Source: an uncultured bacterium
GTDB taxonomy: Bacteria > Armatimonadota > Hebobacteria > CAIYQO01
Direction of reading: 5' to 3'
NCBI GenBank assembly: GCA_903928345.1
Contig: CAIYQO010000198.1
Span: 4,325 to 68,324 of the forward strand
DNA: 64,000 bases
Of the stretch, positions 1 through 64,000 are shown one piece after another (position 1 is the first letter of the stretch; each line of letters begins with the position of its first letter). Under the pieces are notes generated by a model. The model had not been told where the DNA came from, did not search any database, and saw nothing but the letters and a program-made list of their open reading frames with translations. A program made the position numbers and the translations under genes.

Positions 1-1387
1 GCACGCCGGCGGCATCCAGCACCTGGGGTTTCCCGTTCACCAGCGGCGCCACCCGCATCTGCCACGCCGGCACCACGCCCGGGAAGAGGACCGGCGCAAA
101 GGTCGTGGGCAACGGCACGGCGGCATACCCCATGCTATCGAGCAGCGCGCGGGCCAGCAACGATTGGCCGAGGTAGTTCGGATGGATTCCGTCGGCCACC
201 AGGACTTCATCGCCGCCGGAGCGCGCCTGGCACAGCAGCGCGTAATCCTCGGCCACGCCGCATCCGCATTCCCGGGCGACGGTCCGGAGGAGGGGGGTGT
301 ATTGCTGGGCGCGTGCATCCTGCTGGGGGTTGCGAATCATGCACGGCGTCAACAGCACCAGGCGCGCATGGATCGCGGTCGCTTTGGCGGCGATTACGCG
401 CAAGGTCTGCGCGTATTCCGCGGGGGTTACCCCGCGTCCGACATCGTTGGTGCCGGCGTTCACCGTCACGATGCGCGGGTGGTAGACGGCCACGTCGCGG
501 TCGAAGCGTTCCGCCATCTGCGCCAGCGTGTGGCCGCCGGCGCCCGCGCAGATGATAGCCGGCGTCGGTTTGCCGGCTTCCCGCAACGCCTGGATCATGA
601 TTTGCCCGAAGGTAAACCCATCGGTAATGGAATCACCCAGGCAGACGAGCACATCGCGCTTGCTCAGCGGCACCACGCTGGGCGGGAGGGCGTCACCCGT
701 GCGGCCCAGCACGTGGTCGGCCACTGTTTGGGCCATCACCGCGGCCGCGCTCGGTTGCGGGTGCACCTTGTCGTCCATAAACAAGTCCACGCGGCCGGCC
801 AGGGGCGCATACAGGTCAATCAGCCCGCTGCCGGTCTCCCGCGCGACTTTTCGGATGGCGGGATTGACCTCCTGGGTCATAATCCGTTGCTGCACCTCGA
901 TATGGTCGCAGAAAAAGGGCGTCGGCACGCACAGCCAGATGCGCGGATGCGACGGCAACCCGGCGAACTGCGCGACCATCGCGCGCAGGTCGCCGGCGAA
1001 ATCACCACCGAGCGTGTGCCAGATCGCCGGCCAGGAGTCATTGGAGCCCAGGCACAGCACCACCACGTCCGGTTGCCAGGCCTGGGCGTCCGCGAAGACC
1101 TGCTCCTTCCAGAGCGCCAGCTCCGCCTTCTTCAACGCCGTGCGGCCCGGCACGGCGAAGGCGCGCACGGTATAGCCCGGTTCCAGGAGGCGCGCCAGTT
1201 GCGCCGGATACGCGTCCTGCGCGGGCTTCTCCATCTTAAAGCCGGAGGTAAGGCTGTCACCCACACACGCCAGGCGCAGTGGTCGGCCGGCCGCCGGTGC
1301 CGTGGGGATCGCTACCACCGCCTGCGCCGCGGTACCCAGCAGTCCGCACAGCGTGCCCCATACCATCAGGTGCCCCCATACATGCAT
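1..1387 (-). CDS. Secreted tandem SGNH/GDSL-family hydrolase (two esterase-like domains); C-terminal part lies beyond the window start
   Basis: Not in the ORF track because it has no stop inside the window. My own translation of the minus strand from ATG 1387..1385 gives MHVWGHLMVWGTLCGLLGTAAQAVVAIP (signal-like), then LACVGDSLTSG ... LGSNDSW ... DDKVHP. A second unit follows: VCLGDSITDG ... NAGTNDVG ... ADGIHPN. These are SGNH blocks I/III/V, present twice. The frame stays open to base 1. Confidence 0.75.
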   Translation of the reverse strand, partial: MHVWGHLMVWGTLCGLLGTAAQAVVAIPTAPAAGRPLRLACVGDSLTSGFKMEKPAQDAYPAQLARLLEPGYTVRAFAVPGRTALKKAELALWKEQVFADAQAWQPDVVVLCLGSNDSWPAIWHTLGGDFAGDLRAMVAQFAGLPSHPRIWLCVPTPFFCDHIEVQQRIMTQEVNPAIRKVARETGSGLIDLYAPLAGRVDLFMDDKVHPQPSAAAVMAQTVADHVLGRTGDALPPSVVPLSKRDVLVCLGDSITDGFTFGQIMIQALREAGKPTPAIICAGAGGHTLAQMAERFDRDVAVYHPRIVTVNAGTNDVGRGVTPAEYAQTLRVIAAKATAIHARLVLLTPCMIRNPQQDARAQQYTPLLRTVARECGCGVAEDYALLCQARSGGDEVLVADGIHPNYLGQSLLARALLDSMGYAAVPLPTTFAPVLFPGVVPAWQMRVAPLVNGKPQVLDAAGV

Positions 1388-1438
1388 AATGCTCGCCCTT
1401 TCCCACGTTGTCTCGCAGGTCGATAGCCTGCCACTACA

Positions 1439-1529
1439 GCCGCGGTCATTGAAAGTCATATAACTGAATCATGGTCGCGACAGACTCCACGGGAGAATGA
1501 TGGTCAATGACCGCGGCCCAGTATGACTT
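1439..1529. repeat. Interleaved inverted repeats X-Y ... X'-Y' in a divergent promoter region
   Basis: GCCGCGGTCATTGA (1439-1452) and AAGTCATA (1453-1460) recur as reverse complements TCAATGACCGCGGC (1504-1517) and TATGACTT (1522-1529). The order is X Y X' Y', so this is not a simple nested hairpin. Confidence 0.7.
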
Positions 1530-1710
1530 TTCGATGTCCACCTCTGTAGTTCATTTCTGCACGGCCCACGCTTTTCCCCCCTCGGCAACGGTAGCGACAC
1601 GCGCCGGCCCGCTACGGGGCATGGCTGCAGACCTGCCACGCCCTGCCCCGAGGCGAAAGGCGCGGGAGGAAGGCCGCGCCGGGAGGCGCGGAAAGGCGAG
1701 CCGCACCGTA

Positions 1711-1737
1711 TTGCCAACCCGTTTTTTATGGTATAAT
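1711..1737 (+). promoter_or_regulatory. Sigma70-like promoter candidate for the 1860 mini-ORF unit
   Basis: TTGCCA (1711-1716), 15 nt spacer, TATAAT (1732-1737) preceded by TG. The spacer is shorter than the 17-nt optimum. Confidence 0.4.
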
Positions 1738-1859
1738 ACCTTCCGGCAGTGCCGGACACGGGTAACTTGCCGGGCGTCAATTCCCGGTACCCCGCGACGC
1801 ACCGGCTGACGATGTCCACCGCACCGTCCTGCTAATCTTTGCCGCAAAGGAAGTGTACC

Positions 1860-1952
1860 ATGGGGGATAAATCACCGAAGAAGGACACCAAGAAACCGAA
1901 AAAGGTGAAAGTCTCGAAGGCGCCCAACAGCGGCACCTCGAAATCCGCTTAG
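1860..1952 (+). CDS. 30-aa lysine-rich small protein (hypothetical)
   Basis: ATG 1860 with AAGGAAG about 7 nt upstream. It encodes MGDKSPKKDTKKPKKVKVSKAPNSGTSKSA with stop TAG 1950-1952. Too short for the ORF track. No family recognised. Confidence 0.35.
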   Translation: MGDKSPKKDTKKPKKVKVSKAPNSGTSKSA

Positions 1953-2108
1953 TCCGCTTATTCGCGCAGCGAATACAGCGCCAGCCGTCAGGTCCGCTTA
2001 TTCGCGCAGCGAATACAGCGCCAGCCGTCAGGTCCGCTTATTCGCGTAGCGAATATAGCGCCAGCCGCCAGGTCCGCTTATTCGCGTAGCGAATACAGCG
2101 CCAGCCAC
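1953..2108 (+). repeat. Four head-to-tail copies of a 40-bp hairpin-containing unit
   Basis: The unit TCCGCTTATTCGCG(C/T)AGCGAATA(C/T)AGCGCCAGCCG(T/C)CAGG starts at 1953, 1993, 2033 and 2073 (last copy truncated). Each unit contains TATTCGC-nnn-GCGAATA. A partial TCCGCTTA also ends the mini-ORF. Confidence 0.9.
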
Positions 2109-2114
2109 ATTTAC

Positions 2115-2153
2115 GCGGGAGTTTTGCGTGCAAAACCCCCGCGTTTGTGTTTG
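2115..2153 (+). terminator. Intrinsic-terminator-like hairpin
   Basis: GCGGGAGTTTTG-cgtg-CAAAACCCCCGC (12-bp stem, one mismatch) followed by GTTTGTGTTTGG. Confidence 0.55.
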
Positions 2154-2534
2154 GTGCGTTTCCGCCCCGCGGGACGCCTTGTGTTGCCCTCCTTGCGGGA
2201 GGTCACGGCGCGGTCCGGCGGGCGCTCGCTTGCGTCGATCCGGTAAATCGGGTACACTTAGCGGGTAGGAACACCGCGTCGTCTTCCTCGTACCTCTTCT
2301 CCTTCCGTTTGGGGTCTGGCTGTGTGTCCGTCGTCAGGGCACCTGCGGTAGCCGTCCAAATCGCGCGGGACGGCAAGATGACACTGCAGGGATCCGCTGC
2401 ACGGACGAACCGTCGTGCCGTCGGCTCCGCGTGATTTCCCGACCCGTCCGGCAGTCCGTTGACCCTGCCCGACGTGCCGACCATCCGGGAAATCGGTGCC
2501 CATACTTCTTCACGCATGGTTGGCTGAGGTAGCG

Positions 2535-4277
2535 ATGACACAATTTACGGAGTATTTCCTGGACGACCGCCTGCAGCGCGCGCTGGTGACGGCGGGCTTC
2601 GAAACGGCCACGCCCATTCAGGACGCGGCGCTGCCGGTGGCGATGAGCGGGCGCGATATGGTGGGCACGGCGCAGACCGGCACCGGCAAAACCGCCGCCT
2701 TCGTGCTGCCCATCCTGCAACGGCTGATCTCCCTGCCGCGGGAAATCCGCCGGACACGCGCGCTGATCCTGGCCCCCACCCGCGAGCTGGTGGAGCAGAT
2801 TCTCGCCGTCGTACGCGAGTTGGGCGTCCACACCAACATCCGCGCCGCCGCCGTCTACGGCGGGGTCGCCATGATGCCGCAGACCCGCGTGTTGCGCAGC
2901 GGCGTGGAGGTCGTGGTGGCCTGCCCCGGACGCTTGCTCGACCACCTCAAACGCCGCAACGCCGATCTGCGCCTGCTGGAATTCCTGGTGCTGGACGAAG
3001 CGGATCGCATGCTCGACATGGGCTTCCTGCCGCCCATTCAGGAGATCCTCGGGCAACTGCCGGCGGAACGGCAAACCCTGCTCTTCTCCGCCACCTTCGA
3101 GAAATCGCTGAACGCCTTCGTCGAAGAGACGCTGCGTGAGCCCGTCCGCGTGGAAGTGGATACCGCGGTGCCCGCGCAAACGGTGAGCCACACGCTGTAC
3201 CAGGTGAAAAGCAGCATGAAGCCCATCCTGCTCCTCAACCTGTTGAAGTCCCTGCAGCCGGAATCGGATTCGGTACTCGTCTTCACGCGCACCCGCATCA
3301 CCGCCAACCTGGTGGTCGACCATTTACACGCGGCCGGCATGTCGGCCGACGTGCTGCATTCGGAAAAATCGCAACGCGAACGCCAGGATACGCTGGATCG
3401 CTTCCGCGACGGCGTGTATCCCTACCTGGTAGCGACGGATATCGCCGCGCGGGGCATCGACGTGCCCAGCATCTCCCACGTCATCAACTACGATCTCCCG
3501 ACGAATGCCAAAGATTATCTGCACCGCATCGGCCGCACCGGGCGCTACGAACGCCCCGGCCACGCCATCTCGCTGATGACCTCCGGCGACGTGCGGGTGA
3601 TCCGCGAAATCGAGCGCATGCTCGAGGAGAAGATCGAAATCGCCCGCGTCGAGGAAAGCGTCCGGCTGGAGATGCACGTCGCCGAGGGGGCGCGCAAGCA
3701 CGCGGCGTCCCTCGGCACCAACGCCGCCGTGCCCGGACATCGCCCGCATGAAGGGCGCCACCGCGACGCGGCGCCCGCGCAGGACCCACGCTTCCCGATG
3801 ACCCGCAAAGCACGCCGCCTGAAGCAATTCGGCCCGGCGTCGGGCGCACCGCCCCCCCCCGAGGGCGCAGAGCGCCGCCGCCACGATGACGCCGCCTCCG
3901 CCCCGCCGCGCCGGGAAGGCCAGGGACGCTCGGAACGTCCGGATCGCTCGGAACGACCGGATCGCCCGGGACGCGCAGAACGTCCGGATCGCCCGGTACG
4001 CTCAGAACGACCAGATCGTCCGCATCGCTCAGAACGACCAGATCGTCCAGAACGCTCAGGACGTTCGGATCGCCCGGATCGCTCAGAACGCCCGGGCGGG
4101 AAACCGTTCGCCGGTATGGCCTCCGTGGCGAAGGCTTATCACAAAAAAGCCCACACCAAGCGCCAACCAGGCGAAATCCCCTCCACCCCGCGCCCGCAAG
4201 GCCGCGCCGAACACGCGCGCCGCGCCGACGCGCCGCCGGCGGGACGCCCCAAGCGCACGACGGGGCGCAAGCGGTAA
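2535..4277 (+). CDS. DEAD-box ATP-dependent RNA helicase with Arg/Glu/Pro-repeat C-terminal tail
   Basis: Track ORF 2496..4277. I moved the start to ATG 2535 (GAGG upstream). Motifs AQTGTGKT, DEAD, SAT and HRIGRTGR are present. Confidence 0.95.
   Translation: MTQFTEYFLDDRLQRALVTAGFETATPIQDAALPVAMSGRDMVGTAQTGTGKTAAFVLPILQRLISLPREIRRTRALILAPTRELVEQILAVVRELGVHTNIRAAAVYGGVAMMPQTRVLRSGVEVVVACPGRLLDHLKRRNADLRLLEFLVLDEADRMLDMGFLPPIQEILGQLPAERQTLLFSATFEKSLNAFVEETLREPVRVEVDTAVPAQTVSHTLYQVKSSMKPILLLNLLKSLQPESDSVLVFTRTRITANLVVDHLHAAGMSADVLHSEKSQRERQDTLDRFRDGVYPYLVATDIAARGIDVPSISHVINYDLPTNAKDYLHRIGRTGRYERPGHAISLMTSGDVRVIREIERMLEEKIEIARVEESVRLEMHVAEGARKHAASLGTNAAVPGHRPHEGRHRDAAPAQDPRFPMTRKARRLKQFGPASGAPPPPEGAERRRHDDAASAPPRREGQGRSERPDRSERPDRPGRAERPDRPVRSERPDRPHRSERPDRPERSGRSDRPDRSERPGGKPFAGMASVAKAYHKKAHTKRQPGEIPSTPRPQGRAEHARRADAPPAGRPKRTTGRKR
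3927..4095 (+). repeat. In-frame ~18-nt periodic coding repeat (RSERPD-like units)
   Basis: CGCTC(G/A)GAACG(T/A)CC(G/A)GAT-type units encode RSERPDRSERPDRPGRAERPDRPVRSERPDRPHRSERPDRPERSGRSDRPDRSERP. Confidence 0.8.
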
Positions 4278-4346
4278 CAGCCTCGAAAAAGTCGAAACCC
4301 AGACTTAGCGATCGGTACCACGCATGTCGCGCCGCCGCGAGCGCGC

Positions 4347-5300
4347 TCACAACCAGGGAGCGCGCTCGGGCGGCGTTTCGGTGAGGAACGCCAGGCCATC
4401 CCGCAATACGCCTGTTTTCGTGAAGAAGGGGTGGTAACCCTGGCCGTGGAGGCCGTTGGCGTCGATGCGGTCGCGGCGGGTGGAGATGGCCTCACCTTCG
4501 CGCAGCGCCCACCCCATCCAGCCGAAGCCGGCGGCCGCGAGGCGGTCGGTGTAGAGGCGGGCGATCTCCGCGCGGGCCAGGTCGTCCCAGGCGCCGGGAA
4601 TCGTTTCGTTCACCAGGAAGGGTTTGCCATAGCGCGCGGCCTTGGCGTGGAAGTCGGCGATGAAGGCATCCAGGCCCGCGGCGTCGTGCGCGTAGGGATG
4701 GCCGCAGAGGACATCGCACAGCGGCGCGAAGACATCGATGTTGCTGCCGGACATGGTGCCGATAGTAATCGGCTGGCGCGCCCCGCAAGCGCGTACGCCG
4801 TCGGCGACCGCCTGCAGCCAGGCGTATTCGCGTTGGTTCACCTCGGATTCCAGGTCGAAGGCCTGCGGCTCGTTGCACAGGTCCCACACCAGCACCCGGT
4901 CGTCCTGCGCCAGCGGCTCCACCAGTGCGCGCACATACGCCAGCATCGGCGCCCAATTCCGGTATAAATGCTCGGTGTAGGTGCCGCCGTAATCCCACGC
5001 GTGATCGTGCCAGCGGTTGAAGAGGCACGGCATCGTCTTCATGCCGGCTTCGTCGATGGCCGCCACCGCATCGAGGAAGTGGGCGGTGACGCGTTCAGGG
5101 GCAGCCATCCACGCGGAGAACTCGATCCACAGGCGGATGCAGTTAGCATGCACCTGCCGCGCCAATGCCACCTCGGCGCGCATCCGGTCGGGATGGTACT
5201 CCCACCACGCCTGCTCGATGCGCGCCCCCCAGGACGGCACCACTGAAAAGCCGCGCAACCAGCCGTAGGACGAGTGTGCAGTACGCTGCTCCCCTGCCAT
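4347..5300 (-). CDS. TIM-barrel glycoside hydrolase, GH5-like
   Basis: Track ORF 4347..5339. I moved the start to ATG 5300 (GGGGGAGG upstream). It has a LVWDLCNEPQ acid/base-type NEP motif and W/Y-rich barrel strands. The family assignment is by eye only. Confidence 0.6.
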   Translation of the reverse strand: MAGEQRTAHSSYGWLRGFSVVPSWGARIEQAWWEYHPDRMRAEVALARQVHANCIRLWIEFSAWMAAPERVTAHFLDAVAAIDEAGMKTMPCLFNRWHDHAWDYGGTYTEHLYRNWAPMLAYVRALVEPLAQDDRVLVWDLCNEPQAFDLESEVNQREYAWLQAVADGVRACGARQPITIGTMSGSNIDVFAPLCDVLCGHPYAHDAAGLDAFIADFHAKAARYGKPFLVNETIPGAWDDLARAEIARLYTDRLAAAGFGWMGWALREGEAISTRRDRIDANGLHGQGYHPFFTKTGVLRDGLAFLTETPPERAPWL

Positions 5301-5402
5301 CGCTGCCTCCCCCGCACCAGCCGTAATATTGACCAGCAATTCGCCGCCGAGGCTGTCACCCCCTGCCGGCGCTTATCCCGGTATAAACATACAACAGGCT
5401 AG

Positions 5403-5431
5403 TTGCTCGTCTCGCGCTTGATGGTTATAAT
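5403..5431 (+). promoter_or_regulatory. Sigma70-like promoter candidate for the pilin-leader::RCC1 gene
   Basis: TTGCTC (5403-5408), 17 nt spacer, TATAAT (5426-5431). Confidence 0.45.
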
Positions 5432-5491
5432 AAGCGCAGGCACGCCACATTAATGACGTCGCCTGGACTGCTACAACCAGGAAGGTGCCAG

Positions 5492-7006
5492 ATGCGTTCC
5501 CTCCACCCGCGCCGAGGTTTCACCCTCATCGAGTTGCTCGTCGTCATCGCGATCATAGCGGTGCTGGCGGCGATCCTCTTCCCCGTCTTTGCCAGTGCGC
5601 GCGAAAAAGCGCGGCAAAGCGCCTGTACCAACAACCAGCGCCAGCTAGCCACGGCGATCCTGCTCTGGGCGCAAGACCATGACGAGCAACTGCCCGCCGC
5701 GTCGACCGCGTGGAGCACCATCGATATCGACCGCGGCGTGCTCCTCTGCCCCACCGCCGGCAAAAGCGTGTCGCCGGCCTACACCTTCAACGCCCAGGCC
5801 TCGGGTAAAGCGCTGGGGGAGATTCAGGATGCCGCGGGGATGCTGCTGACGGCGGACGGCACCAGTGGCGGTTACACCCTGCGGCACAACGGCAAACTCC
5901 TCGCCTCCTTCGTCGACGGCCATGTCGAGATGACGATTATCGGCGGCAAGCTCTACGCGTGTGGCGGCAACTGGCTAGGACAGCTCGGTATCGGGTCGAC
6001 CACCGACAGTAAAACCGCCGTCCAGGTCGGTGCGCTTGGCACGACGGTGCTGGGGACCGATACCGGGGCCGACGCTCTCCACGGCCTGGCGGTGACTCTC
6101 GACGGCAGCGTGGATGCGTGGGGTGACAACTCCAGCGGCCAGTACGGCGACGGCACCACCACGAGCCGCACCACCCCCGCCAAGGTGGGCAACTTCGCCA
6201 GCGCCGTGGCGGTGAGCGCCGGCGGCTACCACAGTATGGTGCTGCTCTCCGACGGCACGGTGTGCACCTGCGGGTTGAACACTTCCGGCCAACTCGGTGA
6301 TGGCACGAATACGCAGCACCTCACCCCGATCACCGTCCCCGGTGTATCGGGCATCGTCGCCATCAGCGGCGGCGGCGTGCACAGCATGGCCCTCAGCGCC
6401 GGGGGCACGGTCTACACCTGGGGCAACAACGGGTTCGGGCAACTCGGCGACGGCACCACAACCTTCCGCTCCTCGCCGGTCACCATGTCGGGCCTCGGCG
6501 GAGTCGTCGGCATCGCGGGCGGTGATGCGCACAGCGTGATGGTCAAGTCCGACGGCTCCGTGTGGACCTGCGGCGCCAATGGCAACGGACAAATCGGCGA
6601 CGGCACCACCACCAGCCGCTACACCCCCACCCAGGTCTCCGGCATCACCGGGGTGAAGATGGCCGCGGCGGGGAATTCGCATACCGTGGTGTTGAAGTCC
6701 GATGGCACGGTGTGGGCGTGGGGGTACAATGGCTTTGGGCAAGTCGGTGACGGCACCACCACCAATCGCACCACGCCGGTGCAGGTCAGCGGGCTCTCCA
6801 ACGTCGTCTTCATCGCCGCGGCGAGCTACACCTCCGTTGCCGTGAAGAGCGACGGCACGGTGTGGACGTGGGGCTTCAACGTGTCAGGCCAACTCGGCGA
6901 CGGGACCACCACCAACCGCTCTACCCCCGTGCAGATGAGCGGCATCACGAAGGCAAAGGCCGCCGGTGTCGGCAGCAACCACGTTTTCGTGCTCTGCAAC
7001 CTGTAG
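5492..7006 (+). CDS. Prepilin-type N-terminal leader / H-X9-DG protein fused to an RCC1-repeat beta-propeller
   Basis: Track ORF 5453..7006. I moved the start to ATG 5492 (AGGAAGG upstream). [25 protein letters not shown] is a pilin cleavage/methylation motif. [17 protein letters not shown] is an H-X9-DG motif. About 7 blades follow with GQLGDGTT and G..HS..L signatures. Confidence 0.85.
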
Positions 7007-7106
7007 GCACGGAACAACGGCTCGCCGGGCTCCCTGCCGGCGAGCCCTTCCCGCGGCTATTCACGCGATGGCCCGGTTCCTGTACAATGGGCGTCGAGGT
7101 GACGCG

Positions 7107-9176
7107 ATGCTTACACGGACGGGGACGATATTGACGGTCGGTGACGTGGCGCTGGCGCCGGTGATAGCCGACGGCTACCTGACCAGCCTGGGCGCGGTGT
7201 CGGTGGGCGGCACGGCGCTGCGCAACCCGGCGACGCGCTTTCTGCCGTGGTTCGACACCTACGAAGGCGACATCTTCCGCCGCTTCCGTGTGGAGGACAT
7301 CGCCGCCGTGGGCGCGGGCACCGCGCTCTCCTTGCGCGCCTTCAGCGACCCGGACACCCTCTTCCGCGAACGCCGCGACTCCTCGGGCGACCCGTGCTTC
7401 CGCAACGCGAACTGGGACGACGCCCCGCTGGAAGCCGCGTTGACCGTGCACCTGGAACCGGCGGAAGCCACCCTCGACGGCCGGCACTTTTCGGGCATGA
7501 AGTACTGGTTCGAATACGCCGCCGCCGACGTGCCCATCCACCGCCTGGTGGACCGGCAGACGTGGGAAGTGGGCGGCAACCTGGACGACGTGACGGTCTG
7601 CCTGCGCAACTGGCTCACCCCGCCGCGCATGCGCATCGCCCGCGACACCGTCTATTCCACCGTCGGGCTGGAGCAGTGGGCGGCGCTGTTGCCGGGCAAC
7701 CTGTGGGCACGCTGGACGCTGCTGCCCGCCTTCGACATGCAGTATGGCGGCGCCGGGGTGCTGCTGGGCTGGTTCGACCAGGTGTCGCTCATCCGCACGG
7801 TGATCGAAAGCAACGCCGGTGAAGACAGCCTGCGCTGCCTCGACCTGCACCTCTTCGCGCAGGACACCACCGTGCGCACGAACCCCAAGACGATCCTCTG
7901 GGCCCCCGACGTGCTCGACGACACCGACGCGCTGAACCTGTGGACGCGCGTGCAGGATCAGGAGGCGGACAAGGCGCGGGGGCAGTTCGGCATCGCCGAG
8001 GAGGAGCCGCCCGCGCTCACCTTCAGCGAGAACGTCTGGCGCGGCTTCCGTTTCGACACCACCTATGAGCACGTGGTGGACGTGGCGAGCGAATTCGGCG
8101 CCGACTATGTCTTCATCGATCCGGTGTGGGAGCACAACCAGGCGCTGCACGAGACGCTGGAGGCGATCCTGCCCGAAGAACGCAAAACCGAACCGATTCT
8201 GCAAAAGTTCGGGCTCATCCCCAACATGTGCATCTCGCTGGACTTCGAGGTGGCGGCGATTCTCGGCGACGAGGCGGGGTTAAAAGCCCTGTGCGACCGT
8301 GCACGGGCGAAGGGGCTGAAGATCATCTCCTGGATGGCCGCGCACATGTCGCCGCAGAGCGCCATCCGCGACCGCAAGGAGCTGGGCCACGGCAGCAACG
8401 GCATCTTCGCCGCCAAGGAGTCGGGCCGCCACCCGGATACCGGTTACACGGCGGAGTGCTGGACGCTCAACCTGAACGCGCCCATCTACGACCGCGTGCG
8501 CGAGCAGGTGCTGGGCGTCTGCCAACGCACCGGGCTGGCCGGCTACCTGTGGGACTCCTTCAGCAACATGGGCTGGTGGCAGGTCGACTACTCCGACGGC
8601 AGTATGCGGCCCCAATTCGACAAAATGGCGGCGCTCTACGCCGACCTGGCCAACGCCGGGCTCTACGTGCAGCCGGAGTCCATCACCACCTTCTCCAACC
8701 ATTCCTGCTGCGGCCTGCACGGCGGCAACATCTATGCCGGCGACCTGCTCGGGTACTCCTACAACACGAACATCGGCTTCTGGTTCGGCGAGGGCGACGA
8801 CCACGGCGCGGGGGCGCAGGAGTGCCGCATCCTCACCGGCGAGGCCCCCTTCGAAATGCTCTTCCAGGCCTTCGCCCACAAACGCGTGCCCGGCCTGCAC
8901 TTCCACACCGTGGCGCGCGAGGAGTGGGACGCCGCACGCACCGCGCAAATCAAGGAGCTATTCGCCCTCTACCGGCAATACCGCGGACAGATGCGCACGC
9001 GCACGGTGCTGAAAGACAACGCCGGCGTGCTCTGGACGAACGCCACGGCGGAAGGCGTGCTCTTCAGCTTCCGCGATGGAGCACCGCCCGTCGCGGGCAC
9101 GCTACACGACGCCGCCACCGGGGAAGCCGTCAGCGCGGTGCAGGCGAACCGGGTATACCGGGTGACGACGGGATAA
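7107..9176 (+). CDS. Hypothetical protein, glycosidase-like TIM barrel suspected
   Basis: Track ORF 6966..9176. I moved the start to ATG 7107 (GAGGTGA upstream). Barrel-like strands: DYVFIDPVWEHN, GLKIISWMAAHMSP, GYLWDSFSNMGWW. No family recognised with certainty. Confidence 0.55.
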   Translation: MLTRTGTILTVGDVALAPVIADGYLTSLGAVSVGGTALRNPATRFLPWFDTYEGDIFRRFRVEDIAAVGAGTALSLRAFSDPDTLFRERRDSSGDPCFRNANWDDAPLEAALTVHLEPAEATLDGRHFSGMKYWFEYAAADVPIHRLVDRQTWEVGGNLDDVTVCLRNWLTPPRMRIARDTVYSTVGLEQWAALLPGNLWARWTLLPAFDMQYGGAGVLLGWFDQVSLIRTVIESNAGEDSLRCLDLHLFAQDTTVRTNPKTILWAPDVLDDTDALNLWTRVQDQEADKARGQFGIAEEEPPALTFSENVWRGFRFDTTYEHVVDVASEFGADYVFIDPVWEHNQALHETLEAILPEERKTEPILQKFGLIPNMCISLDFEVAAILGDEAGLKALCDRARAKGLKIISWMAAHMSPQSAIRDRKELGHGSNGIFAAKESGRHPDTGYTAECWTLNLNAPIYDRVREQVLGVCQRTGLAGYLWDSFSNMGWWQVDYSDGSMRPQFDKMAALYADLANAGLYVQPESITTFSNHSCCGLHGGNIYAGDLLGYSYNTNIGFWFGEGDDHGAGAQECRILTGEAPFEMLFQAFAHKRVPGLHFHTVAREEWDAARTAQIKELFALYRQYRGQMRTRTVLKDNAGVLWTNATAEGVLFSFRDGAPPVAGTLHDAATGEAVSAVQANRVYRVTTG

Positions 9177-9192
9177 CCGGCGATACTTCTAC

Positions 9193-9255
9193 GAACCGTT
9201 CGCCTGCTTTCCCACCCGACGATTTATCGTCGGGTCGGATAACCGGCAAGCGTTC
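9193..9255. repeat. P-family palindromic element, copy 1
   Basis: GAACCGTTCGCCTGCTTTCCCACCCGACGATTTATCGTCGGGTCGGATAACCGGCAAGCGTTC. It is near-palindromic with core ACCCGACGA-TTTA-TCGTCGGGT. Relatives are at 14111, 42271 (half copy) and 61321. Confidence 0.8.
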
Positions 9256-9297
9256 TCGGTATTTTGACGCCTCTGCTCGCGATTTTGCTACCAGGTT

Positions 9298-9358
9298 GCT
9301 CCCTTCCCCTCGGGGGGAAGGGCGGGGGATGAGGGCCGCGCCGTGAGGCGCGGAGCGC
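9298..9358. repeat. F-family GC-rich hairpin unit, single copy
   Basis: GCTCCCTTCCCCTCGGGGGGAAGGGCGGGGGATGAGGGCCGCGCCGTGAGGCGCGGAGCGC is about 90 percent identical (by eye) to the reverse complement of 43174..43231. Confidence 0.8.
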
Positions 9359-11934
9359 TAGAGTGCACCGCATCGGAGATAGCCGCCAATATCGGCAAAG
9401 TCCACCGCCCCCACCGCCGCGCCTTCCGCCGGGCGCAGACATACCGGCACGCCCGGCAGCAGGTCGAACCAGTTGTCGGAGAGCAGCGCGCGCCCATGGT
9501 CGTCCACGTGCACGGCGTGGCGGTAGGCCGCGCAGGCGACCCGCAACCCGTCCGCCTGCGCGGTAACGACCAGCGGCGCGTTGACGCCGGCCAGCTCGCG
9601 GTACGGGGCGAAGGTGAGCAGCGACTGATCCACCGGCGCGCCGTCCTCGCGTAGCACGGCGGCGAAGAGCCACTCCCGCGGGTCGCGCGCGGGCGCCAGC
9701 GGCGCCGTGTCGAGGGTATACGCGCCGTTCGCTGCCACCGCTACCGGCAGCGTGCGCACTTCGCGTGCCGTGCCGTCCATGCGCCACCAGCCGACTTCCG
9801 CGGTGGTGGATATCGCTTCCCGCGTATCGTTCACCACCCGTGTCACCAGCATCTCCCCCCGCTGCCGTACGATGATCTTCACCGGTCGGCACGCGCGGCG
9901 GAAGGCATAGTAGCTCGCCTTGCGCCGCAGGTAATAGTCGAGAATCGACCACCCCGTCTCGCCCCAGCAGTCGGAATACGACCAGATCAGCGCTCCCTGG
10001 CAGTCATCCGCCGCATCACCCTTGCGGAAGCGTAACGCCTCCATGGCATTGCCGTGGATGAGCGCCTGAAAGGCCTGCCCGTAGCGCAGATAGTCGGGCA
10101 CGGAGAGGTTTTCGGGGTCGGCGTAATGCCGGCGAATCGCCGCCGGCACCGTCTCCTGCTCAAAGGTATTGGTGTGGATGCGCCACGCACGGCTCTCCGG
10201 CTGCAACTCCTCCGGCGCCAGGTATTCCCGCAGCGAGTCGAGGTGACAGGGGCCGATGACCCCGTATTCGCTCACGAAGCGCGCCCGGCATTCGTCGAAC
10301 GTCTCGTGGCGGATGCGGCGGTTCATCTCCGTGCTCATGAAGAAGGGATGCCACCAGTGGCAGTCGCCGGCGAGTTCGCTGTTCGGCTCCTCACCTCCGG
10401 AGGGGCTGCTCACCCAGTACGGCCGGTGGGGGTCCAACACGCGGCACAAGTCGGGGATGACGCGGTTGTACAGGTGCTGCCCACCCAGGTCGAGGGGTTG
10501 CGTCTTGTCCGGGTTCCACCAGTCGCGGAAGCCCCACGTGCACTCGTTGTTGCCGCACCATAACGCGATGGACGGGTGGTGGCGCAACGCGGGCACAATC
10601 GCCCGCACCTCCGCCTCCACCGCGGCGGTGATCGCGTCAGGGTAGGTGGTGCAGGTAAGCATGAAGTCGTGCCAAACCAGGATGCCGTGGCGGTCGCAGG
10701 CGTCGTAAAAGGCGGGCGCCTCATAGATCGAGCAGCCGTTGATGCGCAGCATATTCATCTGCGCGTGCGCCGCCTCCGCCACCAGGGCTTCCTGCTTGGC
10801 GTCGGAGATGCGCGCCGGGATCATGTCGTGCGGGCCGATGTTGCCGCCGCGGCAGAAGACGTCCTCCCCGTTCACGCGGATACAGAAGCGGCTGCCTTCG
10901 GCGAGTGGCGCGCGGTCGATCTCCACGGTGCGCAAGCCGATGTGGAACGCCCGCGCGTCGCAGACGGTGCCGTCGGCAGCGTAGACTTCGGCGACCACGC
11001 GGTAGAGCGGTTGCGCGCCCATGCCGTTCGGCCACCAAAGCTGCGCGTCGGGCACGACGATGCCGTCGCGCACCGCCGTGTGCCCGGGCATGGCGTCCAG
11101 CGGGTAGCGCCGGGTGAGCGCCGGGCCGCCATCGGGCGGGGAGATCGCCACGTGCAGCGTGCAGCGGCGCTCCGCCCACGGGTGCAGGTTGTCCACCACC
11201 GCGTCCAATGCCAGCGTCACCTGGCCGTCGTGCAGGCGCGTGTCGAGCCGGATATCCGCCAGTACCGCGTGGCTGCGGCCCTCGATATGCACGCCGCGCC
11301 AGATGCCGATGTTGGGCAGGGCATCCACCCAGTCCCACCCGTAGCTGAACTGCGCCTTACGCAGCCACTTCTTCCCCGGCCAGATGCGATGGCCGTACAA
11401 ATCCTCCTCGCCCGCCGGGTTGGGGATCGCACCCTCCGCCGCACGCGAGGGCATGGGCGCCTGTCCCTGCCCGGGCGGCGTCTCGTCCCGCGCCAGCTCA
11501 CTCCCCGCGGTCAGGCGCACCACCAGCTCATTTTCCCCCGCGTGCAGCAGCGCTTTGAGGTCGAACACCGCCGGCACCAGGGCGTTAGCCGCTTCGCCGG
11601 CCAGGATGCCGTTCACGAACACCTGGGCGAAAAGGTCCAGCCCGTCGCAGACCAGTTCCACCCGCTCGTGCCCGAGTAGCGCGTCGGACGCGTCGAAGCG
11701 CGAGCGGAACCACCAGGATTGCGTCTCCGGCCACCGGCATTCCGGCGCCGGCACGCCCACCGACGGCTCCGGCATCCGCCCCGCGCGGATCAGGTCCAGG
11801 TGCACCTCGCCCGGCACCTGCGCGGGCAGCCAGCCGTCCGCCGATGCCGCGACCACGGCATACCCCGCCGTGTCACGGCACGTCAGCGGTTGCGACAGCA
11901 CCTCCCAGGCGCCGTCGAGAGAAAAAGTCAGCAT
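9358..11934 (-). CDS. Glycoside hydrolase family 2, beta-mannosidase-like
   Basis: Track ORF 9358..11976. I moved the start to ATG 11934 (GAGG 7 nt upstream). NMLRINGCSIYE, ILVWHDFMLTC, WCGNNECTW and VSEYGVIGP are typical of GH2 mannosidase/glucosaminidase. Confidence 0.8.
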   Translation of the reverse strand: MLTFSLDGAWEVLSQPLTCRDTAGYAVVAASADGWLPAQVPGEVHLDLIRAGRMPEPSVGVPAPECRWPETQSWWFRSRFDASDALLGHERVELVCDGLDLFAQVFVNGILAGEAANALVPAVFDLKALLHAGENELVVRLTAGSELARDETPPGQGQAPMPSRAAEGAIPNPAGEEDLYGHRIWPGKKWLRKAQFSYGWDWVDALPNIGIWRGVHIEGRSHAVLADIRLDTRLHDGQVTLALDAVVDNLHPWAERRCTLHVAISPPDGGPALTRRYPLDAMPGHTAVRDGIVVPDAQLWWPNGMGAQPLYRVVAEVYAADGTVCDARAFHIGLRTVEIDRAPLAEGSRFCIRVNGEDVFCRGGNIGPHDMIPARISDAKQEALVAEAAHAQMNMLRINGCSIYEAPAFYDACDRHGILVWHDFMLTCTTYPDAITAAVEAEVRAIVPALRHHPSIALWCGNNECTWGFRDWWNPDKTQPLDLGGQHLYNRVIPDLCRVLDPHRPYWVSSPSGGEEPNSELAGDCHWWHPFFMSTEMNRRIRHETFDECRARFVSEYGVIGPCHLDSLREYLAPEELQPESRAWRIHTNTFEQETVPAAIRRHYADPENLSVPDYLRYGQAFQALIHGNAMEALRFRKGDAADDCQGALIWSYSDCWGETGWSILDYYLRRKASYYAFRRACRPVKIIVRQRGEMLVTRVVNDTREAISTTAEVGWWRMDGTAREVRTLPVAVAANGAYTLDTAPLAPARDPREWLFAAVLREDGAPVDQSLLTFAPYRELAGVNAPLVVTAQADGLRVACAAYRHAVHVDDHGRALLSDNWFDLLPGVPVCLRPAEGAAVGAVDFADIGGYLRCGAL

Positions 11935-12090
11935 GGGCATACCTCGCAGGGGGAGTTCTGCGGCGCACCATATCACCGTGCGTACCCGTTGTCAATGGGC
12001 GAACCGTATATTTCTAAGAGCGCAATTGCACGTATACACAGGAAATACTATTGCTGTCGCGAATTAGCGAAAGGTAAGGGAGGGTTTGAC

Positions 12091-12168
12091 ATGCAGGCAA
12101 CCTTACGCTCCATCGCGTTCCTGCTCGCCGCGCTGCTGATGGGTTATCTCGGCAGCCTCTTGGGCTAG
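12091..12168 (+). other. 25-codon signal-anchor mini-ORF ending in TAG, in frame with the next gene
   Basis: GGGAGGG RBS, then ATG 12091, encoding MQATLRSIAFLLAALLMGYLGSLLG, with TAG at 12166-12168. It is in the same frame as 12223..13089, and there is no further stop in the 54 nt between them. Confidence 0.6.
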
Positions 12169-12222
12169 GGCACTCGCACGGCGCTGGCGCAGACGAAGGG
12201 CCGGTCGGCGGCGATCCCCGAT

Positions 12223-13089
12223 GTGGTGCGCGCGCACAAGTTCTCCCTGGTGGACGGCGACGGTAACGGGCGCGCGACGTTGCTGATGACGGCGACCGGC
12301 CCGGCGCTGAATCTTATGGATACGGAGGGACGAAAACGCTGCGTTTGCCAGGTGACGGACCGCGGGCCGTCGCTGGTCTTTTTCAACAAAGCCGGGAAGA
12401 AATGCACTGAGTTCTCGCAGGATGACGACGAATGGGGCCTTTATTTCAACGATGACGAGGGCCGCGCCTGCGGCAAAATGTCGATGACAACGGACGGCCT
12501 CGTGTGGTACCTGGGCAATTCGCGCCAGGTCTTCGAGGAATTCACGGTGAAGGACAACGTGCCGACGATCTCACTCTCTGACAAGTTGGGGGATGCGCGC
12601 ACCGTGATGACAGTTGCCGACGACGGCACCCCCAGTCTGTCGCTGCTCGACGGGGCGGGGACGCACCGCGTCACGCTGGCCAATCCCACCGAGGGCCCAT
12701 TCGTCAGCCTGTCCGATACCGTGGGCAAGACGCGCGGCGCCTTCACCGTCTCCGAAGACGGCAACCCCGGGTTGGTGCTCACCGACGCCACCGGCAAGGG
12801 ATGCAGCACGATGATGGTCGATGGCGACGGCAATCCCGGTTTGCACCTCACCGACAGTCATGGCAAGCAGCGCTGCCAACTCTCTGTCACCGGCGACGGC
12901 GCCGGCCTGCTGCTCAACGATAAAGCCGCCACGCGACGCGCCACGCTTTTTGTGGACAAGGACGACATGCCCGGCCTCTTCCTTTCCGACGCCGCCGGCA
13001 CCATCCGCGGCGGCTTCGGCGTCGCGGCGGACGGCCCGCTGATCGGCTTGAGCAATGCGGACGGGAAGACGATCTGGCGCGCACCGTAA
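12223..13089 (+). CDS. Tandem ~20-residue repeat protein (beta-rich, DG.P.L.L.D..GK.R units)
   Basis: Track ORF with a GTG start. About 12 degenerate repeats, for example DDGTPSLSLLDGAGTHRVTL, EDGNPGLVLTDATGKGCSTM and GDGNPGLHLTDSHGKQRCQL. It has no signal peptide of its own. Confidence 0.6.
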   Translation: MVRAHKFSLVDGDGNGRATLLMTATGPALNLMDTEGRKRCVCQVTDRGPSLVFFNKAGKKCTEFSQDDDEWGLYFNDDEGRACGKMSMTTDGLVWYLGNSRQVFEEFTVKDNVPTISLSDKLGDARTVMTVADDGTPSLSLLDGAGTHRVTLANPTEGPFVSLSDTVGKTRGAFTVSEDGNPGLVLTDATGKGCSTMMVDGDGNPGLHLTDSHGKQRCQLSVTGDGAGLLLNDKAATRRATLFVDKDDMPGLFLSDAAGTIRGGFGVAADGPLIGLSNADGKTIWRAP

Positions 13090-13128
13090 CGGGAAGCGCG
13101 CACTTTTTTCCAAATACAGGAGAACACC

Positions 13129-14073
13129 ATGCGCACCGGCGTCACCTACATGGGTCATCACAACCCCGTGCACCTGCGCACCGACCTGGCGGCGATCGCC
13201 GCGCTGGGGTGCGACGACGTGCTGCTGGCGGCGCAGGAGAACGACTTCATCTACTTCACCGGCAAGGTCGATTTCACCCCGCGCCTCGCCGTCGAGGCCG
13301 GGCTGCGCCCCATCGCCATCTTCTGGGGCGCGCTCAACTGCTTCGGCGGGGGGCGCTCCAGCCAGTTTCTGCTCCAGCATCCGGAAGGATTCCAGGTGAA
13401 GGCGGACGGCGCGCACCACGCGGAAGGCTGCTATGTGAACCCGCTCTGCGTGCGGCGCATCGAGGAGATGATCGACGTCATCGCCGGCCGCGGCTACCGG
13501 GGGTACTTCATCGACGAGCCCACGCCGCTCGACTGTTACTGCCCGTCCTGCCGCGCCCGCTTTGCCGACACGGTGGGCGGGGAGCTGGCCGATGCCGACG
13601 CCGACGCGAAACGCGCCTTCCGCGCCGCGTGCGTCACCGACTACGTGACCGCCATCGCCGCCTACTGCAAGGCGCACTACCCGCACCTGGAAACCTCCTG
13701 CTGCGTGATGCCCCACGACCACGCGCTGTGGGAATCCGTCGCCGCCGTGCCGGGGCTGGACAACCTGGGCACCGACATCTACTGGGTGAACGAGACGCGC
13801 GACGTGGAGGAGATGACCCCCATCGTGCGCGCGCTGGCCGACACCTGCCGCACCCACGGCAAGCTGCACCACGAATGGCTGCAGGCGTGGACGGTCGCCG
13901 CCGGCAACGAGCCGCGCATCACCGCGCAGGGGGAGATCCTCCTGCGCGAGCAACCCGACGCCCTCTACGTATGGGCGTACCTGGGCCAAATCGGCACCAC
14001 GGAAAGCTGCGCCGATCCGCTGCTGGCCTGGCACCACGCCACCGACGTGCTGCGGCGAGCGAAGGAACTGTGA
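13129..14073 (+). CDS. Short TIM-barrel-like protein with a GH42-type CxCxxC motif (hypothetical)
   Basis: CAGGAGA RBS. FIDEPTPLDCYCPSCRARF resembles the Cys cluster of GH42 beta-galactosidases. At 314 aa it is much shorter than GH42 enzymes. Confidence 0.5.
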   Translation: MRTGVTYMGHHNPVHLRTDLAAIAALGCDDVLLAAQENDFIYFTGKVDFTPRLAVEAGLRPIAIFWGALNCFGGGRSSQFLLQHPEGFQVKADGAHHAEGCYVNPLCVRRIEEMIDVIAGRGYRGYFIDEPTPLDCYCPSCRARFADTVGGELADADADAKRAFRAACVTDYVTAIAAYCKAHYPHLETSCCVMPHDHALWESVAAVPGLDNLGTDIYWVNETRDVEEMTPIVRALADTCRTHGKLHHEWLQAWTVAAGNEPRITAQGEILLREQPDALYVWAYLGQIGTTESCADPLLAWHHATDVLRRAKEL

Positions 14074-14110
14074 TCGATCTGACCCGAACTCATACGCGTC
14101 AATTGATACT

Positions 14111-14175
14111 AACCGTTCGCCTGTTTTCCGACCCGACGATAAATCGTCAGGTCGAAAACAGACCAGCGTTCACGG
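14111..14175. repeat. P-family palindromic element, copy 2
   Basis: AACCGTTCGCCTGTTTTCCGACCCGACGATAAATCGTCAGGTCGAAAACAGACCAGCGTTCACGG. The two arms are near-perfect complements. Confidence 0.85.
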
Positions 14176-14234
14176 ATAGTTAATACCTATGTCCCCCACC
14201 GGAAGGCGCGGAACGGGAATTTGAAAGGGCTGAC

Positions 14235-16103
14235 ATGACCGCACCAATCACCATGCCCGGCGGCGACACCTTCGCCCTCTGGGACGATACCACCGTCTAC
14301 ACCCGCGTCTATCACGTGGCGTGTGCCCATCCGCACGCGTCGGACGCGAACCCCGGCACTGCGGCGCGGCCCTTCCTGACCATCTCCCGCGCGGCGGAGC
14401 TGCTGCAGCCGGGGGAGAAGGTCGTCGTGCACGCGGGGGTGTACCGCGAATGCGTGCGCCCGGCGCGCGGCGGGGAGAGCGCGGCGCGGATGATCGCCTA
14501 CGAGGCCGCGCCGGGCGAAGCGGTGCACGTGCGCGGCTCGCGCGTGTGGCAGCCCGACGTGCAGCCCAGCGCCGACGCCGGCCTGCGCGTGGCGGACGCC
14601 CCGTTGCCGCCCGGCGTGGAGAGCGAAACCGGCACACCCGTCGCTGACGTGCCGGTCTGGATGGCGGCGCTGCCCGCGGCGTGGTTCGTCGGCTACAACC
14701 CCTTCCTCGCGGCGAACGTCTTTCGAGAGAAGATCGTCTACGGCCACAAATGGACGCGCGAGGAGGAACAGACCTTCTACCAAAAACGCGGCATGGTCTT
14801 CTACCGCGACGCCCCGCTGCAACAGGTCTACTTCGCGCGCGACCTGCTGACGCGGGACGGGGCGTTCTGGGTCGATGAGGACGGCCTGCACCTGCACTTC
14901 CGCCTGCCCGGCGACGCCGCTCCGCACGGCGAAACGCTGGAAGTGACGGTGCAGGAGCAGGTCTTCGCGCCCGCCGTGCTGCACCTGGGCTATCTCCGCG
15001 TCTCTGGCTTCCACTTCGCCCACGCTGCCGACGGCATCCCCGTGCCTCAGCATGGGCTGGTCAGCGCCTCGCGTGGGCACCACTGGATCATCGAGGACTG
15101 CGCCATCCGCTGGGCGAACGCCGTCGGGATGGACCTGGGCGCGCAGGATTGGAAGCACGGGCGCTACACCCCCAACGGCCACCACATCATCCGCCGCAAC
15201 AGCGTAGCCGATTGCGGCATTAGCGGCATCGGCGGCGTGGGGAGCGTCGACGAGACGCTGGTGGAGGACAACCTGATCGAGCGCATCGGCGGGCTGAACG
15301 TCGAGCGCTGCTTCGAATGCGCCGGGTTGAAGTTCCACCTCGCGCGCGGGGTGCTCTTCCGCCGCAACATCTTCCGCCACCTCAGCGCCGCCGCCGGCCT
15401 CTGGCTCGACTACGCCAACCGGCACTGCCGCATCACCGAGAACCTGTTCTACAACATCGCCACCGCCGCCGGCGCCGTCTACATCGAGGTCAGCCACGAG
15501 GAGAACTGGGTCGATCACAACGTCATCTGGGATATCCGCGACGTGCCCGACCCGCGCTACCGCGCCACCGAGCTGGCGCACCGGGGCATCGGGTGCAACA
15601 TCGACACCGGCGAGCAAGCGCTAGTGGCGTTCAACCTCTTCGGCTGCATCCCCGACTACGCCGCCGTCGATTGCGCGCAGGCGCAGCACGACCGGCTGGT
15701 CAATGGCCGCACGGGCCTCTGCCGCGGGCACCGGGTGTACAACAACATCTTCTACCGCTGCCCCGAGCGCATACACCTGGCGCAAGCGGAGGACAACGCC
15801 TGCGACGGCAACCTGTACGACCCGCGCGATACGGCCGCCTCGTTCCGCCTCGACTTCCCCGCTCCCGAAAAGCGCCTGACCCTCGACGCCTGGCAGATGT
15901 ACTACGCCTTCGACCGCGACGGCGCCGAACTGCCCCTCACCGTCGCCTTCGACCCAGCGACGCTGACCCTCACCGTCCACCTCGACGCCCCGCCGCCCGC
16001 CCACCCCGTCGCCGGGTTTGCGGAAAGCACGCCCGGCCCCATCCGCCCCGAAGCATGGACGGAAACCGATGCGGAGATGGTGCTGCGGGTGGCGCACGAC
16101 TGA
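14235..16103 (+). CDS. Right-handed parallel beta-helix repeat protein (pectin-lyase fold)
   Basis: N-terminal PFLTISRAAELLQPGEKVVVHAGVYRE, followed by repeated hydrophobic-Gly/Asn beta-helix turns. Confidence 0.6.
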   Translation: MTAPITMPGGDTFALWDDTTVYTRVYHVACAHPHASDANPGTAARPFLTISRAAELLQPGEKVVVHAGVYRECVRPARGGESAARMIAYEAAPGEAVHVRGSRVWQPDVQPSADAGLRVADAPLPPGVESETGTPVADVPVWMAALPAAWFVGYNPFLAANVFREKIVYGHKWTREEEQTFYQKRGMVFYRDAPLQQVYFARDLLTRDGAFWVDEDGLHLHFRLPGDAAPHGETLEVTVQEQVFAPAVLHLGYLRVSGFHFAHAADGIPVPQHGLVSASRGHHWIIEDCAIRWANAVGMDLGAQDWKHGRYTPNGHHIIRRNSVADCGISGIGGVGSVDETLVEDNLIERIGGLNVERCFECAGLKFHLARGVLFRRNIFRHLSAAAGLWLDYANRHCRITENLFYNIATAAGAVYIEVSHEENWVDHNVIWDIRDVPDPRYRATELAHRGIGCNIDTGEQALVAFNLFGCIPDYAAVDCAQAQHDRLVNGRTGLCRGHRVYNNIFYRCPERIHLAQAEDNACDGNLYDPRDTAASFRLDFPAPEKRLTLDAWQMYYAFDRDGAELPLTVAFDPATLTLTVHLDAPPPAHPVAGFAESTPGPIRPEAWTETDAEMVLRVAHD

Positions 16104-16108
16104 CCCGC

Positions 16109-17884
16109 CTATTTGTCGACTACCCGTATCGTCTCCCGCTCCGAGCTGCCGCGGATATCCACCAGCGGGCGCCCCGCGGGCACCGTGTTGCCGGCAAGGG
16201 TCACGCGGCGGCTGTTCAGCACGATCACGGCGGGCGCCGTGCCCGCGTCGAAATGGTTGCCGCACACCTCCACGTCGTCGGATGAGCCCACGTGGATGGC
16301 CGCGCCGCCGTTGCCGTCGAAGGTGTTGCCCAGCAGGTGCAGGCGCTGGTGCACGCCCGCGGCGGATTGCCGGCCCCCGGGCAGGTCGGAGAAGATATCC
16401 AGCGCCGCCACGCGCCGCGCCACGCCGAAGTTGCACCGCCGGAAGGTGCAGCGCTGCACCGTCACGTCGCGCGAGCCCAGGCTCTCCCACCAGTCGGCGG
16501 CGTCAGTGCAGATGTGGATGCCCGCGCCGGAGATGTCCTCGAAGGTGCAATCCTCCACCACCACATCGCGGGTCTGCATCAACAGGCCGCGTGCGCGGTT
16601 GCCGTGCACCCGGCAGCGGCGGATGCGCACCGCGGGGGTGGTGCTGATGTTCGAGAGCACCGTGTGCTCCCCCACCGCGGCGGGCAGCGGGTCGGTGAAG
16701 GTGATAAGGGTGCGCTCCGCCTTCGTATCCTGCCGCGCGCTCGCCACGTGGAGCTGCCCCTGCGCCAGCAGCGGCTCGTCGCCGCCGCTGTATTCAAGCA
16801 CGTCGCCCGCCGCCGGGGCATCCCAGATGCCGCGCGTCTTGTCGTAGTAGGGATGCATCCGCGCGCGGCCCACCGCCAGCGTGTGGTCGTCCACGCGCGC
16901 CGTCGCCAGCCCGTACATGGCGTGGATATTGATGGCGTCGTCGCCCATGCCGGCGAATTCGCTGTCCTCCACGGTGATGGTGCCGCGGCAGCCGTTGAAA
17001 TGCATGGCGTCGGCGGTGGCGGACATCCACCCGCCGTCAGCGGGCACGACCTTCAAGCGGCGCACCGTGACATCCCGGCAGCCCATGCCGATCACCGCCA
17101 TGCCCGGCACCGCGTGCACCGTCACATCCTCCAGCAGCACGTCGCGGCAGCCGTAAAAGGTGAAGGCGTCATAGCCGTAGACCTGATGGCGCACCACCAC
17201 CTGCCAGCCCACCTCGGGCAGGGGCGTATCCTTCCGCTGGAAGACGCGCAAATACCCCTCCGGCGTGCGCTGCGTGGGGTCGGCGTCGCGCTCACCCTGC
17301 GTCTGGTACACCTCCCAGCCGTTCTCCGCCAGCCGATGCCGCGCCGGGTCGTAGGCGAGAATCCCCTGCACGATGCGCCCGGCCTGCGGGTCGGCGGGCG
17401 TTTCCGGCACGATATCGAAGGCGTGCGCCTCCGGCACCAGCCGCACCACGCGCCCTGAGGTATGTGGCAGCGGATCCCAGTCCACCGTCAGGTTGCGGAT
17501 GGTCAGCCCCCGCGCGTTGGCGAACACGAAGAGCCGCGCGGTGTCGCACCCCGCCAGCACCGCGCCGTGCCCGTCGATCGTCACGTGCTCCAGCCCGTCC
17601 GACATGATACTCGGCTCATGCGTGCGCCCATCCTTATGCACCGCGCCGCCCGCCACGCGATAGCGCCCCGGCGCAAACGCCACCACCGCCCCCGGCGTCT
17701 TCTTCGCCGCGTCCAGCGCCGCGCGAATGCCCGGCCCGGCATCGCTGCCATCCGCCTTCACCCCAAAATCCGCCACGTGAATCTCCACCGCCCATCCTCC
17801 CCCCGCAAAAACGAACGCCATCGCGCACAGCAAACCCCACCGCACAATCCATCTATTTTCCATTTTCCATTTCTCATTTTTCAC
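16109..17884 (-). CDS. Secreted pectate-lyase-superfamily beta-helix protein (GH28-related/Pectate_lyase_3-like N-terminus)
   Basis: IHVADFGVKADGSDAGPGIRAALDAAKK..AVVAFAPGRYRV matches the superfamily N-terminal motif. The signal peptide is MENRWIVRWGLLCAMAFVFAGGGWA. The track start is GTG 17884; ATG 17863 is an alternative. Confidence 0.65.
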   Translation of the reverse strand: MKNEKWKMENRWIVRWGLLCAMAFVFAGGGWAVEIHVADFGVKADGSDAGPGIRAALDAAKKTPGAVVAFAPGRYRVAGGAVHKDGRTHEPSIMSDGLEHVTIDGHGAVLAGCDTARLFVFANARGLTIRNLTVDWDPLPHTSGRVVRLVPEAHAFDIVPETPADPQAGRIVQGILAYDPARHRLAENGWEVYQTQGERDADPTQRTPEGYLRVFQRKDTPLPEVGWQVVVRHQVYGYDAFTFYGCRDVLLEDVTVHAVPGMAVIGMGCRDVTVRRLKVVPADGGWMSATADAMHFNGCRGTITVEDSEFAGMGDDAINIHAMYGLATARVDDHTLAVGRARMHPYYDKTRGIWDAPAAGDVLEYSGGDEPLLAQGQLHVASARQDTKAERTLITFTDPLPAAVGEHTVLSNISTTPAVRIRRCRVHGNRARGLLMQTRDVVVEDCTFEDISGAGIHICTDAADWWESLGSRDVTVQRCTFRRCNFGVARRVAALDIFSDLPGGRQSAAGVHQRLHLLGNTFDGNGGAAIHVGSSDDVEVCGNHFDAGTAPAVIVLNSRRVTLAGNTVPAGRPLVDIRGSSERETIRVVDK

Positions 17885-17896
17885 TTTTCATTCCCC
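17855..17896. repeat. Six tandem heptamers (ATTTTCC-type) spanning a gene junction
   Basis: ATTTTCC ATTTTCC ATTTCTC ATTTTTC ACTTTTC ATTCCCC. The array covers the stop of 17881..19023 and the start region of 16109..17884. Confidence 0.8.
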
Positions 17897-19023
17897 CAGT
17901 CTCCCCCCACTTCCCGCACGCACTCCGTCACGAACCGCGTCTGCGCCAGCGTGCGGTGGGGGTAGGCGGCGAGGGAAAGGATGAAGTGGTCCCACGGCGC
18001 ACCCTCCTGCACCAGCGCGTGGATGCTCTCGCGCACCGCGGGGAGGTCGTCCATCGGGTCGACGAGTTGGTGCACGCCGACCATCATGGTGATCGGCCCC
18101 AGATCGCGCCGGCCGTCCTGGACCGTGGCGTTGCCGGTGGTCGGCAGCGTGTAGGCGTGCACGGCGTCCATGCGCGTCTGCCGGTACAGCGGCAGCAGGT
18201 CGCGGATGAGGCCGCAGGAGTGGTGGAAGTACAGCTTGCCCGCCGCGTGCGTCACGTCGGCGCGGGCGTCGGTAAGGGCCAGGTTGCACGCCGCGAACAT
18301 CGCCGGGGAGATCGCCGTGGTCGAGGTGTCGTCCACGCTCACCACCACATCGATGTCCGACTGCACGCCCACCTGCAGGCGCCGCAGGTAGTTCGCCTCC
18401 ATCACCGCAAAACAGTCGCGCAGCGCGTCCGGCGCGTCGGCCCACAGGTAGGCCAGCGTGGCGACGCCGGAATACATGCGGAAGAACATCCCCAGCGGCG
18501 TGCCGTCCATCACCCCCAGCACCAGCCCGTCGTCGCCGACGAGTGCTCGCCGTGCGCGGGTGCGTTCCACGCCGACGGGGTCGAGGGTGATCTCCTCGTC
18601 CGCAAAAATGGCCGCCAGTGCCGGCAAATCCTCCGGGCCTTTCACCAGGTGCTCGGTCCAGTTGCTGGACACCGCGCCGGACGCGTCGCGGCAGACGCGG
18701 ATGGTCTCGCGCAATTCGCCGCACGGCGTGTGCCAGCGCTGCGTGGTGCTGTCGCTCTCCGTGACGCTTTCTACCGTCACGTCCCGCCGCGCGATCCGTA
18801 CCGCCGGCATGCCGAACCAATCCATGATATCCAGCCCCAGCGCGCGCGAGAAGGCCACCGTGGACGTGTCCCCCCATTGCACCTCGCCCAGCGCCGCATC
18901 CAACGCCGGGTCGATCCCCGTGCGGTCGGGCTGGTTGTACGGGTCCACGTGCCCGGTCAACGGCACCCACGCCGGCGTCTCGTGCCGAAAGATCCGCAAC
19001 ATATTCTCACGACGGGTAATCAT
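17881..19023 (-). CDS. Uroporphyrinogen-decarboxylase (URO-D) family protein, paralogue U1
   Basis: Track ORF 17881..19347. I moved the start to ATG 19023 (MITRRENMLRIF...). It has an HHSCG motif and URO-D-like layout. Its stop overlaps the GTG of the downstream gene. Confidence 0.6.
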   Translation of the reverse strand: MITRRENMLRIFRHETPAWVPLTGHVDPYNQPDRTGIDPALDAALGEVQWGDTSTVAFSRALGLDIMDWFGMPAVRIARRDVTVESVTESDSTTQRWHTPCGELRETIRVCRDASGAVSSNWTEHLVKGPEDLPALAAIFADEEITLDPVGVERTRARRALVGDDGLVLGVMDGTPLGMFFRMYSGVATLAYLWADAPDALRDCFAVMEANYLRRLQVGVQSDIDVVVSVDDTSTTAISPAMFAACNLALTDARADVTHAAGKLYFHHSCGLIRDLLPLYRQTRMDAVHAYTLPTTGNATVQDGRRDLGPITMMVGVHQLVDPMDDLPAVRESIHALVQEGAPWDHFILSLAAYPHRTLAQTRFVTECVREVGGDWGNEK

Positions 19024-19093
19024 GCCCCCAGTGTACGTCACGACGGCAGGAACGTCCAGCCATGCCGGCGGTGACGCAAAAGTCGTGGCAGAG

Positions 19094-19099
19094 TATAAT
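19094..19099 (+). promoter_or_regulatory. -10 box candidate (TATAAT) upstream of the nitrilase-family gene
   Basis: GAGTATAATA lies 28 nt upstream of ATG 19127 in the divergent intergenic region. Confidence 0.35.
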
Positions 19100-19126
19100 A
19101 CGTGCTCAGTGAAAGTGAGCGAACCT

Positions 19127-19891
19127 ATGCGCGTCGCCCTCCTCGTAACCCGCCCCACCCCGGATCGCGCGGCGAACCTGGCCGCGCTCCTCCAGCGTGC
19201 GGAGGACGCCGCGCGGGCCGGCGCGACGCTGCTCCTCTTCCCCGAGGCGGCGCTGACGGGGTTGCTCAACGACGACGACCCCGCCCACGACCTCCCGCTG
19301 GGCGAGACGATCCCCGGGCCGGCCACCGACGCGCTGGCCGCCTTCACCCGGCGCCGCGGCGTGTGGCTGGGCCTCGGGTTGCTAGAGCGCGACGGCGGGT
19401 GCCTTTATGACACGGCGGTGCTGCTCGATCCGCACGGGGAGACGCGCCTGCGCTACCGGCGCCTCCAGCCGCAATGGCACGGCCCGCAGGCCGACCCCGC
19501 GGTATATCGGCAGGGGTCGGAAATCGCCGTGACGTCGACACCCTTCGGCACGGTGAGCTTCCTGGTCTGCGGCGACCTGTTCGACGACGGCATCGTGGAT
19601 CGCCTACGGGCGGCGCGCCCCGACCTGCTCCTCGTCCCCTTCGCCCGCTGCTTCGCTGACGGCGCGGTAGAGCAGGCGCGGTGGGAGCGCGAGGAGTTAC
19701 CCGCCTATTGCGCCCGCGTGCGCCGAGTCGGCGTGCCAGCGCTGCTAGTCAACTACCTGGGCGACGCGCTGCTCGGTGACGGCAGCTTCGGGGGCGCGTT
19801 CGCCATCTCCACGCAAGGCGAAGTGCTGGCCGCGCTGCCGCTGGGCGTCGAGGAGACCCTGTACGTCGAGCTGGATGAGGTGACACGATGA
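19127..19891 (+). CDS. Carbon-nitrogen hydrolase (nitrilase superfamily)
   Basis: Track ORF 18458..19891. Its first 223 aa are antisense to U1, so I moved the start to ATG 19127. LLLFPEAAL (Glu) and SFLVCGDLF (Cys) are catalytic-type motifs. Confidence 0.75.
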   Translation: MRVALLVTRPTPDRAANLAALLQRAEDAARAGATLLLFPEAALTGLLNDDDPAHDLPLGETIPGPATDALAAFTRRRGVWLGLGLLERDGGCLYDTAVLLDPHGETRLRYRRLQPQWHGPQADPAVYRQGSEIAVTSTPFGTVSFLVCGDLFDDGIVDRLRAARPDLLLVPFARCFADGAVEQARWEREELPAYCARVRRVGVPALLVNYLGDALLGDGSFGGAFAISTQGEVLAALPLGVEETLYVELDEVTR

Positions 19892-19934
19892 CCCACCCCC
19901 ACCATGAAGCCAACCGCCCCGCAAGGGAGGACAC

Positions 19935-20390
19935 ATGACACCGGATTTGACCCTCACCTATATCGACGCGGATGAAACGTGGAAGGCGCGCATGGCTGAA
20001 GCGTGGGACGCTATGACCGCGCGGCATATGCACTTGACGGACGGGTTTACGCTGCTGGCGCTCGATGCCGGGGTGCCGGTCGGCCTCATCTCCGTCTACT
20101 GGCGCGACCTGCCGGCCCCGTTGGCGGAGGTGCAGGAGGGGTTCATCGATATCATCGGCGTGTCGGCCACCCACCGGCGGCGGGGCATCGCCACGACATT
20201 GGTCGCGATGGCGGCGGCGCGGGCACGGGCGCAGGGCGCCTACCAGTTGCGCGCGTGGAGTTCCGAGGACAAAACCGAGGCGATCCCCCTGTGGCAGCGG
20301 TTGGGCTTCGGGCTGTGCCCCGCCACCGTTTATCCGGGTGGGGTGACGGTGCGCGGCTACTTCGTCGCGCAGGTGTTATCACATGACTGA
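19935..20390 (+). CDS. GNAT family N-acetyltransferase
   Basis: GGGAGG RBS. THRRRGIATTLVAMAAARA is an acetyl-CoA binding motif. Confidence 0.85.
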   Translation: MTPDLTLTYIDADETWKARMAEAWDAMTARHMHLTDGFTLLALDAGVPVGLISVYWRDLPAPLAEVQEGFIDIIGVSATHRRRGIATTLVAMAAARARAQGAYQLRAWSSEDKTEAIPLWQRLGFGLCPATVYPGGVTVRGYFVAQVLSHD

Positions 20391-20420
20391 CAACTACATC
20401 CTCGCCGGTGAGCCGCGCTA

Positions 20421-20447
20421 GGCGGGCGAGGCGGGCGAGACGGGCGA
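20421..20447 (+). repeat. Three tandem nonamers
   Basis: GGCGGGCGA GGCGGGCGA GACGGGCGA. Confidence 0.8.
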
Positions 20448-20470
20448 GGCAGCCTGGGCTGAAACGCGCA

Positions 20471-20501
20471 GGGAGCACGGACTGCCACAGTCCGTGCTCC
20501 C
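20471..20501. terminator. Perfect 14-bp hairpin between convergent genes (bidirectional terminator candidate)
   Basis: GGGAGCACGGACTG-cca-CAGTCCGTGCTCCC. Confidence 0.6.
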
Positions 20502-20524
20502 TTCAGTCGTATTGCGGGAGGCGC

Positions 20525-21619
20525 TTATTGCGACTCGATCCGCCAGCGGTCCAGGTACACGGGGCCGGGGCCGCTGAAGTAGAACCACCAACGCGAGATG
20601 GTCGACACGCCGGTCAAGGCATTCAGCGGCAGGGTGAGTTCCACCCACTGGTTCGATTGCACCGCACCCGCGGAGACGGCGGTCGTGACACTCAACCACC
20701 CGGGCGCGGGGTTGGTGCCGACGTAATAGGCGTCGTTCTTGCTGGTGTTCCAATCGGAGAAGCCCCACAGGAGGCCGGTGATATTCCCCGCCGGGGCATA
20801 ATACCAGCCGCGGACGACGGCGGTGGTCGGGTAGGCGTACCCCAGGTCCGTTTCGCGCGTCCAGTCCCAGGCATGCTTATCGTAGCTAATGCAGGAGGTG
20901 CCGGAGAGCGGCGCGGAGCCCGGCACGGTGGTGACGAGGCTGGACGTCGAGAGATTCGGGTTATCGTTGGCGGTGCCCGAGCCATCGTCCCAGAGTACCT
21001 TTAAGCAGTTCGTACTCGAGGTCGTGACGACCGGAATCACCTCGTCCCCGTTGCGTCCGGAGTAGAAGGCACTGTCGACCGCGCCGGTCCCCTTCGACGT
21101 ATTCATCACTTCCACATGCCCATCGAGGAAACCGACGATGGTAGCCGCGCCGCCGTGGCGCGTGGTGGCGATGGCTTCCGAGGTCGAATGGCCGAAGAGA
21201 AAGCCCGGCGTGAGACTGTTGATCCAGATTGCGGGCACCGAGTTCATCGTGCCGTCCGCGGTGACCATCGTCTGTTCCGGCATTTTGAACTCGCCCAGCG
21301 CGCGCCCCGAGAGGTGGAAGGAACTCGGGCCGCCATTGTAAAAGTAGGCGTTCGTCACCGTTTTCCCGGCCGTCGGACAAATCATGACGCCTCTGTCGAG
21401 TGCCAACGCGCCCCAGACGGAATCCCCCGTGGGCAAGATTTCATCGTGGTCCTGCACATAGAGCTGAATGCCCGTGCCGATTTGCCGCTGGTTGTTCAGA
21501 CATGCCGTCTGCCGCGCTTTTTCGCGCGCCTTGGCGAACACCGGGAAGAGAATCGCCGCGAGAATCGCAATGATCGCGATTACGACAAGCAGCTCAATCA
21601 AAGTAAAGCCCTTTTTCAT
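20525..21619 (-). CDS. Prepilin-type N-terminal leader / DUF1559-like protein with a C-terminal W/Y/G-rich (carbohydrate-binding-like) module
   Basis: Track ORF 20525..21667. I moved the start to ATG 21619 (AGGAGG upstream). Motifs: [25 protein letters not shown] and GFLDGHVEV. Confidence 0.8.
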
Positions 21620-21768
21620 GGAGCCTCCTGCGATATGGTTTACTCCATCATACCACGCTCTCCCCAACTGTCAATAGATAAGTAGATAGTTATATATAAG
21701 TAGACGAAGTATATACCTGCGCTTCTATTCCTCACCGCAATCTATCAGCGATTGCAGGCCCCCCTTGT

Positions 21769-22923
21769 CTATCCAACCGCTTCCAATTCCGCATATGCCA
21801 GCGCCAGAAAGCGGTTGAGGCGGGCGAAGGTTTCGTCGTAGGTGGGGTAGAGCTTCACGATGGCCTGCGCGCAGAGGCTCACCGGGCGGCGGGTGGCGGC
21901 GCGGCGCAGGGCGGCGACTTTGGCGCACTGCGTCGGGGTGTCGTCGCTGAGGGAGACGGTGTTGATGACCGACGCGGCGAAGCCGATGCGCGGGGCGACG
22001 ACGGCGTCGAGGGCGTCCACATCGTTCCAGCCGCTCACTTCCAGCGTGGCGATCTCCGGGAAGACGGCGAGCAGGGCGTCCACGATGGGGGCCAGCGCGC
22101 CGCAGGTGTGGAAGCCCGTCACCGCCCCCTCGCCCGCCCGGATGCGCGCGTAGACGGGTACCAGCACGTCGCGGAAGAAGGCCGGGGTGATAAACGGCAC
22201 GTTCACCCAGTCGTCCGCCACGAAGGTGGTGGCCGGCAGCGCTTCCCCCAGGAAGGCCGCCCGCTCCCGCGCGAAGCGCAACCGCGCGTCGGCGAGGAAG
22301 GCCAGCGCGTCGGCTACGAAGGCGGGCCGCTCGGTGAGGTCGTCTACGAAGGCTTCGTAGCCGCGCAACTGCACGTAAATGTCCAGCGGGCCGCGGTGGA
22401 ACGGGGGGAAGCCGATGGTGAAGGCGCCGTCGTAGCGCTCCCGGTTCACCGCCTGCATGGCCGCGTATTTCGCCAGCAGGCGCGGCATGGCACCGGTGGC
22501 AGCGAAGTCGAACCGGCCCAGGGTGCGCAAGTCGGACGTCGCCGCCAGCAGGTGCGGCAGGAACTCCGGTACGCCGTCGGGCGTGTGGCGGATCTCCGCG
22601 CCGAAGAGGGTCATGTCCCAGTACCACCCCACGTCGGGGCCGGTGTGGAAGCCCGGCACGGTGTCGTCCGCCACGTTGTCCAGCCAGCAGAGCGCCTGGC
22701 GCAAGGTCAGCTCCAGTTGCCGCGCCGCGTCGTCGTGCCACTGGTCCGCGGTATACCCGAGCAGCTCCGGCCAGCCGATGTTCTCCATATAGCTGGTCAC
22801 CCGCACGCGCCCCGCGCCGGAGCGCGCGTCGCGCGCCGCAATGTCGGCCTCCCGCGCGGCGATGCCCGCCCGCAGCGCGGGAAGCAGGCGGTCCGGGGAT
22901 AAGGTAAGGGCTCGTGTCTCCAT
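21769..22923 (-). CDS. URO-D family protein, paralogue U2 (downstream of the glycyl-radical enzyme)
   Basis: Track ORF 21769..22989. I moved the start to ATG 22923 (METRAL...). Motifs: PLDIYVQLRGYEAFVDDL and GFHTCG. There is no CxxxCxxC motif. Confidence 0.6.
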   Translation of the reverse strand: METRALTLSPDRLLPALRAGIAAREADIAARDARSGAGRVRVTSYMENIGWPELLGYTADQWHDDAARQLELTLRQALCWLDNVADDTVPGFHTGPDVGWYWDMTLFGAEIRHTPDGVPEFLPHLLAATSDLRTLGRFDFAATGAMPRLLAKYAAMQAVNRERYDGAFTIGFPPFHRGPLDIYVQLRGYEAFVDDLTERPAFVADALAFLADARLRFARERAAFLGEALPATTFVADDWVNVPFITPAFFRDVLVPVYARIRAGEGAVTGFHTCGALAPIVDALLAVFPEIATLEVSGWNDVDALDAVVAPRIGFAASVINTVSLSDDTPTQCAKVAALRRAATRRPVSLCAQAIVKLYPTYDETFARLNRFLALAYAELEAVG

Positions 22924-23003
22924 CACGGATCTTTTCGCCTTCAAGCCACCGTTTCCCTCGTGGATGGGGGAAGTAAGGCTATATCGCAAAAGCGAATAAC
23001 GCC

Positions 23004-25190
23004 TTACCCCAGCCCCATCTCCGCCCGCAGCATCACCTCCGCCTGCATCTCCGGAGAGAGGCCGACGAAGTAGTCGCTGTAGCCGGCGACGCGGACGACG
23101 AGGTCACGGTGGTGCGCGGGGTGAAGCTGGGCGTCGCGCAGAGTGGCGGGGGCGACGACGTTGACTTGCGCCTCAAAACCGCCCAGGCGGAGGAAGGATT
23201 CCAGCATACCGTGCAGCGCCGCGGGCGCGGTACCGGGGGTGAAACGCATGTTGACGGCGATGCCCCCGAGCATGGGGGCGTGATCCCACTTGGTGACCGA
23301 GCGGATGGCCGCGGTGGGGCCGAGGGTTTCGCGCCCCTGCGCGGGGCCGGAGCCGTCGGCGAAGGGGAAGCCGGCGGGGCGGCCATCGGCGGAGGCGCAC
23401 GTGCCGCGCCCGAGCATTTCGTGCATGATCCAGCAGAAGAAGCCGGGCACCACCGCGTCGCCCCAGTAGCTGCGGTAGCGGGCGCACTCGACGCGCAGGA
23501 AGTCGGTAAGCGTCACCGCCAGCGCATCCACGGTGTCATCGTCGGTGCCATACTTGGGCACGCGCGCCAACTGCGCTCGCACCGCGGGAAAGCCGTCGAA
23601 ATTCGCCAGCAACGCCTCGCGCAGCGTAGCGAGGGGCAGCGTGCCGTCGGTAAAGACGCACCGGCGGATGGCGGCCAGCGCGTCGACCAGATTCGCCAGC
23701 CCGACGAAGGAGGACTCTACCCAGTTCACCCGCGCGCCCCCCTGGTCGATATCGCGTCCGCGGCCCAGACAGTCGTGCACGAAGCAGGAGAGGAGCGGGA
23801 AGCCGCCGCCCTGCGCGCGGCTCTGCATACACGCGTGCTGCTCCACCACCCCGGAGCGGATGACCTCGCGCAGCCGGGCGCGGAACCGATCGAGCAGGTC
23901 GTCGAAGCTCGCGAGTGCGGGCAGCGGCCCCGCCGCGCCACCCAGCGGCGGGATGCCCAGCACGTCGTGCAGGCACTGGATCAGGTTGTAGTACGGGCTG
24001 GCGACGTATACGTTGCTGCAGGCGACGGGGGTGATCTCCACGCAGGTGGAGTGGATGTACAGGCAGGCGTCGCGGAGGGGCAGCCCCTGATCGAGCAGGC
24101 CGCGGGTGATGACCTCGTCGTTGAAGAGGGCCGGGTGGCTGTAGCCGCGCGCCAGCAGCGCGCTCGCCAGCGCAAGCAGCTCGGGTGGGGTTTCCCGCGA
24201 CCAGCAGACGCCCACGCCGGGGTAGGCCAGCCGCACGTGGCCGATGGTTTGCGTGAAGAGGTAGCTCAGCGCGTTGGTGACATCGGCGCCGTGCTCGTCG
24301 CGCCCGCCGACCATCCACCCCACCGCCAACCCGCGCGGCGTGTATTCGTTCAGCAGCAGCGCCAGGCAGTCGATCAACTCCTGCGCCGCCTCCGGGGTGA
24401 TACGCCCGGCGGCCAGGTCGCGCGCGTAAAAGGCCCACAGATACCGGTCAGGCCGCCCGAGTTGGAAGAGGCACATGCGGTTGCCCGCGCAGAGGCAGAA
24501 GGTGAGAAAGTGCACGGCCTGCAACGCCTCGCGGAAGCTTTCCGGCGGATGCAACGGTACGCGGCGGCAGACACGAGCGATCTCCCGCAGCTCGGTCGCA
24601 CGCTCGGGGGTCGCGTCGGCGGCCAACGCCTCCGCGTGGTCGGCATACTTCGCGGCGAGCGCCGTCACGCCGTCCAGCGCCTCCAGGCAAGCGCGGTAAA
24701 AGCAGTCCTTTTCGTAGTCGTCGCCGCGCGAGGTGTCCAGCGCGTCGCGGAAGCGCTCGATGCGCGCGCGGAGGCCGGCGATGCCGTCGCGCAGCAACAG
24801 ATCGTAGTCCACCGCCATGTGGGCACGCTGGCCGTTGGCTTTGCTCGTTGCCGGTTCGCCATATTCCTGCCAGCGCGCCACCTCGGCGGCTTCCTCCGCC
24901 GTCAGCGGGCGCGGGGAGAACTTGCCCACCAGCAATTCGTCGGGATCGATAACCGGCGTAAGGCCGCGCAGAATCTCCCCCGCCAGCCGCCCGCGGCGCA
25001 GGATATGGCTGGCCTCCGCCCCGCTCCCCCACCACGACCGCGCCGCCAGCAACTCCACCTCCGGCCCCGCTCCGCAGCCGTCGTGCGCCGCCGCGAGGGC
25101 ATGCGCGCGCAGGCGCTCCACGCGCGGCGTGGCGGAGGTGAGGAGGGCGGTGGTGTTACTCATACCGGAAGTATTGCCAAAACCGCCCAT
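23004..25190 (-). CDS. Glycyl-radical enzyme, PFL-like / dehydratase-type (Cys-x-Glu)
   Basis: C-terminal DLVVRVAGYSDYFVGLS is the glycyl-radical fingerprint RVxG[YFW]. HSTCVEITP is the thiyl Cys with Glu at +2. The N-terminal pattern RVERLRAHAL...IDPDELLVG fits the family. ATG 25163 is an alternative start. Confidence 0.8.
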   Translation of the reverse strand: MGGFGNTSGMSNTTALLTSATPRVERLRAHALAAAHDGCGAGPEVELLAARSWWGSGAEASHILRRGRLAGEILRGLTPVIDPDELLVGKFSPRPLTAEEAAEVARWQEYGEPATSKANGQRAHMAVDYDLLLRDGIAGLRARIERFRDALDTSRGDDYEKDCFYRACLEALDGVTALAAKYADHAEALAADATPERATELREIARVCRRVPLHPPESFREALQAVHFLTFCLCAGNRMCLFQLGRPDRYLWAFYARDLAAGRITPEAAQELIDCLALLLNEYTPRGLAVGWMVGGRDEHGADVTNALSYLFTQTIGHVRLAYPGVGVCWSRETPPELLALASALLARGYSHPALFNDEVITRGLLDQGLPLRDACLYIHSTCVEITPVACSNVYVASPYYNLIQCLHDVLGIPPLGGAAGPLPALASFDDLLDRFRARLREVIRSGVVEQHACMQSRAQGGGFPLLSCFVHDCLGRGRDIDQGGARVNWVESSFVGLANLVDALAAIRRCVFTDGTLPLATLREALLANFDGFPAVRAQLARVPKYGTDDDTVDALAVTLTDFLRVECARYRSYWGDAVVPGFFCWIMHEMLGRGTCASADGRPAGFPFADGSGPAQGRETLGPTAAIRSVTKWDHAPMLGGIAVNMRFTPGTAPAALHGMLESFLRLGGFEAQVNVVAPATLRDAQLHPAHHRDLVVRVAGYSDYFVGLSPEMQAEVMLRAEMGLG

Positions 25191-25200
25191 TCCGTCAAGC

Positions 25201-26901
25201 TCATGCGGCCTGTTGCCAGGGCTGCCCGCTTTGCATAGTGTAGATGTCGCGCAGGGTTTGCAGGGTGTCGATTTCGTCGAGGGTTTTTTCGGGACGGAAG
25301 CGCACGATGCGGGCGAAGCGGAGGGCCACGCCGCCGGGGTAGGACGGGCTGAGCTGAATCTGGTTGAAGGCCACCTCGACGATGATTTCCGGCGGCACGG
25401 TCACGGTGTGGGCTTCCGGGTCAGTGGTCAGATCGAGCAGCGCGGTGGTGACCTCGGCGAATTCCTCGTCGGTCAGCCCTTTGAAGGTTTTGCCCACCTC
25501 CACCAGCGCGCCGGTGACGATGTCCCGCGCGGCGAGGTGGTAGTTTGACAGCCAGCCGGTGCGACGCCCGTACCCCCATTCCGCGGCGGTGATGACCAGC
25601 TCTACGGTGAGGGCTTCCTTGATCTTCAGCCACTCCCCGCCGCGCACGCCGGGGGTGTAAAGGCCTTCCAGCCGTTTGGCGACCAATCCCTCGTGGCCGG
25701 CGTCAATGGCCTGATCGAAAAAGGCCGCGCCCTCCTCCACCGTGACGGGCAGGCAGCGCGGCGTGAGAATGAGCACCGACCCGGCGGCGAGCACCTGCGT
25801 CAACTCGCCCCAGCGTTCGGCGTTCGTGGACTCCAGCAGCGAGCGCCCGTCGCGCAGCAACAGGTCGAAGAGGTAGACGCGCACCGGCGCCTCCGCGAGC
25901 AAACGCGGCACGTCGCGCACGCGGCGGAAGCGGCGCATCAACTCCGGGAAGGGCAGCACGGCGCCGTCCGCCCCGACCGCGACGACCTCGCCTTCCAATA
26001 TCGCCGTCTCCGCGGTTATCTGTGTGCGCACCGCCTCTACCACCTCAGGCAGGCTGGCGGTGATCTCCATCAGGTGACGCGTATAGAGGCGCACCTCCCC
26101 CCCGCGCTTGTGGATCTGCACCCGCGCGCCGTCCAGCTTGTACTCCAGCGCCAACGCACCGGCCTGGCGCACCCACGCGGCGGGCACGTCGTCCACCGCC
26201 TGCGCCAGCATGGGACGCAGCGGGGTGAAGAGGCCGATCTCCAGCCGCTCCAGCACCGCCGTGCCCTCGCTCAGCGCCAGAACGGCCAGCGTGCCGACAT
26301 CCCCCACCAGCATGAAGGCGCGCTGCACCAGCGCGAAGTCGGCGTCGATGGCCAGCGCGATGCCTTCCAGCAGCAGGCCTTCGTTCACGCCGTGGCGCAT
26401 CTCACCCACCACATTGCGCACCAGGAAAGCGGCCTCATCGGGGTCGGCGCGGCAAAGCAACTCGCGCAGCAGCAGCTCCTTCTCCCCGCGCGACCCGCCG
26501 CCGCCCAGCGCGGCGATCTGCACCAGCGTGGCATACACTTCGCCGACGGTGAGCGCCTCCGTTTCCTCCGCGCAGATGCCGCGCTGCTTGGGGAGGTTGA
26601 GGAAGATTGTCCGCACGCCCGAGGCGAAGTCGACGGCGCCGGTGGTCTGGCGCTGCAGCACGTCTTTCGGCTGCCCGAAGATGGGCTCGAGCGTGCGCCA
26701 CACCGCGGCGGCGCTGAGACGCAGCGCCGCCTGCTCTGCGGCGGGAAAGGCCTTGCCGATGAGCAGGCGCGCCGTCTGTTCCACCTCGTCGGGGGTCACT
26801 GCGGTGAGCGCCTCCGCCGCCAGTTGCCGCAGCGCGCGCCGGCTGCGTGTGCCCGCCATGCGCAGCCCGAAATCCGTCAATACACGAAAGGACGTCGCCA
26901 T
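25201..26901 (-). CDS. lig: ATP-dependent DNA ligase (Lig1/archaeal-type, three-domain)
   Basis: Track ORF 25201..26952. I moved the start to ATG 26901. EYKLDGARVQIH is the KxDG adenylation motif, and the length is typical. Confidence 0.85.
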   Translation of the reverse strand: MATSFRVLTDFGLRMAGTRSRRALRQLAAEALTAVTPDEVEQTARLLIGKAFPAAEQAALRLSAAAVWRTLEPIFGQPKDVLQRQTTGAVDFASGVRTIFLNLPKQRGICAEETEALTVGEVYATLVQIAALGGGGSRGEKELLLRELLCRADPDEAAFLVRNVVGEMRHGVNEGLLLEGIALAIDADFALVQRAFMLVGDVGTLAVLALSEGTAVLERLEIGLFTPLRPMLAQAVDDVPAAWVRQAGALALEYKLDGARVQIHKRGGEVRLYTRHLMEITASLPEVVEAVRTQITAETAILEGEVVAVGADGAVLPFPELMRRFRRVRDVPRLLAEAPVRVYLFDLLLRDGRSLLESTNAERWGELTQVLAAGSVLILTPRCLPVTVEEGAAFFDQAIDAGHEGLVAKRLEGLYTPGVRGGEWLKIKEALTVELVITAAEWGYGRRTGWLSNYHLAARDIVTGALVEVGKTFKGLTDEEFAEVTTALLDLTTDPEAHTVTVPPEIIVEVAFNQIQLSPSYPGGVALRFARIVRFRPEKTLDEIDTLQTLRDIYTMQSGQPWQQAA

Positions 26902-27044
26902 AGTAACAGTATGCGACACGGGGAGCCGTTGCGGTGTGTGGGTGTCAGCCAAAGGTGGGGAAAATCGACGGTGCGGGTGTGGATATCACCGGGGAAACGC
27001 CCCCTTTCCCTCTCGAAACGAGCCCCCGCGCATGGCTGTCGCCG

Positions 27045-27073
27045 TTGACACAGACACAGGCGCATGCTAGGAT
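27045..27073 (+). promoter_or_regulatory. Sigma70-like promoter candidate for asd
   Basis: TTGACA (27045-27050), 17 nt spacer, TAGGAT (27068-27073). Confidence 0.4.
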
Positions 27074-27132
27074 ACTATGCGCGCGAGTAGCCCATTCGCG
27101 GGCGCGCGGGCAGTAAATCGCCGGGAGGCAGT

Positions 27133-28167
27133 GTGAAGCACGCATATTCAGTCGCGGTCGTCGGCATCGGGGGCGTCGGATCGGAAATGATCCGCGTGCT
27201 CACGCAACGGCAGTTCCCTTGTTCGTCGTTACAGGTGTTTGCGCGCAGCGCGCGCGATGAAGTGGTCGACGGGGTCACCTATCCGGTGCGCCAGGTCACC
27301 GCGGAAGCCTTCGACGACATCGACGTGGCGCTCTTCGCGGGCGGGGAGTCGGCGGACGACCACTTCGGCATCCGCGCCCTCAACCGCCGCAAGACGGTGC
27401 CCGGCCTGTCGCCGCTGGTGGTCATCGATAACGGCAGTGCCTTTCGCATGTACCCAAACGTGCCGCTGGTGGTGCCCGAGGTGAATCCCGACGCCCTGCG
27501 CGAGCACACCGGCATGATCGCCAACCCGAACTGCTCGACCATTCAGATGGTCGTCGCCTTAAAACCCCTGCACGACGCCGCGCGCATCAAACGGCTGGTC
27601 ATCTCCACCTATCAGGCCGTCTCCGGCAAGAGCGCGCAGGCCCGCGAGGAGCTGCTGAAGCAGACGCGCGAAGTCGCCGCCGGGCAGGCGCCCACGGTAG
27701 ACCCCAAGATCTTCCCCCACCCTATTTTCGGCAACTGCCTGCCGCACATCGACAGTTTCCTCCCCGATGGGTATACCAAAGAGGAGATGAAGATGGTGCA
27801 TGAGACGCGGAAGATTCTCGGCGACGACACGCTGCAGATCACCGCGACCACCGTGCGCGTACCGGTGGACAACTGCCACGCCGAGTCGGTGAACGTGGAG
27901 TTCCATCATCCGATCACCGCCGACGCGGCGCGCGCGTTGCTCGCCGCCGCCCCGGGTATCGTGGTGATGGACGACCCCGCCCACGCCGGCTACCCGCTGC
28001 AGGCCGCGTCCTCCGGCACCGACCCCGTCTTCGTGGGGCGCATCCGGCAGGATCGCTCGGTGGCCTATGGCCTCAACCTGTGGATCGTCGCCGACAACCT
28101 GCGCAAGGGCGCCGCGCTGAACGCGGTGCAGATTGCGGAGAAGATGCGGGAGATGAATCTGCTCTAA
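27133..28167 (+). CDS. asd: Aspartate-semialdehyde dehydrogenase
   Basis: GTG start with GGGAGG RBS. Motifs: VAVVGIGGVGSEM and the active-site NPNCSTIQM. Confidence 0.95.
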   Translation: MKHAYSVAVVGIGGVGSEMIRVLTQRQFPCSSLQVFARSARDEVVDGVTYPVRQVTAEAFDDIDVALFAGGESADDHFGIRALNRRKTVPGLSPLVVIDNGSAFRMYPNVPLVVPEVNPDALREHTGMIANPNCSTIQMVVALKPLHDAARIKRLVISTYQAVSGKSAQAREELLKQTREVAAGQAPTVDPKIFPHPIFGNCLPHIDSFLPDGYTKEEMKMVHETRKILGDDTLQITATTVRVPVDNCHAESVNVEFHHPITADAARALLAAAPGIVVMDDPAHAGYPLQAASSGTDPVFVGRIRQDRSVAYGLNLWIVADNLRKGAALNAVQIAEKMREMNLL

Positions 28168-28250
28168 GTTGAACGTTACAAGTTGAAAGTCGAAAGAAGC
28201 CGGTATCGCGCTTCCAAAACTTTCAACCTTCAACCTTCAACCTTCAACTT
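28166..28250. repeat. Heptamer-array hairpin H1 (unit CAACCTT / GGTTGAA)
   Basis: The right arm has CAACCTT x3.9 (28224-28250). The left arm AAGTTGAACGTTACAAGTTGAAAGTCGAAAGAAGC (28166-28200) is a degenerate complement. The loop is about 9 nt. Confidence 0.85.
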
Positions 28251-28269
28251 AATTTCGGGAGTCGATCAC

Positions 28270-29634
28270 ATGCGCGTTATTGTGCAGAAATTCGGGGGCA
28301 AGTGCGTGGAGCCGGGCGGGAACGAGCTGGTGACCGCCGAGCGCATCATGGAAGTCCGCGACATGGGGGATTATCCCGTGGTCGTGGTCTCCGCCATGGG
28401 GCGCGAGCTGCGCGACTGGAACGAAGAACTCGAGTCGCTGCTGCGCAAACCCGAGGGCGCGCGCAAGCTGGCGCTGGCGCACTTCTACTCCACCGCGGAG
28501 CTGGTGCGGCTGGTGAAGGAGATCGACCCGATCATCGAGCCGCGCGAACTGGACATGCTGATGTCCTGCGGCGAGATCATCTCCACCGTGCGGCTGGCGC
28601 ACCTGCTCAAGTCGCGTGGGTATTCCACCGTCGCGCTCTCCGGCGGGCAGGTCGGCCTCATCACCGACGGCTTTTTCGGCCACGCGCGGGTGATCCAGAC
28701 GGAGATCCACCAGCTCATCGACTGCCTCGACCGCCCGACGATTCCCCTCGTCGCCGGCTTCCAGGGTATCGCCACACAGAATCACGCCATCACCACGCTG
28801 GGCGAAGGTGGCAGCGACTACACCGCCGTCTGCCTGGCTTACGCGCTCAAAAACGCCCAACGCTCGCCGCTGCAGGACCCCATCGAGCTGGGCACGGTGG
28901 TCATCTACAAGGAAGTCGACGGCGTGATGACCGCCAACCCGGCGAACTTCCCGACTGAGTACCTGGAGTCCGGGCAGGGGCCGCGTACCATTCGCCGCCT
29001 GACCTTCGACGAGCTGTGCGCCATGTCGCAGTACGGCGCCGACGTGATCCAGGCGGAGGCTGCGCGCATGGCGCGCCGCTACGAGTTGGCGGTGGCGGTA
29101 CGCAACTACCGCAAGCCGGAAGACCCGGGCACGGTGATCGACACCTTCACCCCGCAACCAGGCGCCCCGGCGGTGACCGGCGTGGCGGATATGCCCGCGA
29201 TGGCCGTCTTCCGCGTGCCGGACAGCACCGAACGCACGAACCGCCGTATCGCCGAGTTGCTCGCGCAGGCGCGCCTCAACTTCCACGCCCTGCCCGTGCG
29301 CGACGGCTCGTGGAAGTTCGCGGTGAAGAAGGAAAAGTACCGCAGCGTCGCCGAAGTCGTCGACACGCTACTGCGCTCACGCCACATGCACCCCATCTTC
29401 GAAGAAGGCCAGTGGGCCATCGTGACCTGCGTCGGCGAGGGCTTGCGCGACGGGATCGATACCTTTGCCGCACGGGTACAGGAAGCGTTGAACGCGAAGC
29501 AGATCTACGTCGAAGGTGAAATCCGCGACACGATCAGCTATTCCGTGCTCGTCCACGAGGCGAAACGCAAAGAGGCGATCCTTATCCTGCACGACACCTT
29601 CGTCACCGACCCGTCGGCCACGCCCGCCGGATGA
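28270..29634 (+). CDS. lysC: Aspartate kinase
   Basis: Track ORF 28183..29634. I moved the start to ATG 28270 (GGGAG upstream). MRVIVQKFGGKCV is followed by an amino-acid-kinase fold and C-terminal ACT-like repeats. Confidence 0.85.
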   Translation: MRVIVQKFGGKCVEPGGNELVTAERIMEVRDMGDYPVVVVSAMGRELRDWNEELESLLRKPEGARKLALAHFYSTAELVRLVKEIDPIIEPRELDMLMSCGEIISTVRLAHLLKSRGYSTVALSGGQVGLITDGFFGHARVIQTEIHQLIDCLDRPTIPLVAGFQGIATQNHAITTLGEGGSDYTAVCLAYALKNAQRSPLQDPIELGTVVIYKEVDGVMTANPANFPTEYLESGQGPRTIRRLTFDELCAMSQYGADVIQAEAARMARRYELAVAVRNYRKPEDPGTVIDTFTPQPGAPAVTGVADMPAMAVFRVPDSTERTNRRIAELLAQARLNFHALPVRDGSWKFAVKKEKYRSVAEVVDTLLRSRHMHPIFEEGQWAIVTCVGEGLRDGIDTFAARVQEALNAKQIYVEGEIRDTISYSVLVHEAKRKEAILILHDTFVTDPSATPAG

Positions 29635-29640
29635 GGCGAA

Positions 29641-29710
29641 GATTCAGGATTCAGGATTCAGGACATTCGCTGAACACGCATCAGCTATCTATTGCCTGAA
29701 TCCTGAATCC
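29641..29710. repeat. Heptamer-array hairpin H2 (unit GATTCAG / CCTGAAT)
   Basis: GATTCAG x3 (29641-29661) pairs with CCTGAATCCTGAATCC (29695-29710). The 32-nt loop contains a GCTGA...TCAGC mini-stem. Confidence 0.85.
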
Positions 29711-29765
29711 ATCCCGGCGCTTTCCTTTCAGTTATCATCGCATCGCCCTACCAGGAGACACGACC

Positions 29766-30650
29766 ATGGCGCGAACCATGTTTACCGGCGTATACGTGCC
29801 CCTCGCCACCCCCTTCGGCCCGGACGGCGCGCTCGACGCCGCCGCGTTGCAGCGGCTCATCGACTGGACGGTCGAGGGCGGCGCTTCCGGGTTGGTGCCA
29901 TGCGGCACCACGGGCGAGTCCCCCACGCTCAGCCACGAAGAGCACCAGCGCGTCATCGCCCTGACGGTGGAATACGCCGCCGGGCGCGTACCCGTCATCG
30001 CCGGCACCGGCTCCAACTGCACCTCGGAAGCCATCGCCCTCACCCGGGCTGCCGATGCGGCGGGCGTGGACGGCATGCTGGTTATCGCGCCGTACTACAA
30101 CCGGCCGAATCAGCAAGGGTTGCTGGCGCACTTCACCGCCGTCGCCGGGGCCACGCGCAAGCCCATCGTAATGTATAACATCCCCAAGCGCACCGGCGTG
30201 AATATGGAGCCGGCGACCATCATTGCATTGTCGCAGGTGGAGAATATCACCGGCATCAAAGAAGCCAGCGGCGACCCGGCGCAGATCATGGAAATCATCC
30301 GCGGCACGCGCGAGTTCAGCGTGCTCACCGGCGACGACAACCTGCTCTTCTTCATCTGCACCCACGGTGGCCACGGCGGCATCTGCACCAGCAGTCACTT
30401 CCTGCCGGGTGAATGGGTGCGCATGGTGGAACTGTGCCGCGACGGCAAGCTCGCCGAGGCGCGCGACTTGCACTACCGCCTGCTGCCCCTCGCGAAGGCG
30501 ATGTTCTGCGAGCCCAACCCCGCCCCGTTGAAGGCCGCGCTGAAGCTGGTCGGCCACGACTGCGGCGCCCCCCGCCTGCCGATGACCCTCGCCGGTGAGC
30601 CGTGCGTGGCGATGCTGCGCAAGGTGCTGGGGGAGTTGGGGCTCATCTAA
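29766..30650 (+). CDS. dapA: 4-hydroxy-tetrahydrodipicolinate synthase
   Basis: AGGAGA RBS. Motifs: GTTGESPTLS, YYNRP, MYNIPKRTG. Confidence 0.95.
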   Translation: MARTMFTGVYVPLATPFGPDGALDAAALQRLIDWTVEGGASGLVPCGTTGESPTLSHEEHQRVIALTVEYAAGRVPVIAGTGSNCTSEAIALTRAADAAGVDGMLVIAPYYNRPNQQGLLAHFTAVAGATRKPIVMYNIPKRTGVNMEPATIIALSQVENITGIKEASGDPAQIMEIIRGTREFSVLTGDDNLLFFICTHGGHGGICTSSHFLPGEWVRMVELCRDGKLAEARDLHYRLLPLAKAMFCEPNPAPLKAALKLVGHDCGAPRLPMTLAGEPCVAMLRKVLGELGLI

Positions 30651-30655
30651 CCGCC

Positions 30656-31705
30656 ATGCTCATCAATCAGCCAAACTGGCCCACCATACAGCAGCGCTTC
30701 CAGGCCTTCTGGGCGTGCGAACTGCTCGACCGGCCCATCATTCAGGTGACGGCGCCGCGACGGGAGGCGCACCCGACGGTGAAGGTGTACCTGCAGGAGG
30801 AAGACCAGTGGGGCAACCCGCCCGCGCTGCTGGCGAGCATCCTCGAGTGCATGGACGCCACCTACTACGCCGGCGATGCCTACCCCGTCTGGATGCCCAA
30901 CCTGGGGCCGACTACCTTCTCCGCCTTCCTCGGCTGCCCGCTGCACCTCGAGGGCTACACCTCGTGGCAGGAGCCGATCCTCGACTCGCTGGCGGGAGAG
31001 CCGGTGTGGGACGAGGCCAACCCCGCCTGGCAGGCGACCCTTACCCTGACGCGCGAGATCGCGGCGGCGGCGCAGGGGCGCTTCATCGTGGGGATCAGCG
31101 ACATCGGCATGGGCGGCGACGTGCTGTGCCATCTGCGCGGCAACGAGGAGTTCTGCACCGACCTGTTCGACGCCCCCGAAGACGTGGCGCGCTGGCTGAC
31201 GTGGATTCGCGAGCAGTGGTTCCGCTGCTACGAGGCGCTGTGCGCCGTGTTGCCCGCTGGCAACGGCACGCAGGGGTGGATGCCCGCCTGGTCGCCCGCG
31301 CGCACCTACCCACTGCAGAACGACTGCGGGGCGATACTCTCCGCCGCGTCCTACGCCGCACACCTGCTGCCCGACACCGCCGCCTTCGCCGCGCGCCTCG
31401 ACCACGCCATCTTCCACCTGGACGGCCCGGAGATGACGCAGCATATTGACCTGCTCCTGGACATCCCCTCGCTGCGCGCCATCCAGTGGACGCCGGGCAC
31501 CAACAAGCCCCCCGCGTCGCAATGCCTGCCCATGCTGCAAAAGATCCAGGCCGCCGGCAAGGGGCTCTTCCTCTACATCGAACCGTGGGAAGTCGAGCCG
31601 CTGCTCGAAAACCTGCGTCCGGAAGGCGTCATCCTGCACACCTGGACGACGACGCCGGACGAGGCGGATGCGGTGGTGGGACGAGTGGAAGCGTTCGGGC
31701 GGTAG
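30656..31705 (+). CDS. Hypothetical protein, distant URO-D-like fold suspected (paralogue U3)
   Basis: Track ORF 30602..31705. I moved the start to ATG 30656, just after the dapA stop. FHLDGPEMTQHIDLLLDIPSLRAIQW resembles the URO-D family C-terminal region. Weak call. Confidence 0.4.
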   Translation: MLINQPNWPTIQQRFQAFWACELLDRPIIQVTAPRREAHPTVKVYLQEEDQWGNPPALLASILECMDATYYAGDAYPVWMPNLGPTTFSAFLGCPLHLEGYTSWQEPILDSLAGEPVWDEANPAWQATLTLTREIAAAAQGRFIVGISDIGMGGDVLCHLRGNEEFCTDLFDAPEDVARWLTWIREQWFRCYEALCAVLPAGNGTQGWMPAWSPARTYPLQNDCGAILSAASYAAHLLPDTAAFAARLDHAIFHLDGPEMTQHIDLLLDIPSLRAIQWTPGTNKPPASQCLPMLQKIQAAGKGLFLYIEPWEVEPLLENLRPEGVILHTWTTTPDEADAVVGRVEAFGR

Positions 31706-31755
31706 CCATACCGATGATCTTCTTTGGGTTGTAGGGCATGGGCGCCGTCCGCCCC

Positions 31756-32610
31756 CTACTCCGCGTACGTCACCCCCAGCACCACGCCGACTTCGTGCGT
31801 GTGGCTGGCGGGTTCCCAGATGCTTTCGGTGAAGTTGTGGCCGGCGCCATCGTTGAAGACGACGGGGGTGCCGTTGGCGGTGACGGGTTTTTTCGCGCTG
31901 ACGCCGATGCCGGAGTACTGGTACCACGGGTCGAGGTTGACGGTGAGACGGGGTGTGGCGGTGAAGTGCACGGGGGCCTCCAGACGCACACCGACGCGGT
32001 TGCCCAGCGTGACGTTGGTGGTATCCAGCGGTGCGTATTGGAACATCGTCGCGGTGTCGATGGAGATATCCCCGTGCAGCATGGGCCGTACGGACAGGTC
32101 CACCACGCCCAACAGGCGCGGCGTTTGGTAGCGCGTACGCACCCCGACGGGCAGGTAGAGCCAGGCGTACTGCTCGCTATACCCGGCGCTGCCCCCCAGT
32201 TGCCGATCCCAGTACTGGTATCCCACGCCGGTGTAGAACGTGACGCGGTGGACCTGCACGCCCAGGTTGAGTTCCCCCGACGCGCGCAGGTTTTGCGTGG
32301 TGCCCGTCATAGTCACCGTGCCGCTCTGGTCGGTGCCGCGGTACTGCGTGCCCCCGTCGGCGATGGTTAGCCAGCCGCGGTAATACACGCGCGCGTCGGG
32401 GTCGTGGTTCGTCAGCCCCAGCCGCAGCGTGGGCAGCGTGCCCGTCTCCGTGCTCTTCAGCGGCGCGGCCAGTTCCTCGGTGTAACTTATATGCGTCACT
32501 CCCAGGTCGCCGAAGACGCCGGTGGCGTCGAGCAGCGACCGCCCCTGCGCACAGAGGCCGCCGGCCCACATGGCGCACACCAGTATGAGTACCAGACGAT
32601 TCACGGTCAT
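31756..32610 (-). CDS. Putative outer-membrane beta-barrel protein
   Basis: Track ORF 31756..33528. Its N-terminal ~300 aa are antisense to 32764..33507, so I moved the start to ATG 32610. The signal peptide is MTVNRLVLILVCAMWAGGLCAQG. Amphipathic Y/W/G-rich strands follow. Confidence 0.5.
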   Translation of the reverse strand: MTVNRLVLILVCAMWAGGLCAQGRSLLDATGVFGDLGVTHISYTEELAAPLKSTETGTLPTLRLGLTNHDPDARVYYRGWLTIADGGTQYRGTDQSGTVTMTGTTQNLRASGELNLGVQVHRVTFYTGVGYQYWDRQLGGSAGYSEQYAWLYLPVGVRTRYQTPRLLGVVDLSVRPMLHGDISIDTATMFQYAPLDTTNVTLGNRVGVRLEAPVHFTATPRLTVNLDPWYQYSGIGVSAKKPVTANGTPVVFNDGAGHNFTESIWEPASHTHEVGVVLGVTYAE

Positions 32611-32763
32611 GGCGCTATTGTACCCGGAAATCCCTTGCACAAGCAGCAGAGAATGCGCAGGAGTTCGGCGGTAGGTGTTAGAAGTTAGGTGATGAAGCGC
32701 CTCGGCGACCAAGGTCGTCTGAGACACCGCTTGGATCCTGAATCTCGACCGCGAGGAGCGATT

Positions 32764-33507
32764 ATGACCATTCACGGGCATCGATTGGGCGTGCAGAGCT
32801 GGTGTTTCCGCACCTATCGGACGCATGACGACGTGATCGCGGCGCTGGGCCGCTGCGGGCTCGACGCCCTCGAGCTGTGCGGCGTGCACCTGGACGTGAC
32901 GGATGCCACCGCGGTGGACACGGCGCTGGCGCGGTACGCCGCCGCCGGCATCGCCATCACCTCCTTCGGCATCAGCGGCTTTTCCACCGACGAGGCGGCG
33001 GCGCGCCCGCTCTTCGCCTTCGCGCAGCGGGCGGGCATCGCCGCGCTGGGCGCGGACTTCGGCGCGGACGCGTTGCCGCTGCTCGAGCGCCTGTGCGACG
33101 AGACGGGCGTGAAGCTGGCCATCCACAACCACGGGCGCAAGCACCGCCTGGGCAATTTCCAACAACTCGATGCTATCTTCGCGCAGGCGTCGATGAACAT
33201 CGGCCTCTGCCTGGACACCGCGTGGATGCTCGACGCCGGGGAAGACCCCATCGCCGCGGTGGAGCGCTACGGCGACCGGCTCTACGGCGTCCACATCAAA
33301 GATTTCACCTTCCGCCACGACGGCTCCCCTGAGGACGTCATCGTCGGTACCGGCAACCTGGACCTGCCGCGCCTCTTCGTCACCCTGGCCGCCGTGGGCT
33401 TTTCCGGCTATACCACCCTGGAATACGAAGGCGACGAGCAAAATCCCGTGCCCGCCGTGAAACAATGCGTGGCGGCGCTGGCAGCCCTCGACAAGGAGCC
33501 CGTGTGA
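32764..33507 (+). CDS. Sugar phosphate isomerase/epimerase (xylose-isomerase-like TIM barrel)
   Basis: Track ORF 32689..33507. I moved the start to ATG 32764 (GAGGAG upstream). Motifs: LGVQSWCFR, KLAIHNHG, GVHIKDF. Confidence 0.75.
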   Translation: MTIHGHRLGVQSWCFRTYRTHDDVIAALGRCGLDALELCGVHLDVTDATAVDTALARYAAAGIAITSFGISGFSTDEAAARPLFAFAQRAGIAALGADFGADALPLLERLCDETGVKLAIHNHGRKHRLGNFQQLDAIFAQASMNIGLCLDTAWMLDAGEDPIAAVERYGDRLYGVHIKDFTFRHDGSPEDVIVGTGNLDLPRLFVTLAAVGFSGYTTLEYEGDEQNPVPAVKQCVAALAALDKEPV

Positions 33508-34511
33508 TGCCCGACACCGTACGCGCACGTTTTCGACGGGTGATGGCCGGCGAGATGCCGGCGGACCGCCTGCCCATGCTGGAATGGGCTTCGTGGTGGG
33601 ACAAGACCATCGAGCGGTGGCGCGGCGAAGGGCTGCCCGCCGACCTCGACTGGACGGCGATCAAGTCACATTTCGGCCTGGACGTCGACCGGCAGGCGTG
33701 GATCGGGTGCTTCGCCGGCCCGGTGGCGCAAAAACACCCCGGGCACGGCGGCGGCTTCATCGACGACGCGGCGGACTACGACGCGCTGCGCCCCAGCCTG
33801 TTCCCGGAGACGGCCCCCTTCGACCGCGCGGGGTGGGCGGCCATCGCCGAACAACAGGCGCGTGGTGAGGTGATCGTGTGGATCACGCTGGAAGGCTTCT
33901 TCTGGTGGCCGCGGGTGCTCTTCGGCATCGAGCCGCACCTGTTCGCTTTCTACGATCAGCCGGAGCTGATGCACCGCATCAATACCGACCTGGTGGCCTA
34001 CCAGCAGCGCGCCCTCGCGCAGTTCTGCGAGGTGTGCACGCCGGACTTCATGACCTTCGCCGAGGATATGTCGTACAATCACGGCCCGATGATCTCCAAG
34101 GAGCTGTTCGACGAGTTCATGGCGCCGTATTACCGCGCGATCATCCCCCACCTCACCGCGCGCGGCATCTGGCCGCTCATCGACTCCGACGGCGACGTAG
34201 AGCCGCTTATCCCGTGGTTCGCCGAGGTCGGGCTGGAAGGCATCCTGCCGCTGGAGCGCATGGCCGGGGTGGACGTGGCGCGCATCCGCGCGAATCACCC
34301 CACCTGGAAGATGATGGGCGGCTACGACAAAACGGTGATGCACCTGGGCGAGGCGGCCATCCGCGCGGAGTTCGAGCGCCTGCTGCCCGTGATGCGCCAG
34401 CCGTATTTCTGCCCCTCGGTCGACCACCAAACCCCGCCGGGCGTCTCCCTGGCGGATTACTACATCTACCTGCGCCTCTTCCGGGAATATGCGGAGAAGG
34501 CGTGCCGGTAA
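33507..34511 (+). CDS. URO-D family protein, paralogue U4
   Basis: Track ORF 33465..34511. ATG 33507 overlaps the TGA of the upstream gene (TGATG). Motifs: FAEDMSYNHGPMIS and LIDSDGDVEPLIPWFAEVGLEGILPLE. It is close to paralogue U5 at 48802. Confidence 0.65.
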   Translation: MPDTVRARFRRVMAGEMPADRLPMLEWASWWDKTIERWRGEGLPADLDWTAIKSHFGLDVDRQAWIGCFAGPVAQKHPGHGGGFIDDAADYDALRPSLFPETAPFDRAGWAAIAEQQARGEVIVWITLEGFFWWPRVLFGIEPHLFAFYDQPELMHRINTDLVAYQQRALAQFCEVCTPDFMTFAEDMSYNHGPMISKELFDEFMAPYYRAIIPHLTARGIWPLIDSDGDVEPLIPWFAEVGLEGILPLERMAGVDVARIRANHPTWKMMGGYDKTVMHLGEAAIRAEFERLLPVMRQPYFCPSVDHQTPPGVSLADYYIYLRLFREYAEKACR

Positions 34512-34513
34512 AA

Positions 34514-34660
34514 GGGAAACGAACCGCAAAGACACAGAGAACGCAAGGAACTCGCAAAGATATCTTGTTAGGACCGGGTGCAAGTACGGTGACCGGTTCA
34601 GGGGTGGGAAGATGTCTTTGCGTGCTCCTTTGCGTCCTTTGCGCCTTTCCGGTTCCGTCC
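34514..34660. repeat. E-family long hairpin, copy E1 (CGCAAAG / CTTTGCG short-unit arms)
   Basis: Left arm: GGGAAACGAACCGCAAAGACACAGAGAACGCAAGGAACTCGCAAAGATATC. Right arm: GATGTCTTTGCGTGCTCCTTTGCGTCCTTTGCGCCTTTCCGGTTCCGTCC. The loop is about 45 nt. Confidence 0.8.
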
Positions 34661-34707
34661 TCGTCTCTCCCCTGATGCGCGTCGATCTCCATCAGGCACC
34701 GATCTGC

Positions 34708-34713
34708 TATAAT
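34708..34713 (+). promoter_or_regulatory. -10 box candidate (TATAAT) upstream of the AMMECR1 gene
   Basis: GCTATAATG lies 19 nt upstream of ATG 34732. The RBS GAGGTG lies between them. Confidence 0.35.
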
Positions 34714-34731
34714 GATACCGCGAGGTGTCAA

Positions 34732-35280
34732 ATGCCGATTTTTACCGATGACCAACACCAATATCTGCTCACGCTGGCGCGCGCGGCGCTGACGGCGGCG
34801 GTGACGGACGACCACGTGGCGCTGCCGGCGGAGGTGGACGCCGCCTTCCGCACGCCGCTGGGAGCCTTCGTGACGCTTACGGCCGACGGGGAGTTGCGCG
34901 GGTGCATCGGGTATCCCGAGCCCGTCTTCCCCCTGTACGAAACCATCGTGCGCGGCGCGATGTCCGCGGCGTTGCATGACCCGCGTTTCTCACCCGTCAC
35001 CGCGAACGAATTACCCGGCCTGCGCGTGGAAGTCTCCGTGCTCTCCCCGCTGGCGCCCATCGCCCCGGAGGCGGTGGAGGTGGGCACGCACGGCCTGGTG
35101 ATCGAAAAGGGCACCCGGCGCGGCCTGCTGCTGCCCCAGGTGCCGACAGAATACGGCTGGAGCCGCGACGAATTCCTCGCCTACACCTGCCGCAAAGCCG
35201 GCCTCCCCCAGGACGCCTGGCGCGACCCCGCCGCCAAACTGTTCGGCTTCACGGCGGAAGTGTTTCACGAAGGGGTGTAG
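34732..35280 (+). CDS. AMMECR1 domain protein
   Basis: Inside track ORF 34489..35280. ATG 34732 with GAGGTG RBS. Motifs: GELRGCIGYPEP and GLLLPQVP. Confidence 0.85.
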   Translation: MPIFTDDQHQYLLTLARAALTAAVTDDHVALPAEVDAAFRTPLGAFVTLTADGELRGCIGYPEPVFPLYETIVRGAMSAALHDPRFSPVTANELPGLRVEVSVLSPLAPIAPEAVEVGTHGLVIEKGTRRGLLLPQVPTEYGWSRDEFLAYTCRKAGLPQDAWRDPAAKLFGFTAEVFHEGV

Positions 35281-35331
35281 GTACCGGGGAACAATGTAGC
35301 CGCAAAAAACAGGCCGGCGATCTCTCGCCAA

Positions 35332-35366
35332 CCTGTTCCCTGTTCCCTGATCCCTCTTCCCTACTT
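35332..35366. repeat. Five tandem heptamers (CCTGTTC-type)
   Basis: CCTGTTC CCTGTTC CCTGATC CCTCTTC CCTACTT. The last unit contains the stop of 35361..36119. The same AACCTGTTCC lead-in is seen at 42311. Confidence 0.8.
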
Positions 35367-36119
35367 CGGCGCGGACACGTCGGCGCTGCCGGATTTGTAG
35401 GGGATAACGACGGGGGTCGACGGGCCGGTGGGCTGTTGCAGCGCGTGGATCCCGGTTGGTTTGTGCGTGGGGGGCGTCGGGGCGTTAAGCTGGTTGGAGC
35501 GCAGCGTCACCAGGAAGATCGTCACGGCCAGGATAGCACACACGAGGATGATAATGATGCCGGTGCCGGTGGTCAGACCGCCGGCGTTAAATTTACGCGG
35601 GGCGGGCTGCTGCGCGGGCGGGCGCGGCGGTTCGTCGTCGCCGGCGAAGACGGGCCGCGTGGTGAGCGAGTCGAGCAGCGGGGTGGCCGAGGTGGCCGCT
35701 TCGTCCGGAATGGTCAGCTTCTGCTCGGACATCGTCGGCACGGGTATCGCCGACGTGGCGACGAAGGTGGGAATCTGTTGGGCGGGCGGCGGGGTGGCGG
35801 GCAGGCCCGCGCGCGTCTTGGCCTCTTCGATTTTGGAGGGCAGGTTCATCAGCGCGGCGGTGTCATACGCTTTTTTATACACCGTAACGGCATCGGGGGC
35901 GCGGTTGGCCTGCATCAGGGTGTCGCCGAGTAACTCGAGGATCTTGGCGGACTGCTGGGTGGGCATCGGCGCGCGAGCGATGGCGGCATAGATGCGCATG
36001 GCATCGTCGTACTGCCCCAGTGCGCGCAGTTTCGTCGCCTCGACGATACGCGCCGCGATATTGACCTCTTCAGCCGGCGCCGGCTGCGCGGTCGGTGCCA
36101 TGCTCTCTTCGTCCGCCAT
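35361..36119 (-). CDS. Hypothetical single-pass membrane protein (TPR-like N-terminus, Pro-rich linker)
   Basis: Track ORF. TM segment TGIIIILVCAILAVTIFLV. No family recognised. Confidence 0.5.
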   Translation of the reverse strand: MADEESMAPTAQPAPAEEVNIAARIVEATKLRALGQYDDAMRIYAAIARAPMPTQQSAKILELLGDTLMQANRAPDAVTVYKKAYDTAALMNLPSKIEEAKTRAGLPATPPPAQQIPTFVATSAIPVPTMSEQKLTIPDEAATSATPLLDSLTTRPVFAGDDEPPRPPAQQPAPRKFNAGGLTTGTGIIIILVCAILAVTIFLVTLRSNQLNAPTPPTHKPTGIHALQQPTGPSTPVVIPYKSGSADVSAPK

Positions 36120-36254
36120 AACCCCGTGTCCTCTACAAGTAACCCGCGCCCGCGTTAATCAAAAACATGTCGAATAATGCGGGCGAGTCCGGCAGTCCAT
36201 TAGATCGTGAATCATCCGGGCTATAGGAAAGTATAGGGAGTTGCCGCGGGGGTG

Positions 36255-37304
36255 TCAAGGCAACAGGGGCTCGTTTCGGGGCGCAAGGTCGGCGAGACGC
36301 TCCACCGTGAAGCCCGGCGGGGGCAGCAGCGAAAGCCCGCAGGCGACGCGCGTCTCCGGGGCGACGCCGAGGCGGGTCGCGTCAGCGCAGATGCCCGCGA
36401 AGTGCTCCTGGGCGCGGGCGCGGGCGCGGCGGGCGGCGAGGGTCACGCTGCCCGGCGCCAGCAGATCGCTCACGCGGTCGGCGGTGAGGCAGACCGAGAC
36501 GCGGTCCAGATCGGCGGTCACCCAGCGGCGCTCCAGGCGCTGCGCCGTCGCGGCGGTGGTGCCGCTGCCGGCAAAGAAGTCGCCCACCACGTCACCCGGG
36601 TTCGTGGTGGCCAGGATCAGGCGGGTGAGCAGCGCCTCGGGCTTTTGCGTGGGGTAGCCCAAGTTTTCCTCGGCCCACGGCAGCAGCGCGTGGTGTTCCC
36701 ACACGTCGTCGGGCAGCTTGCCGCGCGTGTAGTCGCGCGCGGAGCCGTCGGCGCGCCGCTGCCCGCGCGTCCATTTGTACGGTTCGCGCACGCGGTCGGC
36801 GTGGAAGGTCCACTCCGTGGCCGACCGCGTGTAGTAGAGGATCGTATCGTGCTTGCGCGCGAAGCGCCGCCGCGAGGCGCCGCCGCCGGAGTAGTACCAG
36901 ACGAATTCGTTCTGGAAGTGCGTGTAGCCGAAGAGGCGGTCGAGGAGCACCTTGGCGTAGTGCACGGCGTGCCAGTCCAGATGCACCAGCAGCGCGCCGG
37001 TGGGGGTGAGCAGGCGGTGCATCTCCACCAGCCGTTCCTGCAGCCACGCCAGATACGTCTGCAGCCCGCCTTCCCAGGCATCGGAGAAGGCGTGGCGCGG
37101 GTCGGGCGTGTTGTCGAACAGGTGAAAGGCCTTGCCGGTGAAGAAGGGCGGGTCGAGGTAGAGGAGATCGAAGGACGCGTCGGGCAGCGCGCGCATCACC
37201 GCCAGGCAATCCCCCTGGATCACCCGGTTGTAGCCGTCGGGGAGCGCCGGCGACGCCGCGCCGGGAGGGCCGAGGGTCTGCACGATGTCGAAAGGCGCCT
37301 GCAT
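36255..37304 (-). CDS. DNA methyltransferase (beta-class N6A/N4C, DPPF motif), no restriction partner seen
   Basis: This is the C-terminal 349 aa of track ORF 36255..38999. I moved the start to ATG 37304. Motifs: LLYLDPPFF, NEFVWYY, PTQKPEALL, GDFFAGSGTT. Confidence 0.8.
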   Translation of the reverse strand: MQAPFDIVQTLGPPGAASPALPDGYNRVIQGDCLAVMRALPDASFDLLYLDPPFFTGKAFHLFDNTPDPRHAFSDAWEGGLQTYLAWLQERLVEMHRLLTPTGALLVHLDWHAVHYAKVLLDRLFGYTHFQNEFVWYYSGGGASRRRFARKHDTILYYTRSATEWTFHADRVREPYKWTRGQRRADGSARDYTRGKLPDDVWEHHALLPWAEENLGYPTQKPEALLTRLILATTNPGDVVGDFFAGSGTTAATAQRLERRWVTADLDRVSVCLTADRVSDLLAPGSVTLAARRARARAQEHFAGICADATRLGVAPETRVACGLSLLPPPGFTVERLADLAPRNEPLLP

Positions 37305-37406
37305 ATCCCTGTATTCGCGCGCGCGACGGGAAAACCTTTCGGAATGCTTATATCGCAAGGCGACGGTCGGAAGGAGTCCGACCAACCGGCGGAGAATACA
37401 GGGATA
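37304..37406. repeat. 13-bp perfect inverted repeat pair overlapping the methyltransferase start codon
   Basis: TATCCCTGTATTC (37304-37316) and GAATACAGGGATA (37394-37406) are separated by 77 nt. The intervening sequence contains a GTCGGA...TCCGAC stem. Confidence 0.7.
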
Positions 37407-37508
37407 CCGGCGCTCCGCAGGGGTTTTGCGCGACCCCCTTTTCGAATGCGCGAAAAACCTGTATGATACGCGCTGACCGCGTAATCGCTTTGAGGAGGAA
37501 GTCTTTCC

Positions 37509-37754
37509 ATGTCCGAGCAGACCTTCAACAAGATCCGCAAGATCGTCGCCGAAGAACTCAACGTCGCTGAAGAGGACGTCACCGCAACCGCCTCGTTTGC
37601 CGATGATCTCGGCGCCGATTCCCTCGCCCTGGTGGAGCTGATCATGGCCCTCGAAGAGCAGTTCGAGCTGGACAGCATCCCCGACGAGGATGCGGAGAAG
37701 ATCAAGACCGTACAGGATGCGGTCACGTACATCGACAGCCGCCTCGCCGGCTAA
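37509..37754 (+). CDS. acpP: Acyl carrier protein
   Basis: [31 protein letters not shown] contains the phosphopantetheine-attachment Ser. Confidence 0.95.
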
Positions 37755-37790
37755 TCCGCGTCCTCCAGCATGAAAGGTACGCCGCGATAC

Positions 37791-39029
37791 ATGACAGCAA
37801 CTCGTGTCGTCATCACGGGTATCGGCTTGGTCACCCCGGTCGGGATTGGCGTTGACGCCACTTGGCGCGCCATACAGGCCGGGGTTTCCAGCGCAGGCCC
37901 CATAACCGCGTTCGACGCGTCCGCATACGATGCGCGATTCGCTTGCCAGATCCATGATTTCGAACCTACCGATTTCATCGATAAACGGCAGGTGAAGCAT
38001 CTGGACCGCTACACGCAATTCGCCCTGGCGGCGGCACAGATGGCCGTAGCCGATTCCGGGCTGGAGATCACCGAGGAACTCGCCCCCAACGTGGGCGTCA
38101 TCATCGGCTCCGGCATCGGCGGCATGGCCACCTGGGAAAAACAGCATGCCATTTTGATGGAAAAGGGCCCCAACCGGGTCAGCCCCTTCCTGATTCCCAT
38201 GCTGATCGCCGACACCGCCTCCGGCATGGTCTCCATTGCCTTCAACGCCCAGGGCCCGAACATGGCCGTGGTCACCGCCTGCGCCTCCAGTGCGCACTCC
38301 ATCGGCGAATCGGCGGAGATGATCCGCCGCGGCGCCGCGACGGCGATGATCTGCGGCGGTGCCGAGGCCACCATCACGCCACTCGCCGTCGCCGGGTTCG
38401 CCTCCATGAAGGCGCTCTCCTTCCGCAACGACGATCCGTTGCACGCCAGCCGGCCCTTCGACAAGGGGCGCGACGGTTTTGTGATGGGCGAAGGCTCCGG
38501 TGTGCTGATCCTGGAAGAGTATGAGCACGCTCGCGCCCGCGGCGCGAAGATCTACGGCGAACTCATCGGCTATGGTGCCAGCGGCGACGCCCACCACATG
38601 ACCGCCCCGCATCCGTGCGGCACGGGTATTGCCGGTGCCATGGCGCGCGCCATGAAGCAGGCCGGGGTCGCGCCCGAGCAGATCGGCTACATCAACGCCC
38701 ACGGCACCTCCACCGCGGCGAACGACCGCATTGAATCGATGGCGATGCACACCGCCTTCGGGGAGGCCGCCTACCGGGTGCCGGTGAGTTCCACCAAGTC
38801 GATGACCGGGCACCTGCTGGGTGCGGCGGGCGCCGTGGAGATCATCCTGTGCCTGCTCGGTATGCGCGACGGCGTGCTGCCGCCGACGATCAACTACAGC
38901 GAGCCGGATCCGGAGTGCGACCTGGACTATGTGCCGAACGAAGCCCGCGCGGCGACGTACGGCATCGCCATGTCCAATTCCCTCGGCTTCGGCGGGCACA
39001 ACGCCTCGCTCATCGTCGCCAAGGTCTAA
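37791..39029 (+). CDS. fabF: Beta-ketoacyl-ACP synthase II
   Basis: Track ORF 37770..39029. I prefer start ATG 37791 (MTATRVVITGIG, a typical FabF N-terminus). Motifs: VTACASSAHSIG, NAHGTSTAAND, GHLLGAAG. Confidence 0.92.
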   Translation: MTATRVVITGIGLVTPVGIGVDATWRAIQAGVSSAGPITAFDASAYDARFACQIHDFEPTDFIDKRQVKHLDRYTQFALAAAQMAVADSGLEITEELAPNVGVIIGSGIGGMATWEKQHAILMEKGPNRVSPFLIPMLIADTASGMVSIAFNAQGPNMAVVTACASSAHSIGESAEMIRRGAATAMICGGAEATITPLAVAGFASMKALSFRNDDPLHASRPFDKGRDGFVMGEGSGVLILEEYEHARARGAKIYGELIGYGASGDAHHMTAPHPCGTGIAGAMARAMKQAGVAPEQIGYINAHGTSTAANDRIESMAMHTAFGEAAYRVPVSSTKSMTGHLLGAAGAVEIILCLLGMRDGVLPPTINYSEPDPECDLDYVPNEARAATYGIAMSNSLGFGGHNASLIVAKV

Positions 39030-39042
39030 TCCCCCGCCTCGG

Positions 39043-39080
39043 CGCGGCGCCGTCCCTCGCGGGCGGCGCCGCGTTTGTCC
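39043..39080 (+). terminator. Intrinsic terminator candidate after fabF
   Basis: CGCGGCGCCG-11 nt-CGGCGCCGCG followed by TTTGTCC. Confidence 0.55.
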
Positions 39081-39098
39081 TCAGCCCCTGATCTCTGT

Positions 39099-39104
39099 TA
39101 TAAT
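39099..39104 (+). promoter_or_regulatory. -10 box candidate (TATAAT) upstream of cimA
   Basis: GTTATAATAA lies 24 nt upstream of GTG 39128. Confidence 0.35.
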
Positions 39105-39127
39105 AAACGCTCTGTAAGGGGGTTTCC

Positions 39128-40714
39128 GTGCAGAAGATCACGCTATTCGATACCACGCTGCGCGACGGGTCGCAGATGGCGAGCGTCGCCTTTTCCGTGA
39201 AGGACAAGGTGCGCATCGCGCGGCATCTCGACGACCTGGGCGTCGACTACCTCGAGGGCGGCTGGCCGTCGCCCACGAATACGCGCGACATCGCCTTCTT
39301 CGAGGAGCTGCGCGCCACCCCGCTGCACCACGCGCGCCTCTCCGCCTTCGGCTCCACCTGCCGCAGCGGCGTGCCCGCGTGCGAGGACAAGCAGTTGCGG
39401 CACCTCCTCGCCACCGGCGCCCCCGTGGTGACGATCTTCGGCAAGAGCTGGGATTTGCACGTCACCGACGCGCTGCGCATCTCGCTGGAGGAGAACCTGC
39501 GCATGATCGAGGACTCCGTCGCCTTCCTGCTGAGCCAGGGGGTGGAGGTGATCTACGACGCGGAGCACTTCTTCGACGGTTGGCGCGACAACCCGGCGTA
39601 TGCCCTCGACACCCTGCGCGCGGCGGCACGCGGCGGCGCGGCGTGGCTGGCGCTCTGCGATACCAACGGCGGCTCACTAGCCTGGCAAATCGAGGCCGGC
39701 CTGCGCGCGGCGCAGGGCGTGGCGGACACCCCGCTGGGCATCCACACCCACAACGACAGCGAGCTGGCGGTGGCCAATACGTTGGCCGCGGTGGCCGTCG
39801 GGGCGCGCATGGTGCAGGGCACCATCAACGGTTACGGCGAGCGCTGCGGCAATGCCAACCTGTGCGCCGTCATCCCCACGCTGGAGCTGAAGATGGGCTA
39901 CCAGGCGCTGCCCGCCGGCAAGCTGGCGCAACTCACCCCCACCGCGCACTTCGTGGCCGAGGTGGCGAACATGGCGCCGCCGGAATTCCAGGCCTACGTG
40001 GGCAATGCGGCCTTCGCGCACAAGGGCGGCGTGCACATCGACTCGGTGATGAAGGTGAAGCGCAGCTACGAGCACGTGCCGCCGGAAGCGGTGGGCAACG
40101 TGACGCGGCTGCTGGTGTCCGACCAGTCCGGCGGCAGCACGGTGGTAGAACGCGCCGCGCGCATGGGCATCCCGCTGGACAAAAAGTCCCCCGCAACGGC
40201 GGAGATCCTGACGAAGCTGAAGGAATACGAGCACGAGGGGTACGAATTCGAAGCCGCGGAGGCGTCCTTCGAGTTGCTCATCCGCCGCTGCCTGAACGAC
40301 TTCACGCCGGAATTCGACGTGCGCGATTTCCGCGTCATCGTGGGCGGGCACGTGATGGGGGGGACGCCGTTGTCGGAAGCCATCGTGCGCGTGCGCATCG
40401 GGGAGCTGGAAGCGCACACCGTGGCGGACGGCGACGGCCCGGTGCACGCGCTGGACGGCGCGCTGCGCAAAGCGTTGGAGCCGCACTTCCCGCCGCTGGC
40501 CAACTTCCGCCTGACCGACTACAAGGTGCGCGTGGTCAACGTGCGCGCCGGCACCGCCGCCCGCGTACGCGTATTGGTAGAGACCACCGACACCGACGGG
40601 CGCAACTGGAGCACGGTGGGCGTGCACGAAAACATCATCGTCGCCAGCCTGGAAGCCCTCTGCGACGCCCTCTCCTACGGCCTGCGCCTCGCGCACACCC
40701 GACAGCCGGCGTAA
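39128..40714 (+). CDS. cimA: (R)-citramalate synthase / 2-isopropylmalate-synthase family
   Basis: GTG start with AAGGGGG RBS. FDTTLRDGSQMASVAFSVKDKVRIARHLDDLGVDYLEGGWP is the CimA-type N-terminus. The C-terminal LeuA-dimer-like regulatory domain is present. Confidence 0.85.
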   Translation: MQKITLFDTTLRDGSQMASVAFSVKDKVRIARHLDDLGVDYLEGGWPSPTNTRDIAFFEELRATPLHHARLSAFGSTCRSGVPACEDKQLRHLLATGAPVVTIFGKSWDLHVTDALRISLEENLRMIEDSVAFLLSQGVEVIYDAEHFFDGWRDNPAYALDTLRAAARGGAAWLALCDTNGGSLAWQIEAGLRAAQGVADTPLGIHTHNDSELAVANTLAAVAVGARMVQGTINGYGERCGNANLCAVIPTLELKMGYQALPAGKLAQLTPTAHFVAEVANMAPPEFQAYVGNAAFAHKGGVHIDSVMKVKRSYEHVPPEAVGNVTRLLVSDQSGGSTVVERAARMGIPLDKKSPATAEILTKLKEYEHEGYEFEAAEASFELLIRRCLNDFTPEFDVRDFRVIVGGHVMGGTPLSEAIVRVRIGELEAHTVADGDGPVHALDGALRKALEPHFPPLANFRLTDYKVRVVNVRAGTAARVRVLVETTDTDGRNWSTVGVHENIIVASLEALCDALSYGLRLAHTRQPA

Positions 40715-40763
40715 ATGAGCGAGTGACGGGGCAACTTCGGTCGCCCCGTCACCCCGCGCCGCG

Positions 40764-40892
40764 TTACGTACTCGGCTTCTTCTTCTCGCTCACGCCCTTG
40801 CCGCCGCCGCTCTTCGTTTTGCGCGTGGCCTTCGTGATGTAGCTGGCGGAGGAATACGCGCCGCCCCCCATCCCTTTATCCGCATGTGGCAT
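40764..40892 (-). CDS. 42-aa Gly/Lys-rich small protein (hypothetical)
   Basis: Internal ATG 40892 of track ORF 40764..41012, with GGAGGA RBS. It encodes MPHADKGMGGGAYSSASYITKATRKTKSGGGKGVSEKKKPST. Confidence 0.4.
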   Translation of the reverse strand: MPHADKGMGGGAYSSASYITKATRKTKSGGGKGVSEKKKPST

Positions 40893-40978
40893 AGCAATGT
40901 CCTCCCCCCCCGGTATCCCCCATCGCGCGTGCAGGTACGCCATCTGCAGGGACTGTCCACAATGCGGTTCACTTTGCC

Positions 40979-41136
40979 GTTCCGCGCCTCTCGGCGCGGC
41001 CCCCATCCCCAACCCTTCCCCCGTAACGTCCTATCACGGGGGAAGGGAGCTGATTATCTGAAGGCTGTGTGATTTCATTCCCCCCTCCCCTGTCACAGGA
41101 CGTTACGGGGGAGGGGGTCAGGGGGTGGGGGCCGCG
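40979..41136. repeat. F-family composite palindrome (two inverted hairpin units + spacer)
   Basis: Left unit: GTTCCGCGCC..CGGCGCGGCCCCCATCCCCAACCCTTCCCCCGTAACGTCCTATCACGGGGGAAGGGAG (40979-41049). Right unit, in inverse orientation: 41078-41136. Same architecture as 43174..43341 and 61413..61572. Confidence 0.85.
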
Positions 41137-41204
41137 TTTAGGGCAAGTTTTCGTAGATGAGCCGCATTGAGCCAGCCCCCTGGCGTGCCATTTGTACCGG
41201 AACG

Positions 41205-42044
41205 CTACGGGACAGTTCCCGCGGACGGATACACGCACACCACCGTCCCATCCACCGGCACCGTAACGGTCGGGGTGGGCGTGGCGACGGCGGCGGTGAG
41301 GGCGGCGGCGGGGGTCACCGCGGGCTGGGCCGCGTTCCAATTGATGGCCTTGTTGTTCAGCGTGGTCCACATCGCGCCGGCGTCGCCGAAGGTGAGGAAC
41401 GTGCTCGGGGTGAGCCCCTGCACCAGCGAGGTGTGCGCGCACATCAGGTCGCGCTCGTCGTCGGAATGCCCCAGGCCGAAGGCGTGCCCCAACTCATGGG
41501 TGACGGTGCGCGTGATCTCCATCGGCAGCATCGCCGTGCCGGTGACCGGGTCGACGGTGACCACGTAGACGATGAAGTGCGGGTCGCGCCCGCCGCTGAC
41601 GATCTTCGTCAACCCAAGAATGTTGGTGAAGTTGCTGTATTGGATGTGGGCGACCAGGTCCACCGTGATGCGCGGGTCGGCGGATACGCCGCTGCGGATG
41701 CACACGCGCGGGTCGGCCTGCGCCCAGGTGCGCACCGCCGTTTCGGCGGCACCCTTGAGCGTGAAGCCCGCCGGTTCCGGCGTGTCCAGCGTGTAGCCCA
41801 CCGTGATGGGGTACATGTCGCTGGTGAATTGCGAGCCCGCGGGAAACGGCTGGGTATCCGCCGTGTATTTGTAGAAATAGTTGTCGGTGACGACGAAGAA
41901 GGGGTCGCTCGCCGTCGCGCCGGCCTTCGGGGGCGTCGGGCTGGTGAAGTGCGGCGTCGTCGCCTGCTGGCACCCGGCCAACAGCAGCAACAACGCCACG
42001 ACCCACCCATACCGCAATGTGTGCACGACTGGTACTGCTTTCAT
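41205..42044 (-). CDS. Matrixin-like zinc metalloprotease lipoprotein (M10 family)
   Basis: Lipobox LLLAGC. The zincin motif is VTHELGHAFGLGHSDDERDLM (HExxHxxGxxH + Met-turn). Confidence 0.8.
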   Translation of the reverse strand: MKAVPVVHTLRYGWVVALLLLLAGCQQATTPHFTSPTPPKAGATASDPFFVVTDNYFYKYTADTQPFPAGSQFTSDMYPITVGYTLDTPEPAGFTLKGAAETAVRTWAQADPRVCIRSGVSADPRITVDLVAHIQYSNFTNILGLTKIVSGGRDPHFIVYVVTVDPVTGTAMLPMEITRTVTHELGHAFGLGHSDDERDLMCAHTSLVQGLTPSTFLTFGDAGAMWTTLNNKAINWNAAQPAVTPAAALTAAVATPTPTVTVPVDGTVVCVYPSAGTVP

Positions 42045-42213
42045 ACGGCATCATCCTTACTGCCAAGAGCTTCGGCTATCTCCGCCAACGGTGATACCCG
42101 CCCCTCAGACCACCATGCCCAACCCCGATGCCGCTTGCCCCATTGTACGCACCCCGCTGGCGAGAAACAAGACATCCTATAAAAAAAGTCTGGAAGCGAC
42201 GGCTGGGCGGGTA

Positions 42214-42345
42214 AGGGAGTCGGGGAATGGGAGACGGGGAGAATGGGGGCATAGGCGCCAATTTGCCAAGAACGCTCGTCTGTTTTCCGACCCGCCACCA
42301 CTCTTGCACCAACCTGTTCCCCGTTCCCCGTTCCCTATGCCCTCC
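42214..42345. repeat. Heptamer-array hairpin H7 (GGGGAAT-type vs CCCCGTT-type arms) with an embedded half P-element
   Basis: Left arm: GGGAGTCGGGGAATGGGAGACGGGGAGAATGGGGGCATAGG. Right arm: CCTGTTC CCCGTTC CCCGTTC CCTATGC CCTCC (42313-42345). The loop carries AACGCTCGTCTGTTTTCCGACCCG (42271-42295), which is the left half of the P family. Confidence 0.7.
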
Positions 42346-42383
42346 TATTGACCGGCACGCGGATTATCGGCGACAATGGCGGC

Positions 42384-43151
42384 ATGACGACGGGGAAAAG
42401 TTTTCTGCTGGATATGGACGGGGTGCTGGTGCGCGGGCGCACGCCGCTGCCGGGGGCGCAGGCCTTTTTGGCGCGTCTGGACGCCGCGGGCCGGCCTTAT
42501 CTGATTCTCACCAATAACCCGATGTATACCCCGCGCGACCTGGCGCATCGGCTGGCGAGCATGGGCCTTAACGTGCCGCCGGAACGGCTCTTCACCTCGG
42601 CGATGGCCACCGCGCAGTTTCTGGCCCACCAGCGCCCCAACGGCACCGCCTTCGCCATCGGCGAGTCCGGCCTGACCGAGGCGCTGCACGACGCCGGGTA
42701 CGTGCTCACCAGCGCGCACCCCGACTACGTGGTGCTCGGTGAAACCACCAACTACAACTTCGAGCGCATCACCCAGGCGGTGCGGCTGGTCGCGGCGGGG
42801 GCGCGCTTCATCGCCACCAACCCCGACGCCGCCGGCCCCACCGAGGGCGGCATCGTCCCCGCGTGCGGCGCCATGGCCGCGCTCATCGAGTCCGCCACCG
42901 GCGTGCGCCCCTACTTCATCGGCAAGCCCAACCCGCTTATGATGCGCAGCGCCCTCAACCACCTGGGCGCGCACTCCGAAGACGCCATCATGGTCGGCGA
43001 CCGCATGGACACCGACATCATCGCCGGCACCGAAGCGGGCCTGGAAACGATCCTCGTCCTCAGCGGCCTCACCAAAGCGGAGGAAGTCGACCGCTTCTCC
43101 TACCGCCCCACCCACGTGCTGGCGTCGGTGGCGGAGATCGAAGTGGGGTAA
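42384..43151 (+). CDS. HAD-superfamily hydrolase, subfamily IIA (NagD-like)
   Basis: Track ORF 42348..43151. I moved the start to ATG 42384. Motifs: [21 protein letters not shown]. Confidence 0.8.
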
Positions 43152-43173
43152 GGGGTCCTGGTAGCGATTGCAC

Positions 43174-43341
43174 GTTCCGCGCTTCACGGCGCGGCCCTCA
43201 TCCCCCGCCCTTCCCCCCGGAGGGAAGGGAGTAACCGGGTATCACATGCGCAAGACGGGCGCGGAGAACCCACCCCGGGGCTCCCCTCTCCCAGCCGAGT
43301 CGTGCGAGGCGTCCGGGGGAGGGGCGGGGGTGGGGTCCGCG
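43174..43341. repeat. F-family composite palindrome
   Basis: 43174-43231 reads GTTCCGCGCTTCACGGCGCGGCCCTCATCCCCCGCCCTTCCCCCCGGAGGGAAGGGAG. 43281-43341 reads CTCCCCTCTCCC...GGGGGAGGGGCGGGGGTGGGGTCCGCG, in inverse orientation. Confidence 0.8.
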
Positions 43342-43384
43342 TGCAAGGCAGGTGTTCGTTAGCATCCGCCCACTCTCCTCCGCG

Positions 43385-44731
43385 TCACTTCCCCGCCGCC
43401 ACCGCCTCCGGCAGATACGCCCCCTCTTCCAGCAAGCGCGCGCGCAGGCGGGCGGTGTCGATGGCGTGCACGTCGCCGTCGGCGCGGGCGGCCAGGGCGG
43501 CGGCCAGACCGGCGGCTTCGCCCATGCCCAGACAGACGGACATCACGCGGATGGCGGCCTGCACCGGGCGGTCGCAGGAGACGGCGCGCCCCGCCACGAG
43601 GACGTTGCGCACACCCTTGGGCGTCAGGCTGCGGTAGGGGATGCCGTGCGACTCGCCGGGCTTGAAATGCTCGTAGCGCGCCATCACGTCCAGCTTGCCG
43701 GCGCGGCTCTCCTCGACCTCGTTCTTCGCGGTGTGGATGTCGATGGGGTAGGCGTTGCGGCAGATGTCGTCGGTGAAGGTGCGGCGGGCGAAAAAGTCCT
43801 CCATGGTGAGCACATAGTCGCCCACGATGCGCCGCGTCTCGCGCGCGCCGATCAGCGCGGCGGTGCTGGCCAGGTAGGCGTTGGCAAAGGCGGTGGGATG
43901 GAATTTCGCCAGCGCGTCGCGGAAGGCCTTCGCAATCTTGCGCCCCTGCATCATGGCCTGCGACACCGCCACCGGGTCGGTGTTGTCCACCTCCCACATG
44001 TGCCCGGCGTTGAAGCCCACCGTGTTCGGGCCGATCAGGTTGTTGCAGAAGTGCCCGTCGGGGATCGCCGGGAACTCGCCGGAGTCGAGGATATCCTGAA
44101 TGACGTGCGGCCACATCGGCTTGCCGTACAGATACCCGTAGGCGTCCACGTTGGCGAGGATAAAGCACAGCGTGACGGGCATGATCTCCCCCGTCCGCGC
44201 GTCACCCTGCTCGAAAGCCGCCCCCGCCGCCACGGCGATGTCCCCGTCGCCGGTGGCGTCCACATAGACCGGTGCGCGAAAGGCGGTGAGGCCCGCTTTG
44301 CTCGCGGCGAGGATACTCGTCACGGTGCCGGCGCCGTCCGTCTCCGCCCCGGCATACATTGTGTTAAAGCGCACCGTGGCGCCCGCCTCGGTCACCAAAT
44401 CGTCGTAGATGCGCTTCAGCCCCTCGGGGTCGATGGGGCCCCAGCACTCCTCGGGCTTGCTGTTCGCCACGGTGGCGCAGCTCTCCGCAAAGACGCGGCC
44501 GGCGTACCCGCGCACGATCATCTTCTCCCGGTCGCCGAAGGTCATCCACGCCGGCACCAGCCCGCTGGTACCCATGCCGCCCAGGCACCCGGTGGCCTCC
44601 AGCAACAGCGTCCGCGCCCCCTCGCGCGCCGCCGCCGCCGCCGCCGTCACCCCCGCCGGCCCCCCGCCGACGACAATCACGTCCCAGGCATCATCCAGGG
44701 GCAAGGTGCGGGAGATGGATAAGGTGGACAT
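43385..44731 (-). CDS. FAD-dependent oxidoreductase
   Basis: Track ORF 43385..44839. I moved the start to ATG 44731 (GAGGAGG upstream). DVIVVGGGPAGVTAAAAAAREG is a dinucleotide-binding motif. Confidence 0.75.
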   Translation of the reverse strand: MSTLSISRTLPLDDAWDVIVVGGGPAGVTAAAAAAREGARTLLLEATGCLGGMGTSGLVPAWMTFGDREKMIVRGYAGRVFAESCATVANSKPEECWGPIDPEGLKRIYDDLVTEAGATVRFNTMYAGAETDGAGTVTSILAASKAGLTAFRAPVYVDATGDGDIAVAAGAAFEQGDARTGEIMPVTLCFILANVDAYGYLYGKPMWPHVIQDILDSGEFPAIPDGHFCNNLIGPNTVGFNAGHMWEVDNTDPVAVSQAMMQGRKIAKAFRDALAKFHPTAFANAYLASTAALIGARETRRIVGDYVLTMEDFFARRTFTDDICRNAYPIDIHTAKNEVEESRAGKLDVMARYEHFKPGESHGIPYRSLTPKGVRNVLVAGRAVSCDRPVQAAIRVMSVCLGMGEAAGLAAALAARADGDVHAIDTARLRARLLEEGAYLPEAVAAGK

Positions 44732-44790
44732 GGCAGAGCCTCCTCGAAAACAGCAATCCAGGGGCGCTTCGCACCCCAAATTTCGGTATA

Positions 44791-44932
44791 GAAACCGCAA
44801 AGAACACAAAGGGAACGCAAAGGGAAAAAGGAAGGCCAAGGTGAAAAGCCATGGCCGACCGCTATCTCTTCGGTGCGAAGCGTGAACCTTTCTTCGCGGT
44901 CTCCTTTGCGTCCTTTGCGTCTTTGCGGTTTC
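44791..44932. repeat. E-family long hairpin, copy E2
   Basis: The left arm GAAACCGCAAAGAACACAAAGGGAACGCAAAGGG pairs with the right arm CCTTTGCGTCCTTTGCGTCTTTGCGGTTTC. The terminal 13 bp are perfect. Confidence 0.8.
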
Positions 44933-44984
44933 GTACGATCTTCATCTCTGATCTTCGCACCCGCCCGGCAAACTCCTGCCGCCT

Positions 44985-46268
44985 TCACCAGCGGAAGAGC
45001 CGGAATTGCATCCCCTTCGCCCCTTCCTCCGGCCCGAGGAGGACGCTGTGGCCGTCGGGGGAGAGGGCGATGGTGGTACACATGGGTCCTGGGGTGGTGA
45101 GCGGCTCCAGCAGGTGCGCGCGCCAGCGCCCGGGGCGTTCATACACACGCAGGCTGAGTTGACGACGCTCCGGCAGCCACCAGAGCAAGCGGGGGTGGAC
45201 GCGCTTCCAATCGAGCAATTCGACAGGGATTGCCGGCTTCATCTCCTGCGCCACGGCGGCAAAGCGCCCGTCAGCGGTGACACTCAATTCACGCAAAGAA
45301 CTGCGTTGGCGCAATGCTGCACCACGTGACCCCAATGGTGCCGGAAGCACGGCACAGGCCCACGCGGCGCCGGTGCGCATATTCACGATACTGCGCTGAT
45401 TCTTCTCGGGCGTTGACACCGCCCAGTCGCCGTTGGTCTGCAGAAAACCTATGTCATGCTTCGCCGCGTAGCAATGCACGCCACCCGCCCGCGTATATAT
45501 GGCCCTGTTCTGCCCGAGGTAGGTGTCGCGATCCAACGCCTTCATCAACAGCGTTTTCGCGCGGAAGAGGCGGGTGTAGACAAGGGTGCCATGCTGCGCC
45601 GTCACGGCATACACCGCCGAATTGTTCCCATCCGTTGTGATCAGCAGGTCGTGCTTAGCGTCGAAGGTGCCGGTCTGGTCGCCGATGGCAACGAGCTTGC
45701 CGCTTTCGATCAGGCCCGCGTGCACGGTGAATTGCGGTTGCCCGGCATACTCAACGGCGCACTCTTGATCGACGTACAGCCGTCCCGAGTCGGCAATGCA
45801 TAGCGGGTAAACGCAGTCCTTCGCTTGTGGAAATGCGGCGTCGGGCAGCAAAAGATCGGTGGACAGTGTACCATCCGCCCAGATTTGCACACGCATCCGG
45901 CCGTTCGTGTGCGTCGCAGTGGCGAAGAAACGGCCATTGCGGGAGAGGGCATACGTCGAATGCCCGTCGAACAGGCCCGGCCCGCCGGATGTCCACACAT
46001 ACCAACGGTCGATATGCCAGACATCCGGCGCCGGGGTCACCCGCCAGCGCACCTGCCCCGTATGCCAGTCGTGCAGGCAGAAATCGCCGTTGATGTCGCG
46101 CAGCAGGAAGCCGCCGCCGCTCGTTTCGCTTGGCGGGAAACAGTCATCCCCGCAAGCACCAAACGTTCCCACCAACTGCAGCGATTTCGGCCGCGTGGCC
46201 CACCACCACCCGCCCGCCAGCAGCAGCAGTCCGCCGAGGATCAGCCATATGCGCCCTTGTCGCTTCAT
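44985..46268 (-). CDS. Hypothetical membrane-anchored protein (beta-propeller-like body)
   Basis: AAGGAG RBS. N-terminal anchor RIWLILGGLLLLAGGWWW. No family recognised. Confidence 0.5.
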   Translation of the reverse strand: MKRQGRIWLILGGLLLLAGGWWWATRPKSLQLVGTFGACGDDCFPPSETSGGGFLLRDINGDFCLHDWHTGQVRWRVTPAPDVWHIDRWYVWTSGGPGLFDGHSTYALSRNGRFFATATHTNGRMRVQIWADGTLSTDLLLPDAAFPQAKDCVYPLCIADSGRLYVDQECAVEYAGQPQFTVHAGLIESGKLVAIGDQTGTFDAKHDLLITTDGNNSAVYAVTAQHGTLVYTRLFRAKTLLMKALDRDTYLGQNRAIYTRAGGVHCYAAKHDIGFLQTNGDWAVSTPEKNQRSIVNMRTGAAWACAVLPAPLGSRGAALRQRSSLRELSVTADGRFAAVAQEMKPAIPVELLDWKRVHPRLLWWLPERRQLSLRVYERPGRWRAHLLEPLTTPGPMCTTIALSPDGHSVLLGPEEGAKGMQFRLFRW

Positions 46269-46293
46269 GCTCCGCGCTCCTTGCTTCTCGCTT

Positions 46294-46854
46294 CTATTCC
46301 AAATTCGAGTGCCGGGCCATCATGGTGCGCTCGTCCTGGCGCAGGCGCTCCTTCAACTCGAGCACGATGGCGTCGAGGAGGAGGAGGAGGGATTGCTCGA
46401 AGAGCGAGCCCATCGGCTGGATGGAGTCTTCGGGGGAGATGGTGCTGCGCTCGCGCACGGGGGCGGGCACGATGACGCACAGGTCAGCGAGTTTGGCGAG
46501 GGTGGACTCCGGGCGCGTGGTGAGCGCGGCGATGGTGCCCCCGGCGGTGTGCGCCGAGCGCGCGGTAAGCACCGCGGTGACCGTTTCACCCGAGCCAGAC
46601 CCCACCAGCAGCAGGTCGCCCGGCAGCAGGCTGGGGGTGGTGGACTCGCCCACCACGTGGCAGTGGATGTCCAGGTGCGTGAGGCGGATGGCAAAGGCGC
46701 GCATCATCAGCCCCGAGCGCCCCTGCCCGGCCAGAAAGAGGCGCCGCGTGCGAATAATCGCCACCACCAGCCGCTCCACTTCCTCCGGCGACACCCGCGC
46801 CACCACCCGCCCCACCTCGGCGACTAACTGCTGTGACTGATCTGCAAATGCCAT
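46294..46854 (-). CDS. SIS-domain protein, 6-phospho-3-hexuloisomerase-like
   Basis: Track ORF 46294..46941. I moved the start to ATG 46854 (GAGGGAG upstream). Motifs: LFLAGQGRSGLMMRAFAIRL and LLLVGSGSGET. Confidence 0.6.
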   Translation of the reverse strand: MAFADQSQQLVAEVGRVVARVSPEEVERLVVAIIRTRRLFLAGQGRSGLMMRAFAIRLTHLDIHCHVVGESTTPSLLPGDLLLVGSGSGETVTAVLTARSAHTAGGTIAALTTRPESTLAKLADLCVIVPAPVRERSTISPEDSIQPMGSLFEQSLLLLLDAIVLELKERLRQDERTMMARHSNLE

Positions 46855-46922
46855 GATGCTCCCTCGAAATTGGACACGGCCCCCTGCTGTAAAGCCGCGT
46901 TTCCACCCGGTGCCGGTCTTAA

Positions 46923-47096
46923 TCACTCGTAAGAAAACCACAAAGGCACGAAGGACACAAAGGACGCGCGAAGAGTGGAGGGTCGGGCCGGAGCGTGTCG
47001 CCGTGACCGAATGCCGTCCTCTCGGCGCGAATTCTAAAAAATATCTTTGCGGTCTCCTTTGCGCCCTTTGCGCCTTTGCGGTTTTCTTACGAGTGA
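46923..47096. repeat. E-family long hairpin, copy E3
   Basis: The perfect 17-bp terminal stem is TCACTCGTAAGAAAACC (46923-46939) with GGTTTTCTTACGAGTGA (47080-47096). The inner arms are ACAAAGGCACGAAGGACACAAAGGA versus TCCTTTGCGCCCTTTGCGCCTTTGC. Confidence 0.85.
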
Positions 47097-47267
47097 CTTC
47101 CTCTACTACCTGAGCAATTCCGCGCCAGTCGAGATATTACCTCTCAACCCGGCTCCCAACGCGTTTTTGCGCAAGTATATTCTTAGTCACTGTTTGGAAC
47201 AGGGCGGGAGCCCGGCTCGATCTTACAGCAGGGAGGAAATCCTTGCCCACCCCGGAATACCTTAGGC

Positions 47268-48686
<1,419 letters not shown>

Positions 48687-48687
48687 G

Positions 48688-48799
48688 GACCTACCCCCCG
48701 CCCCCTCCCTCGAGGGAAGGGGAGTGACGGGCGGAAGGTCGCGGACGTATTTCAGTAAAATCCACCCCCTCCCTCGAGGGAAGGGGCAGGGGGTAGGTC
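48688..48799. repeat. F-like composite element (CCCTCCCTCGAGGGAAGGGG hairpin twice, inverted GACCTACCCCC ends)
   Basis: It begins GACCTACCCCCCGCCCCCTCCCTCGAGGGAAGGGGAG and ends CCCCCTCCCTCGAGGGAAGGGGCAGGGGGTAGGTC. It lies directly between the pyk stop and the next start codon. Confidence 0.8.
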
Positions 48800-48801
48800 T
48801 T

Positions 48802-49881
48802 ATGACACTCACCAACCGCGAACGCTACTTCCGCACCATGGCGTACGAGCCGGTGGACCGGCGGCCTTTCCTGCAGTCGGGGCCGTGGCGGGACACGGTG
48901 GTGCGTTGGGAGCGGGAAGGGTTGCCGGCGGGCACTGATGTTTACGCCTGGCTCGGTACGCCCGAGCCGTTGCGCATCGAGAATATCAGCGGCAACGTCG
49001 GGCTTTACCCCGCCTTTGCGACGCGCACGCTTTCCGAGGAAGGCAACATCCGCATCTACACCGACGGCTACGGCCGCACGGTGCGCGACTTCACCGACCA
49101 CACCTCCATGCCCGAGTGGCTCGACTTCCCCGTGAAAAGCCCCGCCGACTTGCGCCGGGTGATCGACGAGCACTATCAGGTGGACGACATGGACGCGCGC
49201 TACCCGGCGGCGTGGGAGGCGAAGGTGCGCGCGGCGCAGGCCGACCAGCTGCTCCTCGACGGCGGGTGCTTCTACTGGACGCTGCGCTCGCTGGCCGGGG
49301 TGGAACACGCCAGCTACCTCTTCCACGACGCCCCCGAGTTGGTCGGCGAGTTATTCGCGCGCTACGCCGCGGTGGTGGCAGAGGGGATGCGCCGCGCCAT
49401 GGCGCTGCGCGAAGTGGACGTGATCGGCTTCGGGGAGGACATCGGCTTCAAAACCGGCCCGCTCATCTCTCCCGCCATGTTCCGGTCGTTCATCCTCCCG
49501 CACTACCGCGCGGCGATGGAGACGGCGCACCGGCACGGCGTGCGCTACACCTGGTACGACAGCGACGGCGACCTGCGCCAGCTCATCCCCGACTACCTCA
49601 AGGTGGGCATTAACGGCATCTCGCCCTGCGAGGTGGCCGCCGGCATGGCCCCGCCGGAACTGCGAAAAACCTTCGGGCGCGACCTGCGCATGGTCGGCGG
49701 GGTGGACAAGCGCGAAATCGCCCGCGGCCGCGCCGCCATCGACGCCGAGTTGGCCCGCCTGCGCCCCCTCATTGAGGAAGGCGGCTACATCCCTTCCATC
49801 GATCACTCCGTCTCCGCCGACATCTCCCTGGCGGATTTTAGCTACTACACGGAACAGTTGCTGGGGATATTGGGGTACTGA
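48802..49881 (+). CDS. URO-D family protein, paralogue U5
   Basis: Track ORF 48652..49881. I moved the start to ATG 48802. Motifs: FGEDIGFKTGPLIS and WYDSDGDLRQLIPDYLKVGINGISPCE. It is close to paralogue U4. Confidence 0.65.
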   Translation: MTLTNRERYFRTMAYEPVDRRPFLQSGPWRDTVVRWEREGLPAGTDVYAWLGTPEPLRIENISGNVGLYPAFATRTLSEEGNIRIYTDGYGRTVRDFTDHTSMPEWLDFPVKSPADLRRVIDEHYQVDDMDARYPAAWEAKVRAAQADQLLLDGGCFYWTLRSLAGVEHASYLFHDAPELVGELFARYAAVVAEGMRRAMALREVDVIGFGEDIGFKTGPLISPAMFRSFILPHYRAAMETAHRHGVRYTWYDSDGDLRQLIPDYLKVGINGISPCEVAAGMAPPELRKTFGRDLRMVGGVDKREIARGRAAIDAELARLRPLIEEGGYIPSIDHSVSADISLADFSYYTEQLLGILGY

Positions 49882-49885
49882 ACGG

Positions 49886-50050
49886 GGGACGAACCGCAAA
49901 GACGCAAAGAGCGCAAAGGCAACGCAAAGAATTATGGAAAAGGACCGGGAGGGGGATCAGAGCCACTACTTGGGATTTGATCTTCTTCTCCGGCCCTTTC
50001 TTTTCTCTTCGCGACTCCTTTGCGCTCTTTGCGCCTTTGCGGTTCGTCCC
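49886..50050. repeat. E-family long hairpin, copy E4
   Basis: The left arm GGGACGAACCGCAAAGACGCAAAGAGCGCAAAGG pairs with the right arm CCTTTGCGCTCTTTGCGCCTTTGCGGTTCGTCCC. There is one transition in 34 bp. It lies between convergent genes. Confidence 0.85.
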
Positions 50051-50055
50051 TGGGG

Positions 50056-50697
50056 CTACTCCACGTCCTTCCCCGCCACGCCGCCGACCGTCCAGTTCGG
50101 GTCGCGGGTGCCGAGGACGTTCAGGTTCAGCGCTTCCTCGTGCAGCAACTGCGCGTGGCCGTCCACGAAGACGGCCATGTGCGTGCCGACGGGGGCCCAC
50201 ATGGTCTGTTGCTGGGTATCGTGGTTGGTGTACCACTCGTAGATGAGGATCTTCGACGCCGGGTACGTCACGTCGCCCAGCGATTGCGCTTCCGCGGGGG
50301 CGGTGCAGGTGTAGTAGCCGCCGCACAACGCCGCGCTGATGTCCGTGGGCTTGTGGTAGAAGGTCTGCAGGTAGGCGTAGGAGGTGGAATCGTACATCAG
50401 GCGGGAGGTGGAATCCACCGGACACCAGTAGCAGCTCTTCGTAGAGACGTAGTCGTTCAGCACCGCGCGCCACGGGCGCCCCTGCCACAGGAAGTTGTTG
50501 CCGGTGCTGGGGAATTGCTCGTTGTGGTCGTCGAGGTAGAGGGTGAAGGCGACCTGCAACTGCCGCACGTTGTTCAGGCACACCACCCGCTGCCCCGCCC
50601 GCCGCGCCGACGCGAGGACGGGAAAGAGGATGCCGGCCAGCGTGAGAATGATGCCGATGACCACCAACCGCTCGACGAGCGAAAAGCCACGACGCAT
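50056..50697 (-). CDS. Prepilin-type N-terminal leader / DUF1559-like protein
   Basis: Motifs: MRRGFSLVERLVVIGIILTLAGILFP and AVFVDGHAQL. Confidence 0.8.
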   Translation of the reverse strand: MRRGFSLVERLVVIGIILTLAGILFPVLASARRAGQRVVCLNNVRQLQVAFTLYLDDHNEQFPSTGNNFLWQGRPWRAVLNDYVSTKSCYWCPVDSTSRLMYDSTSYAYLQTFYHKPTDISAALCGGYYTCTAPAEAQSLGDVTYPASKILIYEWYTNHDTQQQTMWAPVGTHMAVFVDGHAQLLHEEALNLNVLGTRDPNWTVGGVAGKDVE

Positions 50698-50802
50698 GGA
50701 ATACCTCCCGGTGAAAGCCGCGCCATGGTAGCAGCTTACTTAACGTTCGTCAAGGTGAGGAAGGGATACGGGCACTTGCGTGCACGCCACCCGCGCCTGC
50801 GG

Positions 50803-50808
50803 TATAAT
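50803..50808 (+). promoter_or_regulatory. -10 box candidate (TATAAT) in the duplicated leader CCTGCGGTATAATG
   Basis: The same 14-mer recurs at 52264-52277. GGAGGGTGAA then ATG follows in both copies. Confidence 0.45.
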
Positions 50809-50827
50809 GGTGACCGGGGAGGGTGAA

Positions 50828-52276
50828 ATGGATTTCGCCGTACGGTTTCACACACAGGGGCATTACCGCGGACCCAATACCGGCCACCTGACCGTGGCGG
50901 ATGATGTCGTTTCGCTGGCATGGCGAGAACCTCTGCTGCCGGTGCATGTATCCATGTGGATCATGCTTCTCGTTGGCCTCGGTCTCCTCTTCATTTTCCC
51001 GATGGCGCTGATGCCATTCCTCCTGTTTTACGATTTCCAATTGCCGTTTAATTTTCAGATTGTGCTCCTATGGGCCTTCGGTTCCGCGGTTCTCTTCATC
51101 TTTGTGAATCTGATACCGCTCCGGCGGAAGCACCGAACCTTCACGCGGGAGGAGATATCTGCGCTTTGCATCCACGGTCGCGACGTAACGTTTACCGTCG
51201 ACAACGAATTATTCCTCCTCTCCTTTACTACCACTGCCGATACCAACACTGCCGTCGCCGCCCTGCGTGAAGGAACAGCGGAACCGCGCACGTGGCGTTA
51301 CAGCGATATGCCTGAGACGTTGTATAACACCACGCGGCTTCCGTATTTCAAGACCGAGGATATTACCGTCGCGGACGGAACCCTGACGGTGGTGGGGGTG
51401 CTGAACCCCAGCATGTGGCGCATTCTTACTGCAGTGGTGTTGGTGTATGCATGCGTCCTATTACCCCTCGCAATGATCGGTGCACATTGGCTGATCTCCC
51501 CGTGGTTGCTGGGTGGTCTCATCTTCATCGGAGAGGGGTTACTCGGCATCCTTACCTACTTCACGGGACGCAGTAAGAGGGAAATGCGGGTGATACCGCT
51601 GGCGGCGCTGCAGGCTATCGATACGATAGAGTGCCATGTCACCTTTTTGGCGCCGGATGGCGATACCGAGCGGCGCTACACGTGGCTGTTGCAGTCGGAG
51701 GAAGAGGCAAAGGCGTTGGCAACCCGGTTGCACGGGGTAGGCGAACCGTGGAAGGGTACACTTCCGCGTGTGCGCGGTTCGGTGACGAATGCCCGCTTGC
51801 ATCGCACCTTACCGGATGCGCTGACGGTTCCCGGTCATGTGACGGTAACGGGAGATCTGGTGACTATTACCGGACACTCGGGTCTGCGCGCCCCGCAGGA
51901 ACGCTGGTGGGCCTTCAGCATCGCGGCGGTGGGGTATGCAGGGCTTGCGGCGTGGTGGTGGCCGCATGTGGCTACACTGGCATTGCCGCTGTGTGACCGT
52001 GTAGCCCTGGGCTTCGTCGCCCCCTTCCTGCAAATGCTGCTCTTCGTCTTCCTTCCGGCGGTGGCGATAATCCATGCGTGCTTTATGCGGGGCATCCGCC
52101 TGCCGCGTCGGATGCTGCATGGCGTACAGAAGGGTGCTCATGTCAATGTGACTGTCCGGGGTGGCTCTACCACCGAAATCATCGCCGCATCCGAAGCCGA
52201 CGCCCGCGCCCTCTGCGCGGCCCTCACTCCGGCAGCGGATCGACCCACATGCACCCCATCCAGCCCTGCGGTATAA
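50828..52276 (+). CDS. Polytopic membrane protein with threefold internal repeat (TM hairpin + ~65-aa soluble module), YdbT/bPH-like suspected; paralogue 1
   Basis: Track ORF 50780..52276. I moved the start to ATG 50828 (GGAGGG upstream). The pattern [G.LTV..D.V.L strand, 2 TM, RRK, small beta/alpha module] occurs three times. The region is lower in GC than its surroundings. Confidence 0.55.
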   Translation: MDFAVRFHTQGHYRGPNTGHLTVADDVVSLAWREPLLPVHVSMWIMLLVGLGLLFIFPMALMPFLLFYDFQLPFNFQIVLLWAFGSAVLFIFVNLIPLRRKHRTFTREEISALCIHGRDVTFTVDNELFLLSFTTTADTNTAVAALREGTAEPRTWRYSDMPETLYNTTRLPYFKTEDITVADGTLTVVGVLNPSMWRILTAVVLVYACVLLPLAMIGAHWLISPWLLGGLIFIGEGLLGILTYFTGRSKREMRVIPLAALQAIDTIECHVTFLAPDGDTERRYTWLLQSEEEAKALATRLHGVGEPWKGTLPRVRGSVTNARLHRTLPDALTVPGHVTVTGDLVTITGHSGLRAPQERWWAFSIAAVGYAGLAAWWWPHVATLALPLCDRVALGFVAPFLQMLLFVFLPAVAIIHACFMRGIRLPRRMLHGVQKGAHVNVTVRGGSTTEIIAASEADARALCAALTPAADRPTCTPSSPAV

Positions 52277-52277
52277 T
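52272..52277 (+). promoter_or_regulatory. -10 box candidate (TATAAT) overlapping the stop codon of paralogue 1
   Basis: In CCTGCGGTATAATG, the TAA of the 50828 gene is part of the box. Confidence 0.45.
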
Positions 52278-52296
52278 GAAGCCCGAGGAGGGTGAA

Positions 52297-53763
52297 ATGG
52301 ATTTTGCCGTACGCTTTCGAGACGCATACCATCACCGCCGCGAGCCGGTCACCGGCAGACTGACGGTGGCACAGGATACTGTCACGTTGGAGTGGCGGGA
52401 GCCGCTGGTGCCGGGATGGATTGTCGCATACATTTCTGCCTGCGGTATGATTCTCATCTTTGATGCCTTCCCGATCGCGCTCATCTTCCAGACATTCTTT
52501 TGGCAGTTTGAGGCATTCGATGCAGCGCGTGGGTTCACTGTCAGCGGGTTATTCTCGCTCCCCATATTATTGCTGATTTGTGTGTTGCCGCTTCGGCGAA
52601 AGACCCGTATTATCCCGCGCGCAGAGATTACTGATCTCATCGTCGAGAAGGGTTACATCACGTGTTCCGCAGAAGGGCGGGAGTATCTCTTTGTTCTCAA
52701 TGCTACGGATGACACGCAAGCCGCGGCCACCGCGTTACGAGAGGGGTGCGCCGTACCGCAGACGTGGAAATATACCGATACCCCGAGGGTTGCGCGTGAC
52801 AGATCCACCATCGAACGTTCGCAAGTCGTGGATGTCACCATCGATGCCGGGGTGTTGACCGTCGCTGGCCTAGTGATCGAAGAACGCTGGCACCAGTGGC
52901 TGTTACTACTGAATGTTTATTCATTTTTAGCGTTGTTTTATCCGTTTCTCCTCCTTTCCAATATCGCAAACCTGTGGATCAATACTGGTATTCCGCTTTG
53001 CGCCATGGCGTTACTAGCGATATCATTCCGCTGGTTGCAACGGGTGAAGTGCGAAACCATCTGCTGGCAACTGGGAGAGATCACCGAGATTGAAGCGAAG
53101 GAAAGGCACGTCGTTTTTCGCGTGCCGGATGGAAAAGGCAAGACGCGCCGGTTCGTCTGGTTGCTGCCCACACAGGAAGAAACGGATGCCGTGGCGGCAC
53201 GTTTGCGCGGCGAGATCCATGAGCGATGGGCGGCGACACTGGCATCTACTCGTTCACGGAGTCAATTCCGACTGCGTCCGCCCCTGACCGATGTGTTGAC
53301 TGTGCCGCGGCGCATCTCCGTAGAGGACGAGCAGGTTACGATCACCGGTCGCACCGGTCTGCGCCATCCCCATGCCGGATGGTGGGCGCTGGGTATCAGC
53401 GCGGCAGGCTTCGTGATCTTGCGAGTTATACTCGAGGCGCGATTCGCCGCACTCGGGCTGGGAGCACCGGAGTTTCCTGCTTTAGCAGTCGTTTCCGCGG
53501 CCATGCTGGCAATTGGCCTCATTTTTCTCCCCACGGCACTGCTCATCAACCTCTGGTATGCTCGCGGTATCCGCCTGCCGCGCAAGGCAATTTCCGTCAC
53601 GGTGCAGGAAGACCGGCGACTGGTGTTCGAGATACATGGGAAGTGGCGGATTGAACTCCTCGCCGCGTCCGAAGCCGACGCCCGCGCCCTCTGCGCGGCC
53701 TTCACTCCGCCTTCTGCTTCACCAGATGCGTCCCCTCACCCCACATTGACTCCCCCCAGATGA
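52297..53763 (+). CDS. Polytopic membrane protein with threefold internal repeat; paralogue 2
   Basis: Track ORF 52078..53763. I moved the start to ATG 52297. The first 7 aa are identical to paralogue 1 (MDFAVRF), as is the C-terminal AASEADARALCAA.TP. The middle is divergent. Confidence 0.55.
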   Translation: MDFAVRFRDAYHHRREPVTGRLTVAQDTVTLEWREPLVPGWIVAYISACGMILIFDAFPIALIFQTFFWQFEAFDAARGFTVSGLFSLPILLLICVLPLRRKTRIIPRAEITDLIVEKGYITCSAEGREYLFVLNATDDTQAAATALREGCAVPQTWKYTDTPRVARDRSTIERSQVVDVTIDAGVLTVAGLVIEERWHQWLLLLNVYSFLALFYPFLLLSNIANLWINTGIPLCAMALLAISFRWLQRVKCETICWQLGEITEIEAKERHVVFRVPDGKGKTRRFVWLLPTQEETDAVAARLRGEIHERWAATLASTRSRSQFRLRPPLTDVLTVPRRISVEDEQVTITGRTGLRHPHAGWWALGISAAGFVILRVILEARFAALGLGAPEFPALAVVSAAMLAIGLIFLPTALLINLWYARGIRLPRKAISVTVQEDRRLVFEIHGKWRIELLAASEADARALCAAFTPPSASPDASPHPTLTPPR

Positions 53764-55219
53764 CCGTGCCGGTCAGGCTGCGCGGGCCGGTGATGCTGTC
53801 TACCCGCACCTCGGCGATGGGGCGGTCGTGGCGGGTGATGGTGATGGTGTCGTGCGGGCGCAGCTTGCGGGTGAAGCAGCGAACGGTCACCGGCGTGTCG
53901 TGGGAGACCGGTTTGCCGGCGAGCACCAATTCGGTCAGCGCGCGCGCCACGCAGCGGATGGCCGTCGCCTCAAGCGTCCCCTCTACGTTGGGGTGCTTGC
54001 CGTCGTCCATGCGCTGCACGGCGGCGGGGATGCCGACGAGCTGCTCCTCCGCCGTCCACGGCCCGCTCTTCCGCGTCTGCGCGATGGCCGTCAGCGTGCC
54101 GTGCAGGCCGCTGGCGGGCTGCGTCCAGGCAATGGATGCCTCGACCGCGGTGCCGGTGGCCGGGTCCAGCGTCTCCGCGCCCCCCGCGGGCACCTCGCGC
54201 ACGGACAGCACGGCGGTGAAGTCGGCGTCGCGCCGCCACGCCGGCGGGGTCACCTCGGGCGCCTCGCCGAAGATGGCGCAGTGCTCCGGCGCCGCGTGCA
54301 CGTAGAGCGCCCCCTCGCCGTGGGCGTAGAGCTGCTCCGCCAGGTAGCTGGGCATCCAGGTGCGCCCGTGCTGGGCGGACGGGTCGAGGTCCAGCTCGAG
54401 CAGCGCCGGCGGCGGCAGCACCGTCACGGGCGCGGTGGTCATTGCCTCCAACGACTTCTGCAGGTTCTTCACGCGCCAGGTGGTGTCGGGATGGCTGGCG
54501 TACAGGCCGGTGAGCCACGTGCGCGCCGTGCCGTTGCCGTAGGCGTTGTAGATGCGGGTCATGGCGGTGACGGACTGCGCGGGGTCGAAACCGGCGCGCG
54601 CGGCAAAGCGCACCCCCTGCTCGTCGGCCCGGCGCTCGTCTGAGCGGCTGTCCAGGCCGAAGGTCAACCCGCCGCCGATATCCGCCCCCACGCGCGCCGC
54701 CGCCCCGCCGCCGCCCAGCAGGACGGTGGCCGCCGCGCCCACCACCGCGCCGCCCAGCGCGCGCACGACCTGCCGAGCGGAGTGGTGCTCCTTGATGTGG
54801 GTCATCTCATGCCCAAGGATAAAGGCCAACTCGTCGTCGGAAGCCAGGTGCGCCATCCCCGCGCCCACATATATGTGCCCGTCGGGAAAGGCCATGGCGT
54901 TGATCTCGCCGTTGTTGTAGATGTGCAGCTCGATATGCCGCAACCCCGCCGCCCGTGCCAGCCGCTGCCCGATCATCTGCACCCGCACGTTGGCGGAGAG
55001 ATCCGGGTCGGCCCCAAAGCGCTTGACGAGGTAGCCGCCGTCGTCAGCACGGGCGGCGAGGGTGGCAACGAGAAGCAGCAGCAGGAGCGTGACGCGGGTG
55101 AATGCCCGTGGGGGTATTGCGGATTGCGGATTGCGGATTGCGGATTCTGCAGACGCGAACCGACTGCCTGATGCACGGGGCGGGTGAGCAGCGGAAGGGT
55201 TTGGGGATAGATATTCCAT
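53702..55219 (-). CDS. M48-family zinc metallopeptidase with a ~250-aa C-terminal domain of unknown function
   Basis: Track ORF 53702..55228. I prefer start ATG 55219 (AGGAGG 9 nt upstream). Zinc motif AFILGHEMTHIKEHH. Signal/anchor TLLLLLLVATLAARA. Codons ~24-35 are encoded by the heptamer array. Confidence 0.8.
   Translation of the reverse strand: MEYLSPNPSAAHPPRASGSRFASAESAIRNPQSAIPPRAFTRVTLLLLLLVATLAARADDGGYLVKRFGADPDLSANVRVQMIGQRLARAAGLRHIELHIYNNGEINAMAFPDGHIYVGAGMAHLASDDELAFILGHEMTHIKEHHSARQVVRALGGAVVGAAATVLLGGGGAAARVGADIGGGLTFGLDSRSDERRADEQGVRFAARAGFDPAQSVTAMTRIYNAYGNGTARTWLTGLYASHPDTTWRVKNLQKSLEAMTTAPVTVLPPPALLELDLDPSAQHGRTWMPSYLAEQLYAHGEGALYVHAAPEHCAIFGEAPEVTPPAWRRDADFTAVLSVREVPAGGAETLDPATGTAVEASIAWTQPASGLHGTLTAIAQTRKSGPWTAEEQLVGIPAAVQRMDDGKHPNVEGTLEATAIRCVARALTELVLAGKPVSHDTPVTVRCFTRKLRPHDTITITRHDRPIAEVRVDSITGPRSLTGTVIWGESMWGEGTHLVKQKAE
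55116..55146. repeat. Heptamer array (ATTGCGG) x4, left arm of the four-helix-bundle cassette
   Basis: ATTGCGGATTGCGGATTGCGGATTGCGGATT. It lies inside the 5' coding region of the M48 gene, where it is translated as ESAIRNPQSAI. Confidence 0.9.
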
Positions 55220-55232
55220 CTTACACATCCTC

Positions 55233-55637
55233 CTATTTATTTACCGACTGTGCCTGGCTGGCACGCGCACCGGGTGCGATATTCGTGCGAGACAATCGTG
55301 CGGTATTAATGGAAGCAACCGTAATCGCAAGCAGCTCATCGGCTTCTTTGGCCAACGGGGCATAACGTTCCGGGGTGATACGCCGGTAATCCCGCAGCAA
55401 TTCCATCCAGTACAGACATTCGTCGGCTTCCTCTTCAAGGATACCCATTTTGGCCAGGAAGTCCGGCTTCGATCGCGCACGGCAAGCAGCACGATAATTG
55501 GCGCCGACCGAAGTCGCCGAGCGTAGGAGCTGCTTGCCCAATACCTCGGTCGTCATCGAGCGCGGCAAGATTTCTACCAGGGCGATGACATCGAGGGCGA
55601 AAGCCCGCATACGCGCCTTCAATTGCGTCGCATCCAC
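55233..55637 (-). CDS. Four-helix-bundle protein (23S rRNA intervening-sequence protein family)
   Basis: Track ORF 55233..55700 starts at a TTG inside the repeat array. The likely start is GTG 55637 (or ATG 55610). QLKARMRAFALDVIALVEILP...QLLRSATSVGANYRAACRARSKPDFLAKMGILEEEADECLYWMELL is the family signature. Its stop TAG overlaps the AGGAGG of the M48 gene. Confidence 0.85.
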   Translation of the reverse strand: MDATQLKARMRAFALDVIALVEILPRSMTTEVLGKQLLRSATSVGANYRAACRARSKPDFLAKMGILEEEADECLYWMELLRDYRRITPERYAPLAKEADELLAITVASINTARLSRTNIAPGARASQAQSVNK

Positions 55638-55677
55638 GAGCAGCCATCCTTTCCACACCGTTTCCGACGATAGACCT

Positions 55678-55702
55678 AATCCGCAATCCGCAATCCGCAA
55701 TT
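55678..55702. repeat. Heptamer array (AATCCGC) x3, right arm of the cassette, complementary to 55116-55146
   Basis: AATCCGCAATCCGCAATCCGCAATT. It starts immediately at the TAA stop (55701-55703) of the truncated E2 gene. Confidence 0.9.
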
Positions 55703-56186
55703 ACGGTATGTCGTCCACCGAGATCATGCCGCCGGGACCGGTGCCTTTGAGGGTCGCCAGGTCCACGCCGCGTTCGCGGGCCAGGCGGCGGGCGGCGGGG
55801 GTGGCGCGCACGGCGGGGGGGGTGGCAGGCGCGGTGGGGGCGGCACCGGCGCTGGTGGCGAGCTGCATAGCGGAGAGGGCGGTCTCCCGCACTTCGGACA
55901 GGCGGCGGTTTTCCGCGTCCAGCGCGGCGCGGTTGTCCACGTCGGCGCCGGCGTCGCCCAGCACGGCCAGCACGGTGCCCACCGGCACCACGCTTTTTTC
56001 CGCCACCAGTTGTGCCAGCAGCGTGCCCGCCGCGGGGCTCTGGTATTCGTAGGCCACCTTGTCGGTGATCAGCTCCGCCACCGGCTGGCCTTCTACCACG
56101 GCATCGCCGGGTGCCACCAGCCACTGCCCCAGCGTGGCTTCTTCCATCTCCGGGTATAAGGCGTCCAAAGTTACGGTATACTGCAT
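55701..56186 (-). CDS. Lipoyl domain + peripheral-subunit (E3/E1)-binding domain protein: an E2 acyltransferase lacking the catalytic domain
   Basis: Track ORF 55701..56201. I moved the start to ATG 56186. ELITDKVAYEYQSPAAG is a lipoyl-Lys motif. ATPAARRLARERGVDLATLKGTGPGGMISVDDIP is a PSBD. The stop follows directly, and there is no DHRxxDG domain. Confidence 0.8.
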   Translation of the reverse strand: MQYTVTLDALYPEMEEATLGQWLVAPGDAVVEGQPVAELITDKVAYEYQSPAAGTLLAQLVAEKSVVPVGTVLAVLGDAGADVDNRAALDAENRRLSEVRETALSAMQLATSAGAAPTAPATPPAVRATPAARRLARERGVDLATLKGTGPGGMISVDDIP

Positions 56187-56427
56187 GCGGTTCCCTTTCA
56201 CGCGAGCTGAGGCTACAATTCCCCGTCACGCAAAGGGTTCCCTGCCGACGGGGCAGCCAACCTGAATGCCAGCGCTTGCATGGTAATCCTCGTCTTCCGC
56301 CGACGGAGGCTGGACAGGCGCGAAGGAACCGTTTACACTGAGCCGGTATAAATCGTCATTCGTCGTCGTCACTCGAATTACGATAACGAATGCCGACAAC
56401 GAGCGACGATTATCCTGGAGGAGCACG

Positions 56428-57915
56428 ATGACGGATAGCGCACCCACCCCCGGCACCGTATATCTGGTCGGCGCCGGGCCCGGCGATCCCGGGCTGCTCA
56501 CGCGCGCGGGCGCGGACGCCCTGGCACGCGCCGAGGTGGTGATCTACGACCGGCTGGCCAGCCCGGCGCTGCTGGCGCTTGCCGCCCCCGACGCGGAGAT
56601 GATTTACGTCGGCAAGGCGTCGTCGCGGCACACGCGTACCCAGGAGGAGATCAACGAGCTGCTCGCCGAGCACGCCTGGCGCGGCAAACGCGTCTGCCGG
56701 CTCAAGGGCGGCGACCCGCTGGTCTTCGGGCGCGGCGGCGAAGAGGCCGCCCACCTGCGCGCGCGCGGCGTGCCCTTCGTCTTCGTGCCCGGCGTCACCT
56801 CCTCCATCGCCGTGCCCGCGTATGCCGGCATCCCGGTGACCGACCGGAGCTGCGCCTCCTCCTTCGCGGTCATCACCGGCCATGAGGACCCGACCAAGCC
56901 GGAATCCGCCCTCGACTGGGCGGGCATCGCCCACGGCGCCGACACGCTGGTCTTCCTGATGGGCCTGGCCAACCTGCCGGAAATCGCCGCGCAGTTGGTG
57001 GCCCACGGGCGCCCGGCCACCACCCCCGCGGCGGCTATCCAGAGCGGCACCACGTCACGGCAGCGCGTGGTGACGGGTACGCTGGCGGACATCGCCGGGG
57101 CAGTCGCCACCGCCAGGTTGGAGTCGCCCGTCATCACCGTGGTCGGCGAAGTGGTCGGCCTGCGCGACACGCTGGCGTGGTTCGATACGCGCCCCCTCTT
57201 CGGGAAACGCGTACTGGTCACCCGCACCCGCGAGCAGGCGAGCGACCTGTCGCGTTTGCTGGCGGAGGCCGGCGCGGAGCCGGTAGAGTTCCCGGTGATC
57301 CGCATCGAGCCGCTGCCCGCCGTGCCGAATCTCCTCGACCGCCTGGCAAAGGCCGACTGGCTGGTCTTCACCTCCGCCAACGGGCTGCCGCATCTGCTGG
57401 CGCAGGTGCGCGCACTCGGCGGGGACATCCGCGCGTTGGGGCGGGGCAAGGTGGCCGCCATCGGCAGCGGCACCGCCGAGAGCCTGCGCGCGTGCGGGCT
57501 GCACGTCGATTTCATCCCCGACCGTTTCGTGGCCGAGGCCTTCGCCGCGCAGTTCCCCGACCCCGCCGGCCTGCATATCGTCATCCCGCGCGCGCAGGAA
57601 GCGCGCGAGGTGCTGCCCGCGCTGCTGACGGCACGCGGCGCCACGGTGGACGACCTCCCCATCTACCGCACCGTGCCCGAGGACGGCACGCCGCCGCCGC
57701 TGGCCGACATCGACGTGATCACCTTCGCCAGTTCCTCCACCGTGCGCAGCTTCCGCAAGCTCAACCCCGGCACGGTGTCATCGACGGTCGCCTGCATCGG
57801 CCCCGTCACCGCCGACACCGCCCGCGAGCTGGGCCTGCGCGTGGACGTGCAGCCGGACGACTACACCCTCCCCGCGCTGGTGCAGGCGCTGGTGGGGTAT
57901 TTTGCGAAGTCGTAA
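56428..57915 (+). CDS. cobA/hemD: Uroporphyrinogen-III C-methyltransferase fused to uroporphyrinogen-III synthase
   Basis: GGAGGAG RBS. The N-terminal half has VYLVGAGPGDPGLLT and GGDPLVFGRGGEE. The C-terminal ~240 aa are HemD-like. Confidence 0.9.
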   Translation: MTDSAPTPGTVYLVGAGPGDPGLLTRAGADALARAEVVIYDRLASPALLALAAPDAEMIYVGKASSRHTRTQEEINELLAEHAWRGKRVCRLKGGDPLVFGRGGEEAAHLRARGVPFVFVPGVTSSIAVPAYAGIPVTDRSCASSFAVITGHEDPTKPESALDWAGIAHGADTLVFLMGLANLPEIAAQLVAHGRPATTPAAAIQSGTTSRQRVVTGTLADIAGAVATARLESPVITVVGEVVGLRDTLAWFDTRPLFGKRVLVTRTREQASDLSRLLAEAGAEPVEFPVIRIEPLPAVPNLLDRLAKADWLVFTSANGLPHLLAQVRALGGDIRALGRGKVAAIGSGTAESLRACGLHVDFIPDRFVAEAFAAQFPDPAGLHIVIPRAQEAREVLPALLTARGATVDDLPIYRTVPEDGTPPPLADIDVITFASSSTVRSFRKLNPGTVSSTVACIGPVTADTARELGLRVDVQPDDYTLPALVQALVGYFAKS

Positions 57916-57917
57916 TG

Positions 57918-58000
57918 ACCACAGAGACACTGAGACACAGAGGAGAATGGGCTTGCTGCCGCGGCAGAGAATAATCTCTGTGTCGCTGTGCCTCAGAGGT
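57918..58000. repeat. Short-unit (ACACAGAG-type) imperfect hairpin with a central GC palindrome
   Basis: ACCACAGAGACACTGAGACACAGAGGAGAAT pairs with ATAATCTCTGTGTCGCTGTGCCTCAGAGGT (about 22 of 30 positions paired, by eye). The loop holds the perfect palindrome CTGCCGCGGCAG. Confidence 0.7.
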
Positions 58001-58023
58001 AAAATACACCAGGGTGATCGAGT

Positions 58024-58194
58024 ATGACGAAGAAGTCGATTGATGCCGTTGAGATTCAACACCGCGGCAGTGCCGAGGTGCGTCGAGAAACGCAAGGCAT
58101 GACTGAAGAAGAGATTCTGGCCTATTGGCAACGCCAGAGCGAGTTGCTACGGCAGGAGATTCGAGCGGCGCGCACGAAGCGCAAAGCTTCGTAG
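58024..58194 (+). CDS. 56-aa hypothetical small protein
   Basis: Below the track cutoff. ATG 58024 (GGTGA upstream) encodes MTKKSIDAVEIQHRGSAEVRRETQGMTEEEILAYWQRQSELLRQEIRAARTKRKAS, with TAG at 58192-58194. It sits in a lower-GC patch. Confidence 0.4.
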   Translation: MTKKSIDAVEIQHRGSAEVRRETQGMTEEEILAYWQRQSELLRQEIRAARTKRKAS

Positions 58195-58227
58195 GCTGAC
58201 AACCCAGAAACAACAGAGGATTTTTAC

Positions 58228-59202
58228 ATGTCATCCTTCTTTCGTGGACGCCGGTTGCGGCGGAGTGAGACGGTGCGGCGCATGGTGCGCGAGACCGTGG
58301 TGGCCGTTGACGACCTGATCTACCCCATGTTCGTGGTGCCGGGGCACGGCGTGTGCGCGCCTATCGGCGCCATGCCGGGGCAGAATCGCTATTCCGTCGA
58401 CACGCTGGTAGAGGAATGCCGGCGCGTGGCGGGGCTGGGCATTCCGTCGGTGCTGCTCTTCGGCATCCCGGAGACGAAGGATCCCGCCGGTACGGAAGCC
58501 TCGGCGCCCACTGGCATCGTGCAGCAGGCGGTGAGCGCGCTCAAAGCCGCGTTGCCCGACCTGCTGGTGATCACCGACGTGTGCCTGTGCGAATACACCA
58601 GCCACGGGCACTGCGGCATCCTCACCCCGTCCGGCGAGGTGCATAACGACCTGACGCTGCAGCGGCTGGCGGAGACGGCGGTGAGCCACGCGCGGGCCGG
58701 CGCCGACATGGTGGCCCCGTCGGACATGATGGATGGCCGCGTGGCGGCGATCCGTATGGCGCTGGACGACGCCGACTTGGGCGCCGTGCCCATCATGAGC
58801 TATGCGGCGAAGTACGCCTCCGCCTTCTACGGCCCCTTCCGCGAGGCCGCCGAGAGCGCCCCGCAGCACGGCGACCGCCGCGGCTACCAGATGGACCCGC
58901 CCAACCGCCGCGAGGCGTTGCGTGAGATCGAGGCCGACCTGGACGAGGGCGCCGACATCATCATGGTGAAGCCCGCGCTGCCCTACCTGGATATCATCGC
59001 CGACGCCCGCGCCAATGTCACCGCCCCCATCGCCGCCTACAACGTGAGCGGGGAGTACAGCATGCTCAAGGCCGCCGTGCTCAACGGCTGGCTGGAGGAG
59101 CGCCGCGCCGTGCTGGAGGTGCTCACCAGCATCAAACGCGCCGGCGCCGACCTCATCCTCACCTACCACGCCGCGGAAGCGGCGGGGTGGCTGGGCGGGT
59201 AG
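58228..59202 (+). CDS. hemB: Porphobilinogen synthase (delta-aminolevulinic acid dehydratase), Zn-type
   Basis: [23 protein letters not shown] is a Cys-rich metal site. [11 protein letters not shown] contains the Schiff-base Lys. Confidence 0.95.
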
Positions 59203-59261
59203 GTTTAGTTATGCCACCGGGTGATGCTCTTTTTTCATGATTGTTGTTATGGTATGCGCGT

Positions 59262-59420
59262 GAGGGGCGACTGAAGTCGCATCTTTTCGGCGCTGCGCGC
59301 CAGCCGTCCGCCTACGCGGACGGGGATGCGGAAGATGTTGTTGACGACTTTGCACCTGGTGCGTCCCCGTAGGGGGACGCCTGGCCGCAGGCCAAATAGA
59401 TGCGATTTCAATCGCCAAGT
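59262..59420. repeat. Inverted duplication of a ~70-bp two-hairpin unit between convergent genes
   Basis: The four hairpins are GCGAC-tgaa-GTCGC (59267), CCGTCCGC-ctac-GCGGACGG (59304), GCGTCCCC-gtag-GGGGACGC (59361) and GCGAT-ttca-ATCGC (59402). The right half is the reverse complement of the left half, with paired substitutions in the stems. Confidence 0.8.
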
Positions 59421-59487
59421 TCGTAGAACGTACCGATATCCATGAATCAAAGAGCTTTAGGCGCTGGTGAGGGGTTGGGTAGTAATA

Positions 59488-61281
59488 TTACGGCGCCGTC
59501 CCGATCATCTGCCGCTCCCACAGGTTGGCGTACAACCCGCCGCGGGCGAGGAGGTCGGCGTGGGCGCCGGTCTCGGCGATGTGGCCACGGTCGAGAACGA
59601 CCACCAGGTCGGCGTCGCGCGCCACGGAGAGGCGGTGGGCGATGATGAAGGTGGTGCGTCCCTGCGCCAGCCGGTCGAGGGCCTGCAGCACCAGCGCTTC
59701 GCTCACGGCGTCCAGGTTCGAGGTGGCCTCGTCGAGGATGAGGATCTTCGGGTCCTTGAGGAAGGCGCGGGCGATGGCGATGCGCTGAATCTGCCCGCCC
59801 GACAGCCCCACGCCGCGCTCGCCCACGATCGTCTCGTAGCCGTTGGGCAGTCCTTCGATGAACTCTTCCGCGTTGGCGGCGCGGGCGGCGGCGCGCACCT
59901 CCTCCTCGGGGGCGTCGCGGCGGCCGTAGAGGATATTCTCCCAGATCGTCCCCGTGAAGAGCGCCGGCTCCTGCGGCACGATGCCGATGGCGCGGCGCAG
60001 CGAGCGCATGGTGACGGCGCGCAGATCCTGCCCGTCGATGCGGATGGCGCCGCCGGCGATGTCGTAGAAGCGCGGCAACACGTTCATCAGCGTGGACTTG
60101 CCCGCGCCGCTCTCCCCCACCAGCACCACACGCCAACCCGGCTGCACGTCGAGGGTGATGTCGTCGAGCACCACGGCGGGCTCGTCGGTGGGGTAGCAGA
60201 AGCGCACGTGATCGAAGGACACCGCGGGCGGTCGCTTGGCGTTCAGCCGCTTCGCCCCGGGCGCGTCCTGAATGGCCGGCACGGTGTCGAAGAATTCGAA
60301 CACCCGGTCCGCCCCCGCGATGGCGGTCTGGAACTGCAGGTTGAAGTTGGCGAAGAAGTCGAACATGCCGTAGAGCATGCCGGTGTAGATATAGAAGAGG
60401 AAGATGTCGCCCACCGTGGTGCCGTGGGCGTGCGCCATGACGCGCCAGGTGCCGAAGAAGACCACCGCCACCTGCCCCAGGAAGCGCGTGATCTCCGAGG
60501 CGGCGATGAGCAGGGCGTTGAAGAAGTGCTGGCGCAGCGCGTAGCGCTTCAACTGCTCCACCTCGCGGCGCACGGCGCGCTTCTCCCGCGTCTCGGCGGT
60601 GAAGGCCTGCACCTCGCGGATCATCGCCATGCGCTCGTTCAGGTAGCCGGACATGGTGGACATCATCTCCAGCGTCTGCTTGCTCGCCTCGCGCATGGGA
60701 CGGCTCACCAGCCGGGTGGTAACCAGGTAGAGTGGCACGGTGGCCAGCGACACCAGCGCCCACTGCCAGTCGCGCACGAAGAAGTAGATGCAGATGACCA
60801 CCGAAATGAGCGTCACCTGGAACGCCTGGATGAAGACGAGGTCGAAGATATACTGCGCGGAGTTGACGTCGGTCATCACCCGCGAGACGATGCTCCCGGA
60901 CGGCCGCCGGGTGTGGAAGGCCAGCGACAGCCGCTGCAGATGGTCGAAGAGTTGAAAGCGGATGTCGCGGATGGCATTCACCGCGGCGATCTGCGCCCAG
61001 TACATGCGTCCGATGGTGGCGACCACGTGCACGGTGAGCATCCACAGCGCGAAGGGCCACAACATGTGCCACCCCACCGCCATCCGGTCGCTCACCGACC
61101 CCGTGGACGTCACCACCCGGTCGATAATCGCCTTCACCAGCGGCGGCAGGTACAACTGCGGCACCATGCGCACCAGCCCCGTGAAGCTGCCGATGACCAC
61201 CCACACCCAGTAGGGCCGGGTAAACGCCATGAAGCGCCACAGGTTGCGCAAGCCGGAATCAGAAGTTCCGTCGTCGGTCAT
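59488..61281 (-). CDS. ABC exporter, fused permease/ATPase (MsbA-like type I)
   Basis: Six-TM N-terminal half. Motifs: GESGAGKST, LSGGQIQRIAIARA, ILILDEATS. Confidence 0.9.
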   Translation of the reverse strand: MTDDGTSDSGLRNLWRFMAFTRPYWVWVVIGSFTGLVRMVPQLYLPPLVKAIIDRVVTSTGSVSDRMAVGWHMLWPFALWMLTVHVVATIGRMYWAQIAAVNAIRDIRFQLFDHLQRLSLAFHTRRPSGSIVSRVMTDVNSAQYIFDLVFIQAFQVTLISVVICIYFFVRDWQWALVSLATVPLYLVTTRLVSRPMREASKQTLEMMSTMSGYLNERMAMIREVQAFTAETREKRAVRREVEQLKRYALRQHFFNALLIAASEITRFLGQVAVVFFGTWRVMAHAHGTTVGDIFLFYIYTGMLYGMFDFFANFNLQFQTAIAGADRVFEFFDTVPAIQDAPGAKRLNAKRPPAVSFDHVRFCYPTDEPAVVLDDITLDVQPGWRVVLVGESGAGKSTLMNVLPRFYDIAGGAIRIDGQDLRAVTMRSLRRAIGIVPQEPALFTGTIWENILYGRRDAPEEEVRAAARAANAEEFIEGLPNGYETIVGERGVGLSGGQIQRIAIARAFLKDPKILILDEATSNLDAVSEALVLQALDRLAQGRTTFIIAHRLSVARDADLVVVLDRGHIAETGAHADLLARGGLYANLWERQMIGTAP

Positions 61282-61320
61282 AATGCTACTTCGCTGGGAT
61301 GCAGGGAATGAAATGGGAGA

Positions 61321-61380
61321 TTCGTCGTCCCAAAATCGACCTGACGATTTATCGTCAGGTTGCAGACAAGACAGGACGCC
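61321..61380. repeat. P-family palindromic element, copy 4 (divergent arms, conserved core)
   Basis: TTCGTCGTCCCAAAATCGACCTGACGATTTATCGTCAGGTTGCAGACAAGACAGGACGCC. The core is ACCTGACGATTTATCGTCAGGT. Confidence 0.7.
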
Positions 61381-61412
61381 TAATCCCTTATCCCAATACA
61401 GTTCCCTTTGTC

Positions 61413-61572
61413 GTTCCGCGCCTCCCGGCGCGTCCCCCCCTTCCCCGACCCTTCCCCCGTAACGTCCTGTGACGGGGGCAGGGAGCTATGTTTCGGCAAG
61501 CGGTGCAGAATCCGCTTCCCCTCCCCCGTCACAGGACGTTACGGGGGAGGGGGCCAGGGGGTGGGGGGCGCG
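61413..61572. repeat. F-family composite palindrome
   Basis: The left unit is 61413-61485 (..CCCTTCCCCCGTAACGTCCTGTGACGGGGGCAGGGAG). The right unit is 61515-61572 (CTTCCCCTCCCCCGTCACAGGACGTTACGGGGGAGGGGGCCAGGGGGTGGGGGGCGCG). It is a close relative of 40979..41136. Confidence 0.85.
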
Positions 61573-61601
61573 TCTAGGAAAGGTGTCAAGTGACCTAACC
61601 C

Positions 61602-62990
61602 CTAAATATGCAGCGGATGCCCCAACGCCACCTCGATGGCCTCGTGGAAGGCTTCCGCAAGGGTGGGATGGGGGTGGATGGTGCGCACGAAGGCTTCGGC
61701 GGTGAGGCGGTTGCGCACGGCCATGGTGGCCTCGGTAATCATGTCCGTCACGTGCGGGCCGATGGCTTGCGCCCCCACCACCACGTTGTCGGCGGTGTTC
61801 ACCACGACCTTCACCATCCCCTCGCGCTCGCCGATGGCCAGCGCTTTGCCGAGGACGCGGAAGGGGAAGGCGCCGACGGCGACCTCCAGACCCTGCGCGC
61901 GCGCCGCCGCTTCGTTGAGCCCCACGCCGGCCACTTCGGGCGCGGTGTAGAGCGCGGTGGGGATGGCGTGGTACTCCATGGCGCGGCGGCTGCCGATGAT
62001 GTTGTCCACCGCCACGGCGGCCTCCGCGGAGGCCTTGTGCGCCAGCAGCGCGCCGCCGATCACGTCACCGATGGCGTAGATGTTGGCGACGCCGGTGTGC
62101 AGAAATTCGTCGACCACCACCGCGCGGCGGTCGATCCGAATCCCCTGCGCTTCGAAGCCGCATCCGGCGGTGAGGGGCCAGCGGCCCGTGGCGACCAGCA
62201 CCACGTCGGCGACGGCGGTCTGCGCGCCCTTCTCCTCCTGCCCGCGCAGGGTGTAGGTGACCGTCTTCTTGCCGTCGGCGTCGCCGATGCCCTGCACCAG
62301 CGCGTCCGCCTGCACGGTGATCCCCTGGCGCTTCAAACTGGTGGCCAATTCGGCGGCGATCCCCTCGTCTTCCAGCGGCAGGATATGCGCCAGCCCTTCC
62401 AGCACCGTCACCTTGCAGCCCAGCGCGTTGAAGAAGTAGGCGAATTCCAGCCCGATGGCCCCGCCGCCGATCACCGCCAGCGACGCCGGCACTTCCGGCC
62501 AGAAGAGGATCTCGTCGCTGGTGACCACGTTGGCGCCGTCCAGGCCGGGAATCGGCGGGCGCGAGGGCACCGATCCGGTGGCGAGGATAAGGTGTTCGGC
62601 GGTGATCTCCTCGTCCCCCACGCCGATGCCGTGCGGGCCGGTGAGCGCGCCCGCGCCGGTGAAGACGGTGATGGCGTGCTTCTTCATGAGGAACTCCACG
62701 CCGCCGCGCAACTGCTTCACGATGCGCTCCTTGCGGCCCAGCATCTTCGTGAAGTCGAAGCTCACCCCTTCCACCGTGATGCCGAAGTCGCGCGCCCCGC
62801 GCACCGATTTGTACGCTTCCACCGCCGCCAACAGCGTCTTGGTGGGGATGCATCCCACGTTGAGGCACGTGCCGCCGAGGAAGCGCTGTTCCACCAGCGC
62901 CGTCTTCAGCCCATGCTGCGCGGCCTTGATCGCCGCCACATATCCGCCCGGCCCGCCGCCGAGAATCGCCACGTCAAACTGCTGCGCCAT
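61602..62990 (-). CDS. lpdA: Dihydrolipoyl dehydrogenase (E3)
   Basis: AAGGAG RBS. Motifs: DVAILGGGPGGY, redox-active GGTCLNVGCIPTK, C-terminal HPHPTLAE. Confidence 0.95.
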   Translation of the reverse strand: MAQQFDVAILGGGPGGYVAAIKAAQHGLKTALVEQRFLGGTCLNVGCIPTKTLLAAVEAYKSVRGARDFGITVEGVSFDFTKMLGRKERIVKQLRGGVEFLMKKHAITVFTGAGALTGPHGIGVGDEEITAEHLILATGSVPSRPPIPGLDGANVVTSDEILFWPEVPASLAVIGGGAIGLEFAYFFNALGCKVTVLEGLAHILPLEDEGIAAELATSLKRQGITVQADALVQGIGDADGKKTVTYTLRGQEEKGAQTAVADVVLVATGRWPLTAGCGFEAQGIRIDRRAVVVDEFLHTGVANIYAIGDVIGGALLAHKASAEAAVAVDNIIGSRRAMEYHAIPTALYTAPEVAGVGLNEAAARAQGLEVAVGAFPFRVLGKALAIGEREGMVKVVVNTADNVVVGAQAIGPHVTDMITEATMAVRNRLTAEAFVRTIHPHPTLAEAFHEAIEVALGHPLHI

Positions 62991-63385
62991 CGAATGCTCC
63001 TTATCGAACTGACGACCCGCACAAGGCCGGTCGCGAAGTATCTATAGGTGTTTTTCCGCACCTGGCAATGCATCCCCTGCTTGCGGTGGCCCACTAAATA
63101 CCGATTCCCTCATGCCAGCAAGGTAGAACTCGCAAAGCCCGGGGAGCCTCCCTGGGTTCCGGCAATGCAAAGGGTATGGTTGTAGGGTGCGGGCGCCGTC
63201 CCGCACCGAGTCGTCGTATTTCTACGCCGATGGAGCCACGGTACAAAGTCGCCGACACCCTTTGGGAGGGCGAGCGTCCCCCAAAGGTTATTCGAAAGCC
63301 TTGTGCGTAAAAGGAGAACCGTAGTTAAACGCGAAGTTACAGGGAGCAATCCCAGACCCCAATAACCACAGCAGAGGAGATCCGC

Positions 63386-64000
63386 ATGGATCAGCTACCG
63401 TTTCGCCAGATTCACCTCGACTTCCACACGTCGGAGAAGATTCCCGGCGTGGGCCAGGACTGGAGCAAGGCGCACTTCCAGGAGATGCTGCAGCTCGGGC
63501 ATGTCAGCTCCATCACCGTCTTTTCCAAGTGCCATCACGGCTGGGTATATCACCCCACCGCGGTGCCGCTCAGCCAGCAGCACCCGTCGATGACCCCCGG
63601 CTTCGACCTGACCGGGGCGATAGTGGAGGCGGCGCACGAAATCGGCGTGCAGACGCCGGTCTACATCTCAGTGGGGCTGGACGAGAAGCTGGTCAACACC
63701 CACAGCCACTGGCTGCGCCGCAACGGCGACGGCTCGATGGGCTGGGTGAATTGGATGCAGGCGGGCTACCATGAATTCTGCCTGAACTCGCCTTACCTGG
63801 ACTATGTGACGGCCCAGGCGGTGGAGGCCGCGCAGCGCTATCCGCTGACGGAAGGCTTCTTCCTCGACATCGTCGGCGTGCGCGATTGCGCGTGCCAGTT
63901 CTGCGTGTCCGAGCTGCTGCGGCGCGGGCAAGACCCCCGCGATGCCGCCGCCCGCGCGGTGCTGGGTCGCGAGACCTACACCCACTACTGCCGCTCTATC
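63386..64000 (+). CDS. Glycosidase-like TIM-barrel protein with a GH42-type CxCxxC motif; 3' end beyond the window
   Basis: Not in the ORF track because it has no stop in the window. GAGGAGA RBS, then ATG 63386, encoding MDQLPFRQIHLDFHTSEKIPGVG...FSKCHHGWVYHPT...DCACQFCVSELL. The frame is open to base 64000. Confidence 0.6.
   Translation, partial: MDQLPFRQIHLDFHTSEKIPGVGQDWSKAHFQEMLQLGHVSSITVFSKCHHGWVYHPTAVPLSQQHPSMTPGFDLTGAIVEAAHEIGVQTPVYISVGLDEKLVNTHSHWLRRNGDGSMGWVNWMQAGYHEFCLNSPYLDYVTAQAVEAAQRYPLTEGFFLDIVGVRDCACQFCVSELLRRGQDPRDAAARAVLGRETYTHYCRSI

Follow-up and report, generated by a model that had tools for sequence, protein, structure and literature searches.

A compact glycyl radical enzyme of an uncultured Armatimonadota bacterium, most likely a C-O-cleaving eliminase whose candidate activases are encoded elsewhere in the genome

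The window analysed here, a stretch of 64,000 nucleotides on a 71.5-kb contig (C198) of a 6-Mb Armatimonadota MAG (318 contigs, 96% complete), carries on its minus strand a gene for a compact PFL-like glycyl radical enzyme (GRE; 23004..25190), with an ATP-dependent DNA ligase gene upstream (25201..26952) and a gene for a URO-D/MtaA-like TIM-barrel protein of 384 aa downstream (21769..22923), both also on the minus strand. The GRE reading frame, of 728 aa from the ATG at 25190, matched both profiles that the preliminary description had proposed to search, Pfam PFL-like (PF02901, 363 bits, residues 119-592) and Gly_radical (PF01228, 75 bits, residues 610-709), each far over its cut-off. Codon-level translation bore out the glycyl-radical fingerprint near the C-terminus and the TCVEI Cys-x-Glu motif read from the sequence at the outset: the Gly loop (R700-V-A-G703-Y-S; G703 at 23082-23084) and the Cys loop (S-T-C383-V-E385-I; C383 at 24042-24044, E385 at 24036-24038) are intact. 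The frame is uninterrupted, with all catalytic residues in place, and RVAG703YS, C383-V384-E385, H124 (24819-24821) and Ala397 (24000-24002) are invariant across the 60 orthologs aligned. The N-terminal RVERLR and IDPDELLVG, initially described as a pattern typical of PFL-like enzymes, can be aligned to the N-terminal regions of CutC and of a propanediol dehydratase. As had also been noticed, the protein is short, 728 aa against 776-850 aa for the characterised eliminases in the PDB, with about 55 of the absent residues accounted for by a gap between query positions 104 and 122, which match positions 112-185 in 9rco. M10 is the probable true start (ATG at 25163, giving 719 aa), because the ortholog of 79% identity begins there; this start would account for the range of 10-37 nt between the ligase stop codon (25201) and the GRE start.

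The ligase, correctly recognised before as the gene directly upstream, has three domains (Pfam DNA_ligase_A_N/M/C) and scores over the cut-off of NCBIfam TIGR00574. It belongs to a conserved housekeeping block (ligase, asd, aspartokinase and dapA) and not to a GRE pathway. Synteny with the closest relative (L027, whose GRE is the 79% identical one) runs from 23004 to about 33057; the adjacency of ligase and GRE was seen only in that relative, and no ligase stood beside the 48 GRE genes of relatives surveyed. A GRE-ligase linkage was therefore rejected, being conserved in L027 only. Ku/LigD beside locus L030 and UDG beside locus L028 were treated as coincidence. The GRE sits where the housekeeping block gives way to a variable block that is rich in members of expanded families and begins downstream of the GRE with a prepilin-type N-methylation/DUF1559 protein (20525..21667, minus strand; Pfam N_methyl and SBP_bac_10). 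The DUF1559 family is hugely expanded and also adjoins GREs on contigs C208, C197 and C158.

A URO-D-family gene is indeed present 80 nt downstream of the GRE, though as a weak match (Pfam URO-D, 29.1 bits against a cut-off of 23.9, covering only profile positions 81-258 of 346), and among NCBIfam models only MtaA-like ones responded (28 bits against a cut-off of 244). These scores support membership at the level of the superfamily only: the protein is not HemE, nor is it a recognised MtaA or CmuA. Its ortholog family (48-70% identity) has an invariant H-T-C-G motif (H272/T273/C274/G275), and this H-x-C-G presumably sits where MtaA-type enzymes have their zinc ligand motif. No terminator-like hairpin was found on the minus strand in the 80-nt spacer, and judging from this layout the URO-D-like gene could be co-transcribed with the GRE.

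The preliminary description had taken this neighbour as a sign of a two-step conversion, that is, a dedicated pathway in which the TIM-barrel protein decarboxylates or (de)methylates what the GRE produces, or in which the two steps occur in reverse order. The survey of homologues that it had suggested was made in both directions. Starting from the GREs, phmmer and a custom URO-D HMM were run on 17 loci and later on 48 more; starting from the URO-D-like protein, three of its ortholog loci were inspected. Besides the close spacing on one strand without a hairpin, a dedicated pathway would agree with a second GRE paralog (C208:23146-25374) that is followed after 135 nt by a URO-D-like gene, with the 4-5 of 48 GRE genes in seven sister genomes that touch a URO-D-like gene, including the 69% ortholog L086, and with URO-D-like genes at no more than 5-6 kb from orthologs L022, L048 and L050; pooled, about 7/59 GRE genes are so placed, against a background of about 3% that was measured in G000 alone. 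However, synteny with the closest relative ends precisely at the stop codon of the GRE, where that genome has an unrelated 326-aa gene downstream, an orthologous URO-D neighbour occurs at 0 of about 20 GRE ortholog loci, and all three inspected loci with orthologs of the URO-D-like protein are free of any GRE. The neighbour of L086 is only 27% identical to the URO-D-like protein of the window and lies in convergent orientation, and the URO-D-like genes that adjoin GREs come from different subfamilies. Chance adjacency is in fact to be expected because URO-D-like genes are so numerous (65-88 copies in this genome, 43-77 in six of seven relatives and 12 in the seventh), an expansion that is lineage-wide, at 43-88 copies in most of the counted genomes of the host's family. 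For 2/11 GREs the adjacency is only marginally over chance (P = 0.044), and since members of the two families probably congregate in the variable catabolic parts of the genome, a uniform null overstates any enrichment. A conserved GRE/URO-D pair was consequently rejected from both sides, leaving a weak enrichment at the family level; the two-step idea fails for the pair in the window, where we regard a dedicated pathway as quite improbable. Like the ligase, the URO-D-like neighbour is a positional accident and not a conserved partner. A further divergent gene of the URO-D type, 3.7 kb away from the GRE (17881..19347, minus strand; Pfam E = 3.4e-4, custom URO-D HMM E = 7.7e-32) shows the density of this family in the window.

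The structure prediction proposed for the GRE gave a confident AF2 model (pLDDT 91, pTM 0.92), which adopts the ten-stranded beta/alpha barrel fold and in Foldseek matched more than 40 GRE chains at TM 0.85-0.90, the best being propanediol dehydratase (5i2g, TM 0.90), CutC and glycerol dehydratase. All NCBIfam GRE models scored under their family cut-offs, including TIGR01774 (PFL2-3; 397 bits against 678) and the equivalogs for HypD (299 against 1100), CutC (TIGR04394; 299 against 1050) and HpsG/HpfG (294 against 1000). With the GRE 1,2-propanediol dehydratase of Roseburia inulinivorans (5I2A/5I2G; also 9RCO), the enzyme shares the barrel fold, the RVxG glycyl loop, the C-V-E thiyl loop, a counterpart of His166 and the N-terminal "DELxVG" helix region, but it is only 27-29% identical and about 90-115 residues shorter, mostly through the N-terminal deletion of about 55 residues, and it has Ala397 in place of Asp and Thr rather than Gly before the Cys. 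Unlike the propanediol dehydratase system, the GRE has no adjoining activase, and its genome has no microcompartment shell genes: a whole-genome search with the BMC shell profile PF00936 gave no match, and a microcompartment (GRM) association was rejected on that ground. The B12-independent glycerol dehydratase of Clostridium butyricum (1R8W/1R9D) also matches the fold at TM 0.90, its His164, Cys433, Glu435 and Gly763 corresponding to H124, C383, E385 and G703, although identity is 26% and length 728 against 787 aa, and the counterpart of Asp447 is lost. Choline trimethylamine-lyase CutC (5FAU, 9F3W) is the top PDB sequence match (329 bits), with the same fold and a C-x-E motif, but the GRE lacks the BMC context as well as a score near the CutC cut-off.

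On these grounds, the ORF most likely encodes a functional GRE of an uncharacterised compact clade (about 720 aa), probably a C-O-cleaving 1,2-eliminase acting on a hydroxylated and presumably sugar-derived substrate. The dehydratase chemistry and the substrate class are inferred. H124 aligns with His166 of propanediol dehydratase (5i2a) and, by matched ranges, with His164 of glycerol dehydratase (1r8w), named in a 2026 review as the acid protonating the leaving hydroxyl (PMC13450708), in which the C-x-E motif of GRE eliminases is also defined. In the proposed mechanism, a radical-SAM activase encoded elsewhere would abstract the H-alpha of Gly703, and the glycyl radical would then generate a thiyl radical on Cys383, which would take the substrate hydrogen next to a hydroxyl group; Glu385 would deprotonate that hydroxyl while His124 would protonate the neighbouring leaving group, and the product radical would finally regain a hydrogen from Cys383. 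Asp447 of glycerol dehydratase, which lies 12 residues past the Glu and helps substrate binding, is replaced by the invariant Ala397, which speaks against a simple small diol, bound in like manner, as the substrate.

The C-x-E motif by itself does not separate elimination from ring-opening isomerisation, because it is common to GRE isomerases too (PMC13450708). An isomerase or ring-opening lyase of the YbiW/PflD type ("anhydroglycolysis"; 8ID7/8ID0), acting on a sugar or a sugar phosphate/acid and not as a net dehydratase, would be consistent with this motif, with the fold (TM 0.86-0.88 for PflD and YbiW structures as a whole, 0.87-0.88 for those two entries) and with the carbohydrate-linked context of relatives. 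In the Anaerolineae, orthologs of 56-59% identity lie in a conserved operon comprising a GH106-like gene, an activase, the GRE, a D-mannonate-oxidoreductase-like SDR, an unknown protein, a putative Ni-dependent hexonate epimerase, gnd and PPi-PFK, partners of which the hexonate-type SDR, the epimerase, gnd and PPi-PFK point to sugar-acid/sugar-phosphate metabolism; several other orthologs adjoin glycosidase genes (rhamnosidase, melibiase or apiosidase-like). However, the eliminases (propanediol dehydratase, CutC and glycerol dehydratase) outrank PflD and YbiW in both sequence and fold, the dehydratase-type His equivalent to His164 is conserved, identity to YbiW/PflD is 25-28%, and the PflD-type model PRK09983 gives 278 against a cut-off of 1109, which makes an isomerase unlikely in comparison with the eliminase.

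As for the substrate of the proposed eliminase, genomic context points to a sugar-derived hydroxylated compound. The partners of the Anaerolineae operon were looked for in the genome of the window and are absent, and for that reason the substrate could differ here. The compact clade occurs widely among Armatimonadota and Anaerolineae of anoxic habitats, where it is linked to sugar or sugar-acid genes. Whole clades of GREs, enzymes of difficult anaerobic chemistry, still lack a tested member (PMC13450708, section 7), and the GRE described here belongs to such a clade.

The activase had been reported as missing from the window, on the basis that no ORF there showed a CxxxCxxC radical-SAM motif. 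This was borne out: only three CxxxCxxC strings occur in ORFs of at least 80 aa, two of them in hydrophobic stretches, and all three were judged non-radical-SAM. The absence held for the whole contig, on which the Radical_SAM (PF04055) and GRE-activase (TIGR02494) profiles gave no match. The genome search for activase genes, as recommended, found two that exceed the TIGR02494 cut-off, both off the contig of the window, at C115:37838-38701 and C21:20024-20851. A third TIGR02494 candidate was rejected as NrdG-like; other weak matches were a MiaB/UPF0004-type and an RlmN-type protein, which are not GRE activases, and further ones are apparently QueE-like and ferredoxin-like, judged from sequence only. 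An activase adjoins the GRE ortholog at 9/17 informative loci, and the activases beside GRE orthologs in Armatimonadota match the C115 activase at 391-486 bits and that of C21 at 240-261; by these scores, the C115 activase is the ortholog of the ones adjoining window-GRE orthologs in other Armatimonadota. Because of this orthology, it is the one most likely to serve the GRE of the window, with that of C21 as the alternative.

The same data bear on the second option raised at first, that of a decaying or silent relic, no longer activatable after losing its own activase. The contig without an activase and the retention of an adjoining one by about half of the orthologs elsewhere could be read in that way, but the frame and catalytic residues are intact, the gene is under purifying selection (dN/dS = 0.19 against the L027 ortholog) and the orthologous activase is present on C115. 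Moreover, all ten other solo GRE paralogs of the genome retain the glycyl and catalytic Cys residues, nine of them with a complete C-x-E loop, and orthologs of 52-70% identity exist in other genera for every paralog except one. With these findings, the confident structure model and a conserved ortholog family of at least 120 clusters, we rejected the relic, which we hold to be extremely improbable, in favour of a functional GRE with a remote or shared activase, the first option of the preliminary description.

A literature search on GREs with URO-D, Armatimonadota, Anaerolineae and orphan activases found no work on this clade or on ratios of many GREs to few activases. The working assumption is that every GRE has its own specific activase, and to our knowledge cross-reactivity of activases has been documented only among near-identical GREs. 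In the present genome, 11 divergent PFL-like GREs appear to share two activases encoded elsewhere, although a further one may have been left out of the assembly, given a MAG of 318 contigs and 96% completeness. The sister genera show similar GRE:activase counts (15:2, 14:2, 14:2, 11:1 and 11:1), so that up to 15 divergent GREs per one or two activases are found in several genera, which, if the activases are shared, contradicts the assumption of one activase for each GRE. We propose, as a generalisation that could with equal probability prove right or wrong, that in this Armatimonadota family one or two activases of broad promiscuity serve a stable toolkit of 8-15 compact GREs, diverged since ancient times and used for the anaerobic breakdown of carbohydrate-derived compounds. 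If true, this would go well beyond documented cross-reactivity and would offer a naturally general activase for many GREs that so far could not be activated in vitro, making such enzymes practical reagents for orphan GREs. The members of this GRE toolkit are 25-37% mutually identical, have Gly loops of the form R-[VM]-[ASGT]-G-[YFW]-[STA], and are mostly scattered solo genes.

The open reading frame of 728 aa at 23004-25190 (minus strand) encodes a compact PFL-like glycyl radical enzyme (GRE), which scores 363 bits with the Pfam profile PFL-like and 75 bits with Gly_radical. Codon translation confirms the glycyl-radical and Cys-x-Glu motifs given in the preliminary description, reading R700-V-A-G703-Y-S for the Gly loop and S-T-C383-V-E385-I for the Cys loop. 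Since the 79%-identical ortholog of the closest relative (locus L027) starts at Met10, the product is probably of 719 aa, with its start at 25163. All curated NCBIfam GRE models match this protein and none reaches its cut-off, the shortfall being wide (PFL2-3, 397 vs 678; HypD, 299 vs 1100; CutC, 299 vs 1050; the PflD-type model, 278 vs 1109), which, on profile scores, places the enzyme outside all named GRE families. The best-scoring PDB sequences are those of CutC (329 bits), two propanediol dehydratases (9rco, and 5i2a from Roseburia) and the glycerol dehydratase 1r8w, and the fold search gave ~26-29% identity to CutC and to the propanediol and glycerol dehydratases. An AlphaFold2 model, for which 60 orthologs served as alignment input, has high confidence (pLDDT 91, pTM 0.92) and superposes on these three kinds of enzyme at TM 0.88-0.90. 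The GRE is 50-120 residues shorter than they are, and most of the difference corresponds to a deletion of ~55 residues, where residues 112-185 of 9rco face residues 104-122 of the GRE.

In the alignment of 60 ortholog sequences, His124, Cys383, Glu385 and Gly703 are invariant, and His124 is aligned to His166 of 5i2a and, judging by the matched ranges, to His164 of 1r8w. In C-O-cleaving eliminases, the thiyl radical takes a hydrogen, the C-x-E glutamate acts as the base on the substrate hydroxyl, and the leaving hydroxyl is protonated by His164 (PMC13450708). The counterpart of the glycerol dehydratase Asp447, 12 residues past the Glu, is Ala397, invariant in the orthologs, and the catalytic Cys is preceded by Thr and not by Gly, which suggests that the chemistry is probably dehydratase-like, with a substrate that is probably bound differently from glycerol or propanediol. 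Because the C-x-E motif is also kept by the GRE isomerases YbiW and PflD (PMC13450708), a ring-opening isomerase of that kind stands as a rival to the dehydratase-like reading.

The suggestion that the gene could be a decaying relic was rejected, given a dN/dS of 0.19 (dS = 0.72) against the L027 ortholog and a large ortholog family of at least 120 clusters; the best 120 listed share 53-100% identity with the GRE and represent Armatimonadota, Anaerolineae/Chloroflexota and Bacillota as well as other MAGs. A second, divergent GRE often follows the ortholog in tandem, as at loci L017, L018, L028, L029 and L048.

Profile searches of the contig that holds the window (C198, 4325-68324) returned no Radical_SAM or GRE-activase match, in agreement with the reported absence of an activase, and candidates for the remote or shared activase then put forward were located elsewhere in the genome. 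In this draft MAG (6.06 Mb, 318 contigs, 96% complete), just two activases pass the TIGR02494 cut-off, one on contig C21 (20024-20851) and one on C115 (37838-38701), with 44% identity to each other; the next radical-SAM candidate was rejected as NrdG-like and further ones as MiaB- or RlmN-type. An activase directly adjoins the GRE ortholog at 9/17 informative loci, and the adjacent activases of Armatimonadota (L017, L018, L030 and L033) reach 391-486 bits against the activase of C115 but only 240-261 bits against that of C21; thus, judging by these scores, the C115 activase is the ortholog of the usual neighbour of the GRE, the pair being separated in this genome. A PFL-like search of the genome found no GRE on contig C115, where the gene immediately upstream of the activase is unrelated and the downstream one is a large ORF.

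The two activases coexist with 11 PFL-like GREs, which are 703-768 aa long. The ten further compact, intact copies lie on contigs C21, C51, C92, C121, C158, C197, C208 (three copies) and C297, and share 25-37% identity with the window GRE; they are mostly solo, beside unrelated housekeeping genes (FKBP, Ppx, LepA, MazG, IMPDH). Gly and Cys are kept in 11/11 paralogs and His in 10/11, the position between Cys and Glu is variable (V, H, V, T, I, I, T, Q, W), the Glu is missing in two (Cys loops C-G-Q and C-H-W), and the Gly loops follow the pattern R-[VM]-[ASGT]-G-[YFW]-[STA]. Every paralog but one has a 52-70% ortholog in another genus, values that, set against the 25-37% to the window GRE, argue for an old and stable set. 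GRE:activase counts in the same taxonomic family are 15:2, 14:2, 14:2, 11:1, 11:1, 8:1, 6:0, 4:1, 3:2 and 1:1, and these gene counts suggest that one or two activases may serve many divergent GREs. If true, sharing at such scale would be unusual, as activase cross-reactivity is documented only among highly similar GREs (PMC13450708).

The downstream gene (21769-22923, minus strand), envisaged as a partner of the GRE in a two-step conversion, is a weak match to the URO-D superfamily (29 bits, with MtaA-like NCBIfam matches far under cut-off), and an H-T-C-G motif is invariant in its own, well-conserved ortholog family. The 80-nt spacer between both genes (22924-23003) contains no terminator-like hairpin, so co-transcription is possible. 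The pairing, however, is not conserved and URO-D-like genes are abundant, and we found no evidence of a dedicated partnership. Locus L027 is collinear with the window from the GRE stop (23004) via the ligase, asd, aspartokinase and dapA to >33 kb, and collinearity ends exactly at the GRE 3' end, the downstream gene there encoding an unrelated 326-aa protein. A custom HMM built from the URO-D-like proteins of the genome detected no such gene adjoining the GRE ortholog at any of 17 loci, only distant ones at L022 and L027, and a GRE was absent near the orthologs of the URO-D-like protein at 3/3 loci; URO-D genes lie ~5 kb from the GRE ortholog at L048 and L050. The genome (6 Mb) has ~65 PF01208 matches, or 88 with the custom HMM, and seven relatives counted have 12-77 (43-77 in six of them). 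Of its long genes, 3.1% lie no more than 300 nt from a URO-D-like gene, as do 2/11 GREs (the window one and C208:23146-25374; P = 0.044), and 4-5 of 48 GREs touch one in seven sister genomes. One of these, in G004, is a 69% ortholog of the window GRE, with a URO-D-like neighbour in convergent orientation and only 27% identical to that of the window. Family-level co-localisation is weak (~12% vs 3%), probably because both families fill variable catabolic regions. In another genome (G001, locus L052), a single URO-D-like gene lies between two GREs. The URO-D/MtaA-like TIM-barrel genes, often near glycosidases, occur in the window at 17881-19347 as well as 21769-22923, and, in contig C198 coordinates (minus 4324 for the window), at 34926-36029, 37789-38835 and 52976-54205.

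Clues to the substrate come from the Anaerolineae orthologs (56-59% identity), which lie in a conserved operon. There, a GH106-like gene and that of the activase are accompanied by genes for an SDR resembling D-mannonate oxidoreductase, an unknown protein of 299 aa, a LarA homologue (putative Ni-dependent hexonate epimerase), a decarboxylating 6-phosphogluconate dehydrogenase (gnd) and a PPi-phosphofructokinase. The set from the SDR to the PPi-phosphofructokinase, which resembles an anaerobic pathway for sugar acids not described before, stands beside a GRE in the Anaerolineae MAG loci L019, L020, L026 and L049, with the activase adjoining in L019, L020 and L049; the GRE of L026 is only 29% identical to the window one. 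Other orthologs adjoin rhamnosidase, melibiase or apiosidase-like genes. The operon partners are absent from the genome studied here, and the whole genome has no microcompartment shell genes. Our best guess for the substrate would be a hydroxylated compound derived from a sugar or sugar acid.

The three-domain ATP-dependent ligase beside the GRE is part of a conserved housekeeping block and adjoins the GRE only in the window and L027, in none of 48 GRE loci of relatives. In one Capsulimonadaceae MAG (L030/L031, 11220-14680), the GRE ortholog and its activase have Ku and LigD beside them, and a uracil-DNA glycosylase gene lies upstream of the ortholog in another MAG (L028, 7248-7877); with the window ligase, these three anecdotal cases of DNA-repair neighbours are probably a coincidence. 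DUF1559/prepilin-type N-methylation genes (window 20525-21667; C208:21723-22994; C197:11207-12373; C158:33204-34289) are beside or near 4/11 GREs of the genome, and as this family is hugely expanded, their proximity may be due to chance.

Follow-up and report, generated by a model that had tools for sequence, protein, structure and literature searches.

The intervening sequences (IVSs) of Coxiella, Leptospira and Salmonella rRNA have stems that are cleaved by RNase III. RNase III cuts the 28-bp terminal stem that closes the Coxiella IVS; this stem is composed of 3-4 tandem heptamers (unit GACAGAT) whose number is variable (PMC4990558). The authors of that study consider that the S23p protein is probably not produced from the Coxiella IVS, and in the same source neither the origin nor the purpose of rRNA IVSs and their S23p ORFs is regarded as clear (PMC4990558). 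Heptameric repeats have been reported in Xanthomonas and Nostoc as well, where G-rich arrays (GGGAATC, GGGGA(C/T)T) of about four units lie between aligned ORFs, the G-rich strand at most 50 bp past a stop codon or the C-rich strand at most 50 bp before a start codon (Rehm et al. 2015, PMC4692102). Each Xanthomonas genome carries 70-75 convergent (inverted) pairs of these arrays. They were interpreted as G-quadruplex formers, no link to S23p/PF05635 was drawn, and the role of over-represented intergenic heptamer repeats is still called unclear (PMC4692102).

The window considered here, that is, the whole 64-kb stretch of DNA analysed, contains an arrangement which the data support as being built like a 23S rRNA IVS and situated in an mRNA context. 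Its arms are two tandem arrays of period 7 with 100% matches (TRF), (ATTGCGG)x4.4 at 55116-55146 and (AATCCGC)x3.4 at 55678-55701. The original prediction held that they are reverse complements able to pair over about 24 bp; together they form a 24-nt inverted repeat that is 100% complementary, with 531-538 nt between the arms. On the minus strand, which is the sense strand of the cassette, the 5' arm (55678..55701), located by repeat finding and an inverted-repeat search, reads (TTGCGGA)x3.4 and the 3' arm (55116..55146) reads (AATCCGC)x4.4. Folding of the minus-strand RNA 55100-55720, the check proposed with the prediction, pairs the arrays in MFE and centroid structures alike, and the isolated arm duplex has a dG of ~-44 kcal/mol. 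The 5' arm opens with the final A of the upstream gene's TAA (55701-55703), so that the right array does begin at this stop codon as had been noticed, a geometry which recurs in the related locus L005 and in most other related loci. Between the arms lie a 5' spacer (55638..55677, minus strand) with the ribosome binding site of the enclosed gene (AAGGA, 55647-55651, 9 nt before its GTG), the gene itself and a 3' spacer (55147..55232, minus strand) which, read from the sequence and from the start given by gene callers, holds the working start of the downstream gene.

The arm sequence is confined to this locus: allowing up to 2 mismatches, the 14-mer ATTGCGGATTGCGG has five matches in 64 kb against 0.75 expected, all of them within the two arrays and none elsewhere in the window. 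The ATTGCGG unit has only GG runs, with no G-tract of at least 3, and therefore no G-quadruplex capacity. An Rfam scan of 54800-56500 gave no match, and a search for sigma-70 promoters and terminators found nothing on the minus strand inside the cassette, with the reservation that the sigma-70 consensus may not apply to this phylum. The same arms are present on four further metagenome contigs with readable DNA (on the shortest, the 3' arm overruns the contig end), and the cassette is therefore not an assembly artefact.

The gene enclosed by the arms (55233..55637, minus strand; GTG start 55635-55637, TAG stop 55233-55235) encodes 134 aa, and the product read from this GTG is that given by gene callers on other contigs. 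Its assignment as a four-helix bundle was borne out by matches above the curated cut-offs of both PF05635 (E 8e-18, 65 bits; cut-off 33.8) and TIGR02436 (E 3e-23, 82.2 bits; cut-off 24). An AF2 monomer model (pLDDT 89.5) has helices at residues 3-22, 28-52, 57-83 and 89-115, and Foldseek aligns it with 2RLD (TM 0.91), with 2GSC, the structure of Xcc0516 (0.86), and with Avd of diversity-generating retroelements (DGRs; 0.83-0.85). Sequence and profile searches of the PDB matched 2RLD only (phmmer E = 8e-17), Xcc0516 being reached only by the fold search. The 2RLD entry (BT_0352) contains five chains, and Xcc0516 is a pentamer (PMC4990558). The family motif of PF05635 is GxxRxxxSxxxNxxE (PMC3936711). 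In the window protein RxxxSxxxN is present (R39-S43-N47) and the final E is replaced by A; this A50 is invariant across a 51-sequence alignment of the subfamily. Identity to the nearest bundle homologue elsewhere is no more than 68-70%. The bundle gene has a pN/pS of 0.24 in the comparison of the window with L005, and, as judged from this comparison, purifying selection acts on the protein. Its most plausible role is nucleic-acid binding, and the heptamer arrays of its own cassette may be what it binds.

Comparison of related loci shows that the cassette is an insertion, in a host lineage that is uncultured and probably belongs to the Armatimonadota. The spacer it entered, ~20 nt long, lies in a conserved operon of two genes, in which a lipoyl/E3-binding-domain (E3BD) gene is followed by an M48 peptidase gene; the bundle gene is co-directional with both neighbours (minus strand). 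The suggestion that relatives might have an empty site proved fruitful: at three distant orthologous loci (L006, the contig of P0125, and L007) the lipoyl/E3BD gene lies 11-26 nt from the M48 gene, without a cassette. A closer relative, L005, carries a cassette at the same junction, and its arms are degenerate heptamers which remain complementary at 25/29 positions (dG -42). The cassette is compositionally foreign, with a GC content of 0.56 against 0.70-0.72 in the flanks, in the window and L005 lineages alike; the bundle gene has a GC of 0.57 and a GC3 of 0.62, compared with a GC3 of 0.84-0.89 in its neighbours. Bundle-gene pS between the window and L005 is 0.81 (saturated), whereas that of the flanking genes is 0.30 and 0.45, and replacement of the cassette therefore fits better than quiet vertical inheritance. 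No transposase, integrase or other recombinase gene is present in the cassette. No target duplication is recognisable, the empty sites being too diverged to judge, and no relative turned up when GTDB species-representative genomes were scanned with the M48 protein. The original reading of the locus as an IVS-like insertional cassette in an mRNA context thus finds support in the empty sites, the foreign GC content, the homologous armed loci and one true 23S IVS, both of the last described below.

The upstream gene (55701..56186, minus strand; ~161 aa from ATG 56184-56186) was identified by domain matches and orthologue comparison as a stand-alone lipoyl plus E3-binding-domain gene. It had been taken for a truncated E2 gene. 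This description does not hold: the protein is an intact and conserved partner of M48, and truncation of an E2 by the insertion can be ruled out because the 160-165-aa protein is already full length at the empty sites. Its C-terminus is ...DDIP* in the window and ...DDIPGA* or ...DDIPHE* at the empty sites.

The downstream M48 peptidase gene (53702..55219, minus strand; 505 aa as called; domain matches, orthologue alignment) is more intimately connected with the cassette. The AGGAGG at 55229-55234 overlaps the bundle TAG, as had been noticed, and is followed after a 9-nt gap by ATG 55217-55219, which opens the M48 frame and is where gene callers place the start of the 505-aa product. The observation that the left array falls inside the first ~36 M48 codons was also confirmed, the 3' arm being translated as ESAIRNPQSAI at codons 25-35 of an extended N-terminus. 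Residues 1-47 are a lineage-specific extension derived from the cassette; the orthologues begin at the signal peptide, and there is no in-frame ATG, GTG or TTG between the 3' arm and the signal-peptide core. In L005, the closest relative, the M48 ribosome binding site and start codon are kept, after the arm. The comparison shows that the window M48 gene has lost its own ribosome binding site and start and is predicted to initiate inside the cassette and to read through the 3' arm. A start of this kind is peculiar to the window lineage, and elsewhere, at most loci, the start of the downstream gene follows the arm.

Inverted heptamer arms are a general architecture around PF05635 genes in many phyla. 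A first set comprised 75 loci with close bundle homologues in GTDB genomes from many phyla. For each locus, the best inverted repeat around the bundle gene was scored against shifted control windows; it exceeded the 95th percentile of controls in 64% of loci and the 99th percentile in 55%. Of the 75 loci, 63 have period-7 arrays upstream, 50 have them downstream and 41 on both sides, compared with 35/515 control windows. The unit consensus in this set is A-N-T-G-C-G-G, and ATTGCGG is the second commonest unit. The Bacteroidota-type subfamily, with AATTGAC units, behaves similarly: of its 65 loci, 95% lie above the 95th percentile of controls, and arrays lie on both sides in 49 of the 58 loci with enough flank to scan. 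It includes the crystallised BT_0352, whose gene is located between araD and araA and has (AATTGAC)4 and (GTCAATT)4 as its arms. In 26 of 27 informative loci the two arms carry their unit variants in mirrored order, and the median number of units per arm is 3.9 and 4.6. The 5' arm usually starts 0-6 nt past the upstream stop codon, and only a short distance separates the end of the 3' arm from the downstream start. The upstream neighbour is co-directional in 54/66 loci, the downstream neighbour in 51/66 and both in 42/66; the last count exceeds that of any bacterial gene only modestly, and ORF calling in GC-rich loci was crude. A defence-system context considered for the viral locus L168 was dropped after Pfam searches of its flanks gave no matches. 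A literature search found no paper on such cassettes outside rRNA, and the type is apparently undescribed outside ribosomal RNA.

One of 160 related loci recovered in two collection scans does lie in rRNA. In this locus, L127, a PF05635 ORF with (ACAATTG)n arms lies within a genuine piece of 23S rRNA (Rfam, 671 bits). The L127 rRNA flanks have no match to the window, where the cassette lies outside 23S rRNA, in which IVSs occupy helix 25 or 45, and is flanked by protein-coding genes. The IVS criteria of a stem of at least 20 bp, period-7 repeats and a sense S23p ORF describe the window cassette as well (its stem is 24 bp). Indeed, 23S rRNA IVSs (Leptospira, Coxiella burnetii, Haemophilus, Brucella; PMC4990558) and the window cassette share a sense S23p/PF05635 ORF within a stem of ~24-28 bp, the stem is formed in both from tandem heptamers of variable number, and both are regarded as selfish insertions. 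Unlike the 23S rRNA IVSs, the window cassette lies between two protein genes of an operon, has a good ribosome binding site and has a translated 3' arm.

Several other known systems bear comparison. The arrays of Rehm et al. share with the window a seven-base unit in about four copies between aligned ORFs, with the purine-rich strand closely following a stop codon and the complementary strand preceding the next ORF, and their unit GGAATCG is related to the GGAATGC or GGATTGC of cassette loci; in contrast, the window unit has no G4 capacity and the window pair encloses a gene. Avd of DGRs (4DWL, 8UB7), which is pentameric and nucleic-acid-associated, has the same four-helix-bundle fold and belongs to the same Pfam family, but its sequence identity to the bundle protein is only 12-13% and heptamer arms are not a described DGR feature. 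Membership of a DGR was rejected for want of a nearby reverse transcriptase: the neighbours are the lipoyl/E3BD and M48 genes, and the genes scanned beyond them comprise matches to HemD/CobA and HemB as well as two paralogues without a Pfam match. The REP/RAYT system (REPINs) resembles the cassette in that a gene is flanked by inverted short repeats which also occur as gene-less intergenic hairpins. However, RAYTs are homologous to HUH transposases and have a known catalytic fold, whereas no catalytic site is known in the bundle protein, and REPs are single palindromic units rather than tandem heptamer arrays; the likeness is an analogy only. Integron cassettes and the window type are both small, promoter-less, co-directional ORFs that need outside transcription. 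An integron cassette carries a single attC, at one of its ends, and depends on IntI and an attI platform, whereas the window type has two symmetric arms, no integrase and dispersed insertion sites.

The region is probably a promoter-less PF05635 cassette, an element of the same type as an ORF-containing 23S IVS, armed with mirror-image arrays of about four heptamers. Without a promoter of its own, the cassette would be co-transcribed with the operon. In the operon transcript the arms could pair into a perfect 24-bp duplex, looping out the cassette, and this duplex may be a substrate for RNase III by analogy with the rRNA IVSs of Coxiella, Leptospira and Salmonella; excision by RNase III is demonstrated for rRNA IVSs, whereas for the window cassette it is presumed from the likeness. 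Cleavage would free a stem-closed bundle mRNA and part the flanking cistrons; between cistrons, as at an rRNA helix tip, such cutting would do no harm. More broadly, it seems quite possible, if short of probable, that PF05635 genes and inverted arrays make up one ubiquitous class of selfish promoter-less cassettes, settling where transcript cutting is harmless, mostly at junctions between a stop codon and the next cistron of an operon (arabinose, cas, the M48 pair) and rarely at rRNA helix tips. The pentamer would recognise its cognate units, cassettes would be exchanged via their 24-30-bp arms, and the Xanthomonas and Nostoc arrays would be gene-less relatives or landing pads.

The arms could instead act at the level of DNA, as terminal inverted repeats or as 24-30-bp homology blocks for moving or swapping cassettes, with RNA pairing as a by-product; candidate routes are a recombinase, or homologous recombination with ORF-less heptamer hairpins as landing pads. 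Arm mismatches show no G:U excess (44 G:U versus 58 A:C), and the sequences do not single out sense RNA over DNA as the level at which arm complementarity is kept. In many loci the arms are perfect over 24-57 bp, non-repeat bases included (L012, L047), which suggests recent copying or conversion over slow selection, and ORF-less hairpins with the cassette's own units adjoin cassettes in L010, L019, L052, L038, L047 and L073. Moreover, the closest bundle homologues are scattered across unrelated phyla, plasmids and viral contigs, and the saturated synonymous sites of the bundle gene in the window and L005, despite the identical site, are as expected from arm-mediated exchange. A purely DNA-level role is nevertheless somewhat doubtful: no recombinase gene accompanies the cassette, the constant orientation of arms and gene and the mostly co-directional neighbours point to transcription being important, and in rRNA such arms are known as an RNA stem (PMC4990558). 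It is, in any case, compatible with the promoter-less IVS-type cassette and not exclusive of it. The arrays might also be putative binding sites, in RNA or DNA, of the encoded pentamer, in the manner of RAYT and REP, for autoregulation, for protection or processing of the stem or for the spread of hairpins. Unit type follows protein clade, since loci of the same unit class encode more similar proteins (permutation p = 0.001). The window-type subfamily retains ...CGG units even in hosts of 36-44% GC, the 2RLD type has AATTGAC units, and one Phycisphaerae locus of 70% GC has both protein types, each beside its own unit type. Arms of about four to five units would also suit the pentameric state of the solved homologues, and the structural relative Avd sits in an RNA-protein complex (8UB7). 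Host phylogeny and the joint inheritance of gene and arms confound this covariation, however; the unit is found at the cassette alone within the 64-kb window, and the Coxiella authors doubt that S23p is made from the IVS at all (PMC4990558), so that binding as the function of the arrays is rather unlikely.

The layout of the M48 gene raises the question of whether the stem has been co-opted as a putative M48 regulator, cleavage or sequestration at codons 25-35 tuning peptidase synthesis in response, for example, to upstream translation or RNase III activity. Only in the window lineage do the M48 start and ribosome binding site lie inside the cassette, with a translated 3' arm, and ribosomes from ATG 55219 would have to melt the 24-bp stem or prevent its formation; since M48 starts within the cassette and reads the 3' arm, its translation may compete with stem formation or cleavage. 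This role seems improbable, however: with the downstream start placed after the arm in L005 and most other loci, the window layout looks like an accident of start loss and not a designed switch. Against the IVS-type reading itself, efficient cutting would remove the start of the M48 message, yet the M48 gene is intact and conserved, and any cleavage must therefore be partial or absent here. That ordinary intergenic simple repeats merely happen to flank an unrelated small gene is scarcely credible. Other short-unit arrays and array hairpins are abundant in the window, but the cassette unit occurs at these two places alone, the arms mirror one another unit by unit, and the association with PF05635 is reproduced in >100 independent loci versus 7-22% of control windows; these control comparisons refute coincidence.

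The preferred reading, that of a promoter-less cassette of the IVS type, has consequences beyond this locus. The empty sites and >100 parallel loci suggest that rRNA IVSs, S23p ORFs and intergenic heptamer repeats are three views of one element and, going by these loci, that this element lives mainly in mRNAs. The question becomes testable in culturable bacteria, crystal structures being available for BT_0352 of Bacteroides thetaiotaomicron and Xcc0516 of Xanthomonas; BT_0352 has the further advantage of defined arms and a well-studied host operon. Genes annotated as 'four helix bundle protein' inside cas or other operons may be hitch-hiking cassettes and not partners of their neighbours, and caution is due with start codons called beside cassettes of this type, the M48 start being an example.

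Many further short-unit arrays, and hairpins made of such arrays, occur in the window, formed by 8-9-mer units (CGCAAAGG and CACAGAGA) and, in one case, by the heptamer GATTCAG. The shorter hairpins had been proposed as empty derivatives of the cassette. This proposal failed for the CGCAAAGG and CACAGAGA hairpins, which have no sequence in common with the cassette, as for GATTCAG: their units differ from those of the cassette arms, and they therefore cannot be called derivatives of it. The GATTCAG hairpin (29641..29710, plus strand; repeat and hairpin search) has no ORF and consists of (GATTCAG)x3.3, a 31-nt loop and (CTGAATC)x2.3; its unit is unlike that of the cassette, and it is located 6 nt past the stop codon of an aspartokinase-family gene and upstream of dapA.

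The window cassette is a unit of a four-helix-bundle gene and mirrored arms on the minus strand. Tandem Repeats Finder places an ATTGCGG array of period 7 with 4.4 perfect copies at 55116-55146 (the 3' arm) and an AATCCGC array of the same period with 3.4 perfect copies at 55678-55701 (the 5' arm), which confirms the array positions of the original prediction. Together they form a 24-nt inverted repeat, 100% complementary, with a separation of 531-538 nt, and within the 64 kb the 14-mer ATTGCGGATTGCGG, with up to two mismatches, is confined to these two arrays. When the minus-strand RNA from 55100 to 55720 (621 nt) is folded, as had been proposed, the arrays pair in the MFE structure and in the centroid structure alike (z = -2.9 overall); the isolated arm duplex has a dG of about -44 kcal/mol. 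The cassette is no assembly artefact, because identical arms are shared by four more metagenome contigs with readable DNA, the shortest of which ends inside the 3' arm. The enclosed minus-strand ORF (55233-55637) matches PF05635 (23S_rRNA_IVP, 8e-18) and TIGR02436 (four helix bundle protein, 3e-23). It starts at a GTG (55635-55637) preceded by AAGGA, giving a 134-aa product that matches the gene-caller product elsewhere. The AlphaFold model (pLDDT 89.5) comprises four long helices and a disordered tail, and superposes on BT_0352 (2RLD), Xcc0516 (2GSC) and Avd, the accessory protein of diversity-generating retroelements, with TM values of 0.91, 0.86 and 0.83-0.85, respectively.

The cassette is an insertion at an intercistronic junction. 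Both neighbours share its strand: the gene upstream (55701-56186) encodes a lipoyl domain and an E3-binding domain (E3BD) and no other domain, and the one downstream (53702-55219) encodes an M48 peptidase, which has few relatives in a collection of 5.8 billion proteins. Comparison of the orthologous loci, also proposed at the outset, revealed three empty sites (the distant loci L006, L007 and the P0125 contig), where an M48 gene 41-47% identical in product to that of the window directly follows the lipoyl/E3BD gene with spacers of 11-26 nt. In a closer relative, L005 (M48 70% identical), a bundle gene occupies the same lipoyl/E3BD-M48 junction as in the window. Its arms, TGA-GTGCGGAGTGCAGAATGCGGAATTCGGATT and AATCCGCATTCCGCACACCGCACTCCGCAAT, consist of heptamers that have diverged from each other, and 25/29 positions pair (dG -42). 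The lipoyl/E3BD protein ends in ...DDIPGA or ...DDIPHE at the empty sites and in ...DDIP in the two cassette-bearing genomes. The alignment and the empty sites identify this 160-165-aa protein as a full-length conserved partner of M48; its earlier designation as a truncated E2 was wrong, since it is complete and conserved at the empty sites. In every locus found (window 53702-56186, L005, L006 and L007), this protein without catalytic domain is encoded immediately upstream of the M48 subfamily.

The cassette is also compositionally foreign, with a GC content of about 56% against 70-72% in the flanks, in the window and L005 alike, and a GC3 of 0.62 for the bundle gene against 0.84-0.89 for neighbouring genes in the window. 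The empty sites in relatives, the foreign GC and an architecture shared by homologous loci support the IVS-like insertional cassette originally envisaged, IVS being the intervening sequences of 23S rRNA. Purifying selection acts on the bundle protein (66% identity between window and L005, pN/pS 0.24). In the same comparison pS is saturated for the bundle gene (0.81) and not for the flanking genes (0.30 and 0.45); the cassette is either evolving much faster than its surroundings or was replaced at the same site after the window and L005 split.

PF05635 genes travel with inverted heptamer arrays, mostly between cistrons, and this general rule seems a more valuable result than the single window cassette. 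Fifty-one close homologues were aligned and 80 loci were fetched from GTDB species representatives. Homologues 50-68% identical occur in many phyla, among them Verrucomicrobiota, Acidobacteriota, Planctomycetota, Chloroflexota, Nitrospirota, Cyanobacteria, Bacteroidota and delta-proteobacteria. The score of a locus was that of the best local inverted repeat with one arm in the 250 nt before the bundle gene and the other in the 250 nt after it; shifted positions within the same loci served as control. Across 75 usable loci the mean score was 18.2 vs 9.3 for the control, and the repeat exceeded the control 95th percentile in 64% and the 99th in 55%. The arms in these loci are almost always heptamer arrays: period-7 arrays precede the gene in 63/75, follow it in 50/75 and flank it on both sides in 41/75, against 35/515 control windows. 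Units follow the consensus A-[T/A/G]-T-G-C-G-G, with ATTGCGG, the unit of the window, second commonest; the median arm has about four units, and the purine-rich array strand is always 5' of the bundle gene. Odd units are mirrored between arms, the observed order beating unit-order permutations in 26 of 27 informative loci (Wilcoxon p = 6e-6). A second, distant subfamily was sampled through 80 metagenome loci fetched with the crystallised BT_0352 sequence (35% identical to the window protein). Here 95% of 65 non-redundant loci exceeded the control 95th percentile, the units are AATTGAC, AATTGAT or AATGGAC, and arrays flank the gene on both sides in 49 of the 58 loci whose flanks were long enough for scanning. 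Contigs matching 2RLD at 100% identity have the cassette flanked by a class II aldolase (AraD-like) gene and araA, in the order TAA, 2 nt, (AATTGAC)x4, ORF, (GTCAATT)x4, 11 nt, ATG.

Arms also surround the homologues encoded by cyanobacterial and Chloroflexota plasmids and by viral contigs, where the RefSeq annotation is 'four helix bundle protein' and nothing more. On plasmid pGLO7428.03 of the cyanobacterium Gloeocapsa sp. PCC 7428 (L173) and on a plasmid of Candidatus Chlorohelix allophototropha (Chloroflexota, L174), bundle cassettes with ATTTTAG-type arms occupy one and the same junction, with a DUF1156 gene on one side and a Swt1-family HEPN gene on the other; either the entire module was transferred together with its cassette, or insertion at this junction occurred twice. 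Several loci show elaborated arrays. L043 (3402-4511) carries three additional tandem partial copies of the bundle gene with an identical array after each, and in L021 (2729-3532) the arms are super-repeats of heptamers, about 45 bp long. In L047, L038 and L023 the bundle gene is closely followed by a second 5'-type arm, which gives the 3' arm two pairing options, a near one (short hairpin) and a far one (around the gene). L069, from a member of the Phycisphaerae, has two cassettes 1.4 kb apart (1055-1525 and 2933-3455), whose proteins are divergent and whose heptamer units differ.

In one locus after another, the 5' arm begins 0-6 nt past the stop of a co-directional upstream gene, and a few to about 40 nt separate the end of the 3' arm from the next start; the Shine-Dalgarno sequence, where used, is kept after the 3' arm. 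The cassettes therefore occupy short intercistronic operon spacers. This agrees with the reported presence of 23S_rRNA_IVP genes in cas operons, including the cmr3-cmr2 junction, which was read as a functional association (PMC3936711). The window cassette has the 5' geometry of the other loci, the last A of the upstream TAA being the first base of the first heptamer. In L005, the M48 gene has retained an RBS and a GTG of its own past the 3' arm (MSVYRQTILIVLL...); the corresponding stretch of the window has no RBS and no in-frame ATG, GTG or TTG ahead of the hydrophobic signal-peptide core. Judging from the sequence, the sole workable M48 start in the window is a strong AGGAGG-N9-ATG inside the cassette, and gene callers picked the identical start. 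The AGGAGG (55229-55234) overlaps the TAG of the bundle gene and lies 9 nt ahead of the ATG (55217-55219); this start adds 47 residues, and the 3' arm is read as ESAIRNPQSAI (codons 25-35). The overlaps of the upstream TAA and of the AGGAGG, and the position of the 3' arm in the M48 frame, had been correctly described. If the stem formed and were cut, the M48 message would be left without a start, so that translation from the cassette ATG and stem formation would compete. The earlier idea of peptidase control could apply solely at this cassette-internal start, which seems to have arisen by evolutionary accident and not to reflect a general design. The bundle ORF of the second L069 cassette likewise continues into its 3' arm (...IRNPN*).

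The window cassette has the same build as ORF-containing rRNA IVSs: it shares every structural feature that could be tested, but not the defining location inside 23S rRNA. In the Coxiella IVS, RNase III cuts a terminal stem of 28 bp, and three to four tandem GACAGAT heptamers, variable in number among strains, precede the ORF of its PF05635 protein, S23p (Warrier et al., PMC4990558). One fetched locus, L127, is a fragment of bona fide 23S rRNA (671 bits to Rfam LSU_rRNA_bacteria) with a sense PF05635 ORF in the helix-45 region and (ACAATTG)n and (CAATTGT)n arms on either side, the unit being identical to that of non-rRNA copies of the BT_0352-type subfamily. No other fetched locus matches its rRNA flanks, so rRNA is a rare location for the cassette. 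Arrays of GGGAATC and GGGGA(C/T)T, with about four units preferred, have been described between aligned ORFs of Xanthomonas and Nostoc, in sense just past stops or in antisense just before ORFs, with 70-75 inverted pairs per Xanthomonas genome; G-quadruplexes were proposed and no connection with S23p was made (Rehm et al., PMC4692102). A full-text literature search, whose coverage excluded most subscription journals, retrieved no paper tying non-rRNA PF05635 genes to flanking heptamer arrays, and these cassettes are provisionally considered undescribed.

Transcription of the cassette would depend on the operon promoter, and the arms would pair in the operon transcript, where the perfect 24-bp duplex should be a good RNase III substrate. 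Cutting at the arms would free a stem-closed cassette mRNA and merely separate the cistrons, which would explain persistence at cistron junctions and rRNA helix tips. The arms may also, or instead, serve DNA-level exchange of cassettes, since their mismatches show no G:U excess (44 vs 58 A:C), many arms are perfect, non-repeat bases included, and the synonymous saturation of the bundle gene suggests cassette replacement. Moreover, several genomes have, close to cassettes, ORF-less hairpins with cassette units and loops of 11-100 nt; these could be relics or landing pads. Another possibility is that the bundle protein, as a pentamer, recognises its own heptamer units; the Xcc0516 structure is a pentameric ring (cited in PMC4990558). 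The unit class tracks the protein clade (p = 0.001, confounded with host), window-type proteins retain ...CGG units even in AT-rich hosts, and at one 70%-GC locus with both protein types each has its own unit type.

Other array hairpins of the window had been suggested to be empty derivatives of the cassette. This is unsupported, as none shares its unit; they may be analogous elements. An ORF-less hairpin at 29641-29710, (GATTCAG)x3.3 / (CTGAATC)x2.3 with a 31-nt loop, starts 6 nt past the stop of an amino-acid-kinase (aspartokinase-like) gene, ahead of dapA, and has the geometry of the cassette arms and of the Xanthomonas and Nostoc arrays. A hairpin at 57920-57990, (CACAGAGA)x2.9 facing TCTCTGTG, starts about 5 nt past the stop of a cobA-hemD fusion gene, upstream of hemB, whose product is closest to Armatimonadota MAG proteins (75-77%). 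Hairpins with CGCAAAGG-type arms, made of imperfect tandem 8-9-mers (AACCGCAAAG... and ...CTTTGCGGTT), lie at 44802-44927, 46939-47080 and 49895-50041, with a solo array at 34626-34648; they look MITE-like, being intergenic in all three neighbour orientations, with unrelated 70-90-nt loops and no coding content. Two adjacent paralogous ORFs convergent with the M48 gene (50780-52276 and ~52300-53763), neither with a Pfam match, share ...EGEMDFAVRF..., multiple hydrophobic segments and ...LLAASEADARALCAA..., and their GC is below that of the surroundings. An intergenic tandem repeat at 1952-2106 has 3.9 copies, 96% identical, of a 40-bp unit, each with its own palindrome (TTATTCGCGCAGCGAATA), and a 27-bp (9-codon) repeat at 3931-4095, within ORF 2496-4277, has 6 copies with 79% identity.
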